DNA of 64,000 bases from Eledone cirrhosa. Lineage: Eukaryota. The position numbers and the translations under genes are program-made. Below the pieces are notes generated by a model. It ran no database searches. It saw only the letters and a list, made by a program, of their open reading frames with translations, and was not told where the DNA came from. This document shows, piece by piece, positions 1 through 64,000 of this stretch (positions within the stretch are counted from its first letter, which is position 1; every line of letters starts with the position of its first letter). The stretch lies in NCBI GenBank assembly GCA_964016885.1, contig OZ024743.1, forward strand, positions 182,032,001 to 182,096,000, given 5' to 3'.

Positions 1-1970
1 TACAACAACACCACCATCAACAACAACACCAGCTACTACAACTACAACAACACCAACACCACCATCAACAACAACAACAGCTACTACAACTACAACTACA
101 ACACCAACAACACCACCATCAACAACAACACCAGCTACTACAACTACAACTACAACTACAACAACACCAACACCACCATCAACAACAACACCAGCTACTA
201 CAACTACAACTACAACAACACCAACACCACCATCAACAACAACACCAGCTACTACAACTACAACTACAACAACACCAACACCACCATCAACAACAACACC
301 AGCTACTACAACTACAACTACAACACCAACACCACCACCATCAACAACAACACCAGCTACTACAACTACAACTACAACAACACCAACACCACCATCAACA
401 ACAACACCAGCTACTACAACTACAACTACAACAACACCAACAACACCACCATCAACAACAACAACAGCTACTACAACTACAACTACAACTACAACACCAA
501 CAACACCACCATCAACAACAACACCAGCTACTACAACTACAACTACAACTACAACACCAACAACACCACCATCAACAACAACACCAGCTACTACAACTAC
601 AACTACAACAACAACACCACCATCAACAACAACACCAGCTACTACAACTACAACTACAACTACAACAACACCATCAACAACAACACCAGCTACTACAACT
701 ACAACTACAACAACACCAACACCACCATCAACAACAACACCAGCTACTACAACTACAACTACTACAACACCAACACCACCATTAACAACAACAACAGCTA
801 CTACAACTGCAACAACAACACCAACACCACCATCAACAACAACACCAGCTACTACAACTACAACTACAACACCAACACCACCATCAACAACAACACCAGC
901 TACTACAACTACAACTACAACACCAACAACACCACCATCAACAACAACAACAGCTACTACAACTACAACTGCAACAACACCAACACCACCATCAACAACA
1001 ACACCAGCTACTACAACTACAACTACAACACCAACACCACCACCATCAACAACAACACCAGCTACTACAACTACAACTACAACACCAACACCACCATCAA
1101 CAACAACACCAGCTACTACAACTACAACTACAACACCAACACCACCACCATCAACAACAACACCAGCTACTACAACTACAACTACAACACCAACACCACC
1201 ACCATCAACAACAACACCAGCTACTACAACTACAACTACAACACCAACACCACCATCAACAACAACACCAGCTACTACAACTACAACTACAACAACACCA
1301 ACACCACCATCAACAACAACAACACCAGCTACTACAACTACAACTACAACAACACCAACACCACCATCAACAACAACACCAGCTACTACAACTACAACTA
1401 CAACACCAACACCACCATCAACAACAACACCAGCTACTACAACTACAACTACAACTACAACACCACCAACACCACCATCAACAACAACAACAGCTACTAC
1501 AACTACAACACCAACAACACCAACAACACCAACAACACCAACAACACCACCATCAACAACAACACCAGCTACTACAACTACAACTACAACTACAACTACA
1601 ATACCAACACCACCATCAACAACAACACCAGCTACTACAACTACAACTACAACTACAACTACAACACCAACACCACCATCAACAACAACACCAGCTACTA
1701 CAACTACAACTACAACTACAACTACAACACCAACACCACCATCAACAACAACACCAGCTACTACAACTACAACTACAACACCAACAACACCACCATCAAC
1801 AACAACACCAGCTACTACAACTACAACTACAACAACACCAACACCACCATCAACAACAACAACACCAGCTACTACAACTACAACTACAACAACACCAACA
1901 CCACCATCAACAACAACACCAGCTACTACAACTACAACTACAACACCAACAACAACAATAACAACAACAT
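1..1970. repeat. Triplet-based compound minisatellite (~42-51 bp unit, ACA/ACT/CCA/GCT)
   Basis: Unit caccaccatcaacaacaacaccagctactacaactacaactacaa is repeated with indels in multiples of 3. It runs off the window start. Confidence 0.95.
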
Positions 1971-2071
1971 TACCTTCTAACAATTATTCTGGTCTTTTAC
2001 CACTTTAACAACTCTCATCTCTAGTTCTCGTTTTAATGCGAGAATCTTACTAATGATTTGTGCAGACATAA

Positions 2072-2074
<3 letters not shown>

Positions 2075-2109
<35 letters not shown>

Positions 2110-2494
2110 TCTCCCTCTCTCTCTCTCTCTTTCCCCCTCTCTCCTTCCCTCTCTTTCCCCCTCTCTCTCTCCGTCTCTCTCTTTCCCCTCTCTCTCCGTC
2201 TCTCTCCTTCCGTCTCTCTCTTTGTCTTTCTATCTATCTATCTATCTTTTCCACTTTCTCCCTCTCTCTCTCTCATAGCTCCTCTCTCACTCTCTTCCCC
2301 CCTCTCTCTCTCCCTTCTTTACCCCCTCTATCACCATCTTCCCCTCTCTCTCTATTCTCTCCCTCTCTCACTCTCTGCCTCTCTCTCTCTCTTCTTTACC
2401 CCCTCTATCACCCTCTTCCCTTCTTTCTCTCTCTCTCTCCCCCCCTCTGTCTTCTATCCCTCTCACACACCCCACCCTCCCCTCCTCCCCCTCT
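2075..2494. repeat. CT-rich low-complexity / (CT)n tract
   Basis: Polypyrimidine tract seen directly; similar tracts at 4660-4980, 31985-32095, 39920-40225 and 52520-52800. Confidence 0.9.
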
Positions 2495-2689
2495 AAACAG
2501 TCCTAGATATAGGCCAGTGGTGGTGGTTTATTTCCTACATGTGACGTCCATCTAGTGTTACCATCAGTTCTATCGTGCTAACCCAGGTTTAACAGCGGAA
2601 ATATACTTTCTAAGTCTTTACTAAAGAATCTCCTTAGTGTCCTAAAAATTGACAGAAATAACCACCCAACCACTCTAACTCTTTCTTTA

Positions 2690-4302
2690 CATACGTGAGT
2701 GTGTGTGGTTGTGTGTTGAGAGAGAGGGGGGGCTGTGGTGTGTATGTACGTGTGTATATGTGTGTGTGGGGGGAGTGTGTGGTTGTGTGTTGAGAGATGA
2801 GGGGGCTGTGATGTGCGTGTATGTGTGTACATGTGTGGTGGCGGGAGTGTGTGTGTATGTGTGTTGAGAGAGGAGGGAGCTGTGATGTGTGTGTATGTGG
2901 GTATGTGGGTATATGTGTGTGTGGTGGGGTGAGTGTGTGTGGTTGTGTGTTGTGAGAGGAGGGTGCTGTGATGTGTGTGTATGTGGGTATGTGGGTATAT
3001 GTGTGTGTGGTGGGGTGAGTGTGTGTGGTTGTGTGTTGTGAGAGGAGGGTGCTGTGATGCGTGTGTATGTGTGTATATGTGTGTGTGTGGGGAGTGTGGT
3101 TGTGTTGAGAGAGGAAGGGGCTGTGATGTGTGTGTATATGTGTATATGTGTGTGTGGGGGAGTGTGTGTGGTTGTGTGTTGAGAGAGGAGGGGGCTGTGA
3201 TGTGTGTGTATGTGTGTACGTGTGTATATGTGTGTGGGGGAGTGTGTGGTTGTGTGTTGTGAGGGGACTATGATGTATGTGTATGTGTGTATATGTGTGT
3301 ATATGTGTGTATATGTGTGTATATGTGTGTGTGGGAGTGTGTGTGTGGTTGTGTGTTAAGAGAGGAGGGGGCTGTGATGTGTGTGTATGTGTGTATATGT
3401 GTGTGTGTGAGAGTGTGTGGGAGTGTGTGGTTGTGTGAGAGGAGGGGGCTGTGATGTGTATGTATGTGTATATATATGTGTGGGGGGGTTAAGAGAGGAG
3501 GGGGCTGTGCTGTGTGTGTATGTGTGTATGTGTGTGTGTGGGAGTGTGTGTGTGTATGAGTGTGTCGTTGTGTTGAGGGGGAGGGGAGGTAAGGTGTGTG
3601 TATGTGTGTGTGGTAGTCTGTGGTTGTGTTGAGGGGGGCTGTATGTGTGTACGTGTATATATGGTGAGGTGGGGCATGTGTGTATGTGTACATGTATGTG
3701 TGCACGTATGTGTGTATGTGTGTGTGTGTATACGTATATGTATGTGTGTGTGTACGTATATGCATGTGTGTGTACGTATGTGTCTGTGCATGTGTGTTTG
3801 TGCATGTATGGGCTTGTGCATGTGTATGTTTGTGCATGTGTGTGTGAACATATGGGTATCTGTTTGTTTATATAAGTGTGTGGCTATGTGTGTGTGTGCA
3901 TATGTGTATATATGTGTGTGTGTGTATACATATGTATGCCTATTTCAGACTGTTTAATATGCGTGTATATATGTATATATTTGTTAATCTGTGTATATGT
4001 GTACATGGGCATATGAATGTTTGTTCTCTGTGCGTGTATGTGTGTGTATGTATGTGTGTATGTATGTGTGTGTGTGTGTGCGTTTATATGTGAACGTAAA
4101 TAGTATGTTTGTGTGTTTGTGTATGCGTTGTGCATGTGTGTATATGTATGTGTGTGTGTATGTGTTATACATGTGTGTATATATATATGTATGTGTATGT
4201 TTGTGTATGAGTTGTACATGTGTGTGTATTTATATATGTGTATGTGTTGTGCATGTGTGTGCGTGTATACATGTGTGTATGTGTTGTGCATGTGTGTGTA
4301 TA

Positions 4303-4381
<79 letters not shown>

Positions 4382-4615
4382 AGCTGCAAGATGTAGGTGT
4401 ACATATTTTTTCTGTTAGCCATTAAATTCAATAAAAACATTATATGTATGTGTGTACGCACATATGTGTGTGTGCGTGTATGCATGCGTGTGTGTGTGCG
4501 CGCACACACGTATAAGTGTGTGCACACACACATCTGTAAGTGTGTGCGCATTTGTGTATGTGTGTGCGCACACATGTATAAGTGTGCGCACACACACATG
4601 TGTGTGCACGTGTGT
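2690..4615. repeat. (TG)/(TA)-derived compound minisatellite
   Basis: Recurrent gtgtgtggttgtgtgttgagagaggagggggctgtgat units grading into (TG)n, (TATG)n and (TA)n. Confidence 0.9.
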
Positions 4616-4696
4616 CATTCTTTTCAAAAGAAACTCCGACACATTTTAGTCTTGTCAATGTCTCTCTCCTCACTCTTTTCCCTCTCTTTCCCAATC

Positions 4697-4757
<61 letters not shown>

Positions 4758-5081
4758 AGTAACCTTCTCTCTATTTCCCCTCCCTCTCTTTCTTCGTGTT
4801 TCTTTCTCTCTTTCCTATCTCTTTCTCAGTCCCTCTTTCACTCTTTCTCAGTACCCCTCTCCTTCTTTTTCTCTCTATATCCCCATCTACCTCTCACTCT
4901 TTCCTCTCTCTTACTCAGTCTCTCTTTATTCCCTCTCTCTCTCTCTCCCTCCCTCCCTCTCTCTCTCTCTCTCATTTACCCACATCTCTCCTCTAGATCT
5001 GCTCTATAGAGGCCACACGCCTAACACACACGCATGACCGACTTTTCGTTTCTCAATATAACATGCTACTTTCCATGATAG

Positions 5082-5222
5082 ACGTGTGGCCAAGTGGTTA
5101 GGGTATTCTGTTCACAATCATAAGTTCGTGAGTTCGATTCCCAGTGACCTCTTATATCCTTGAACAAGATACTTTACCCCAGTTCTGGCGGAACTGAGTG
5201 AACCTGTAATTTAATTCAAAGA
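5082..5222 (+). mobile_element. tRNA-derived SINE, family A (degenerate)
   Basis: A-box tggccaagtgg, B-box gttcgattccc, then tccttgaacaagatacttt; matches the copies at 22191, 38430 and 56720. Confidence 0.7.
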
Positions 5223-5377
5223 GGCTACACATACATAGACTCACATAAACACATCCACATACGCTCACACATACTCACATATACACACACCCAAACATAT
5301 AGACATACATACACATATAGACATACGTACACATATATAGATATACACACACACAGACATACATACATACATACATA

Positions 5378-8300
5378 CCCACACTTAGCAATGAAGACTT
5401 CTGGTGACCTTGATCCTAAGACGACATCCCTACTCACCACCATCGACACCCCGTAGCAGTGGAGACTTCCGGTGTTTTAGCCCTAGGACGACATCCCTAC
5501 TCACCACCATCGACATCCTCCACCTGTGCAGTGAAGACTTCCGGTGTCCTTATCCCTAGGACGACATCCCTACTCACCACCATCGACATCTCCCCTCCTG
5601 TGCAGTGGAGACTTCCAATGTCCTTAGCCGTAGGACGACATCCCTACTCACCACCATCGACATCCTCCACCTGTGCAGTGAAGACTTCCGGTGTCCTTAT
5701 CCCTAGGACGACATCCCTACTCACCACCATCGACATCTCCCCTCCTGTGCAGTGGAGACTTCCGGTGTCCTTAGCCCTAGGACGACATCCCTACTCACCA
5801 CCATCGACATCCTCCACCTGTGCAGTGAAGACTTCCGGTGTCCTTATCCCTAGGACGACATCCCTACTCACCACCATCGACATCTCCCCTCCTGTGCAGT
5901 GGAGACTTCCGGTGTCCTTAGCCCTAGGACGACATCCCTACTCACCACCATCGACATCCCTCCCTGTGCAGTGGAGACTTCCGGTGTCCTTAGCCCTAGG
6001 ACGACATCCCTACTCACCACCATCGACATCCCCCCCCCTGTGCAGTGGAGACTTCCTAGGACGACATCCCTACTCACCACCATCGACATCTCACCCCCTG
6101 TGCAGTGGAGACTTCCGGTGTCCTTAGCCCTAGGACGACATCCCTACTCACAACCATCGACATCTCCCCTCCTGTGCAGTGGAGACTTCCGGTGTCCTTA
6201 GCCCAAGGACGACATCCCTACTCACCACCATCGACATCCCCCCCTCTGTGCAGTGTTGACTTCCGGTGTCCTTAGCCCTAGGACGACATCCCTACTCACC
6301 ACCATCGACACCCCCCCTCCTGTGCAGTGGAGACTTCCGGTGTTTTAGCCCTAGGACGACATCCCTACTCACCACCATCGACATCCTCCCCCTGTGCAGT
6401 GAAGACTTCCGGTGTCCTTAGCCCTAGGACGACATCCCTACTCACCACCATCGACATCCCCCCTGTGCAGTGGAGACTTCCGGTGTCCTTAGCCCTAGGA
6501 CGACATCCCTACTCACCACCTTCGACATCCCCCCTCCCCGTGCAATAGAGACTTCCGGTGTCCTTAGCCCTAGGACGACATCCCTACTCACCACCATCGA
6601 CATCCCCCCTCCCCGTGCAATAGAGACTTCCGGTGTCCTTAACCCTAGGACGACATCCCTACTCACCACCATCGACATCTCCCCTCCCCGTGCAGTGGAG
6701 ACTTCCGGTGTCCTTAGCCCTAGGAAGACATCCCTACTCACCACCATCGACATCTCCCCTCCCCGTGCAATAGAGACTTCCGGTGTCCTTAGCCCTAGGA
6801 CGACATCCCTACTCACCACCATCGACATCCCCCCTCCCCGTGCAATAGAGACTTCCGGTGTCCTTAACCCTAGGACGACATCCCTACTCACCACCATCGA
6901 CATCTCCCCTCCTGTGCAGTGGAGACTTCCGGTGTCCTAGCCCTAGGACGACATCCCTACTCACCACCATCGACATCCCCCCCTGTGTAGTGGAGACTTC
7001 CGGTGTCCTTAGCCCTAGGACGACATCCCTACTCACCACCATCGACATCCCCCCCCCCCTGTGCCGTGGAGACTTCCGGTGTCCTTAGCCCTAGGACGAC
7101 ATCCCTACTCACCACCATCGACATCCCCCCCCTCTGTGCAGTGTTGACTTCCGGTGTCCTTAGCCCTAGGACGACATCCCTACTCACCACCATCGACACC
7201 CCCCCTCCTGTGCAGTGGAGACTTCCGGTGTTTTAGCCCTAGGACGACATCCCTACTCACCACCATCGACATCCTCCCCCTGTGCAGTGAAGACTTCCGG
7301 TGTCCTTAGCCCTAGGACGACATCCCTACTCACCACCATCGACATCCCCCCTCCCCCCTGTGCAGTGGAGACTTCCGGTATCTTTAGCCGTAGGACGACA
7401 TCCCTACTCACCACCATCGACATCCCCCCCTGTGCAGTGGAGACATCCGGTGTCCTTAGCCCTAGGACGACATCCCTACTCACCACCATCGACATCCCCC
7501 TCTCCCCTGTGCAGTGGAGACTTCCGGTGTCCTTAGCCCTAGGACGACATCCCTACTCACCACCATCGACATCTCCCCACCTGTGCAGTGGAGACTTCCG
7601 GTGTCCTTAGCCCTAGGACGACATCCCTACTCACCACCATCGACATCCCCCCTCCCCCCTGTGCAGTGGAGACTTCCGGTATCCTTAGCCCTAGGACGAC
7701 ATCCCTACTAACCACCATCGACATCTCCCCACCTGTGCAGTGGAGACTTCCGGTGTCCTTAGCCCTAGGACGACATCCCTACTCACAACCATCGACATCC
7801 CCCTCTCCCCTGTGCAGTGGAGACTTCCGGTGTCCTTAGCCCTTGGACGACATCCCTACTCACCACCATCGACATCCCCCTCTCCCCTGTGCAATAGAGA
7901 CTTCCGGTGTCCTTAGCCCTAGGACGACATCCCTACTCACCACCTTCGACATCCCCCCTCCCCGTGCAATAGAGACTTCCGGTGTCCTTAGCCCTAGGAC
8001 GACATCCCTACTCACCACCATCGACATCCCCCCTCCCCGTGCAATAGAGACTTCCGGTGTCCTTAGCCCTAGGAAGACATCCCTACTCACCACCATCGAC
8101 ATCTCCCCTCCTGTGCAGTGGAGACTTCCGGTGTCCTTAGCCCTAGGACGACATCCCTACTCACCACCATCGACATCCCCCCCCCCCCTGTGCAGTGGAG
8201 ACTTCCAGTGTCCTTAGCCCTAGGAAGACATCCCTACTCACCACCATCGACATCCCCCCCTGTGCAGTGGAGACTTCCGGTGTCCTTAGCCCTAGGAAGA

Positions 8301-9132
8301 CATCCCTACTCACCACCATCGACATCTCCCCTCCTGTGCAGTGGAGACTTCCGGTGTCCTTAGCCCTAGGACGACATCCCTACTCACCACCATCGACATC
8401 CCCCTCTCCCCTGTGCAGTGGAGACTTCCGGTGTCCTTAACCCTAGGAAGACATCCCTACTCACCACCATCGACATCTCCCCTCCTGTGCAGTGAAGACT
8501 TCCGGTGTCCTAGCCCTAGAACGACATCCCTACTCACCACCATCGATATCGCCCCCTGTGCAGTAGAGACTTCCGGTGTCCTTAGCCCTAGGACGACATC
8601 CCTACTCACCACCTTCGACATCCCCCCTCCCCGTGCAATAGAGACTTCCGGTGTCCTTAGCCCTAGGACGACATCCCTACTAACCACCATCGACATCTCC
8701 CCTCCTGTGCAGTGGAGACTTCCGGTGTCCTTAGCCCTAGGACGACATCCCTACTCACCACCATCGACATCCCCCCTCCCCGTGCAATAGAGACTTCCGG
8801 TGTCCTTAGCCCTAGGACGACATCCCTACTCACCACCATCGACATCTCCCCTCCCCGTGCAGTGGAGACTTCCGGTGTCCTTAGCCCTAGGACGACATCC
8901 CTACTCACCACCATCGACATCCCCCCCTCCCTGTGCAGTGGAGACTTCCGGTGTCCTTAGCCCTAGGACGACATCCCTACTCACCACCATCGACATCCCT
9001 CCCCCCCTGTGCTGTGGAGACTTCCGGTGTCCTTAGCCCTAGGACGACATCCCTACTCACCACCATCGACCCGGAGTTGGTTACCCACAGGTGTGAGCCT
9101 CGCAAGATGGAATGGCTCTTCCAACACGTCTC
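5378..9132 (+). repeat. ~74-bp minisatellite (roughly 50 units) derived from the 3' end of a CRE-like RLE LINE
   Basis: Unit gtgcagtggagacttccggtgtccttagccctaggacgacatccctactcaccaccatcgacatc(C)n translates as CAVETSGVLSPRTTSLLTTI. The last unit continues as DPELVTHRCEPRKMEWLFQHVS, resembling the P.AVET.G..GP...LL..I...EP...WLFQR.S C-terminus of CRE-clade elements. Confidence 0.85.
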
Positions 9133-10271
9133 GACATACACACATACACATATATAGACATACACACACACACTGACATACACACTTACACATACAGATA
9201 TATAGACATACACACACACACTGACATACACACTTACACATACAGATATATAGACATACACACACACACTGACATACACACATACACTGACATACACACA
9301 TACACATACACATATATAGACATACACATACACACTGACATACATACATACACATAGACATATATAGACATACACATACACACTGACATATACACATACA
9401 CATATATAGACATACACACATACACATATATAGACATACACACACACACACACTGACATACACACATACACACATACACATACATATATATAGACATACA
9501 CACACACTGACATACACACACACTGACATACACACATACACATACACATATATAGACATACACACACACACTTACATACACACATACACATACACATATA
9601 TTGACATACTCACACACACACACTGACATACACACATACACATACAGATAAATTGACATACTCACACTGACATACACACATACACATACACATATACATA
9701 CACAGACACATACACTTATATAGACATACACACACACACTGACATACACACAAACACATATACATACACAGACACATACACATATATAGACATACACACA
9801 CACACACACACACTGACATACACACATACACATAAACATATATAGACATTCACACACACACATACACATACACATACACATTCACATATATAGACATACA
9901 CACACACACACACACTGACATACACATACACATATATAGACATACACACACACACACTGACATACACACATACACATATATTGACATACTCACACACACA
10001 CACTGACATACACACATACACATACACATATATAGACATACACACACACTGACATACACACATACACATACGCATATACATACACAGACACATACATATA
10101 TATAGACATACACACACACACTGACATACACACACATACACATATACATACACATACACATACACATATATAGACATACACACACACACACTGGCATACA
10201 CACATACACATACGCATACACATATATAGACATACACACACACACTGACATACACACATACACATATATAG

Positions 10272-10315
<44 letters not shown>

Positions 10316-10559
10316 ACATACACACATACACATACACATATATAGACATACACACTCACACACTGATACACACACATACACATATATTGATATACTCACA
10401 CTGACATACACACATACACATACACATATACAGACATACACACACACACACACTGACATACACACATACACATACACATATATTGACATACACACACACT
10501 GACATACACACATACACATACACATATATTGACATACACACAAACACTGACATACACAC

Positions 10560-10590
<31 letters not shown>

Positions 10591-10915
10591 TATAGACATA
10601 CACACAGATATATAGACATACACATACACATATGTAGTCATACACACAGATATATAGACATACACACACATATATATATAGATATACACATATATAGACA
10701 TACACACATACACATATATAGACATGCGCACACACATATATAGACATACACATAGACATACACACGCATATATAGATATACACATACACATATATAGACA
10801 TACACACACATATATAGATATACACATACACATATATAGACATACACACACATATATAGATATACGCATACACATATATAGACATACACACACACATATA
10901 AACATACACACACAC

Positions 10916-10946
<31 letters not shown>

Positions 10947-10968
10947 CATGCACACGCACATACACACA

Positions 10969-11036
<68 letters not shown>

Positions 11037-11085
11037 CTTACACATACATACATATATATAGACATGCACACACACACACATCTAG
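9133..11085. repeat. (CA)/(TA)-derived compound minisatellite
   Basis: Recurrent gacatacacacatacacatatata and cacactgacata units. Confidence 0.9.
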
Positions 11086-11454
11086 ACGTACACCCACATA
11101 CAGTGCTAGAAAAGAGCAAGAGTATATTATATAGTAATGCCATAGTGGTACAAATTGAAACATGTTAAAAGAATCTGCAATGCAATCGAAATAATGGTGT
11201 CCACCATTTGGTATGACGCTCCAAACACTTAAGCTATTAACCCCACAGTCAACCTCTTCAAATTAACTTTTTAAAACCTACGCAGGTATCATGGGAAACA
11301 TAGCTTCCTCTAAAACCCCCCTTCAATATCTTGTAATGTTTATAGGTGAAGGTGTGATCGTAAGGTCGTGAGTTCGATTCTCGGTGGCGTATCGTTGTGT
11401 CCTTCAGCAAGATATTTTATTTCACGATTATTCAGATCACACCGTTAGTAGTAA

Positions 11455-11650
11455 ACATTGTTTCTATATTTGGCAAAAGGCCAGCAATTTGAAGGGAAGG
11501 GAAAAGTCGATTAAAGCGACCCAAGTGTGTTACTGGTACTTTGTTTTATTGACCTTGTAAGGATGAACGACAAAGCTAACCCCTCAGCGGGATTTTGGAC
11601 TCGGAACGTAAAGGGTCATAACTCTGTGCCGTAAATTATGTTGTCCGAAT
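11455..11650 (-). mobile_element. SINE family B (Deu/Nin-like core), degenerate
   Basis: Reverse complement matches 14297-14480 (gttcatccttacaaggtcaataaaacaaagtaccagt ... ggccttttgccaaa). Confidence 0.7.
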
Positions 11651-12033
11651 GTAAAAATAAGTTGTATTTATAATTCAAAGGGTCAGCCATGCCACACACT
11701 GTGTCACGCTGAATCTTAAACGACTGGGAGTACAAGACGCCCCACCTGGACAGGACACCAGTCCATCGTAGGGTTAAACTCCCAGATATTGCTGGTATTC
11801 ATTTTCAGCTGAAGAAACTGTACCAATAAATTGATGTTTTATCAGTGTATTTAAATCAATAATACAATTATTTGTAATGTTAAATGTGGACTAATTGTAT
11901 ATTTATCTGCCTTAATCGAAACATTTGTTAAGAAATAAATGTTTTTGAATTGATTGATATCATTGGTTAACTTTCATTAATCTTTATATTATGTTCTATA
12001 ATACATTTGTCTTCAATTATCCTGACCTTACAC

Positions 12034-12371
12034 CAGGGTTAGGTCTAGACCTTGGGGTGCCGGAGGCACTTCAGGTTTGGGGGACCCCTCATTCACAAAA
12101 AATAATATACACAGCAAACCCCCCCCCCCCCCCCCAATTTTACATATCAAAGTTAGCTTGGCACAAGTAATTGGAATTGAAATGTTATACATACAGGTAT
12201 TAAATTCAAAAATTCTAACCATCCTAAAACTCAAAAATTCTAACCATCCTAAAACTAAAAAGCTAAACTGAGGGCACAAATAAATTGTTACGGCCGTCAC
12301 TACTGGGGACCCTCTCCCCACTGCAGGGGACCCGGGGCAATTGCCCCCCCCCCCCCTCAAATCCGGCCCTG
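12034..12371 (-). mobile_element. hAT-like MITE (CAGGG...CCCTG termini)
   Basis: Same internal sequence as 40735-41045 and 53182-53464 (ttcaattccaattacttg...); terminus cagggccggatt on the minus strand. Confidence 0.7.
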
Positions 12372-12503
12372 TATCACCACGTAGGATTACTTTGGCTTCC
12401 ATGATTGCCGATAATTATAATACACCAAGCTCATCCATATTTTGATATAATATATGACTTATGTGATACCTCTGTTTATAGTTCAGTTCTTTCTATTTAT
12501 ATA

Positions 12504-12900
12504 CTAGCTGACGTACCCAGCTTCGCCCGGGTAAACAGATTTTAAGAGAAGATAGCTAGAAGAGAAAATGACTATATTGGATGAGTTGCCTGGTTTACAA
12601 TATGAAGCGAGACCGTGGTGTGTGTACCAAAGAAATTGACAGTAAAAAAATCTTCCAGATACACCAGATTCTTCGTTTTACCATTCGTGCATAGTATACG
12701 AAGATTTCTAGGTGTTCCCACTTGTGAACAAACTACATATAACTGTATATGGGTTAAAAGCGATTCTCTTGTATTCAATTCTACAACTTTGAAACTGAGC
12801 CTGAGCTTTATTTATGGTCATAGTAAAACTGGCTCTAACAAAGAAGTGACGTCTTCAGAATTTGAATGGCAGCTCTGTAGAGGAAGGGATAAAATACATT
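12504..12900 (-). mobile_element. Helitron 3' fragment: Pif1 helicase C-terminus plus 3' hairpin and CTAG end
   Basis: Minus strand reads IPSSTELPFKF*RRHFFVRASFTMTINKAQ, then after a frameshift LLTHIQLYVVCSQVGTPRNLRILCTNGKTKNLVY (helicase motifs V/VI). It ends in the hairpin acccgggcgaagctgggt followed by CTAG|T. Confidence 0.9.
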
Positions 12901-13425
12901 AGAAGAGTGTAAACAACTTTCCTGGTGTTTTCTTTTGAATGAAACAGTTCTAGTCTAGTATATAAGTTTTCTGGGGTTGGTAAAGGTGGTGATTGAGGGA
13001 CGGGGGAGTACAGGTCATTGGCCAATGGATTTTAAAGAACAGTTGGCTTTCCTGATGATTTATTTTGAATGAAATAGTTCTAGTCCTGTAGAAGCTATTT
13101 CTATATTAAACTTGATATTTACATTCTACTAATGTATTGAGTACCTTATTGAACTGTGGTTACCCCGATTGAACCCGACAAGAGAGAGAGAGAGATGGAG
13201 GGGGTGGGGAGAGAAAGAGAGAGAGACAGAGAGAAAAGGAGACAGAGAGATATAACGGAATATTAGACTTCATAGTTTTTGCTACATGACTGCTCTTTCT
13301 CACGGACATCTACTGCAACTAACCACGTGGTTATCTTTCTCTCTCCTTTACCAAATACTGCACAGTTTGACATTTACATTTCACTATATCCGGTACCTAG
13401 ACTGTCAAACAGATTTCCGTCGGTC

Positions 13426-13466
<41 letters not shown>

Positions 13467-13472
13467 CATATG

Positions 13473-13570
<98 letters not shown>

Positions 13571-13579
13571 TTACATATG

Positions 13580-13667
<88 letters not shown>

Positions 13668-13673
13668 CATATG

Positions 13674-13711
<38 letters not shown>

Positions 13712-13722
13712 TATATTTTTAC

Positions 13723-13815
<93 letters not shown>

Positions 13816-13821
13816 CATATG

Positions 13822-13891
<70 letters not shown>

Positions 13892-13897
13892 CATATG

Positions 13898-13933
<36 letters not shown>

Positions 13934-13939
13934 CATATG

Positions 13940-13983
<44 letters not shown>

Positions 13984-14266
13984 CATATGTATGTATATAT
14001 ATACATACACATACATACACATATATATGTGTATGTATGTATATGTGTATGTATGTGTGTATACATGTGTGTATGTATGTGTGTATGTATATGTATGTAT
14101 ATATGGATATATGTGTGTGTATGTACGTATGTATGTATGTATGTATGTATGTATGTATGTATGTATGTATGTATGTATGTGTATGTATATATGGATATGT
14201 GTGTATGTATGTATGTATGTATGTATGTATGTATGTATGTATGTATGTATGTATGTACGTGTATGT
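13426..14266. repeat. Long (TA)n tract with periodic tttacatatgtatg interruptions, then (TATG)n
   Basis: Seen directly. Confidence 0.95.
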
Positions 14267-14296
14267 AAGTTGTGATGGTTGTCGTAACATTATTAA

Positions 14297-14895
14297 TGGA
14301 TTGGCAGTACCGGTAGAGGGTCGGACGCCATGCTTTCCAGCATAGTTACGTCCCTTTACGATCTGAGTTCAAATCCCGCCGAGGTTAACTTTGCCTTTCA
14401 TCCTTACGGGGTCGATAAAATAAAGTACCAGTAATGTACTGGGTAATTGATGGCCTTGTGCCAAAAGTAGAAACAATTATTAATCTTACCCTTATTATTT
14501 GTAAAGGGCTGTGGATTAGCAGTATTGGTAGAGTGTCGGATGCCATGCTTTGCAGCAAAGAGTTATGGCCCTTTATGGTCTGAGTTCAAATCCCGCTTTG
14601 CCTTACATCTTTACGGGCTCTATAAAATAAAGAACCAGTAACGCACTGTGTTGATTTAGTCGACTTCCCCTTACCTTCAAATTACTCGACTTGTATCTAA
14701 AGTAGAAACAACTAATTGTCTAAAGTAGAGAATTGGCGAAGTTGTTAGAAAATGTAAGAGAATACTTTGTAGTGTTCGTCCCGGCTCTCTATTCTCTGCC
14801 TTTCATCCTTTTCATTGTTTTTCATGCTTTTGAAGTCCCTAAAAAGATGTCCAGTACCGTAGTCTATTAATCCAGTACTAGGAAGGGGGGTCGAT
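14297..14895 (+). mobile_element. Three tandem copies of SINE family B (tRNA-like head + Deu/Nin-like core)
   Basis: tggcagtaccggtag ... gagttcaaatccc ... gcctttcatccttacggggtcgataaaataaagtaccagt; copies at ~14297, ~14513 and ~14730, progressively more diverged. Confidence 0.8.
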
Positions 14896-15218
14896 TTTTC
14901 ATCGATATCTTTTCTTTCTTTCTCCCACTCCCTGTCTTCCTATGGAAGAAATCATTTGCGTTCAGACCTGGAGAAGGATGAGCCCCCGCTAGGTTAAAAA
15001 TGCCCAAGACGTGCCTATGTTACGATGGGGCCCACACGAGTCTATCAGAGGTTATGACTCCATATATATACGTGAAGATATTATTTGTCTGTCACACAGT
15101 TCTTCTCATGATGACAAATAGTATTGCAGTGTATAGGGGACGTTGTATAGTCGAACGGTTCAGGGATTTGTTATACAATGAACGCTGAGCGTTCCACACA
15201 CACATTCCAACACACGTT

Positions 15219-15263
<45 letters not shown>

Positions 15264-15555
15264 CCACACACACACGTTCCACACACACACACCTTCCTCA
15301 CACACACATTCCACACACACGTTCCACACACACACACACACACACACACGTTCCGCACATACGTTCCACACACATGTTCCACACACACACACATCCCTCG
15401 GTTTCTATTATATTTTACGTTATATTTTTACGTTTATAGGCATTTTTATGAACCACTTTCCAACGTTCGCAGTTTTTCACTCTTCGCGGGTGCTCTAGGA
15501 ACGTAACCCCTCGTGAATACCGCGAACACTGCGAATACAACTGTATATGTATGTA

Positions 15556-15800
15556 TGCATGTATGTATGTTTCTCGTTCTCTTAATGTCGAGTACATTTT
15601 TTACCACCTTCCTGGTGACAAGGTTGTAAAAGAAAAGAAATTGTCATCCTTGAATCGCTAGAATGTTTTGGAAATTTGGATGATTCCATTTGTAGTCCGT
15701 GAATTAGGGGGCTGCGCTCTTTTTCCACAAATCCAAGTTCAGTCATACTTTGGTCCAAATGTGTTGATATATAACTTGTAGCTCCAATAATGATGGGTAT
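15556..15800 (-). mobile_element. 3' fragment of R4/Dong-like LINE family 2
   Basis: Reverse complement matches 28515-28765 (IPIIIGAT...; attcaaggatgacaatttcttttctttt). Both ends abut CATA repeats. Confidence 0.8.
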
Positions 15801-17362
15801 GTATGTGTATATGTATATATGTATATATATATATAAATATTAAGGCCAGTTACTACAACGGTGCCATACCAGGTACGTACGTTTCGTTGGCCCTGAGAAC
15901 CAACTTATTCGTGTGTGTGTGTGTGCGCGCGCGCATGAGCTCACTCCTGCCCCTCGGGAATCCTTATTATGAGCCGTAAATACGTACATAGTCTCACATA
16001 TACATGTATACATATATATATACACGCACATTTATATACATATACATAAACACATAATTGCACAGACACACACGTGTGTGTGTGGGGGGGGTGATGCATA
16101 TATGGTGTTGGAAACCGAATTAAAGCTAATTTATTAAAAATGAAATTCCAATAGGTTTGTTTTTTTAATTTTCCGACTCTCTTTTCTGTTTATTAGTAAA
16201 ACTATAGAAGACTTCATTTGAGCACGAGCTTCATGCGTAGTGTTTATGAAGTTCCAGTCAGACAATATTTTATTTCAAACAATAGTTGACGCCAGCCAGG
16301 ATTAACGACCGATGTTCATAAAAATGAGGTGGATGATAATATAGATAAGATTTTAAATAACTTCAGCTTAAGTGTTGAGCTCTAAAATATAGCGGTTTCC
16401 AGAAATTGATGTTGTCTTTTAATAGAACGAAATTTAATGGGATCTTGTTTTGTTTTGTTTTGTTTTATTTTGTTTTTTAATTCTTTATTGCCTGGCAAGA
16501 CACTTAATCTGAGAATGTTTGTTGAAACTGAAGTATTTATATCATGGAGAAATTATTTTTATTATTTAAAGCACACTTAAAATCGGGATGTTAGCAGCCC
16601 GTCTGTGGAAGGAGCCCCTCAAGGTGTGTGGCTATTGCAGCGTGTGTCGCAGGCCATTGTCTGCGGATATGCCTTTGCCATTTTGTCCTCGAGACGCAGC
16701 TGAAACACGACCCAACCTAGGCACAGAGCCTGTCACCGTCTCCCCCTCACTTTCTTCCGTGTCCAAATAGTTCTTGCTCTTTCCCTCCTTTTCCTCTGAT
16801 TTATGGCATTTATAGTCCTTTCCTCTACTCTCCTATACAGCCAAATCTGATCTTCTTTACCCTTTCACCACTTTTAGCTTTTTTTTTATATATTTCCATC
16901 ATTGTATAACTTCTGTCTGTAAAATATAGTTGACATAATGTTTATATATAACATAAATATAAATATAAATCAGTAATTTTTCTGGGTTGTCTCTGTTGAT
17001 ATTTTTTTTTTAAAAATGAATTAATGGTTTAGTTTACATATTGAGACCCCAACCAATCCTATTTATTTTATAACTTATGGGATTTCTAGTAATGTAATTT
17101 TGGTCATGTATAATGTTTTTTAATGCATAAAGAAAATAAACTGTCGCAGGAATGTTACAACTTAAAATAAAATTTCGTCGCGGAGATAATTTAGCAAAAT
17201 TTAATAAGCGTGGTGAAGGCGGGGTCGAGATGCGGGAGTATGTAAAACACTGTATTTTTTTGGTACCTTTTACAGACTTGCCGACCTTAAAAAATCCAAA
17301 CGTGGAGTACCATGAGAGTGCTCCAAAACGGGGAGAAACGAGTAAAAATTGGAAGATTTTAC

Positions 17363-17549
17363 ATAATTGTTTCTACTTTAGGCACAAGGCCAGCAATTAC
17401 CCAGTGCATTACTGGTACTTTATTTTATCGACCCCGTAAGGATGAAAGACAAAGTTAACCTCGGTGGGATTTGAACTCAGATCGTAAAGGGACGTAACTA
17501 TGCTGGAAAGCATGGCGTCCGACCCTCTACGGATACTGCCAATCCACCG
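17363..17549 (-). mobile_element. SINE family B
   Basis: Near-identical reverse complement of 14297-14480. Confidence 0.85.
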
Positions 17550-17757
17550 TCCAGATTTTACATAATGAAAGCTATACCGATTTTCATAAGAGAAGACATC
17601 TCTCACCCACATCAAAGTGGGTGGAAAATCTCCCCGTCGGGTGGGGAGAGTTGACAGATCAGCCTTAATGGCGCTGTCTTGGACATTTAAACTTGGTGAA
17701 GCCAATCTCATGTCTAGGTCGTAACACAGCCGCTTTCTTCCAGAGAGATAAACAGAC

Positions 17758-18105
17758 TGTAGCAAGAGTTGCCTCCCTTGTTGTGACGAAAACATCACCA
17801 ATAGAGTAACGCTCTCTAGACAGGAAGTAGCTGGAGTTGCTTCCCGTTGGGGTGGCAGAACCCTTTTTGTCACTTCCGTTCCAGCATCTATAAAGGGAAT
17901 AACTTTCAGCTCCCTATCTCTCATTTGCCTTTTCGGCAACCAAACGGTAACTAATAACTTTGCTTCATTCTTTCATCTATTCATTGACATGTCAACTATA
18001 CTGTTCTATATAACCACAAATTGTTGATTAAATAGTTATACACACAAACCACGTCTCTTGTTATATTCATACACACCAGTATTATGCTATAAGTGGTGAC
18101 CCCGA
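17758..18105 (+). mobile_element. LTR (TGTAGCA...TGCTATA) followed by a tRNA-Trp-type primer binding site
   Basis: Terminal inverted heptamers, an internal tataaa, a 2-nt spacer, then TGGTGACCCCGA (18094-18105), complementary to the 3' end of tRNA-Trp. No gag/pol is recognisable downstream. Confidence 0.75.
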
Positions 18106-19067
18106 AAAAAGAAAAAAATAGCAGAATCTGGTGTTGTTTGAGTAACATTACGAATACGCAGCAGATTTTATTGACAAACTAGGAAAATACGCAGACACAG
18201 AAACGAACACACGCACATGTGAAATTCTCGTTCGGACAGACTCTTTTTCTCTCACGCACGTGTCGTACATCAACTAACTGTCGCATTTCACTGTATATAT
18301 ATATGTTTTTCGTTTCTTCTTACAACGAACACTTTAAAAACAAACAAAAAAAGAAATTTTATTTTTTTTTTACACATTTCAACATGAACATTTATTTTCG
18401 ATGAATCTCAACTATTGCTTTTTTTCATCGTTTTCTTCATCGTTCAAGTTTTTTTCATCGTTCACAAAAAAAATTGAACTCGCCATATTTGTTATACTAA
18501 GTGAAGCCTTTCTTTCTTTTTCATCATATTGTCACGTTCACACACACATTTTTCAAAATGGCTGCCAACGACCTGTTGCACTATCATTTTCACGCCATTT
18601 TCTCGCGCAATAGAAATTTTTTTCTTTTCTTAACTTAACCTTGTTTCGGCACGTGTAGGCAGCAGACATCTCGACTCACTGAGATAACCACACGCCAGAG
18701 ATAACGTTTCTCGCCAAGGATTCTCCAGCCTTAAGCTATATTCTCCTATTTGCCGGTTTAAAAATTTACCACGTAAATTTGCCGTTGAAAACTGCGCATT
18801 TATTCAGAATGCTTATTTCTTTGGTCGCTGGCCTCAAACAAACAGAGAGACAGACAGACAAACAGAGAGTCAGACAGACATAAAGGCAGACAGAACCGCC
18901 ACAGTCCTCGACAGGTACTATTTAACGATCTCGAAAGTATGAATAGCTATGATGACCTTGGCTAGATTTGAACTTAGAGCGCAATGAGCAGGAAAAAATA
19001 CCGAGATATTTTTAATCCGACGCCCCGAACCACCACTCTGCAAAGTAGCATTTATTATTATTTTGTT

Positions 19068-19117
<50 letters not shown>

Positions 19118-19260
19118 CGATAGAAGGAGTATAATAAACAAAGAGTAGATAATCAGGCGGTGGTCCGCGTGCTTGCCAGGAATAGATGTGATGGTAGCGA
19201 GTAGTAAATAGGTAGACTAGCGGCACTACTGATATAGCCGCCACCTTTAGAGGTGTAGCT

Positions 19261-19336
<76 letters not shown>

Positions 19337-19423
19337 ACACCTATATATATATATATATATATATATAAATATATATATATATATGCATATAGATAGATAC
19401 ACATATATCATATATCTATATAT

Positions 19424-19532
<109 letters not shown>

Positions 19533-19659
19533 CATATATATATGCATATATATATATATATACACATATACAGACACACATATATAATATATATATAAAC
19601 AGACATACGCACACACACACACACACATATACATACAACATACATCTATAAAGATGTAT

Positions 19660-19711
<52 letters not shown>

Positions 19712-19726
19712 CATACACCTACAAAG

Positions 19727-19757
<31 letters not shown>

Positions 19758-19879
19758 AGCACGGCAGTTAGAACCAAACTTAGCAGCAGATACAATTGCA
19801 CTTTTATCATTCTCTATTTGTTTATATTTATTTATATCTCGCCTGCCATTATTATTTCGTCTGCAAATAGGCGTGATAA

Positions 19880-19959
<80 letters not shown>

Positions 19960-19968
19960 GTTTGCGTG

Positions 19969-19999
<31 letters not shown>

Positions 20000-21132
20000 T
20001 ATGTATGTATGTATGTATATACATATAAACATGAGAACACTCATCGCTAGAACACCCAGCCGTTCTAATATGCTGACAAAATGCAGTCAAAGCAAAGGCA
20101 TTGATGGGCAAAATTCCTCAGAGGACAGAGACCGACGGCCAGTGGTTAACAGAGAGACAATCCACAAGGTGGGTGACAGGCAGATGAAATATAGAAAAAT
20201 TTGATAGAGCGGGAGGACAAAGAGAAGTGTACTGGCGCACAGAAGTGACTGGAAGAAGAAAATAAAGAAAGGTGATGTACAAGACAAGTTTACATACACA
20301 CATTTTCACTCTCATCAGTTCTCAAACCAGCAAAATGGTTTCGCACGATTTAATTGAAAGTACCATTTCATGCAACAGAAAAATAAATCTTTCTTCTGGT
20401 ATGATGTGTGTGTGTGATAAAACAAGCATACATATATATATTTTAGTCTCAGTCTTGCCTGTAAGATAAATAACACTGGCATGTATAGTGTCTCTATGGC
20501 CTATGTTAGAGTATGTTTTGAAACCTTAAGTAGCAAGCAACTGAGTTGCGAAATTTATTATATATATATATATATATGGTATCTTAATGATGCTGGCTTC
20601 CGATACTACCGATGATTTCGTTTCAATATTATTATTTTAACTCACAGGATAAGCCGCATACAAATTGTAAGTTGAACATTTTACTCTGTTTTATAGTTCG
20701 ATTTTTATTAATTGTTTACACTTTTGTCTTTGCTTTCTATACAGAAGGCCTGGTCGAGTGCTTCCATGGCTTATTCTTTACTTTTTTCAATTCGTAAAAA
20801 TGACCAATGTGTTCCTCAAAAATAGGGAATACTAGCTTAGCTTCCTTTCACTGTTACATGACACTGAAAGTGGCGCCGACTACTGTAACGGCGATTCCAC
20901 ACCGAATACAGTGGGCTAGTGTTTGACCTGTTCCAAGGAGGCTAACTTCCTGCTGAGGAAGTTACTCTTAGCCGATTAAGTAATGTTGAATAGCATTACC
21001 TAATTTCTGTGCACGCCAGTCCAACATGGACTGTCGCCAGCAGATGGGGTAACAGAAACTAGTGCCTTAGTCCGGTGACAGAGAATTAAATTCTCTATCC
21101 ACACATATAATGCATTATATAAATATTATATA

Positions 21133-22067
21133 CTAGCAGTAAAGCCCGGCGTTGCTCGGGGTCGCTCAGTAGCTGTGTTAAAGTTACAATGTTAAGTTTC
21201 TTTCTTGGCTTAAAAACTGTAGTGTCTACTGTGCAGACTTGCATGTGGTGTTTTTGATTAATATTCCCTCAACCAACAATATGCCTTATGAAGTTAAGAA
21301 AACATAACGATAACCCGAATGTTATAACAAAAGAGGATGCTGGGGATAGAAACTGCACTGGTTATTTATTAACAAAGATCGAAAATGTAAACACTGCAAC
21401 GCAGAGAAAAACATTAGCGTAACCAAATGATCAGTTATGTCTGTCTGCACGCCTATATCACCTCTCTGCACGACTGTCTGTCTGCACGCCTATATCACCT
21501 CTCTGCACGACTATCTGTCTGCACGCCTATATCACCTCTCTGCACGACTGTCTGTCTGCACGCCTATATCACCTCTCTGCACGACTGTCTGTCTGCACGA
21601 CTGTCTGTCTGCACGCCTAACGACGAAATATTTGCTTGTTTTACGTAGTCTTTAAATAGACTTGTTTTCAAGTAAAAATATTGTTTTAAAATGCTTTTAA
21701 ATGGAAATGAAGCAAAACGGAAGCTTAGTGTTCGAACTGATGAATTTTGCAGGTCAATATTTTGCTGGCTCGACAACTGTAAATGTCATTTTAAACGCTG
21801 AGAAAGCCAGCGTAATTTTTTACGTAAGACGCTCAATGTAAACAGAACAAAGGGAAATAACTGATCACTTACGCTCAAAAATCGATACATTATATTCGAT
21901 TTCGTCACATAGGGTGGGTCAATTTGAAATATTTTTTTTCCGATGTCTTCGCTAGGGCTCAATGTACAAGTCTAGCAATTTCGGTGCAATTCCGTGAGAG
22001 ATTCTAAGAGGAGATGTGTGCCAAAAATCGATAGACAGACAGACAACCACAGTTTTATATATATAGA
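21133..22067 (-). mobile_element. Non-autonomous Helitron with an internal ~40-bp tandem array
   Basis: Minus strand: A|TCTATATATATAAAACTG...(TCTG)n 5' end; 3' hairpin cccgagcaacgccggg then CTAG|T. Tandem unit ctgtctgcacgcctatatcacctctctgcacga at 21440-21620. Confidence 0.85.
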
Positions 22068-22105
22068 TAAGTGTCTAGAAGTAATACACATATACATTCC
22101 CACCT

Positions 22106-22190
<85 letters not shown>

Positions 22191-22193
<3 letters not shown>

Positions 22194-22312
22194 TGAAGGC
22201 GTGTGGCTGAGTGGTTAGAGAATTGGATTCGCAATCGTAAGGTTGTGAGTTCGATTCCTGGACCAGGCGATGCGTTATGTCCTTGAGCAAGACACTTTAT
22301 TTCACGTTGCTC
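22191..22312 (+). mobile_element. tRNA-derived SINE family A (5' part)
   Basis: A-box tggctgagtgg, B-box gttcgattcc, then tgtccttgagcaagacactttatttcacgttgctcc. Confidence 0.85.
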
Positions 22313-22743
22313 CTTCTACCTGGAGTTGCGACCGATAGATAGTATTAGCAATTGGAAAGACCAACGGAAACATTGTTCCCTCGGTCCGATTTGACGAAAA
22401 GTCGATCGTCCTTTAATATATATATATATGTATGTGGGGGGGGGGGAATGTATATGTGTATTACTTCTAGACACTTATATATAATATTTATATAATGCAT
22501 TATAAACAGACACATATCTAAATATAACACACACACATATACTTATAAACACACACATATACACACATATATACATACACACACATGCACATACTCATAT
22601 ATACATTCATTCCTTCATATACTTTTTCTTCATGCTGCCATATATTCTGATATGTCAAATATGTTCTCTCTCAATTAATTTCTATATACGTTTATGTGAA
22701 TATATTGTATTGTCTGATTCATATATATGTGTGTATGTATGTA

Positions 22744-22815
22744 TGTATGAGACAATACAACATAATCTTCCCATATATACGTATATGGGAAGATTATGTT
22801 GTATTGTCTCATACA
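22744..22815. repeat. Perfect 72-bp hairpin (34-bp arms, tacg loop)
   Basis: tgtatgagacaatacaacataatcttcccatata-tacg-tatatgggaagattatgttgtattgtctcataca. Confidence 0.9.
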
Positions 22816-22823
22816 CCATACAT

Positions 22824-23149
22824 GGTGGCTGCCAACTCGTTTTCGAGCACGGCCACTACTTTATATCCATGTAGGAGAACCCCTACCGATGCGCTGAACG
22901 AATGTGACTTTTTAGTCCAGCCAGCGACAAGTGCAGAGAGATCTCCACATATAAAGCAATGCCTGTGCCGTGAAGCTTTTATAGTGAGCAAAGGCACTGC
23001 ACAAAGCCAGTCCCACTCTCTTAACCAAGATGATATTTACCAAAAAGAAGAACAAGTCAACATCATTGGATACCATCAGGGTTGCAGGTGTTATACAGAG
23101 TTTTCCTTCTCCTAGAATTCTGCCTTAACAAAGGCTAAGGGGTCATCTC
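22824..23149 (-). mobile_element. Truncated and internally deleted copy of the RTE-derived bipartite element
   Basis: Matches 27090-27495 with an internal deletion; flanked by CATA repeats. Confidence 0.85.
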
Positions 23150-23293
23150 ATACATACATACACACATACATACATACATACATACATACATACATACATA
23201 CATACAACCATACACACATACACACACACATACATACATACATACATACATACATACATACATACATACATACATACATACATACATACATAC

Positions 23294-26200
23294 AAAGACA
23301 GTCAACGCGATCAGTCGCATATTTTGGCGTGGGAGACTATTTATTAAATTTAAGATGAATACTATCTCCGACAGTAATGCCACAACTACAGTCAGGTTGA
23401 ATAACTGGTTATTCTTCTAACTATCCCTTCTGAAGACACCTTTTATTCGAATTCGTAGAGATATCCGACTAAATACATAATTCATTTTACAAGGATTTGC
23501 TACAAACAGCATGGCTGAACACAACATCAACAAAAAAATTTAGGAAGTATCGAAGACAAATAACAAAGAAGGTAATCAAACTTTATTCCGTTGTAGCTAC
23601 AGAAGAAACCGAAATTATAAATCGCATTTGTCTTGGAGTTGCGAACTTAATAATGATTTATTTAATTGTTATAAAATGGCAAAAAAACAATCCCTCCATT
23701 GGATTGGCTATATGAATAGAATGAAGCTACACTGGGACAAAATGCACCCAGAGCTAAATTATTTCACAGCGAAACAATTACGCCAACAAGCGACGTTTGT
23801 TGAACGTAAAAATAAGATAAATATTATTAATTGTAAGTCCCCCACAACAAACATGTTATCAACAACACGTGCTACAGGTCGCCATGCTACTAGACTTTCT
23901 AGCAGCCAGGTCGAACAGCGCCTTGAAACAACTATGCCTGTAAGAAACTTGACACCACCTGTACCATCTAAGTCTACCTCGAATGCTGGAGAAAACACTA
24001 TCGATAATAATAATAATCGAAGAAATAATAATAATAATCGAATAAATGTGACACCACGTGTACCATCCGAGTCTACCTCGACTGTTGTGAAAAATACTAT
24101 CGATAATGATAATCAAAAGTATAAATAATTGAAAATTTCCCTCAACGAAATTTTCCAGAGAGAAATTAACTCATGTATAAATATCTCTCTTGCTGAACGT
24201 GTTAAAACGACAATGGTGAATAAAAAACCAAATAATGAAATACTACGTGTTATTGACGAAATAGGGGATGAATATTTACGACGGATAAAAACCCCAACAT
24301 TTTGGCAAATCAACGCCTGTTTATATGCCTTAGCAATGACAGTGAAGCATTATCTTGGTGATAGCAGAGATATTAACAAGAACAAAACACCACCAAAAAT
24401 ACCATCATATATAACTAAAATAGAAAAAAAGAGTGCTGACCTACGAAAAAACATAGGATATGTGACAATGCTCCTTACATGCAAACAAGCACAAAAAAAC
24501 CTCACTCCTCACCAACAAAGAGTGAAAAATAAAATAGAGACGTGATAGGAAAACTCCAAGATAAGAAAACACCAGGAAGAGACATGATTGTCGGCTACTG
24601 GTACAAACAACTAATATTCTATCGGAGGTATCTTACTGACCTCTACCAACAAGTTCTTAAGGGAGATACACTTATACCAGAATGGTTGACATTAGCACAA
24701 ACGTTACTGGTCCCCAAGAACAAAGACACCCACTTGGCAAAAAACTACCGACCCATTGCATGCCAGAACCTGATGTATAAGATGTATACAGCCTGCCTGA
24801 ACCTATTCCTCCAAGATCACAGTGAAAATAATAACATCATCACAGATGAACAAGCAGCTGGAAAGAAAGGGGTTTGGGGATGTGCTGAACAACTCCTAAT
24901 CAACAAAACTGCGATGTCGGAGGTGCGACAACTTAGGAGGAATATGACTACAGTTTGGCTGGACTACAGGAAAGCTTTCGATTCTGTTCCCCACTCTTGG
25001 ATGATAGAGGCCCTCCAACTTGCTAAAGTCCCAGACATTATTGTCAGAGCCATGGAGAGGCTGTCTTCTTCTTGGGCTACTATCCTAAGGTTAAAGACAG
25101 AGAGGGAAGACTCTATTTTCACTGATAAAATAAAATATTGCAGAGGTATATTTCAGGGGGACAGTCTCTCTGTGATATTGTTCATCTTGTCATTAAACCC
25201 CTTGTCCTTTCTGTTCAAGAAATGTGAGGGATACATCATTGGCTCACAGGAGGACAGAAATACGAACCTAACCCATAATTTCTTTGTGGACGATCTGAAA
25301 CTCTATGCCAAGAACATGGATGGGATGAAGAAAAATCTTGACCTGGTTACAACGTTCTCAAATATATAGGAATGGAGTTTGGCCAAGATAAATGCTCATA
25401 CATGACTGTAAAGCGGGGAAAAACAACAACCCAATCTAACAACATTGTCATCAATAGGCCTAACTGTTTCACCGATATCTGATGAAGACTGCTACAGATA
25501 CCTGGGGATAGATGAGAACATATCCTATAATGGTATCTGTAATAAAGAACGCGTAACTAGGGAATACTACACCCGATTAAGAAAGATCTGGTCATCGGAA
25601 CTCTCTGCGCAAAACAAAACAGTGGCTCACAATGTGTTTGCTGTGCCTGTCCTAACACCAACGATAGACGAAATCCGAGCAGTTGATGTTGGAACTCGAA
25701 AAATACTGAACAACACCCGAAACTTCCACATCAACAGTGACATAGACCGCCTTTACTTGAAACGTAAGCAGGGAGGCAGAGGCCTAACATCAGTCCAGAC
25801 AACATTTGAATGTCGCATCATATCTCTCCGACAACATCTACGAACCTCGAAGCGTAGGAGCCCGTTTCTCGAGCAAGTCTATCTGCATGAAACAGATAAG
25901 GTCATGAGAGTTGGGAAGGAATTCCTTGAGAGATATTCCCTGTGTGATAATCAAAAACTCACACCCAGGGATGTCGCTCAGCAGTATCGCAGTGAATCCA
26001 TGGATGAAAAACTGCATGCCTATCAGCAAAAAATCATGCATGGATATGTTGCCAGGAAGCTCCAGAGTGAGAGTAATATAGATAAGGAAAGTAGTCTATC
26101 TTGGACCAACAACCGCTATATTAGCTCTCACTTTGAAGGATACGCTTTTGCAATCCAGGAACAGGAGATTAGCACGAAATACCTGATTCACAAAAGAGAT

Positions 26201-27058
26201 AGGGATGCAGGCAAAACACCTAGATGTGATAACAAGTGCAGACTCTGCAGAACTAATATCGAGGATATCACCCATGTCATCAGCAGCTGTCCAAAGATGT
26301 CATCGCGCTACTATCTACCTATGAGGCATGATGTAGTGGCCAAAACACTGTACAATGCAGTTCGTAAAAAAGATAGCCCCGATAATAAACACATTAAAAG
26401 CTACAACAATGTGGAAGACATCCATGTATATAATATGAAAGAGTACTGGTGGAATGTTCCAGTAAAAACCCCAATAAAATGCAGGCATAACAGACCAGAT
26501 AGTATGATATGGGACAGAGAGAAGAAAACATGCACAGTAGTGGAAATTAGCTGCCCAGCAGATGCCAATATAATATCAAAGATTAGTGAAAAGGAGAATA
26601 TTTATGCAGAACTGATGAGAAATCTGCAGATACTCCACCCTGATTACACCTTCAGATTTATGCCTGTGATTATTGGGGCACTGGGATATGTTAGTAACTG
26701 CCTCAATACAAATCTTGAGAAGCTAGGCTTCACAGGAACAGAAAGAACACAACTAGTTAGGAAATTACAAGTACAATCCATTAATGGAACAGTAAAAATA
26801 TGAAAAACATTCCAAAAATTTTGCATCTAGTAACTGCATATACACATGTCCAGATACAAAGTATACACACATGCACACATACAACTCAAAACTTACACAT
26901 CCACACATACAATAACATCCATATCTACACATGCATGCATACATACATATCTACCTAGTTGATGTTGTGTAAATTCTAATGAGAAAGTCTTGTGTCTATG
27001 TTAGAAACCAACTCTCTCTCTATTGGTAAAACTTTGTGAAATTATAAAACCAGAAGAA
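23294..27058 (+). mobile_element. R4/Dong-clade non-LTR retrotransposon (RT + CCHC + restriction-like endonuclease), disrupted
   Basis: N-terminus GYMNRMKLHW..KQLRQQ; RT motifs NYRPIAC, LDYRKAFDSVPH, GIFQGDSLS, FVDDLKLY; CRLC..EDITHVISSC zinc knuckle, RHD, RPD..VEISCP. Frameshifts near 25367 and 25445 and an apparent deletion near 24542. (CATA)n on both sides. Confidence 0.92.
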
Positions 27059-27089
27059 CATACATACATACATACATACATACATACAT

Positions 27090-27685
27090 GGTGGCTGCCA
27101 ACTCGTTTTCGAGTACGGCCACTACCTTATATCCATGTAGGAGAACCCATACCGATGCGCTGAACGAGTGTGACTTTTTAGTCCAGTTAGCGACTTGAAA
27201 ACTCTGGTACAAACACTACACTTGCGACAATTATTGACACATAGTGCTCGGCCCATGGTACCATGTGACGACAAGTGCAGAGAGATCTCCAGATATAAAG
27301 CAATGCCTGTGCCGTGAAGCTTTTATAGTGAGCAAAGGCACTGCACAAAGCCAGTCCCACTCTCTTAACCAAGATGATATTTACCAAAAAGAATAACAAG
27401 TCAACATCATTGGATACCATCAGGGTTGCAGGTGTTATATCAGAGTTTTCCTTCTCCTAGAATTCTGCCTTGACAAAGACTAAGGGGTCATCTCTCCCGG
27501 TGATTTTGGATGGCCATTGACTCTTAAGAGCTCCTTCGCCCTTTGACAGGTTTTGTTTTTAGTCCTGCAGGATGTCCAAAGTCACCCTCCTCACCAAGAA
27601 ACCTTGGTGGGGTCGCCAACGACCCGACCATGGGACAGGTTGTACTGGAATACATGTTACCAGTAGCACCAACTAGTGACCTGAC
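27090..27685 (-). mobile_element. ~600-bp non-autonomous RTE-derived (bipartite) element with a (TATG)n tail
   Basis: 5' part carries the RTE-5'UTR-like ctaggagaaggaaaactctg; 3' part encodes a C2H2-like CSVCTRVFKSLAGLKSHTRSAH*. Near-identical copy at 38774-39382. Confidence 0.75.
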
Positions 27686-27774
27686 ACATACATACACACA
27701 TACATACATACATACATACATACATACATACATACATACATACATACATACATACATACATACATACATACATA

Positions 27775-28767
27775 GGTTTATGTGCATGAAAAAAAAATCA
27801 TTAGAATAGCGACTGATCTGGAGGAGAGATATGGAATAAAGCCTGATATAAATCTCTCACCCAGAGAAATCGGAAGATCCTATTCAATGTTCAAACAAGA
27901 TAAAAAAATTGACCAATTTACAGAAAAAGTTGTGCATGGATACTTGAGGCGTAAAACACAGACCATAGAGGGGATAAACCACTCAAAAAGCCTGGCATGG
28001 AGTTCCGACAAGTTTATGATATCACACCTTGAGGGATATCTCTATGCAATACAGGAACAAGAACTCCCTACCAAATATCTGCTGCACAAAAGAGGAGGGC
28101 CAGCAGCTGACAATAAATGTAGACTATGTAAAACAAAGATCGAGGATGTAAGCCACAGTGTTGCCAGCTGCGAAAAAATGTCATCTCGCTACTACCTCCC
28201 CATGAGACACGATAGGATAGCTAGAACCATCTGGAACGCACTTCGGAAAACAAAATTAACAAATGAGGAGGAATATATTGAGACAGATGGCACTAAGGAA
28301 TACTGGTGGAACCTGAAAATAAAAACTGCCACCAAATTAAAGCACAACCGGCCTGATATTGTTGTTTGGGACCACACATTGAAAACGTGTTCTGTTGTGG
28401 AGATCAGCTGCCCACTTGATGTAAACGTTGTCAGAAAAATACAGGAGAAGGAGGACATCTACGGACCATTGATGAGGAGTTTACAAATCCAGTATCCAAG
28501 ATACACCTTTAGCTTCATACCCATCATTATTGGAGCTACGGGTTATATACCAACCCGCTTGGACCAAAGTATGACTGAACTTGCATTTGCGGACAAAAAG
28601 CGCAGCTCCCTAATTCATAGTCTACAAATGGTTGCGATAGCTGGCACCTTCAAAATTTGCAAAACATTCTTGCGATTCAAGGGATGACAATTTCTTTTCT
28701 TTTACAACCTTGCCACCAGGAAGGTGGCCCTCAAAAAAAATATACTCGAAATTAAGAGAAAGAGATA
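27775..28767 (+). mobile_element. 5'-truncated R4/Dong-like LINE family 2 (RLE domain, 301-aa open frame)
   Basis: AIQEQ, CRLCKTKIEDVSHSVASC, RHD, HNRPDIVVWD..VEISCP; flanked by (CATA)n. Confidence 0.9.
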
Positions 28768-28861
28768 TACACATACATACATACATACATACATACATAC
28801 ATACATACATACATACATACATACATACATACATACATACATACATACATACATACATACG

Positions 28862-29515
28862 TATGTAGAGTACGTTATTGGTTCACAGGAGGTCAAAAAC
28901 CCAAAGCTAGTAAATAACTTATTTGTGGATGACATGAAACTTTATGTCAGAGAATATAAATGGTGTGAAGGAAATCAGTGACCCTCAATGAGTTTGCTGA
29001 AGTGGAAATAACAGCGAAATATCTGATTCACAAAAGAGGTAGGGATGCAGGCAAAACACCTAGATGTGACAACAAACGCAGACTCTGCGGAATAAACATC
29101 GAAGATGTCACCCAAAGTTACAGTGATGAGGAGGACATATACGTACATAATATGAAAGAGTACTGGTGGAATGTTCCAGTCAAAACCCCAATAAAATGCA
29201 AACATAACAGACCAGACATAGTGATATGGGACAGCGAAAATCAGCTGCCCAGCAGATGTTAATATAATATTAAAGATTAGAGAAAAGTAGAACATTTATG
29301 AGGAATCTACAGATACTCCACCCTAGCTATACATTTAGATTTGTAATTGTAATCATTGGGGCTTTGGGATATGTTACTAACTGCCTCAGTTCAAGTTTTA
29401 AGAAGCTGGGCTTCACAGAACCAGGAAAATCATGGCTAGTCAGGAAGTTACAAGTACAATCCATTAATGGAACTTTAAAAATAGGTAAACAAAAAACATT
29501 CCAACAATTATGATG
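28862..29515 (+). mobile_element. Multiply deleted derivative of Dong-like family 1
   Basis: Joined pieces: NLFVDDMKLY, KYLIHKRGRDAGKTPRCDNK, KEYWWNVPVKTPIKCKHNRPD, LVRKLQVQSINGT. Confidence 0.85.
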
Positions 29516-29849
29516 CATAGTTCGATTCCCTTTGTGAGATTTACGTGAATCCAATGCATTAACTCCACATTTCCGTTCAGACTTTAGAGTGACCCTGTAG
29601 AAAGTTAAACGAAACGGATATCTACATTCTCAAATATTCCGATCACTTTCCTGCTATAATTATAAATCTCGCAAATATCTTTTCCAGGGATAATTTCTTC
29701 CAGCTGTTGTATTAAAAATCTTGTAGCCGTTTTGGTAAGAAACCCTCCAACCTATGCTCAGACAAAAACGTTATCGACGGAGCTGTTCCTCGTTTATCCG
29801 TTTCCGATTTATCTGGAAGCCTTAATATAACGTGGCAAGTACTAATTAA

Positions 29850-30068
29850 CCCTTTAGCATTTACACCGGCCGTATCCGGCCAGAATTCTCTCACCCCTTT
29901 CTATTCAAACCAATCATAACCAGCTGCTCACACTGATGTTAAGGTATTGATCTCAAAGTAAATAATATCAAAATCTCATAGATTCGTTATTATATGAGAT
30001 AATTATGAGATAAAGCCTTTTCTGTGAAAATATAATAGAATATATAGAGTAATGTAAATGCTAAAGGG
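29850..30068. mobile_element. piggyBac-type MITE
   Basis: TTAA|CCCTTTAGCATTTAC...GTAAATGCTAAAGGG|TTAA; an empty paralogous site lies at 30540-30595. Confidence 0.9.
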
Positions 30069-30927
30069 TTAAGGCGTAATGTTCGCTGTGGAGGTTTAAT
30101 GAGGCGGTAGCTAGTAGCAGCTTTAGTGAGAAGGTAGTTTACAAGGAGGACACTCCTCACCATCCAAAAATCACAGGAGAATTAAAACCAGGGCGAAGTA
30201 ATCTGCTTGACCTCCAATTCGTCCTCGCCCTTATAACTTCGACATCTCTACGAATATAGCCAGGGGGTTTTCTATCCTTTGTAAAGCGCCACTTCTCGTC
30301 AAAACACAAATACCATAAGATCCTCTTTAATTCACACAATGCTAAGATTAGCTATTCTGAGCAATGACAACATCACTTTCGCCATCAAACAGCACAATTG
30401 AAGATGTATATCTTCACATCTTTCATCCTAACAGACAGCTTACTTTTGAAATGAGAAATGCAAAACTGAAAGTTTCCAATTATGTATTTTGTTTAGGTCA
30501 TGGAACTGGAAACACACCACTTCCCGATTCCGAGTAATCTGAAGCCTTAATATAACGTGGCAAATACTAATTAAGATTCGCTGTGGAGGTTTAATAACAC
30601 TGAAACATGTCTATCTGTTAAACACCAGTTTTACTCCTCACTTCACACACTCATTCAATTTTTAGATGTCTTTCGTGACAATCATTAAAAATAATGTTTT
30701 TCTTTACTCTCACTACTGCTATAATTCTATTGGATTGAACAATCTTGATTTACTACATTAAGTTTGTTAACTATATCTTTTCCATGCAGAAGGTGGACCT
30801 GGATAATTTCTTCCAGCGGTTCTATTGAAAATAAATAATCATGCTATCAACTTAGACATAAAACCGGTTTAAGAGAAAAACGGTTTGGCAAAGAAAATCA
30901 AAAAACATTTATACACACACACACACT

Positions 30928-30981
<54 letters not shown>

Positions 30982-31009
30982 TGCACACACATATATATAT
31001 ATCATACAT

Positions 31010-31071
<62 letters not shown>

Positions 31072-31295
31072 GTATATAGACATATATGAAAAGTAGGTAT
31101 ATATTCCACAATGCTTCAAGCAAATTACTAAATTACAACACCTTATATTATATATATATATGTGTGTGTGTGTATGCATACCTACATGCATACATATATG
31201 TGTATATATATATATACTCATATATGTATGTATAGTTTTAGTCACTTATATATTATGAAATACTGTTGGCTTCTTGCTCACATTAATTTCTCTAT

Positions 31296-31353
<58 letters not shown>

Positions 31354-31428
31354 GGAGGGGTGTATTGCTCTGTTACGTGTTCCAGCCGTATATACATATG
31401 TATGTATATATATATATATATATAAGTG

Positions 31429-31518
<90 letters not shown>

Positions 31519-31997
31519 CATATGTATATAAATACATATATATACAGACATATTACTCTATTCCTCTATTACGTGTTCCAGCCGACAGAAATCTTTATTT
31601 TGGCAGTTCTCCTCTCCTCTTTGGCAAGTGTTTCATAATAAGTTTCGTCAACTCTGCAGAGATGCTATAAGTAGCTGTTCTCATTGGTTGACTCTGTGTT
31701 AGTGTTGGTGAGTCATGTTGGCAGTATTGCTGATAACCACGCCGACTCTCCTAACACACTAACCTCAAGTACAAATAACCATAACTTTATATATCTGTCT
31801 GTCCTTGGCTTCTTTTATTTATTATCATTATATTATTAGTATTATTATTAGTATTATTAATATTATTTTTGGCTGTGTGGGTTTTCTACTTATCTTTACT
31901 CTGTTATCAAATACTGTTGCATATGTTCTCAATTCTAGTATATTCACAAAAAGAAACGCCTGCGTCAAAATCTCTTAACTGATTTCATCTCTCTCTC

Positions 31998-32093
<96 letters not shown>

Positions 32094-32204
32094 ATTATTT
32101 AACAATTACTGATAAAAAGATACGATGTTACAAACAAACAAAAAGACAAAAAGTCTAGAACATAGAGACATGACCAGCAAAAATATTTAAAGCACTTCTT
32201 TTCC

Positions 32205-33547
32205 TCCCAACACCCGCCTTCCTTTCCCTCTCACCTACCACCCCATCACCCTACCTCTCCGGCGATATATTCTCCGTTCCTTCCGCACCCTCTCTTCTGA
32301 CCCCGTCACTTCTCGCTTTTTTCCTAACCCACCTAACCCACGCTTTTAAGTGCGCCCGTAACCTCTGCGACCGCCTGGTACGCAGTTCCTTCTCGTCTTC
32401 TCCTACGACTCCACCCGGCTCTCATCCTTGTTCTCGTCCCCGCTGTAACACTTGTGCTTTCATTTCCAGCCTCACCACTCTCACAGGTCCTAACGGGTCA
32501 TTCCGTATCAGCCACTCCTTCATCTGCACCTCCACCGACGTAGCCTATGCCCTCCGGTGTTCCCTTTGCGGGTCCTTATAAATCGGACAAACGGGATGCC
32601 GTTTGGCGGACCGTTTTGCTGAACATTTGAAGGACATACGACTCGGTATGGATACTCCCGTCGCCCATCAATTCCGTTCCCCAGGTCACTCTTCCCTACA
32701 TGTCTCAGTCCGGGGTGTCCTTTTACATCACGGATTGCAGGCCTCGCGCACCAGGACTGAACAGAATCTGATTTACCGCCTTGTGCCCTGTTTCCATAAT
32801 GGACTCAACTCCTCTCCCCAATTTCTTTAATATTTCACATACGTTCGTGCTTACTTCTCTACCCTTTACCCCGTCGCGTTTACTCCGTCCGTTATCACAC
32901 ACGCGCTTGTATATTCACCCCTAGATTCCTATGGCTCTCTTATGGTCAGAAACATATACTCTTACAGTTGATACAGACCAACAAAATACTCACACAGACC
33001 TCTACTTTTCCCTTCACAGCTCTGTATACACACAGAAAAACTCCCTTATATTAACATACTTTTGCTCACAGCTTCGTACTTACAAGCGTACACACACTCT
33101 TTTACTTACATATACATACACATATTCCCTTAGCTTCGTACGGATGCATAATAACACACACACAGAGATACACACACACAAACACACACACACACGCGCG
33201 CATACGCACGCACACACATATAGCTCTACATACAAAACGGTTTTTTTTTTCCATTTCAGGTAGACGCGCTCCATCATCTACTTTTCTAAAAACGGTATAT
33301 CATACACAAAACGCCAGCATCAACAGTTTTCAAAGAGATATCAACATGAATAGACCTGTTATTTTTATCTAAAAACATGTTTTCCGATTCTGCTCTGCCC
33401 GCTCCCTCTATCTTTCTAATTTCTCATTCTTTCTTCTGGTGAAGGACTAGCGTCCGAAACGTTAAGACTCTCTTCCTGCTATTTCGAGCGTTAGCCTAAT
33501 ATATTCCCTCCATGTACCGATTGTATTGTTATTTCTGTTTACCTTTT

Positions 33548-33548
<1 letters not shown>
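32205..33548 (+). mobile_element. 5'-truncated Penelope-like element (Neptune-like GIY-YIG) with a 3' pLTR
   Basis: PFPLTYHP..., CSRPRCNTC, VAYALRCSLCGSL*IGQTG.RLADRFAEH, EQNLIYRL..GLN; HHR in the 3' region. Confidence 0.85.
33432..33467 (+). ncRNA. Minimal type I hammerhead ribozyme (mutated core)
   Basis: tctt-CTGGTGA-a-ggac-tagc-gtcc-GAAA-cgt-t/aaga; palindromic stem III AACGTT. Paralog at 58619-58654 (-). Confidence 0.75.
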
Positions 33549-33621
<73 letters not shown>

Positions 33622-33685
33622 TTATTTATTTATTGCCCCAGCATGGCCTCAGCCGGATGGCTGTAACAGGTAAAAGAGTAAAAGA

Positions 33686-33746
<61 letters not shown>

Positions 33747-33747
33747 G

Positions 33748-34067
33748 ATATACAATATATTAACAAATGGAAACTATATTTATAAAACCATATTTATTTC
33801 ATTATAAATATTTCAAGGGCCACCGAGGCAAATTATGGTGCGCTTTCATCAGATAAAATATAATATAGGTTAGTTTTATAAATAAATATTGACATACCCT
33901 GAAAAAATGCAACCATTCTGGTTGGAGTCTCCTGGATAAAACTAACCTATATTATATTTTATCTGATGAAAGCGCACCATAATTTGCCTTGGTGGCCCTT
34001 GAAATGTGTATAATGAAATAAATATGGTTTTATAAATATAGTTTCCATTTGTTAATATATTGTATAT
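33748..34067. repeat. Inverted repeat (132-bp arms, 56-bp spacer) with an HHR motif in each arm; PLE-type inverted pLTR
   Basis: Arms 33748-33879 and 33936-34067; CTGATGA at 33963 and GAAA at 34001. Confidence 0.8.
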
Positions 34068-34158
34068 TTACTCCAATAATTTGTTGAGTGCTTTATATCA
34101 GTTATAAAAATATTTTGCTTGTTGTATCCCAACAAATTAAATATAACCTCTACATATA

Positions 34159-34195
<37 letters not shown>

Positions 34196-34200
<5 letters not shown>

Positions 34201-34882
34201 TAACAGATTAAAGTTTAAGCAAAGAATCGCTGCTTTCACCCTTAACGGGATCTTCTGAAACTAAAAAAGTCAATCTGTGAACGCAGAAGTAAATATTTCA
34301 AAAAGCGTTGGAACCGAAGGAAGACAGGAAGACGATACTTTGGTTCGTGGAAACGTTCCCTGGCAAAGAACGGGGAAAAACGAAGATAATACGTCATTAT
34401 TTGGATCGGTGAAAACAATTACATGCAAAGACAAAACCGCGTTTATGGTATAAATGAAGTCGTAGACTAATATTCTATTAGGTGGTTCATGGAGACGTTC
34501 TCTGGCAATGAACGGAAAAAAAAGAAAATAATACGTCATAATGTGGAGCAATGAGAACAATTACACGCAAAGACAAAACCACGTGAATGGTATAACTGAA
34601 GTCGTAGACTAAAATTTTATTTAGGAAACCGAATGATTCTCGGCTTCAGAGTTAAGAATAAAGTAAATAAAATACAGAGGTAATTGAAATTAAATATATA
34701 CATACACACATCCATATACGTACATACACAAGCATACGCGAAAACACGCCCCATGGGTATGCAAATACAAGCACGTACACAAAATAAAAAAATAAAAAAA
34801 CTCACGCATATACAGAACCCACGCAACGCCTGTACCGTGCACATACGAACGTATACACCAAATACACATAAAAATAAATAAA

Positions 34883-34950
<68 letters not shown>

Positions 34951-34998
34951 CATAATTAAATAAACGTATATAAATATACACACATAAATACGTATATA

Positions 34999-35032
<34 letters not shown>

Positions 35033-35786
35033 CCACATGTAAATACATATATGTTCGCGGACGTACGTCAACCAAAACACAAAGTACACATATACACACA
35101 CCCTACATACGTACGAACCCGCATACTCACACAGACGCAAAACTCACGTATACACATAACCAAATGCACATGTACCAGTATATATAATATGTACGCCAAT
35201 AACATATACAAGCAAATATACGTACGAGAAATATACGTACCTTCACAAAACATACAGGTAATATATACTTACTTATACGAATACGTAATGGTATTAACAT
35301 AACATATATTTAGCTACCACATCAAGACATAAAATATCCGCGTATAGTTCGTACTATCCGTTAGGGTATAATGAATGTGGGGCTGTAATACAAGAAAGTT
35401 TTGTGCAATTTATGTTTACAAGCCGAAATTGCCTCAGATTTTTTGTTTAAGATGTGGTCTTTGGCGTAGAGTATTTCCAGGGCCTCGGCGGCGCAGAGGT
35501 CACATGGTCTTTTATTTCCGTTATACCATCTAGCCTTAGCTAGGATCTCCCAGTGTAACTTATATTCGGTGTGGTTGTCTTTTAGACTCCAGATATAAGC
35601 TGAAAGTGACGTCATATTCCTTCTTAAAGGGTTAAGAAAAGAATGGGTATGTATGTAAAGACGCTGCTTGAATCTATTGGCGGTTAACCCTATGAAGGCC
35701 CTACGGGACGTGGGTGTTTCAACCTTACATTTGTAGACAATGTTATCGAGCCCTCTTTGGATTTTAGTCTTCAAATTTATTATTAT

Positions 35787-35790
<4 letters not shown>
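34196..35790 (-). mobile_element. 5'-truncated copy of the PLE family at 60642 (GIY-YIG end, 3'UTR, pLTR)
   Basis: NIVYKCKV..AFIGLTANRFKQR..CDLC..LNKKSE. 35744-35790 is an inverted copy of the family's extreme 3' tail (63797-63845). Confidence 0.9.
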
Positions 35791-35822
<32 letters not shown>

Positions 35823-35824
<2 letters not shown>

Positions 35825-36012
35825 GCGGTGGATTGGCAGTATCGGTAAGGGTCGGACGCCATGCTTTGAAGCATAGAGTTACCTCCCTTTATGATCTGAG
35901 TTCAAATCCCGCCGAGGTTAACTTTGCCTTTCATCCTTACGGGGTCGATAAAATAAAGTACCAGTAATGCACTGGAATAATTGCTGGCCTTGTGCCAAAA
36001 GTAGAAACAATT
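35823..36012 (+). mobile_element. SINE family B
   Basis: Near-identical to 14297-14480. Confidence 0.85.
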
Positions 36013-36138
36013 ATATATATATATAGTAATGAGTTTCTGACAGATGGTTGAGCTCTTGCGTGTCGATAGCTGATATATTTTTTTCTTTCATCTCTCTCCA
36101 AGTCTCAGTTCTCCTGTACGTCAATCAAATTAGGACCA

Positions 36139-36218
36139 CTCCTCTGAAGAGACAGTGATAGGAAAGAGCTGAAAGAAAAAATAATCCAATTATCCACTCG
36201 CTGTCGAAACGGCAAGAG
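36139..36218 (+). ncRNA. Hammerhead-like motif with long stem II (cleavage site degenerate)
   Basis: ctcct-CTGAAGA-gacagtga...tcgctgtc-GAAA-cggc-aagag. Confidence 0.55.
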
Positions 36219-36774
36219 ATCAGCCGTCGGGCAGTAACTCATTACAACACCTACACTCTACAATCCTAAGTATCGGGTACTAAGCTTGACAATGGTCTTA
36301 CTAGTCTAAACTGGTAACTCCCTATCAATATAAACACACACATATATATATATATACATACGCATATATGTATATACGTTTGTATAAACACTTTCGTGCG
36401 CACGCATATGTGTATATATGAGTCACACTTGGTTTGCTTTGGCATTCTAAAGAATTCGTTTGTACTACATAATACCACATAATACCACATAGTACCACGT
36501 AGTACCATGTAGTACCACTTGTGCAGACATTTCGTAATTTCTTAAAGTATAGTAAGTATTTTAAATTTTATTAATTAATTCAGTAGTTTTATTTCACCAA
36601 CGTTTCACATAAGTATAAAACAATATTATTAGATGTCAAAAGGGTGATGGAATGGCAGTAGAATCGGTAGAGCGTCGGACATGTCTTGCAGTATATAGTT
36701 ACGCCCCTTTACTTTCTGAGTTCAAATCCTACCGAGGTTATCAATGGCTTCAATAGATAGGCACATTTGGAGGG

Positions 36775-37009
36775 AATCTAAACTTAAAGTACGACCAGGG
36801 GTGTTATCTACAAGCAGAAAAGAATCTAGATGTGAAGTATGACCAGGGGTATTATCTACAAGCAGAAAATAATCTAGATGTAAAGTATGACCAGGGGTGT
36901 TATCTACAAGCAGAAAAGAGTCTAGATTTGAAGTATAACCAAGCAGTATCTACAAGCAGAAAAGAATCTAGATTTGATGTATGACCAGGGGTGTTATCTA
37001 CAAGCAGAA
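36775..37009. repeat. 48-bp tandem repeat, ~4.5 copies
   Basis: gtatgaccaggggtgttatctacaagcagaaaagaatctagatgtgaa. Confidence 0.9.
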
Positions 37010-38429
37010 GCGTCATTATTATTCTCACAGTAACGTTTGATATTAAGGTAGAAATGGTCAATATTTGACATTAACGTTGAAATGGTCAATATTTGACATT
37101 AGGGTAGAAATGATCAACGCATAATTCCGTAAACGAACGCTGTGTAATTGAAGCTTTCTGTTAGATTTCCTCACTTCGTCATTTGTAATTCTAAATGAGA
37201 ACATTTCAGTTCTAAGCGAGAATAATGCTTTCAAAGAGAGCACGTATCATATCAAAGGAAAAATGTCGATTTCATAATGAATAGGTATCACTTCAAAGTG
37301 AAAATACCTATATCATAGTGAGCTCATGTCATGTAAACAAACCCTAAACTTAGCCAAGAATGTATCTTCTCATAGAGAAAATGTAGCAGGGAAGACTTTA
37401 TCAGCCGGAAAATATTACATTATAAACAAAACAAAACGAAAACAAACCCTCTTTTTTTAATCACTATCGTAAAAGCTCATTTGCTATGGAATAATTGCAG
37501 TTCCAATGTCCCCGGTGGTCAAACTTACTTTTCATTTTTGCGGATTCAATAAAATATTTAGCAATCAAGAACTGGAAGACGTTTAATATACTAAATTGTT
37601 TGTCCTTCTGGAAAGATAAAAAATAATATTTTATTTTGTACTAAAAACAGGAAGATACCTTTAAATCTAGCAAAGCTTCTGGAAATGTAAAAAAGAACAG
37701 GTAACACATAGCAGCTTTGTTGCCTTCTTTTACCTGAAATTATACTACACCTTTCACATTCTCACGGCCTTTGAATTACATACCTTCTTATACTTAACAC
37801 ATGATGCTTCAAGCAAACTACAACACTCGTAAAAAATGATATTTTATTATATAACAAAAATAAGAGAAGAGATGTTTGACTGCAACAAGGCTGAGCTGAA
37901 GAATATGTTAAATATAAGGCATTAAAATTTCGCATGAAAGCCACTTGAATAAGAGCAGTTGATGTATTCTTTAATAAGACATGTTTTAAAACTATCGTCA
38001 TCTTCTCCTTCACCGAGAAAAGATGTCGTTCCATACAGTTTTACAAGACATGCTTTGAATCTTGAAAAGACATGTACGAGTATGTTTCTATTGTTAAGAG
38101 AACCCTAAAAAACAACGACAAAAGAAGTATTAAGTGTTCCCAGCTGCCGAGGGTAAGGTCACCAATAACTATAAGAGGCATAATTAAGTTTTAATTGAAA
38201 TACTTAGAAAAGAAGTTCACTTCGGTTGTTTAACCCACCAGTAACTTCAAAAACTATAGAAATTCACTCTAAAATATAGAACAAAATATCTTTGTCTTCC
38301 TAGCTGACACATCATATTGGAACCAACAAGGAAAGAATTTCTCAATAGCAAACTCAAGTCTTTTAGTAATCTCTTTCATAAGTTCATTTTGAAGGTCCCC
38401 ATCGGTCACTAGTGATCATAGTTTTGCAC

Positions 38430-38699
38430 CGAGAAAGTTCCCCTCCGAGGCACACGCCTAGGCAAGATTTGTTTGTGGCAGACCAGCAGTCACCCATGCA
38501 TACCAGTCTCCTCCTCTCCACGCCTTCGAGAAGGGCAATGGCTGATACAGCTTGGCACCAGTGACGCCGCAACAGCTGAGTAAACATGAGCCACGTGAAA
38601 TAAAGTGTCTTGTTCAAGGACACAACGCAAAGCCCGGTCCAAGAATCGAACTAACAACATCGCGATTGTATGCCCGACGCGGTAACCAGTAAGCCATGC
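38430..38699 (-). mobile_element. tRNA-derived SINE family A variant
   Basis: Minus strand gttcgattc ... tgtgtccttgaacaagacactttatttcacg. Confidence 0.7.
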
Positions 38700-38773
38700 A
38701 TACATACATACATACATACATACATACATACATACATACATACATACATACATACATACATACATACATACAT

Positions 38774-39382
38774 GGTGACTGCCAACTCGTTTTCGAGTAC
38801 GGCCACTACTTTATATCCATGTAGGAGAACCCCTACCGATGCGCTGAACGAGTGTGACTTTTTAGTCCAGCCAGCGACTTGAAAACTCTGGTACAAACAC
38901 TACACTTGCGACAATTATTGACACATAGTGCTGGGCCCATGGTACCATGTGACGACAAGTGCAGAGAGATCTCCAGATATAAAGCAATGCCTGTGCCGTG
39001 AAGCTTTTATAGTGAGCAAAGGCACTGCACAAAGCCAGTCCCACTCTCTTAACCAAGATGATATTTACCAAAAAGAATAACAAGTCAACATCATTGGATA
39101 CCATCAGGGTTGCAGGTGTTATATCAGAGTTTTCCTTCTCCTAGAATTCTGCCTTGACAAAGGCTAAGGGGTCATCTCTCCCGGTGATTTTGGATGGCCA
39201 TTGACCCTTAAGAGCTCCTTTGCCCTTTGACAGGTTTTGTTTTTAGTCCTGCAGGATGTCCAAAGTCACCCTCCTCACCAAGAAACCTTGGTGGGGTTGC
39301 CAGTTTAGTCGCCAACGACCCGACCATGGGACAGGTTGTACTGGACTACATGTTACCAGTAGCACCAACCCGGTGACCTGAC
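38774..39382 (-). mobile_element. Full copy of the RTE-derived bipartite element within (CATA)n
   Basis: Near-identical to 27090-27685; (CATA)n on both sides. Confidence 0.85.
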
Positions 39383-39439
39383 ATACATTTATACATACAT
39401 ACATACATACATACATACATACATACATACATACATACA

Positions 39440-39469
<30 letters not shown>

Positions 39470-39470
<1 letters not shown>

Positions 39471-39672
39471 GTATAACTGAACTTGGATTTATGGACAAAG
39501 AGCGCAGCTCCCTAATTCATAGTCTACAAATGGCTGCGATAGCTGGCACCTTCAAAATTTGCAAAACATTCTTGCGATTCAAGGGATGACAATTTCTTTT
39601 CTTCTACAATCTTGCCACCAGGAAGGTGGCCGGTCAAAAATATACTCGAAATTAAGATAAAAGAGAGAATAT
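39470..39672 (+). mobile_element. 3' tip of Dong-like family 2
   Basis: Matches 28570-28767; lies between two (CATA)n tracts. Confidence 0.85.
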
Positions 39673-40734
39673 ACATACATATATACATACATACATACAT
39701 ACATGCATACATACATACATACATACATACATACATACATACATACATACATACATACATACATACATACATACATACATACAAATATACATACATTTAT
39801 ATATACATACATATGTGTGTGAGAGAGAGTATGTATATATGTTTATGAGGGCGTTTGTGTGTATGTATGTGTGTATACGTAAATGAGTATAGTAAGAATA
39901 CACCGACAGATTTTTATCTAGTCTCTCTCTCTCTCAATATCTCTCTCACTCCCATACTCCCTCTCCCAATCTCTCTCTCAATGTCTCTCCTTCTCAATCT
40001 CTCTCTCTCTCATTAGCTCTCTTTCTCAATCTCTCTCTCCCAATCTCTCTCCCAATCTTTCTCTCTTCCTATCTCTCCCTCTCTCCTCTCTCTCTCTCCT
40101 CTCTCTCTCCCCGTTCTCTCCCCTCCCCTTCTCTCTCCCTCTTCCTCTCTCTCTCCCACTGACCCTCTCTTTCGCTCTCCCCCTATCACTACATCTCCCT
40201 ATCTCTCCCTCTCCCTCTCTCTCACAACATCTCATGTACTTTTTACCTCACGATTCTACAACCTTTTCCTCTCACCTCATCTTGTTTCTGTAATGACTCA
40301 TCTTACCAAATAAGAAAACTTCATTTCTTTTCTTTCGTATATGTATATATATATATGTGTGTGTGTGTATGTCTAGGTATATGTGTGTGTCTCTGTGTGT
40401 CTGTATGCGTGTGTATGTATCTGTGTGTGTGTATCTGTGTATCTTAGTGTGTTGTGGTGTGTGTGTGTGTTGTGTGCATGTATGTGTTGTGTATGTTTCT
40501 GTATGTGTTGTGTATGTGTGTTGTGTGTGTATGTCGGGGAAGAAGGATTATTATATTTTATTTCATTCAAGTATCTGTATCTAAATATACAATGGTGTGT
40601 CCAGTGTAAAGGCTTCCACCGTAGACTCCGAAGATAGGTCGACCAACAAGAATTACTAAAACATCTGAAAAGCAATGAACCGTCTGGCAATGTTCCTCTT
40701 ACACCCAATCAGGGACAGAAACAACAACTACTTT

Positions 40735-41045
40735 CAGGGCCGGATTTAATGGGGGTGGAGCAAAGGGGACAATTACCCCGGTACCTCTGTAGTGGGGGAC
40801 CCACCAGTGACGGCCGTAGCAATTTATTTGTGCCCTCAATTGGGCTTTTTAGTTTTAGGATGGTTAGAATTTTTGAATTTAATACCTATATGTATAACTT
40901 TTCAATTCCAATTACTTGCACCAAGTTAAATTTGATATGTAAAATTGGGGGTTTGCTGTGCTGTGTGTTCTATTTTTTGTGTATGAGCACCACCACCCCC
41001 AAATCTGAAGTGCCCCAGGCTCCTTGAGGTCTAAATCCAGCTCTG
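40735..41045 (+). mobile_element. hAT-like MITE with an 8-bp TSD
   Basis: actacttt|CAGGGCCGGATTTA...TAAATCCAGCTCTG|actacatt (7/8 match). Confidence 0.8.
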
Positions 41046-41336
41046 ACTACATTACTACAGACGAAACAAACAAAATCCCTGAACAGCTACCTACTTCAAT
41101 CTGCTCTAAATAGTAGCCAAATCTCCCTCAAATCACTACGAATGTTTTGGGTGGATTTTTACGAGTTTGGAATCCAGTGGTCGTATCCACGAGATGTTCT
41201 ATTTATTGTTGGCTTTGTTTTCTGAGTGTATTATTTATGTAGAGGGCATTCCATGATTGCTTTGTGTTTGTTGTGGGTGTGTCTGTGTTCGGAGTTGCGT
41301 GCTTGATGGACCTACTTGCTTGTTTGCATATATATA

Positions 41337-41414
<78 letters not shown>

Positions 41415-41426
41415 CAGATATATATA

Positions 41427-43685
<2,259 letters not shown>

Positions 43686-44104
43686 ATATATATGGGGCGG
43701 GGGAGAATGACTTCACTTGTAGTGTTAAATAATTTGATTTAATTTATAATATTATATTATGAGTTGGTAGATCTAGTAAGTTCTTTGTTAACTACGGTGG
43801 GAAGAATTTTAAAGATTCCTGGTTAATTTTGTTGGAGAACTTTCTCGCATTCGTCGGTGGCGATTGTCAAACTGAGATCAGGTTATGTTGAGATGTGTGA
43901 CTATATATAAGAGAGATTTGGTTGCGTCTGGGGTGTGGGTGTGGTGTTAATGAGTTTTGATGAAGATTTGGAGGAATTAAAGCATACACACACACATACA
44001 CGCACACACACATATATATATACACTCAGAAAATAGTGAGGCTGTAAGATAAGGGTGTTTGAGAAGGTGGTTGTAAACATCACCTCCTGCTGGTTTTATT
44101 TCAT

Positions 44105-46322
44105 AAGGAACCAAAAATAATCAACATATCGGCAAAAAAACTAACACAACAGGAAATAAAATTCCTAGAAAATGGACTGAAATTCACACCCACTCCAAAA
44201 GCAGATCAAGCCGACCTTATAAAAGACACAGAAGATTTTTGTTTAAAATTATGTCTATGAGAATTCTTCCAGGGTGTAGAATACGAGGAAGAATCACTAG
44301 TAAGAAACAAAAAGAACTTCAGGCCTCCGTTAAATAGAGACAAACACCTGGAGGACTACATAACCTACCTCCGACGATCGGCACAGTCAAATATTGCAGA
44401 GACGAAACACAAATACAACATCCCTACAGACCAACTGCAAGCACTAAACAAACTACAAAAAGACTCCTCAATAATCATAAAAGAAGCGGACAAAGGTGGA
44501 GCAATCATGATCATGGACAAAAACCACTACAAGGATATGGTCCTAGAACAGTTGAATTACGAGGATTTTTACAGAAAAATCAGCAAAAACGAAGAAAGAA
44601 AATCGATGATTAAAGTAGGCAAACTGACGACCAAGTACCAAAACAACCTCACACTAAAGGAAATCAATTACTTAACCAACTTCGAAATGAAAACCAGCAA
44701 TTTCTATGGTTTACCGAGGGTTCACAAATCCAGAGAAATCCAAAACAACATAAAAGGCAAAAATACATCATATGTTGAAGTGCCAAAACCGACAGATTTA
44801 AAATTACGCCCAATTGTTGCTGGTCTAGCCTCAAGCACACAACGTCTAAGCAACCTATTAGACATCGTACTGAAACCCTTATGTAAAAAAAGTGCCAAGC
44901 TTCGTCAGAGATGATATGGAATTCCTGAACTATATCCCCAGAAAGTACACCAAGAAACAATCTTAGTGAACTTTGACGCAACAAGCTTATATACTAACAT
45001 CCCACACGACTTAGGAGTTGAAGCTGTTGACTTCTGGATTACAAAACACCCAGACTACATTTTAAAGAGATTCCCCAAAAAATTTATTTTGGAAGGACTC
45101 AAACTAGTACTGGAGAACAACCACTTCCTTTTTTATAACGAACTATATTTACAAATAAAAGGAACACCCATGGGCACCAAAGTGGCCCCAACATATGCAA
45201 CACTCGTTATGAGCCACCTGGAGGCAAAATTACATTCCAAACTGCAGGAAACATTCAGTCATGACTTCGCTACCTAAATTAATCACAACTGGAAACGCTA
45301 CCTAGACGACTGCTTTATCTTCTGGAATAGAAGCCAAGAAGACCTGCAAAGATTCCATTCCATCATAAACAATCTTCACGAAGAAATAAAATTCACATGG
45401 AATGTAATAAAAAGGAACTACCGTTTCTGGATATCTTTATCATTAAGGAAGGGGAAAATATCAAAACGGACTTATTTTACAAACCAACAGACACACACCA
45501 ATACTTGAATTTCCGTTCAGCACACCCATCACATACCAAAAGGAACATTCCTTTTAACATGGCAAGACGCATCTGCACCATAGTAACACACCCCACACTA
45601 CAGGAAAAAAGATTATATGAACTAAAAGAGTTCCTTAAAAGACAAGAATATCCGGTGAACCTCATCAACACAGCCATCTCCAAAGCCCAGAACATCCCAG
45701 TGACAACACTGAGAAAAACAAAGCAACAAAATTGAATGGAAAAAACAGTCATCCCTTTTGTCACCACTCACAATCCAAGGAACTTCAACATTGTAAAAGC
45801 CGCCAAACAATATCTCCCGATTCTCCAGCAGTCCCCTAAAATGAATGCACTCATAAAAGACGCACAAATTATATATAGTAGACGCCAACCTAAAGAAACT
45901 GCTTACCAAGGCAAAATTTACGTCTAATAATAAAGCAATGCAAGTTAAGAAATGCGGGGACCCTCGATGCGAAACTTGCGAACACATTGAAGAGGGTGGA
46001 CAAATCTTCTTTAAAAACAACCAGTCTTTCGCAGTTAATGCAAACATGAATTGCAAAACAAAAAAACTTGATTTACTGTGCAACCTGCCCTCAATGTAAA
46101 GAATACTGCATTGGTGAAACCGGAACGGGTCTACATGACAGAGTTCGAGTACATAAACAACTAATTAGAGACCCCTCTATCAGAAACACCACATGCAGTG
46201 AAAGGGAAATTTCACAATTTTCCCCTTCTTTAAGATATGGTCGGACAACGAACATTTCCGAAAATATAAAGAAGAATTCTTTATTAGAAAATACAAACCA
46301 CTACAGAACACAAAAAAAGTGA
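44105..46322 (+). pseudogene. Near full-length degenerate PLE ORF (Neptune-like RT + GIY-YIG)
   Basis: GLKFTPTP, KEADKGG, FYGLPRVHK, LRPIV, FDATSLYTNIP, GTPMGTKVAPTYA, RYLDD, LPFLD, CGDPRCETC, IYCATCPQC..CIGETG; several stops and frameshifts. Confidence 0.9.
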
Positions 46323-46788
46323 TATTCCATCTTCAAGTAACGGGATTCTCCCCTTCTCTTTTCTTTAAAAAAATCTCATATTGAAAAAGAAAAATAGTTG
46401 ATGACACCCGTACTTTCAAATATTCGATCGCTGAAGAGGAGAAAAACCCTCAGAGGTACAATAACATTTCATTAATTCCCCTTCCCCACACCAATGTATA
46501 TATGAACTTAAACACTTGAGTAGATGTGTGTACATATATGTATGTATAGATGTATTTTGTTATATATGTGTCTGTAGGTATACAGATATATGTGTACATG
46601 TTTATATGTATGCGTGTATATATGTGTATGTATGCACGTGCGTATGTGTGATATATATATATATATGTATGTGTGTGTATGTGTGCATATATATATATGT
46701 GTATGTGTATATATATATATATATGTGTGTGTGTGTATATGTGTGTGTATATATGTATGTGTGTGTGTATGTATATGTATATATATAC

Positions 46789-46856
<68 letters not shown>

Positions 46857-46905
46857 ATGTTTGTGTGTATATGTATGTATGTACATGTATGTGTGGGTGT
46901 ATGCA

Positions 46906-46950
<45 letters not shown>

Positions 46951-47029
46951 ATATATGTGGGTGTATATGTGTGTGGGTGTATGTTTATGTGTATATGTAT
47001 GTATGTACATGTATGTGTGGGTGTATGCA

Positions 47030-47064
<35 letters not shown>

Positions 47065-47145
47065 GTATATACGTGGGTGTATATGTGTGTGGGTGTATGT
47101 TTATGTGTATATGTATGTATGTACATGTATGTGTGGATGTATGCA

Positions 47146-47199
<54 letters not shown>

Positions 47200-47259
47200 G
47201 GTGTATATGTGTGTGGGTGTATGTGTATATATATGTGTATGCATGTGTGTGTATATATA

Positions 47260-48170
<911 letters not shown>

Positions 48171-48493
48171 GTACAGTATATACCAAATGATACTAAATAT
48201 GAAGTATTTCATTTAAAATCAAGACATCAATCCCTTATTTCTCCAGCCCCAATTCCATCAATTGAACTGTTTCAAAAACTGTACTCCATCTTTAAGTAAT
48301 TTCTCCTAATGTAACTCTAACGCAGCAAACCTTTGGATGACTCCCAATATTCCAGTCACAGTTACACATGTTGAGAGAGAGATCTTTAGAATTTTAGTTA
48401 GTATTAAAAATATGTTTTATCTATCAGTAATTAATCTGGAGATCTTCGTAGACGAATCTCTAACATATATAAACGCGCGCACCAGGTCGATAC

Positions 48494-48585
<92 letters not shown>

Positions 48586-48669
48586 AGAATAGGATGGATG
48601 TGTAGTTGCTAGTTAAATATATATATATATAATATATATATTCGAATACATAGTTTTTCGAATATTAAT

Positions 48670-48858
48670 AATTGTTTCAACTTTTGGCACAAGGCCAGCA
48701 ATTACCCAGTGTATTACTGGTACTTTATTTTATCGACCCCGTAAGGATGAAAGGTAAAGTTAACCTCGGCGGGATTTGAACTCAGAATGGTAAAGGCCGT
48801 AACTCTATGCGTCAAAGCATAGCGTCCGACCCTCTACCGATACTGCCAATCCACCGCC
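48670..48858 (-). mobile_element. SINE family B
   Basis: Reverse complement of 35823-36012. Confidence 0.85.
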
Positions 48859-48981
48859 ATAGTATTCGATTCGTTTGCAATTATGCAAACACCTCTTTTT
48901 TAAAGCCATGTCAGTAGAATGTTCCAGCCATCCGACTGAGGCCTTGCTGGCGCACCGCCCTTCAAAAGTTCTGTCAGAAGT

Positions 48982-49028
<47 letters not shown>

Positions 49029-49029
49029 A

Positions 49030-49138
49030 GGAAAAGGTTCAGGACCCCGACGGCAGAGCTCATGCTGTTCCGACGGCTTTGAGAGAAATAGCCGTCGAAC
49101 CGGCTTGAGCTCTGCCGTCGGGGTCCTGAACCTTTTCC
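49030..49138. mobile_element. Palindromic TA-flanked MITE (Tc1/mariner-like)
   Basis: TA|GGAAAAGGTTCAGGACCCCGACGGCAGAGCTCA...TGAGCTCTGCCGTCGGGGTCCTGAACCTTTTCC|TA. Confidence 0.75.
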
Positions 49139-49383
49139 TATTACCCACTCTACTACCCAAAGTATCGAGTAGTCTAGTGCGTTATGGTCCACCTGGTTCC
49201 TTACCACACTTCCTTCGTTATATATATATATATATAAGGATTAGAATACTGGAGCGTGTTTGAGTCAAACACCCTCTTCGTATTATAGAAATGACAGTAA
49301 AAGGTATAGCTCAATGCAGTTAAACAGAGCCAAAAAATTAAGAGAGTAAAACAAAGAATCCTTTAATACATCAAAAGTTTTTA

Positions 49384-49427
49384 TTAGCCGACAATGTTTC
49401 GTCCTATTAAGGACTCATCAGGGCAAT
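49384..49427 (-). ncRNA. Canonical minimal type I hammerhead ribozyme
   Basis: gcc-CTGATGA-gtcct-taat-aggac-GAAA-cattg-tc/ggc; GUC cleavage triplet, all core nucleotides intact. Confidence 0.88.
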
Positions 49428-49754
49428 CAAAACAACAAGAGGTAATTTCGGCAGATACAAGCCAGAAACTCTGAAGAATATGGAGTGTACATACACTAAT
49501 GTCTTACAAAGATATACGATAATATAAATGAAGATAAAAATAATAAAATTATAATAACTAAGGATGTAGATAACATTAAGAACCATATTACAAATATAGT
49601 CCAAAGCCACCAACTTAAATCTAAACAAATTTGGTTATATAGAGCAGGAATTATATATAACACAGTATAATACATTGTAATAATAATATATCTATACCAA
49701 CATTAAAATTCCAAATTAAAAATCAAAAGGTACAATATATACATGTATATATGT

Positions 49755-49850
<96 letters not shown>

Positions 49851-50729
49851 TACAATACACATATCTATTTTCTATTACACAGAAATTAAGCCCTATTGGA
49901 AGTTTGAATATTAAAAATATCAAAAATAAGCATGGTAATAGTGAAAATAATGCTAATACATCTACCAAATATACATGAGGCAATAATATGATATAATTAC
50001 AAGAAACACTTATAACAAATAATAAACAACAAAATTATATAATTCAATACAATATAATAAAGTAGAATAGATAATCCCCGGTTAATTTACAGAAACAATA
50101 TAGATGTCACAGTGAAATACAATGATAAAATGTTAACATTATATTAACAATTACCATAAACAATATGTACAACATGATTCATACTGGGTTACATAATAAA
50201 TGAGGAAATATCAATCATATAATATAATACAATAATACTCAAAAAAACTATATTGGTACAGGGAACAATTATGATGTTACAGAAAAAATATGATGTTACA
50301 GAAAAAATATACAGACATCTAACATGATATGTAAAGTCTAAATATCATAATGTTACATATTACAATATTAAAATATTAAAAAATCCAGACATCTTATATG
50401 ATATATAAAGTTTAAATATCATAATGTTATATATAATAAACGGTAAGTAATAAGGATCAATATCATAATGTAATATATTTTAAAAATTGGCATAAAATAT
50501 ATAAATAAATACTTATAATTTCAAGGTTAGTAGACAGACATGTGTGGATGAGTGAACGAAGCCAGACAGTGAATAGTAAATAGAATATAGGATAAAACAA
50601 ATAAATACAATCAACCGGAAATTACAAAACAAAGCAAATGTATACACATTTAGGCCTCGCGTGCATTAAGAAATTTGGTAAACACCAATTATATATTGCT
50701 GGCCTTGTGCCAAAAGTAGAAACAATTAT

Positions 50730-51060
50730 TATATATATAACTCTGTGATTGTGTGCTTGTCTGTTATTTAATACAGCCAAAACGGCGCTTAATCGGAAAA
50801 TACTTTGAAAGGAAGTTGCCCCTGAAATCACAATACTAATGGAATAACCCAAGTTTCGTGTAAATCGAAGCACGGGTTTCCGAGATACGGCGTTTTTCCG
50901 GGTACCTTCATATATATAGAGAGAAAAAGAGATAGTGGTTGTGAGAGAGTAGATTAAAAGAGAGACTTGTCTGTTTATATTGTAATTATTTAAAGTGAAC
51001 ATGATTTTTAAAAGAAATATTTTTAAGTGAATGTCATCCAACGGGTCACGGGTGGTCTAG
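50730..51060 (+). mobile_element. Probable short non-autonomous Helitron
   Basis: tatatataactctgtg..gtctg start, weak hairpin and CTAG|T end, directly upstream of another Helitron. Confidence 0.45.
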
Positions 51061-51071
51061 TATATACACAA

Positions 51072-52355
51072 TCTCTATATATAAAACTGTGGTTGTCTGT
51101 CTGTCTATCGATTTTTGGCACACATCTCCTCTTAGAATCTCTCACGGAATTGCACCGAAATTGCTATACTTGTACATTGAGCCCTAGCGAAGACATCGGA
51201 AAAAAAATATTTCAAATTGACCTGCCCTATCTGACGAAATCGAATATAATGTATCGATTTTTGAGCGTAAGTGATCAGTTATTTCCCTTTGTTCTGTTTA
51301 CATTGAGCGTCTGCGTGCAAAAATTAAAAAAATTACGCTGGCTTTCTCAGCGTTTAAAATGACATTAACAATAATTTTTACTTGAAAACAAGTCTATTTA
51401 AAGACTACGTAAAACAAGCAAATATTTCGTAAAAAAAAGCAAAAATTATATAAGTTTATTTAAAATATATGTATCTGTAAATTTCGTTACGCGTGCAGTC
51501 AGTTTTATATATATAGATGATAAACAATAATATCCTCTATGAGGTCACTAAACCTGCTAGAAACAGCAGCTAACTCTCCCTCATATCACACCACTCCCTA
51601 CTGTCTTAAATTTAGAAAACACATATCCTCTATGAGGTTACTAAACCTGCTAGAAACAGCAGCTAACTCTCCCTCATATCACACCACTCCCTACTGTCTT
51701 AAATTTAGAAAACACATATCCTCTATGAGGTTACTAAACCTGCTAGAAACAGCAGCTAACTCTCCCTCATATCACACCACTCCCTACTGTCTTAAATTTA
51801 GAAAACACATATCCTCTATGAGGTTACTAAACCTGCTAGAAACAGCAGCTAACTCTCCCCCATATCATACCCCTCCCTACTGTCTTAAATTTAGAAAACA
51901 TATCTTCTATGAGGTCACTAAACCTGCTAGAAACAGCAGCTAACTCTCCCTCATATCACACCACTCCCTACTGTCTTAAATTTAGAAAACACATATCCTC
52001 TATGAGGTCACTAAACCTTCCAGAAACAACAGCTAACTTTCCCTCATATCACAACCCTCCCTACTGTCTTAAATTTAGAAAACACACAGACAACCATGCA
52101 GAACAACTCCATCGCAGCTCTGTTGTTCGGCTGGCATCGTCTACTCGCGTGTTGCGCAAGTACTGTGAAACAATAAATTTCAACACTTTTTTGCACAGAG
52201 ATAATATCCATAGGCGAAACTACAATTGTCACTGCTGGCGCAGCTCATGCTTCCAGGTCTGCAATTCATTCACCCAGTGCCTGGCAGACAAAAAAGTGCT
52301 GCAACCTAACTTTGGTAACTTAATGACCCCGAGCAACGCCGGGCTTTAATGCTAG
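51072..52355 (+). mobile_element. Non-autonomous Helitron-like unit carrying a 93-bp tandem array
   Basis: 5' ~360 bp and the last ~30 bp (gaccccgagcaacgccgggcttta.tgctag|t) match 21133-22067. About 6 copies of a 93-bp unit at 51530-52085. Confidence 0.75.
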
Positions 52356-52480
52356 TACACAATAAAAAAAAAAAAAACAACGTGTAAACGAAACTTCATC
52401 GTTTTTCTTAATATATACACTCTGCCTGTGCATCGAGTGTTCGTTTTGGTACAACCAGCAGTAATTCACTGAATCACAGA

Positions 52481-52594
<114 letters not shown>

Positions 52595-52658
52595 CATATG
52601 TGTATGTGCATAAATCATTAGAGAGAGAGAGAAAGAAAGAAAGAATGAATGACTGACA

Positions 52659-52726
<68 letters not shown>

Positions 52727-52729
52727 GAG

Positions 52730-52800
<71 letters not shown>

Positions 52801-53181
52801 TGTTTGAGTGTGTATGTACATATATGTGTTGAGGTTCAGACGTGTAAAAGTTAAATTAAGATTCTTTGAATAGGTTTGTTTGTTTGTGTTGTGCTAATTA
52901 GGAAATGAAGCAATTTTGTAGTTCCTTTGAAATTTAAGATTGTTGATAGCAATTATAATCAGCAAGCGATTAAATAGTTTGATCACCTGCTGCAATCACT
53001 AAGGATTTTAAATTACTCTGTTTCGCCGCATATTAGACGCAGGTTTTCTAAAACTACTCTGCATCCTGTAAGCTGAAGATGAGTGACAGGAGTAATAAAT
53101 TCGGAGTGAACGTTTCAAGCTGCAACAAAATGTTTAGCAGATGAGCACTAGGCCTATCGTATATTTTAATAAACCCATAAG

Positions 53182-53464
53182 CAGGGCCGGATTTAATGGG
53201 AGTGGCAAACGGAGGCATTTGTCACTGGCGCCTTGCAGTGGGGTGGGTTGGGGTGGGGCACCAACGACAGCCGTAGCAATTTATTTTTGCCCTCAGTTGG
53301 GCTTTTTAATAACTGTATGTATAACTTTTCAATTCCAATTACTTGCGCCAAGCTAACTTTGATGTGTAAAATTGGTGTGTTTGCTGTGTATTCTAATTTT
53401 TTGTGTATGCGGGGCCTCCCAAACCTGAAGTGCCCCGGGCCCCCAATGTCTAAATCCAACCCTG
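53182..53464 (+). mobile_element. hAT-like MITE
   Basis: cagggccggattta...taaatccaaccctg; same family as 40735. Confidence 0.75.
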
Positions 53465-53780
53465 TTTGACAAGGCTGGTTCTTGAATTAAAGGTACAACT
53501 AATTGTTTACAGTTGAGTAGACCGTTTCGGGTGTTTTGAGTGCTAAAATGTATTGCTCTCTTTTTGGATATGGAGAGGAGAAGAGAGAGAGGGTGAGATA
53601 GAGAGAAAGAGGAAGAGAGGTTAATTTTGAATATATATATATATATATATAATAAAAAGGACGATTTATTATGTCTTCTTCCTATATATATATATATATA
53701 TATATATACATTATGAAGAGAGAAGAAACATTTAGATATAATTAGTAATAAAATGTATCATACCTAAACTGTTCCTAAAT

Positions 53781-53868
53781 TCCTCGACTACGTAGTTTCG
53801 TGGCATAAACAAAAACAATATATCAAAGATATAGAGTCCTTGCGAGGTCTGCCGACTTATCAAGAGGA
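53781..53868 (-). ncRNA. Degenerate hammerhead motif
   Basis: tcctc-TTGATAA-gtcggca...tgccac-GAAA-ctacgtag-tc/gagga; palindromic stem III and GUC site intact, first core box altered. Confidence 0.6.
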
Positions 53869-54292
53869 TACCTCATTTTACTAGTCTCAAGAACGCGTCT
53901 ACACGACGTGAGAAAGAATCCCAAAAGGCGGAGGGGGAGATAGTCACGCGATATAACGGTCGAGAAACAGAGCTAAGCCTCTTATAACCACGAAGAAAAT
54001 ACCACGGAGGCGGAGGGGGTATTCATATCGAGGCCGCAGAAGAGGTAGTGAAGAAGGCGAGAAGTATGAGTAATGGAAGCTTTCCAGTTGTCCCCACACT
54101 TCAAAGATTGCTCGACCAGAGGGAGTTATTAATATATTTAGAAACACACAGATACATGCGGACACACACATATATACATGAATGCATCCGCACCCAACTG
54201 TGAGTTAAGGGTGCCAACTTCACCGATGTTGCTCAATGAATGACTGGGACAGACCAATTCAGTTTGAACTAGACTATATATATATATATATA

Positions 54293-54588
54293 TATAATCA
54301 CGAAACAACTTTCAGATATCCAAACAAAAAACATACCACCCAGCTTGCAAACCACGTATGGGGCCTTATGAATAACGGCAAGTCCTTTTCCATCAAATGG
54401 CGTATTTTGGAAAGATCTACCGCTTACGTAAATGGATCAAAATTTTGTCGACTTTGTATTTCCGAAAAAGGGTGAATACTCTCACAATTAGCTTCAGATA
54501 AGCACTGCCTCGACACACGGCTCGATTGCTTTGTCGGTTGTCCCCATGTGAAGAAATATATTTTGGATAAATGGTTTAGGCCTGACTA
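54293..54588 (+). mobile_element. GIY-YIG C-terminal fragment of another PLE (same broad clade as 60642)
   Basis: YNHETTF..TQLANHVW.L..IKWRIL..AY..SKFCRLCISEK..C.H. Confidence 0.8.
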
Positions 54589-54841
54589 ACAGGTCTAGAA
54601 GTATCTTTTGATTTACTGACTATATTGTAATTCAGTGAAATTGGATCTTTGGAGTCAACTAGAAGAAATTATTGTGCTTCTATTTTCATTAAAAATTGAC
54701 AGTGCTCCATTACAAATATACATTTTGTTAGCACTCTGAGTATCCTTGGATCACCTATGTATTCAAATTATTTCTTATTGAATGTGTAATCGAGGGCAAG
54801 TGAGACTATAGAAAATGTTTTTCCTATCGTCTCGGCAACTA

Positions 54842-54903
<62 letters not shown>

Positions 54904-55486
54904 TACCAGTCAAGTACTGGGGTCGATTCTTCCTCTATATCTCTTTCTCACTTCCATTCTCTCACTTTCTTCTCTGGAAGAAATCTGCTGTATTCAGACC
55001 TGGAAAAGAACTGGGCTCCACGATGTTTATTTTTATTAATACTCTAGAAACACCGCATACGGTGCCCCTACGACTCCCTCGAGAGTAACGGAACCATGCA
55101 TGCCAAGCAACCTTTCTTTGTTATTATGAATGGGCGTTAGTATACTAACGTCCGCTAGTTGACGACATTCACCGAAATATGGAGACCTAGGATGTGTATT
55201 TTTATCGTTGTAATTTATTCACTTATATCATATGACATTTGATTGTTGTTATTGTTGTTGTTGTTGATTAAAGAACATAGTTTTAGAAATTTCTAATTCC
55301 GGTCACCCCCACCAGCACCAGCACAAGCACAAACCCCCACGCCCACCCACAATAAGTTCTTGGCGTTTATTTTAGATTATAATTAAAGTAAAATAGTCCA
55401 AGATCAGTTCTCACAGCATGCCAAAAAAAAACATTTTAAAAAACATTTTAAACATTCCCTTCATAAACGAACTTTAAAAAATATTA

Positions 55487-55648
55487 GAGCCTTGCGACCT
55501 AGAATTGCTCTTCCAGCGCATTTCCCTCGCCATCCTCCGGGGAAACGCCTTCTCTGTTCTGTCTGCCGGGGCAGCGGGGCGGCCAGTGCTCACAATAGTG
55601 GGAGATGGGGTGAACGGGAGAGACGAAGGCAGTGACATGGGAGTTTGA
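55487..55648 (+). mobile_element. CRE-like LINE extreme C-terminus
   Basis: EPCDLELLFQRISLAILRGNAFSVL...; homologous at DNA level to 9095-9132. Confidence 0.7.
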
Positions 55649-55952
55649 TTCCATTGTGTTCCGACCTGGTATATATGTATATATTTATTTACCACACCTC
55701 ATTGACTGTCTGCTCATGTGTATGAAGATCCCGTAATAGGCTGAAAGCAGAAAGGCTATTACTTATTAATAGCAATCACTGTATTTAGTGTGACGTTCAT
55801 AGTGACGTAACGACATTTCAAACTGAAATTAGAAAGAGAAGGGAAGGAACGGGAGAAGAAAGCCAATTCTTGTCGATTATATCACAACTCTTCATTCCAT
55901 CGGACGTGCCAGCCTATATAGACGTTAACTTTTTTTTTCACGGTGAAAATAT

Positions 55953-56017
<65 letters not shown>

Positions 56018-56501
56018 AAGTATGTGGTCCCGTAACCTCTAATGACATACAGCCTTATCAAGTGTGTGTGTCTGTTGATGTTCTCTCTCTTTCATTCGCT
56101 GCCTCCGTCTCTCTCGCTCTCCCCATCTCTCGCTATTATATACAAATGGGGGCCCACGCGCTAGCCGACCCGCGGTCCCGCCGGCGGACAGAATAGAGAA
56201 GGTGTTTCCTTGGAGGATGATGATGGAGACGCGTTGGAAAAGACATTCCTTAGTCTCCGTTTTATTTTACAAAACTGTTTATACAAAAACAAAACACGCT
56301 ATAAAGGGAACAAAAAAGGAAATGAAAAGAAGAAAAAGAAAAAAGAAGCAAGCAGCGTAAGAAAGGGAGAGGGGGGGGACAGACACTACACTCCTGTCTG
56401 AGTGGTGTTTGAGCTGCACCCCGTGAACAAGGTGGATTATACAGCTGTGCTTGTGTATGGGTTATTTTTCGAAAGAAAAGGAACAATGATAAATTAAATT
56501 C

Positions 56502-56628
56502 ACAGATTGTATTAACATGTGGTACACAGATTGTATTAACATGTAGTACACAGATTGTATTAACATGTGGTACACAGATTGTATTAACATGTAGTACACA
56601 GATTGTATTAACATGTGGTACACAGATT
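56502..56628. repeat. 24-bp tandem repeat, about 5 copies
   Basis: cacagattgtattaacatgtRgta with alternating g/a. Confidence 0.9.
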
Positions 56629-56719
56629 TCTCATTCAACTGAAACAATCCTTCTATTCTATCGTGGCATTTCAGAGAAACTATCGCATTCGTAAGAGTCT
56701 AATTCTAAAGTTTGTCTCG

Positions 56720-56982
56720 AGCCCGGAGGCTGATCAGGCCAGTGCTTATCTCGGTTTCAGTGGCGTGAAGCGACTGAGAGTACAAGACTTTCCCCTGGAC
56801 ATGACACCAGTCCATCGCAGGGTTAAACCCCCAGATATTACTGGTACTCATTTTCAGCTGAGTATACTGGAGCAACGTGAAATGAAGTGTTTTGCTCAAG
56901 AACACAACACACATCCCAACCCAGGAATCAAACACACGAAATTGTGATTGCAAGTCCAAAACCTTTACCACCAGGCCACGCG
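56720..56982 (-). mobile_element. tRNA-derived SINE family A, full length
   Basis: Minus strand tggcctggtggtaa..gtttgattcc..ttcttgagcaaaacacttcatttcacgttgctcc..aaccctgcgatggactgg. Confidence 0.8.
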
Positions 56983-57151
56983 CAGAGTAAAATCTGCAAA
57001 ATACACAATATTGTCGTGATAAACACTAAGAGAGAAAGAAATCATAATTAATTTTAACAGACATTCTACTTTTTTATCAGTTTTTATTGAGGGTTTTTTT
57101 TCTGTTTTTTCCATGAGAAATACTTGTAACAGTCTGGGGAGCGCAAAAATA

Positions 57152-57275
57152 TAATTGTTTCTACTTTGGGCACAAGTCCAGCAATTACCCCAGTGCATTA
57201 CTGGTGATTTATTTTATCGACCCCGTAAGGATGAAAGACAAAGTTAACCTCGGCAGGATTTGAACTCAGACCGTA
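57152..57275 (-). mobile_element. SINE family B 3' part
   Basis: Matches 17363-17485. Confidence 0.8.
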
Positions 57276-57952
57276 ATATCGAATAATCAGCCCCACTTAT
57301 TAAATCTTGCTCATCCATCTCCGGCCAAATTTTATTTCAAGTTGTAGCATTCCTGCGACAATTGATTTTCTTTAGGCATTAAAAGACATATATGGGGAAA
57401 AATACATTACTAGAAATCCCAAACGTTATAAAATAAATAGGATAGGTTGTGGTCTCAATTTGTAAACTAAACGACTAATTCTGGTTTTTAAAAATCAATG
57501 GAGATAACCTAGAAAAATTACCGATTTTCCACCACCAGTTCACCCACCCCACCCCACTTATTCCACCCACCCCGCTTATTCCAACCTCTCTTAATTAATT
57601 AATTAATGTGTCTGCAAATAAATACGATAACTCATTGCCTTCTCTATTCTGTCCTCCGGGACCACAGGACGGCCAGCGCGTGGGTTTCCATTTACATATA
57701 ATAGTAAGAGATGGGGAGAGCGAAAAAGACGGAGGCTGTGAGTGAAAGAGAGAGAGAGAGAAGATCAACATATATAAAGTCAACAGCCCAATGAAGAGTG
57801 GAAAGACATTCTTGTAAAATATATAACTGGTTACGTATAAGAAATTGTTAGCCAGATGATAAAATGACGGTCGTTTTCTCAGCAGAAATATATCTGGAAT
57901 AGATTCAATGACTTCACTGTTAAAAATACTGAATGAAATAACTTCTACTTTA

Positions 57953-58451
57953 AATTTGGCAATATACCGTATGTTTAATTAAAAACATTTGGCTCTGATG
58001 ATCGCCAACCAGCGTGAAATAGACTGTTAGCTTCTCTCCCTTCTTTCGCCGAAAAGAAATAAGTGACATAGTCACTACTTTAAAACCGTTTTTAATTAAA
58101 CATACGGTATATTGCCAAATATACTATACATACATTCATGTATACATCGCTATTTCAGAACACCAATCCTAATACCTAATTTTTGCTGGACCGGCAATCG
58201 CTCTGTATAATCAGCTCCTATTATTACTGGAATTCTATAAGAATCCAGCTTCTATAATTTTCGGCGGAAGCAGAGGGTGCGTGGCTCTGATGATCGCCAA
58301 CCAGCGTGAAACAGACTGTTAGCTTCTCTTCCTTCTTTCGCCGAAAAGAAGTAAGTGACATAGTCACTACTTTAAAACCGATAGCGTATGGTCTTCTAAA
58401 TGTTTTTAATTAAACATATGGTATATTGCCAAATATACTATATATACATTC

Positions 58452-58453
<2 letters not shown>
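57953..58453 (+). mobile_element. ORF-less PLE/retrozyme-like unit with two tandem hammerheads
   Basis: ggct-CTGATGA-tcgc-caacca-gcgt-GAAA-(c/t)agactg-tt/agct at 57991 and 58283. An inverted terminal piece lies at 57953-57990. Confidence 0.8.
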
Positions 58454-58532
<79 letters not shown>

Positions 58533-58537
<5 letters not shown>

Positions 58538-59586
58538 GGTAAACAGAAATAACAACACAATCGGTACAGTATATGAAAGGGATATATTAAGTTAACGCTT
58601 GATATAGCAGGAAGAGGGTCTTAACGTTTCAGACGCTAGTCCTTGATCAGAAGAAAGAATGAGAAATAAGATAGATTGAGGGGACGGGCGAGTTGGAATT
58701 GGAAAAAATGTCTTTAGATAAAAATAACAGGTCCATTTATGTTGACATCTCTTGCAAAACTGTTGGTGCTGGCGTGTTGTGTATGATTTATTTTTTAGAA
58801 AAGTGGATGATGGAGCGCGTCTACCTGAAATGGAAAAAAACGTTTTGTAAAATGAGCTATACTTGTGCACGTTCGTAAGCATGTGTGTGTATATGTGAGT
58901 AAAACAGTGTGTGTGTGCATGTAAGTACGAAGCTATGAGCAAAAGTATGTTAATATAAGGGTGTGTATGTGTATTCAGAGCAGTGAAGGGAAAAGTGGAG
59001 TGAGCATATATAGTCGGCCTGTATTAGTTGTAAGACATGACAACGAGGGTGGATGTGCAGGTGAAAGAGTGGCGGATAAGGAAAGACCCGTTAGGGCCTT
59101 GTCTATGCCCTCCGGTGTTCCCTTTGCTGGTTTTTATACATCGGACAAACGGGACGCCGTATTGCGGGCCGTTTTGCCGAGCATTTGAGGGACATACAAC
59201 TCAGTTTGGATACTCCTGTCACCCGTCATTTCTCTCCTCCTGGTCATTCTTCGCTACATGTTTCAGTCCAGGGTGTCCTTTTACATCATGGGCCTCGCAC
59301 ACCAGGACTGAACAAAGTCTGATTTACCGCCTTGGGTCCTATTTCCCTCATGGACTCAACTCACCTCCCCAATTTCTCTAATACCCCGCCATTATCACAC
59401 CCCTCGGAGTGGTAGGGTGATGGGGTGGTAGGTGAGAGGGAAAGGAACGCGGGTTTTGGGAGGGCCGGGGTGAGGGGAGAGGGCTGTGGTGCGGTCTGTT
59501 TCACAGGCGCTGGTGAGAGCAGCTTGGATCAGGGTGGAGGGATATCTACGCTGGATGAAGCAGGAAGCAATGCGAAGGAAACGGGT
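58533..59586. mobile_element. Scrambled, multiply inverted fragments of the Neptune-like PLE at 32205
   Basis: 58533-58990 (-) is 3'UTR/pLTR; 59030-59098 (-) and 59100-59380 (+) are GIY-YIG pieces; 59400-59586 (-) reads RVPFPLTYHPITLPLR. Confidence 0.8.
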
Positions 59587-59603
59587 TATATATATATTGG
59601 GCA

Positions 59604-59721
59604 TCCACTGATGAGTTTATAAGGGCCCACTTGTGTATAAAACTATGGATTAAGTTTCTACATAACCTGGAAATTATTTATCCCAAATTGTAGAAATCTT
59701 ATAACGAAACGGCCGTCTGGA
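59604..59721 (+). ncRNA. Type I hammerhead with intact core and a ~90-nt stem II domain
   Basis: tcca-CTGATGA-gtttataag...cttataac-GAAA-cggccg-tc/tgga; palindromic stem III ACGGCCGT, GUC site. Confidence 0.85.
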
Positions 59722-59899
59722 AGGAAAGAGATATTTATTTAATAATGTCTCATATAAAATAATACAACCAGCTATCCACGAAATACTGATTAGTTAGCAC
59801 CCCAAACACTAAATTGGGATGATACTTAGGTATATCCTAATGTTTGTTGAATGAGATGGAGTTAGTTGGAGTATCGCTTAAGGCTTTCTCTGTTTATGT

Positions 59900-59941
<42 letters not shown>

Positions 59942-60075
59942 TAACAGATTGAAGTTTAAGCAAAGAATCGCTGCTTTCACCCTTAGCGTCCGAAACGTTA
60001 AGACCCTCTTCTGCTATATCAAGCGTTAACCTAATATATACTGTACCGATTGTGTTGTTATTTCTGTTTACCTTT

Positions 60076-60156
<81 letters not shown>

Positions 60157-60641
60157 TTTATTAAAATAACAGATTAAAGTTTAAGCAAAGAATCGCTGCT
60201 TTCACCCTTAACGGGATCTTCTGAAACTAACAAAGTCAATCTGTAAACGCAGAACTGGATATTTCAAAAAACGTTGCAACCGGAGGAAGACAGGAAGACG
60301 ATACTTTGGTTCGTGGTAACGTTCGCTGGCAAAGAACGGGAAAAAACGAATAATACGTCATTAATAGGAGCGGTGAAAAACAATTACGTGCAAAGACAGA
60401 ACCACGTTTATGGTATAAAGGAGGTCGTAGACTAATCTTCTCTTAGGTGGTGGATAGAGACGTTCTCTGGCAATGAACGAAAAAAAGGAAGATAATAAGT
60501 CATATGTGGAGCGTGGAGAACAATAGCACGCAAAGACAAAACCACGTAAATGGTATAGCAGAAGTCGTAAACTAAAATTCTAACTAGGAGACCAAATGAA
60601 TCTCCGCTACCGGTTGAGCACTCTACTGACTTATATTCATC

Positions 60642-62771
60642 ATGCAGAAACAACATCTGAATATTTCTACAAAGAACATACCCGTACCAAGCAGGAAAAC
60701 ATACCTAAAACTCCTGATACAGAAAACAGACGCGTTCATTAAAAGGTTGCGTTGGCGTGCCTTTTATTTCGATAATCCGCGTAAAGCAGACAACAAACAG
60801 GATAAATTTGGATTTAAAACCTATAATAACCCTCCGTGGAACCCAGCATTGCTACCCTTCGAAAATGATGTCTTGGAACTCATTCGGAGTATCAAATTTC
60901 GGAATAGGAGCAATTCCTTCCAGCAAGACCTGAAGAATAGAATTCGTTCTATCAAGGATTCTAGCGCCGTGCACGTCCATTCCGACAAAACTGGCAACCT
61001 ATATCAAGTGGAGCGCAGTACTTACCATCAACTACTACATAATGCTGTAACTAAGGATTACCGTAAAACTAATCGGTGCGTCATCAATGAAATCAACGAT
61101 GCTGGGTTTAAAATCACATCTGATCTCAACATCCTGGACCGGACCGAACCTCTGGACCCTATCTCTCCCCACTTTACCCTGAAGGATCACAAATCCAATT
61201 TTCCGAACAACCCATCTATTCGGCTTATTAACCCTACGAAGTCCGATTTAGGTAGACTTAGTAAAACGATTCTTGATAGAATTATACTTGAAATTAGAAG
61301 TTTGGCCCCTCTCGCACTGTGGAACAATTCTTTCGCGGTGATTGATTGGTTCAACGGCATATGTAACAAGGAACATTGCCGTTTTATCCAATTCGACATC
61401 AACAATTACTACTCCTCCATCACTTTACCACTTCTCCTTAGAGCTATCAATTTCGCTAAAATACTCACAGTGGTTAAGGATTTCGAAGTTGATGTCAACC
61501 TTAATGCCCGAAAGTCGGTGATTAATTTCGACGACTCTATTTGGATTAAAAAATCCAATAGTACCCCATTCGACGTGAGTATGGGCGCCAGTGACTCTGC
61601 GGAGGTTACTGATCTTATTGGCCTTTTCCTTCTTTTCTCTATCAAGGACGAATTCCCCAACGCGGGCGGTGGTTTGTACCGTGACGATGGTCTTTTGACC
61701 ATGACTAAGTGCGGACCTCGTGCTTGCGACAGGTTCAGAAAAGAACTCACAGCCTTCTTTAAAGGCTTCAACCTCTCTATACAGGTTGAGGCCAATCTCT
61801 CGGTCGTTAATTACCTCGACGTTACCCTCAATTTATTGAATGGGTTGTATTACCCGTATAGAAAGCCGAATGATACGCTTAATTACAAAAGTAAGCATTC
61901 CAACCATCCTGCCAGCATAACCAAGAACCTGGTTAGAAACGTTTCGTTGAGGCTTTCCCGTCTTTCCACCAACGAGCGCATTTTCAACGACCATTCCACT
62001 TATTACAATGAAGCTCTTGCTCGAAGTGGATTTGTCGATAAGGTAGCATATACAGAGTACGAAAATAGACCTAGAAGAAATAGATCCCGTCGCATTTGTT
62101 GGTTTAACCCACCATATAATATGGAGGTGGCCACACCATTAGCTAAGATCTTTCTTTCCCTTATTACGAAGCATTTTCCCCCTACACATAAATATAGTAA
62201 AATTTTTAATAGAAATACTATTAAAATTTCTTACTCTACGACTCCTAACCTTGCACATAACATCACAGCTTCAAATTTAGCAAAACTACCTAGCCGTAGG
62301 AACACGTGCAACCCTGTAGTTAGTACTAACTGTAATTGTAGGAATCGGGCTGATTGCCCCCTATCCGGGAAATGCCTCTCTAGTAACATTGTCTACAAAT
62401 GTAAGGTTGTAACACCCACGTCCCGTAGGGCCTGCATAGGGTTAACCGCCAATAGTTTCAAGCAGCGTCTTTACATGCATACCCATTCTTTTCGTTACCC
62501 TCTAAGAAGGAATATGACGTCACTTTCAGCTTATATCTGGAGTCTAAAAGACAACCACACCCAATATAAGTTACACTGGGAGATCCTAGCTAGGGCTAGA
62601 TCGTATAACGGAAATAAACGACCATGTGACCTCTGCGCCGCTGAGGCCCTGGAAATACTCTACGCCACAGACCACATCTTAAACAAAAAATCTGAGGCAA
62701 TTTCGGCTTGTAAACATAAATTGCACAAAACTTTCCTGTATTACAGCCCCACGTTATACCCTAACGGATAG
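60642..62771 (+). CDS. PLE polyprotein: reverse transcriptase + C-terminal GIY-YIG endonuclease (resembles the Hydra-type clade)
   Basis: 709 aa uninterrupted: KNIP.P, DKTGN.Y, FIQFDINNYYSSI, MGASDSAE, LYRDD, NYLDV, CNCR..CPL.GKC, IVYKC..CIGLT..FKQR..H, CDLC..E..LNKKSE. Confidence 0.92.
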   Translation: MQKQHLNISTKNIPVPSRKTYLKLLIQKTDAFIKRLRWRAFYFDNPRKADNKQDKFGFKTYNNPPWNPALLPFENDVLELIRSIKFRNRSNSFQQDLKNRIRSIKDSSAVHVHSDKTGNLYQVERSTYHQLLHNAVTKDYRKTNRCVINEINDAGFKITSDLNILDRTEPLDPISPHFTLKDHKSNFPNNPSIRLINPTKSDLGRLSKTILDRIILEIRSLAPLALWNNSFAVIDWFNGICNKEHCRFIQFDINNYYSSITLPLLLRAINFAKILTVVKDFEVDVNLNARKSVINFDDSIWIKKSNSTPFDVSMGASDSAEVTDLIGLFLLFSIKDEFPNAGGGLYRDDGLLTMTKCGPRACDRFRKELTAFFKGFNLSIQVEANLSVVNYLDVTLNLLNGLYYPYRKPNDTLNYKSKHSNHPASITKNLVRNVSLRLSRLSTNERIFNDHSTYYNEALARSGFVDKVAYTEYENRPRRNRSRRICWFNPPYNMEVATPLAKIFLSLITKHFPPTHKYSKIFNRNTIKISYSTTPNLAHNITASNLAKLPSRRNTCNPVVSTNCNCRNRADCPLSGKCLSSNIVYKCKVVTPTSRRACIGLTANSFKQRLYMHTHSFRYPLRRNMTSLSAYIWSLKDNHTQYKLHWEILARARSYNGNKRPCDLCAAEALEILYATDHILNKKSEAISACKHKLHKTFLYYSPTLYPNG

Positions 62772-63667
62772 CACGATCTATACGTGGATATTTTACGTCT
62801 TGATGTGGGAGCTAAGTATATGTTTTGTTTATTCCTTTACTTATTTGCATAGGTAAGTATATATTACCCGTATGTTTTGTGAAGGTAAGTATACCTTCTC
62901 GTACGTATATTTGACTGTTATGGCGTATAATTTTTACATATTCTGGTATTTAGGGTTTGGCTATGTGTATACGGGAGTTTTGCGTCTGCGTGAGTATGCA
63001 GGTTCGTACGTATGGTGGGTGTGTGTATATGTGTACTTCTTGTTTTAGTTGACTTACGTCTCCGAACATTCGTGTATTTATATGTAGGTATGTGTGTGCG
63101 CTTGTTATATACGTATTTATTTACTTATATACGTTTATATAATTATTTATTTATTTGTACACAAGCATACATACACACACATATTTATATGTGCGTGGTT
63201 TTGTATACCTTAGTAAGGTTTTGCGTATGCTTGTGTATCTACGTATCTGTTTGCGTGTATGTATTTATATGTTTCTATTACTTCTGTATTGTATTTATTT
63301 ACTTTGTTCTTAACTCTGTAGCGGAGATTCATTTGGTCTCCTAGTTAGAATTTTAGTCTACGACTTCTGCTATACCATTTACGTGGTTTTGTCTTTGCGT
63401 GCTATTGTTCTCCACGCTCCACATATGACTTATTATCTTCGTTTTTTCGTTCATTGCCAGAGAACGTCTCTATGCACCACCTAAGAGAACATTAGTCTAC
63501 GACCTCCTTTATACCATAAACGTGGTTCTGTCTTTGCACCGCTCCTATTAATGACGTATTATTCGTTTTTTCCCGTTCTTTGCCAGCGAACGTTACCACT
63601 AACCAAAGTATCGTCTTCCTGTCTTCCTCCGGTTGCAACGTTTTTTGAAATATCCACTTCTGCGTTT

Positions 63668-63743
63668 ACAGATTGACTTTGTTAGTTTCAGAAGATCCCG
63701 TTAAGGGTGAAAGCAGCGATTCTTTGCTTAAACTTTAATCTGT
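63668..63743 (+). ncRNA. Extended type I hammerhead variant (core CAGAAGA)
   Basis: Stem I acagattga[ctttgtt]agttt / aaact-ttaatctgt; CAGAAGA; t-ccc-gttaa-ggg-t; GAAA; stem III agca/tgct; CUU site. The same motif occurs at 60169-60244 (-) and 34203-34278 (-). Confidence 0.7.
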
Positions 63744-63870
63744 TATTTTAATAAATATTTGCTCTACGGTTCTTATATATTTGATATATATTTTCCTTAT
63801 CGAGCCCTCTTTGGATTTTAGTCTTCAATTTTATTATTATTACTATATATATAATATATATATATATATG

Positions 63871-63901
<31 letters not shown>

Positions 63902-63948
63902 GATATAAATAATATATATATATGATATATATAATATATATATATATG

Positions 63949-64000
<52 letters not shown>

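What the first reader, a model, noticed from the sequence alone, without database searches (positions are those of the whole stretch)
22824..29515. (CATA)n microsatellite as a shared landing pad for two Dong/R4 families and an RTE-derived element, in opposite orientations
Seen: a 6.7-kb chain of five insertions separated only by (CATA)n tracts (RTE-derived minus, Dong-1 plus, RTE-derived minus, Dong-2 plus, Dong-1 derivative plus). The pattern repeats at 38700-39780 and 15550-15805. All five Dong-type copies read in the CATA sense and all three RTE-derived copies in the TATG sense, although (TA)n, (CA)n and (GA)n are at least as abundant here. Known: R4-clade RLE elements are sequence-specific and Dong targets TAA repeats; RTE elements end in short tandem tails. 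Inference: an RLE endonuclease specific for (CATA)n, which I do not recall being described, plus a feedback loop in which RTE tails create targets that could help explain the microsatellite load.
Basis: partly seen in the sequence, partly recalled or inferred. Interest (0 to 1): 0.72.

Follow-up and report, generated by a model that had tools for sequence, protein, structure and literature searches.

The report
Retrotransposons sharing CATA repeats, opposite strands
Two families of jumping genes in this animal genome sit almost only inside CATA repeats and almost always face the same way, likely because their own machinery picks that repeat instead of the TAA repeat used by their known relatives, while an unrelated jumping gene lands in the same repeats facing the other way and is likely a co-tenant, not the builder of the repeats.

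Summary
Two Dong-like RLE families (48% identical) sit in (CATA)n in one orientation. Evidence: 4,643 of 5,669 family-1 3' ends are followed by AYATACA genome-wide; 56 of 71 truncated 5' junctions and 27 of 28 full-length 5' ends abut CATA (background about 1%); none lay in pure (TA)n, which is 12 times commoner. Two metagenome relatives are flanked by (CATA)n and two by (CTTA)n; they form one branch apart from (TAA)n-flanked relatives. Other Dong-like families of this genome end in (TAA)n (23 of 30). The feedback loop is not supported as written: the RTE elements carry no fixed TATG tail, insert at ATRT, and about half sit in (TA)n. The fifth element is a lone old fossil with no 3' CATA. Whether the enzyme or RNA pairing picks the target is untested. 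No such R4 target was found in the papers searched, but Repbase, Kojima and Fujiwara 2004 and Fell 2025 could not be seen; Waldo (R1 clade) already targets ACAY. This scan noted the same pattern before on other DNA of this genome.

The parts
22824..23149 (-). Short non-coding RTE-related element, 5'-truncated, with a 74-base internal deletion
23149..23294 (+). (CATA)n tract between short element and D1 5' end
23295..27057 (+). D1: near full-length Dong-like RLE LINE (N-terminal helical domain, RT, CCHC knuckle, PD-(D/E)xK nuclease); broken ORF; about 345 bases deleted near 24540
27058..27089 (+). (CATA)n tract shared by the D1 3' end and the short element's 3' end (tail to tail)
27090..27686 (-). 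Full-length (597 bases) short RTE-related element: RTE-like 5' UTR part, C2H2-finger remnant, RTE-like 3' terminus
27686..27774 (+). (CATA)n tract
27775..28770 (+). D2: 5'-truncated copy of a second Dong-like RLE family, 48% amino-acid identity to D1
28771..28860 (+). (CATA)n tract
28861..29512 (+). Old, internally deleted, 3'-truncated D1-like fossil (three pieces, 75-90% to D1); no 3' CATA
38695..39781 (.). Second chain: (CATA)n, short element (minus, 38774-39381), (CATA)n, truncated D2 (plus, 39471-about 39670), (CATA)n
15546..15832 (-). Older D2-like 3' fragment (82%) with CATA-sense flanks on its own strand; no RTE element here

Best explanation
The chain is a stack of independent insertions in (CATA)n: two Dong-like RLE retrotransposon families occupy this repeat in one fixed orientation at thousands of places, likely because their protein recognises and nicks the TATG strand, and RTE-related elements occupy the same tracts in the opposite orientation, likely because they accept only sites that read ATRT in their own sense. 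Shown: both junctions of D1 and D2 lie in CATA-sense repeat; RTE ends are followed by ATGT or ATAT and never by CATA-sense sequence; the CATA families group with CATA- and CTTA-flanked relatives, apart from TAA-flanked ones. Inferred: target-primed reverse transcription from opposite strands. On a (CATA)n tract ATRT occurs on one strand only, which would fix the RTE orientation. Each insertion splits a tract into two that remain targets, and RTE target duplications add roughly 13-26 bases, so stacks grow. The divergent Myb-like N-terminal domain is the likely reader of the repeat (by analogy; untested).
For: 3' ends: 4,643 of 5,669 exact D1 ends genome-wide are followed by AYATACA. In fetched loci 62 of 67 D1 and 37 of 43 D2 ends pass a strict CATA rule; none is TATG or pure TA; background 0.6%. 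5' ends: 27 of 28 full-length D1; 28 of 40 D1 and 28 of 31 D2 truncation points; background about 1%. Sample at fixed positions, 600 kb: 4 of 4 copies have 3' CATA and 3 of 3 visible 5' junctions; (TA)n tracts outnumber (CATA/TATG)n 1,024 to 81. Within-genome control: other Dong-like families (27-29% identical to D1 at the C terminus) end in (TAA)n in 23 of 30 and in CATA in 0 of 30. Other organisms: L233 and L234 have (CATA)n and L231 has (CTTA)n on both sides of 1,150-1,220-aa open frames; L232 has CTTA at its 5' side; all fall in one branch, SH-aLRT 100. RTE side: 57 of 60 short-element ends and 24 of 25 family-B ends start ATGT or ATAT, 0 of 85 CATA-sense. 407 D1 ends have an RTE end tail to tail, about 1.6 expected for random placement; 23 of 96 Dong ends have an opposite-sense RTE end within 250 bases and none a same-sense one.
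Against: No cleavage or insertion assay. 15 of 71 truncated 5' junctions fail the CATA rule, two of them TATG-sense; some of the misses are short CATA runs or internal breaks, about 9 look real. The cut phase cannot be read at 5' junctions, because 39 of 61 overlap the repeat by one or more bases. Most loci were best hits by similarity, so they lean to young copies. The duplication test was inconclusive. The tree is a quick search with a midpoint root and no named reference sequences, and is unresolved inside the tetranucleotide branch. The CTTA target rests on 2 contigs. One TAA-side relative (L268) shows three ATAC units, probably inside its coding region. The autonomous RTE found is a relative (68% and 87% over the shared parts), not the direct parent, of the short element.
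Confidence: 0.7

Rival explanations
1. Targeting is real but set by RNA-DNA pairing: read-through transcripts end in CAUA repeats and prime only where a loosely specific nick exposes a TATG strand. A change of target then needs only a new RNA tail.
For: All 110 Dong 3' flanks examined begin with CATA-type sequence, some only 6-10 bases long. Pairing between RNA 3' end and target is described for R1Bm, R2Ol and RTE elements (PMC6007223, passages). For the RTE elements this route is as likely as enzyme choice.
Against: The target tracks protein lineage across organisms and within this genome. A self-renewing RNA tail could also be inherited by lineage, so this does not exclude it.
Confidence: 0.2
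2. One reading: RTE elements carry (TATG)n tails, and these create the CATA targets that the Dong-like families use.
For: RTE elements are reported to generate microsatellites (PMC2887409, abstract). 407 tail-to-tail pairs. RTE insertions duplicate some target repeat.
Against: No fixed tail: 30 different 12-mers follow 60 short-element ends, and only 14 of 60 begin with three ATGT units. Of 19 young autonomous copies, 10 continue ATAT and 9 ATGT. The RTE's own 5' junctions are also in TATG or TA repeat (75 of 94 pass either rule). About 7 in 100 D1 ends have an RTE end within 40 bases, about a quarter within 250.
Confidence: 0.07
3. No targeting: the elements insert broadly, and the CATA flanks arise afterwards (tail expansion, survival in repeat-rich neutral DNA, or assembly artefact).
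For: The genome is very rich in microsatellites.
Against: Independent truncation points abut CATA in 56 of 71 cases with strand bias, and never the commoner (TA)n. Sister families in the same genome use TAA.
Confidence: 0.03

Closest known systems
Dong, DongAg, DongBg and ostracod Dong (R4 clade)
   Same: One ORF with RT, CCHC knuckle and C-terminal RLE; no N-terminal zinc finger; strand-specific insertion into a microsatellite (PMC7998251 and PMC3812793, passages).
   Different: Described target is (TAA)n; here (CATA)n, and (CTTA)n in relatives. The tetranucleotide elements form their own long branch, about 30-39% identical to TAA-flanked relatives.
WaldoAg1/2 and WaldoFs1 (R1 clade)
   Same: Target ACAY repeats, which include ACAT = CATA (PMC3812793, passage).
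   Different: APE endonuclease, another clade; the shared target would be convergent.
Togen and some HERO families (RLE)
   Same: RLE elements specific for microsatellites; Togen for (TG)n (PMC4640811, passages).
   Different: Other targets; placed near NeSL/HERO. No reference sequence was available to compare.
Bipartite non-autonomous RTE LINEs (RTESINE, WALLSI3, Bov-A)
   Same: Short non-coding element made of RTE 5' and 3' parts (PMC5786205, passages).
   Different: No fixed microsatellite tail here; strong preference for ATRT inside (TA)n/(TATG)n, unlike the T-stretch signature of PMC6007223 (passages).

Membership tests
R4 clade / Dong-like | Single ORF with RT, CCHC knuckle and C-terminal PD-(D/E)xK endonuclease | tested here: met
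   Pfam RVT_1 and weak zf-RVT; CCHC, RHD and RPD..E..K motifs aligned by eye (motif names recalled)
R4 clade / Dong-like | Divergent Myb/SANT-like N-terminal domain, no zinc finger | tested here: inconclusive
   No finger motif; domain aligns with TAA-flanked relatives; three-helix model at residues 54-115; Rap1-Myb cluster at 0.84, a lead only; fold searches gave nothing significant
R4 clade / Dong-like | RT phylogeny inside R4 with named references | tested here: inconclusive
   No named R4, Dong, HERO or NeSL sequence was available; nearest relatives with flanks are mostly TAA-flanked; solved R2 proteins are distant (E about 1e-23)
R4 clade / Dong-like | Sequence-specific insertion seen at both junctions | tested here: met
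Dong in the strict sense | (TAA)n target | tested here: not met
   None of the 110 D1/D2 3' flanks is TAA; all begin CATA-type. Filed as Dong-like, not as Dong.
R4 clade / Dong-like | 5' HDV-like self-cleaving ribozyme (PMC3774820) | tested here: inconclusive
   No Rfam ribozyme match; unremarkable fold
Bipartite non-autonomous RTE LINE | Shares 5' UTR part and 3' terminus with an autonomous APE-RT element; non-coding | tested here: met
   68% over 207 bases and 87% over the last 30 to a 1,246-aa APE-RT-C2H2 element; stops in all three frames
Bipartite non-autonomous RTE LINE | Fixed 3' microsatellite tail | tested here: not met
   30 different 12-mers after 60 ends; at most 2 bases are shared. 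Filed as RTE-related.
Bipartite non-autonomous RTE LINE | Target-site duplications | tested here: inconclusive
   Single clear cases (L013, L015, L390, L378); shuffle test 10 against 5-8
RTE clade | RT phylogeny of the autonomous partner | not tested
   RTE label rests on domain order and recalled motifs
Waldo (R1 clade) | APE endonuclease | tested here: not met
   No APE domain in D1, D2, L231 or L233

The most novel reading that the evidence does not exclude
An undescribed branch of R4-type retrotransposons has moved from three-letter (TAA) to four-letter targets and has switched between CATA and CTTA within the branch by changing its protein's DNA recognition. Intact natural pairs that differ by one target base (L233/L234 against L231), with TAA families as an outgroup, would show which residues set an RLE element's landing site. 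In this genome the branch partitions one repeat by strand with an ATRT-specific RTE.
Probability: 0.4. Interest if true: 0.68.

Novelty: new variant of a known kind. Interest (0 to 1): 0.5.

Why it matters
How RLE retrotransposons change target is a standing question, and these enzymes are being developed as insertion tools (PMC13586686, passages). A set of related intact proteins with TAA, CATA and CTTA targets makes the question directly testable by cleavage assays and domain swaps. It also explains stacked LINE arrays in a microsatellite-rich genome as shared use of existing repeats. It does not explain the genome's microsatellite load.

Tried and rejected
RTE-tail feedback: rejected. Duplication of one composite unit as the source of the second chain: rejected, since the D2 truncation points differ and the short copies differ by about 4%. 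Fifth element as a family: rejected. Statistical test for target duplications: inconclusive for all three families. 5' cut phase: unreadable. Intact D1 or D2 ORF: none among 20 long copies. Direct autonomous parent of the short element: not found among the 150 scored hits or the 30 APE loci. Ribozymes: no Rfam match; the short elements' 5' stem-loops show little covariation (4 of 25 pairs). N-terminal fold searches uninformative. RTE relatives in viral contigs: none. No RNA holder listed. Contigs of other runs break at the repeat and gave no empty alleles; one contig of another organism showed the D1 end running into an RTE end, too little to count. Literature: nine searches showed no R4 or Dong element with a CATA, ATAC, TATG or CTTA target. 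Fell et al. 2025 and Kojima and Fujiwara 2004 are not held, and Repbase is not available; any of them, or their supplements, may list such families.
Full report
Observation. The window lies in a 3.0-Gb animal genome, very rich in microsatellites; by recall this fits an octopus-type genome, which I did not test. The chain is present as described: short element (minus), D1 (plus), short element (minus), D2 (plus), D1-like piece (plus), with (CATA)n at the four inner junctions. D1 and D2 carry RT, a CCHC knuckle and a PD-(D/E)xK nuclease and are 48% identical. The window's D1 is broken and lacks about 345 bases. The fifth element is a lone old fossil without a 3' end or 3' CATA. The second chain is independent, since the D2 truncation points differ. 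The site at 15550-15805 has only a D2-like piece.

Is CATA a target or a tail? I fetched the best 30 of 40 scored hits for each element end, 20 long copies and 60 stretches of 10 kb at fixed positions, and left out the five loci that are the window itself. With a strict rule, 62 of 67 D1 and 37 of 43 D2 3' ends enter CATA-sense repeat. The 11 misses begin with short or imperfect CATA; none is TATG or pure TA; background is 0.6%. Genome-wide, 4,643 of 5,669 exact D1 ends (82%) are followed by AYATACA, about what a few percent decay would leave if all once were. At the 5' side, 27 of 28 full-length D1 starts abut CATA. So do 28 of 40 D1 and 28 of 31 D2 truncation points, against about 1% background; two are TATG-sense and none is pure TA. 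Truncation points are made anew at each insertion, so this repeat cannot come from the element's RNA ends. In the 600-kb sample, 4 of 4 copies have 3' CATA and 3 of 3 visible 5' junctions do, while (TA)n tracts outnumber (CATA/TATG)n 1,024 to 81.

The target follows lineage. Of 80 metagenome loci kept, six are 49-54% identical to D1. L233 and L234 have (CATA)n and L231 has (CTTA)n on both sides of long open frames; L232 has CTTA at its 5' side; L235 and L236 show no flank. Of 43 distant relatives that reach the C terminus, 27 show a downstream repeat: 20 (TAA)n and 7 others, among them one TAAA and one short ATAC run that probably lies inside the coding region; 16 show none. In a quick RT tree of 86 rows, all CATA and CTTA rows fall in one branch of 21 (SH-aLRT 100; 14 rows have no known flank), apart from all 23 TAA-labelled rows. 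The inside of the branch is unresolved, the root is a midpoint, a few TAA labels came from the repeat list, and no named references were available. A lead from earlier scan notes prompted a control: other Dong-like families of this same genome end in (TAA)n in 23 of 30 loci and in CATA in none (3' side only).

The RTE side. The 597-base element is non-coding, with a C2H2-finger remnant. It shares part of its 5' region (68%) and its last 30 bases (87%) with a young autonomous APE-RT element whose copies are mostly over 99% identical. That fits a bipartite non-autonomous RTE LINE (PMC5786205, passages), although the direct parent was not found. It has no fixed tail. After 60 short-element ends from loci not chosen by Dong queries come ATGT 29 times, ATAT 28 and other 3, with 30 different 12-mers and no CATA-sense start. 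Of 20 autonomous copies, 19 had a readable end: 10 ATAT, 9 ATGT. Single clear duplications of 13-26 bases are visible, but a shuffle test was inconclusive (10 against 5-8). So the RTE elements insert at ATRT inside existing (TA)n and (TATG)n. On a CATA tract that word lies on one strand only, which accounts for the opposite orientation. Tail-to-tail pairs are common: 407 genome-wide against about 1.6 for random placement; 23 of 96 Dong ends have an opposite-sense RTE end within 250 bases and none a same-sense one. A null restricted to CATA tracts was not computed.

Mechanism. Shown: both junctions, fixed orientation, link to lineage, absence of an RTE tail. Inferred from the known priming mechanism: the Dong-like protein nicks the TATG strand and the RTE protein the CATA strand; each insertion leaves two usable tracts, so stacks grow. 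The exact cut cannot be read, because 39 of 61 truncated junctions overlap the repeat. Whether protein or RNA pairing picks the site is open; I put protein recognition at 0.7 and RNA pairing at 0.2. The N-terminal domain is modelled as three helices with only a weak Myb lead and no fold match.

What is known. Dong targets are given as (TAA)n in most insects, molluscs and cnidarians (PMC7998251, passages; PMC3812793, passages). The latter lists ACAY for Waldo, an APE element, so the repeat itself is a known target in another clade. Togen and some HERO families target other microsatellites (PMC4640811, passages). Octopus papers report Dong-R4 and RTE families but, in the passages seen, no target (PMC13282606; PMC9115989). 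RTE 3' repeats and site choice are discussed in PMC2887409 (abstract) and PMC6007223 (passages); Dong's ribozyme in PMC3774820 (passages). PMC5035012 and PMC13586686 (passages) added context only. Nine searches showed no R4-type element with a CATA or CTTA target. Fell 2025, a screen of 4,464 genomes, and Kojima and Fujiwara 2004 were not held, Repbase was not available, and no supplements were read, so novelty is not established.

Verdict. A real, strongly supported target variant of a known kind of element, with a wider tetranucleotide branch as its most interesting part. The feedback loop is not supported. The scan has noted the same pattern on other DNA of this genome; those notes are not independent evidence. 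Interest 0.5.

Noticed in passing
window 22745-22814: Perfect palindrome of about 70 bases (z = -14) at the left end of the chain, between a TATG run and a CATA run; possibly a local fold-back duplication. Copy number not checked.
   Followed up: partly
L377-L396 (G000): Very young autonomous RTE-like family with many open frames of about 1,200 aa. Its UTRs carry internal (TG)n, (TTA)n, (TA)n and poly-T runs shared by copies, so it may seed these repeats, including TAA-type targets.
   Followed up: partly
L420-L426 (G000): Young TAA-flanked Dong-like family with 1,216-aa open frames; no intact CATA-family ORF was found among 20 long copies.
   Followed up: partly
L150, L170, L136, L161, L130, L367, L199; window 48094-48152: Several diverged short RTE-related families share a 5' start and stem-loops, and at least four share the 3' motif GCAGCCAYC.
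   Followed up: partly
L006, L009, L033, L060, L085: A few insertions have 5' and 3' flanks in opposite repeat sense, which may be inversions at the insertion site.
   Followed up: no
G000, matches: Tail-to-tail spacers between D1 and RTE ends are mostly multiples of four, often 16 bases and not under 8 in the 100 listed; this may reflect the duplication length or a minimal recognition site.
   Followed up: no
L238, L240, L247, L301: Distant relatives flanked by (TAAA)n, (TAC)n or (CAA)n, hinting at further target shifts or degenerate tracts.
   Followed up: no
window 42283-43482 (-), 44261-45735 (+), 60630-62771 (+), 35361-35888 (-): Penelope-like elements: RT plus GIY-YIG by Pfam for the first, RT for the second; the other two by resemblance only.
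   Followed up: no
window 1-1969 and 5388-9070: A 54-base tandem repeat with a long open frame (possibly a mucin-like exon) and a 74-75-base minisatellite of about 50 copies.
   Followed up: no
window 47260-47830: RTE-like C-terminal fragment on the minus strand, cut by a TATG/TA microsatellite, beside a 60-base tandem repeat.
   Followed up: no

Follow-up and report, generated by a model that had tools for sequence, protein, structure and literature searches.

A Hydra-clade Penelope-like element and its terminal motif

Toward the end of the window (the whole 64,000-nt stretch of the Eledone cirrhosa genome analyzed here) lies a retroelement with an uninterrupted 709-aa ORF and, downstream of it, a 76-nt motif shaped like a type I hammerhead ribozyme (Table 1). 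The element unit is ~3.2 kb. Among 30 loci located by matches to the ORF start, intact tandems have the motif, tail, 5′ UTR, and ATG in that order, with ~150 nt between the predicted cut site and the ATG. The ORF start has 357 exact matches in the genome; a Pfam search of the 709-aa ORF matched no family, and among its 488 homologues the best 120 are 38–56% identical. One locus encoding a protein 40% identical to it (L115) has the hammerhead catalogued for Penelope-1_NV.

By its motifs, rather than by a tree of reverse transcriptase (RT) sequences, the element is a Hydra-clade Penelope-like element (PLE). As in the published Hydra-clade elements (Craig et al. 2021, PMC8557442), a single ORF codes for the RT and then a C-terminal GIY-YIG endonuclease, with the DKT motif, a CxCX5C linker, CxxC, and CxH, although RWR replaces the RWK of the published elements. 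Also shared are insertion at (TA)n targets, partial tandems, an inverted truncated copy upstream, a tail, and a hammerhead in the terminal repeat; the canonical form of that hammerhead, itself a trait of the clade, is absent, as the core has an A at position 4 (A4). A Nematis label for the element was dropped in favor of Hydra, whose published motifs match (PMC8557442), and a non-LTR retrozyme, with short noncoding tandem units and no ORF, is excluded, since the motif is part of a 3.2-kb ORF-bearing unit.

Table 1. Features of the motif, its element, and neighboring retroelement pieces in the window
Feature	Coordinates	Strand	Remarks
Type I hammerhead-shaped motif, subfamily A copy	63668..63743	+	From sequence, scans, and folding
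Stem I	Outer 63668-76/63735-43 (9 bp); inner 63684-88/63730-34 (5 bp)	+	
Stem I bulge	63677-83	+	7 nt, U-rich
Core strand C3-A4-G5-A6-A7-G8-A9	63689..63695	+	A4 = 63690
Stem-loop II	63696..63708	+	U10.1-U11.1 mismatch, 3 G-C pairs, 5-nt loop, last letter A
G12-A13-A14-A15.1, stem III, U16.1, U17	63709..63729	+	
Initiator-like hexamer	63682..63687	+	Likely capped transcription start at A63684; 1,451 copies begin here behind an extra G
ORF, 709 aa	60642..62771	+	Uninterrupted; RT + GIY-YIG; Hydra-clade motifs RWR, DKT, CxCX5C, CxxC, CxH
3′ UTR	62772..63667	+	Internal ~125-140 nt direct repeat (63347-63467 / 63486-63593)
Tail / start of next unit's 5′ UTR	63744..63846	+	Copies end near 63758 or 63846, abutting (TA)n
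5′ UTR remnant	60611..60641	+	
Inverted 5′-truncated terminal repeat	60154..60610	-	Holds second motif copy
Second motif copy	60169-60244	-	C3 at 60223
5′-truncated subfamily B copy	34188..35745	-	Endonuclease end + 3′ UTR, third motif copy
Third motif copy, subfamily B	34203-34278	-	C3 at 34257
Fourth motif copy, partial	59929..59988	-	Motif 3′ half only; fused to antisense end of another hammerhead-bearing family
RT + GIY-YIG ORF piece	42280-43482	-	
Broken RT element	44261-46164	+	
Hydra-like endonuclease fragment	54290-54547	+	30% to main ORF
LINE-like pieces	24533-26803; 27776-28687	+; -	

The three helices can be drawn around the core with stem I open, and with all of their pairs, including a stem I of 5 bp, a 7-nt bulge, and 9 bp; a long stem I with a 7-nt bulge had been described in the original prediction. 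Stem II, of 3 bp, is closed by a U10.1-U11.1 mismatch (63696/63708), stem III has 4 bp (G-C, C-G, A-U, and G-U, with G15.2-C16.2 first) under a 7-nt nonpalindromic loop, and the predicted scissile bond is 63729/63730, after the triplet CUU. G12-A13-A14, the A15.1-U16.1 pair, and H17 are present and unchanged between subfamilies, and six of the seven letters of C3-U4-G5-A6-N7-G8-A9 match, position 4 alone departing. In its predicted architecture the motif is a hammerhead, but its core is not the canonical one. Standard searches miss it, as had been foreseen: CUGANGA descriptors fail, and the Rfam hammerhead models have no match at E ≤ 10 on 63600–63800; a canonical U-U motif of the same window scores only 14.5 of 52 bits. 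A U at 1.7 and an A ending loop II, which we take to be the letters of the usual tertiary contact between stem I and loop II, are both present, with the bulge variable in sequence and length between subfamilies and covariation absent. At 63677–63691, both the U-rich bulge with the AG after it and the CAG that A4 creates resemble 3′ splice sites; no spliced copy was recognized.

All three complete copies in the window have the CAGAAGA core, as originally described from the sequence and as our scans also find; the minus-strand copies are real, but 60169 and 34203, given as their positions, mark the lower-numbered end of each 76-nt copy and not the core. Stem III had been called stable and the architecture fully extended. 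The 4 bp and the drawable pairs stand, but stability was overstated: secondary-structure prediction puts the hammerhead fold 2.1 kcal/mol above the minimum free energy, with the three-helix junction in ~1% of the predicted ensemble for the extended form, and full extension is likely confined to read-through RNA, as transcription probably begins downstream of the bulge and outer stem. For RNA starting at 63684, the junction is predicted at <0.1% (secondary structure only). An alternative pairing, with A4 joining both core strands, has a predicted probability of 0.33 at 37°C. The idea that A4 cures misfolding met with mixed predictions: A4 favors the junction by 1.4–1.5 kcal/mol in four of seven copies, is within 0.3 kcal/mol in two, and is worse by 0.4 kcal/mol in one.

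A4 as the consensus of a large family

Genome counts were taken from pattern matches to the motif. With position 4 left free there are 20,612 exact matches, and none for a reversed-pattern control; A occupies the position in 20,389 (99%) and another letter in 223, of which the first 100 comprise 36 G, 36 T, and 28 C, a spread such as decay would give. The claim that A4 is not random decay is therefore borne out, chance is excluded as well, and so is the possibility raised with the claim, that the family consensus is CUGAAGA. The contigs of four sequencing runs show no change above 3% at 63690; one near-identical contig from each of two other organisms was set aside, and none of the runs listed is an RNA run. 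A hidden U4 subfamily was also sought with a looser pattern, but among its 1,128 CUGA matches none of the 30 seen is a U4 lineage; 26 are fold-back junctions and four are truncations onto flank. Fold-back junctions centered on core position 4 recur (for example, L156–L185) and form mirror-image mini-elements with a fake CUGAAGA core.

Among 78 metagenomic loci of relatives, 51 gave a hammerhead hit, 44 of them distinct; the other 27 are often cut short, and several have a canonical core by eye. All 44 distinct hammerheads have U4, C15.2-G16.2, and one of the triplets GUA, GUC, or GUU, and none has A4, G15.2-C16.2, or CUU; 22 have the U-U closure. The Hydra rows in File S2 of Craig et al. (PMC8557442) are similar, with CUGANGA in 26/26 and U-U in 14/26, and differ from the Eledone family in having C15.2-G16.2, GUH, and a 1–3 nt loop III where ours has A4, G15.2-C16.2, CUU, and a 7-nt loop III. 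U4-to-A is fixed across three subfamilies of this Hydra-clade family, and A4 is the derived state, because U4 is found in 44/44 of the relatives' hammerheads and in 26/26 Hydra rows. What sets the A4 family apart is A4 itself together with the swapped 15.2-16.2 pair, the CUU triplet, and the long loop III, and the U-U closure is ordinary for the clade; it is present as first noted, but is not new, being common and published in the clade (22/44 and 14/26), and U10.1-U11.1 was reported earlier as tolerated (Perreault et al. 2011, PMC3088659). Other U-U families in the same genome give 866 matches, with nearly all of the first 100 being CUGA.

A search of the supplement text of Craig et al. (PMC8557442) did not find the motif of this family, and Hydra-1_Obim has a different, canonical hammerhead; no natural U4A was found in the literature searched, the likeliest source (Lunse et al. 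2017) lying outside that search. The core variants in the text of Perreault et al. (PMC3088659) are rare single loci that include no U4A, whereas A4 here is the consensus of a 20,000-copy family. On these comparisons, the family-wide A4 form is a real new variant of the Hydra-clade hammerhead. A low-copy family in the same genome (L219, L223, L224, L227, and L246) resembles the A4 family in stem-loop II, mostly keeps the canonical U4, and is a candidate outgroup for dating A4. Some relatives have other core changes, including a U3-A8 covariant, CUGACAA, and a more degenerate core (L062:1938 and the 3′ UTRs of L084 and L092).

Subfamily assignments were made for 109 of the 222 copies collected: 49 belong to A, 30 to B, and 30 to C, with median divergences from their own consensus of 1.2%, 4.1%, and 6.0%, respectively. 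The copy at 34203 is diverged, as had been claimed, at 86% identity over 560 nt, and belongs to the older subfamily B; in one subfamily C copy (L283) the flanking RT and endonuclease pieces are 60–79% identical to the window ORF. Stem and core positions are identical in the three subfamilies. Between A and C, 0/57 of them changed, compared with 5/18 loop and bulge positions (Fisher p = 0.0005) and 17/118 flank positions (p = 0.002); the core alone, at 0/15 versus 17/118 in the flank, is not significant (p = 0.22), and covariation is absent, since no stem position changed. Between A and B, the downstream flank also has 0/94 changes. The A and B copies were mostly fetched with patterns containing the core, but the pattern recurs in 27 subfamily C copies retrieved by tail sequence only; 16 of these extend to position 4, and 12 of the 16 have A there. 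The hammerhead fold is probably under selection, because stems and core are unchanged while loops and flanks have changed; constraint at the DNA level could add to this conservation, as the region overlaps the likely promoter.

Likely transcription start and possible activity of the A4 fold

Many copies are truncated immediately 5′ of the core. The base immediately 5′ of A63684 is T in 17,262 copies, G in 1,451, and A or C in 1,155; the neighboring positions have 780 and 930 non-consensus letters, with G in 20 and 19 of the first 100 listed. Of the G-copies, 30 were inspected, and every one is a junction to varied DNA upstream; 29 of them continue past the cut site. Among 20 A/C copies inspected, 14 are junctions. 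The hexamer at 63682–63687 is one that we liken to the initiator consensus; a similar hexamer precedes the hammerhead in 12 of 44 relatives, versus 5 of 41 control windows. A capped transcription start at 63684, inside stem I, is likely, as we infer from the extra-G pile-up, the initiator-like site, the precedent of L1, whose full-length insertions carry an additional G as a trace of the cap (PMC11702581), and the internal promoter of Drosophila Penelope (PMC2377424). Splicing of a common exon was rejected as the source of the extra G, since the upstream DNA of 30 copies shares the G alone.

No R2-like boundary or pile-up of copies was found at the predicted cut site, either in 39,443 tail copies or in the ORF-start loci; 795 of the 39,443 lack T there, and 9 of 30 seen are junctions, or about 0.6%. 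A canonical U4 family in the same genome also has no pile-up at its cut site (11/475), so such an absence is no measure of activity. Of 13 ORF-bearing copies crossing the upstream cut site, none starts at 63684 and 11 extend further upstream, and long copies would thus need read-through RNA, a circle, or strand transfer.

We propose, at about an even chance, that the motif is an attenuated ribozyme of a Hydra-clade PLE that cuts slowly, perhaps only with the element's protein. RNA would start at A63684 inside stem I, and the capped 5′ copy, keeping only the 5-bp inner stem and being without the bulge and outer stem, would stay uncut; RT primed in the tail could then copy the uncut RNA back to the cap, a step proposed by analogy with internal initiation in the lizard element (PMC11167929). 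Only the downstream copy in read-through RNA would have the outer stem and bulge and so fold into the extended form; slow cutting there, after CUU, could shorten the RNA at its 3′ end. Trimming would leave no genomic mark if, as we infer, short cDNA transfers to the downstream copy. Weak cutting would spare the template and may have helped the lineage expand. Activity is probably low, because a full mutational (pairwise) scan found low activity for all single CUGA-turn mutants, with no single or second-site rescue except a C3-G8 swap (PMC9901934). Among natural hammerheads, single core changes can retain low activity, and a natural U4C has lowered activity in vitro and works in vivo (PMC3088659).

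Two known systems are informative here. The Anolis Poseidon element PAc (Frangieh et al. 2024, PMC11167929) also has two internal RT start sites yielding a tail, and its insertion substrate is uncut RNA; its hammerhead mutants still insert, and cutting needs protein. It differs in having a canonical core, in that protein-assisted cutting has been shown, and in the position of the hammerhead, which overlaps the start codon in PAc and lies ~150 nt before the ATG in the Eledone element. The minimal metazoan PLE hammerheads (Cervera and de la Pena 2014, PMC4209133) are likewise type I, located in the terminal repeat, and expected to be of low activity, but unlike the A4 family they have no stem III, have G10.1-C11.1, and act as dimers; their family-wide core variant, U3-A8, is compensatory, whereas U4A is not.

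A serious possibility, although one we place somewhat short of even, is that U4A abolished cutting, leaving a catalytically dead fold whose helices are a binding or priming handle for protein and whose letters are partly core-promoter DNA. The three joint departures seen in none of the 44 relatives, the ~1% junction and the 0.33 probability of the rival A4 pairing, the independence of insertion from cutting in vitro (PMC11167929), and the lack of significance for the core by itself (p = 0.22) all agree with loss of cutting; against it, all 15 core positions and the terminal A of loop II are kept over three subfamilies, as is outer stem I, which can form solely in the read-through copy. Cutting at a useful rate, switched by the transcription start so that it is off in the capped 5′ copy with its short stem I and on where the outer stem and bulge form in the 3′ copy of read-through RNA, the element's protein perhaps assisting, is possible but doubtful. 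The original prediction, an active monomeric variant, is unproven, as CUGA mutants are weak (PMC9901934) and CUU and the swapped 15.2-16.2 pair are seen in 0/44 relatives; an efficient monomer, with contacts between the bulge and loop II compensating for A4, is improbable. The monomer-type 4-bp stem III, U1.7 and the terminal A of loop II, the helices conserved between subfamilies, and the suggestion of Perreault et al. (PMC3088659) that tertiary contacts offset core changes, together with tolerance of U-U, are in its favor, but CUGA mutants are rescued only by the C3-G8 swap (PMC9901934), the bulge varies in sequence and length, U1.7 is present in just 6 of 20 relatives with a short stem II, and predicted folding is weak.

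Whether PLEs need their hammerhead is an open question: Craig et al. suggest that it may be a parasite (PMC8557442), and in vitro, according to Frangieh et al., it is not needed (PMC11167929). A young family (median 1.2% from consensus) that expanded to tens of thousands of copies while fixed for a different letter at an almost invariant core position offers a natural experiment. Should A4 RNA cut, both the core consensus and the descriptors used in searches are too narrow; should it fail to, the fold serves some other function. Cutting switched by the transcription start, if true, would broaden the consensus of the core, bring to light families that CUGANGA searches overlook, and account for elements that retain a cap while forming their 3′ end with a ribozyme.

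Other hammerheads in the window

Two further claims of the original prediction did not survive. A second PLE family with A at position 4 had been reported, but when the window was scanned with one mismatch allowed, A4 appeared in the three copies alone; the minimal-hammerhead family at 33436 (+) and 58650 (-) has U4, and a CAGAAGA near 60010 (-), the likely source of the claim, is antisense of that family's flank. The related decayed motif placed near 55720 has ~27 nt in common with an older subfamily; its 3′ half occurs nowhere else in the genome, position 4 is T, and we found no stem I for it.

The minimal hammerheads, with no stem III and with U4, lie at 33436 (+), 58650 (-), and 59980–60040 (+), and the two complete window copies each have a different core change. 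A canonical CUGAUGA hammerhead with U-U closure is present in two copies, 57995 and 58287 (+), 292 nt apart; its family, possibly retrozyme-like, numbers at least 475 copies, many of which form tandem or inverted pairs. Additional canonical-core candidates are at 33852 (-) and 33963 (+), at 13052 (+), and at 49383–49427 (-), the last scoring 31.7 of 34 bits with Rfam Hammerhead_1.
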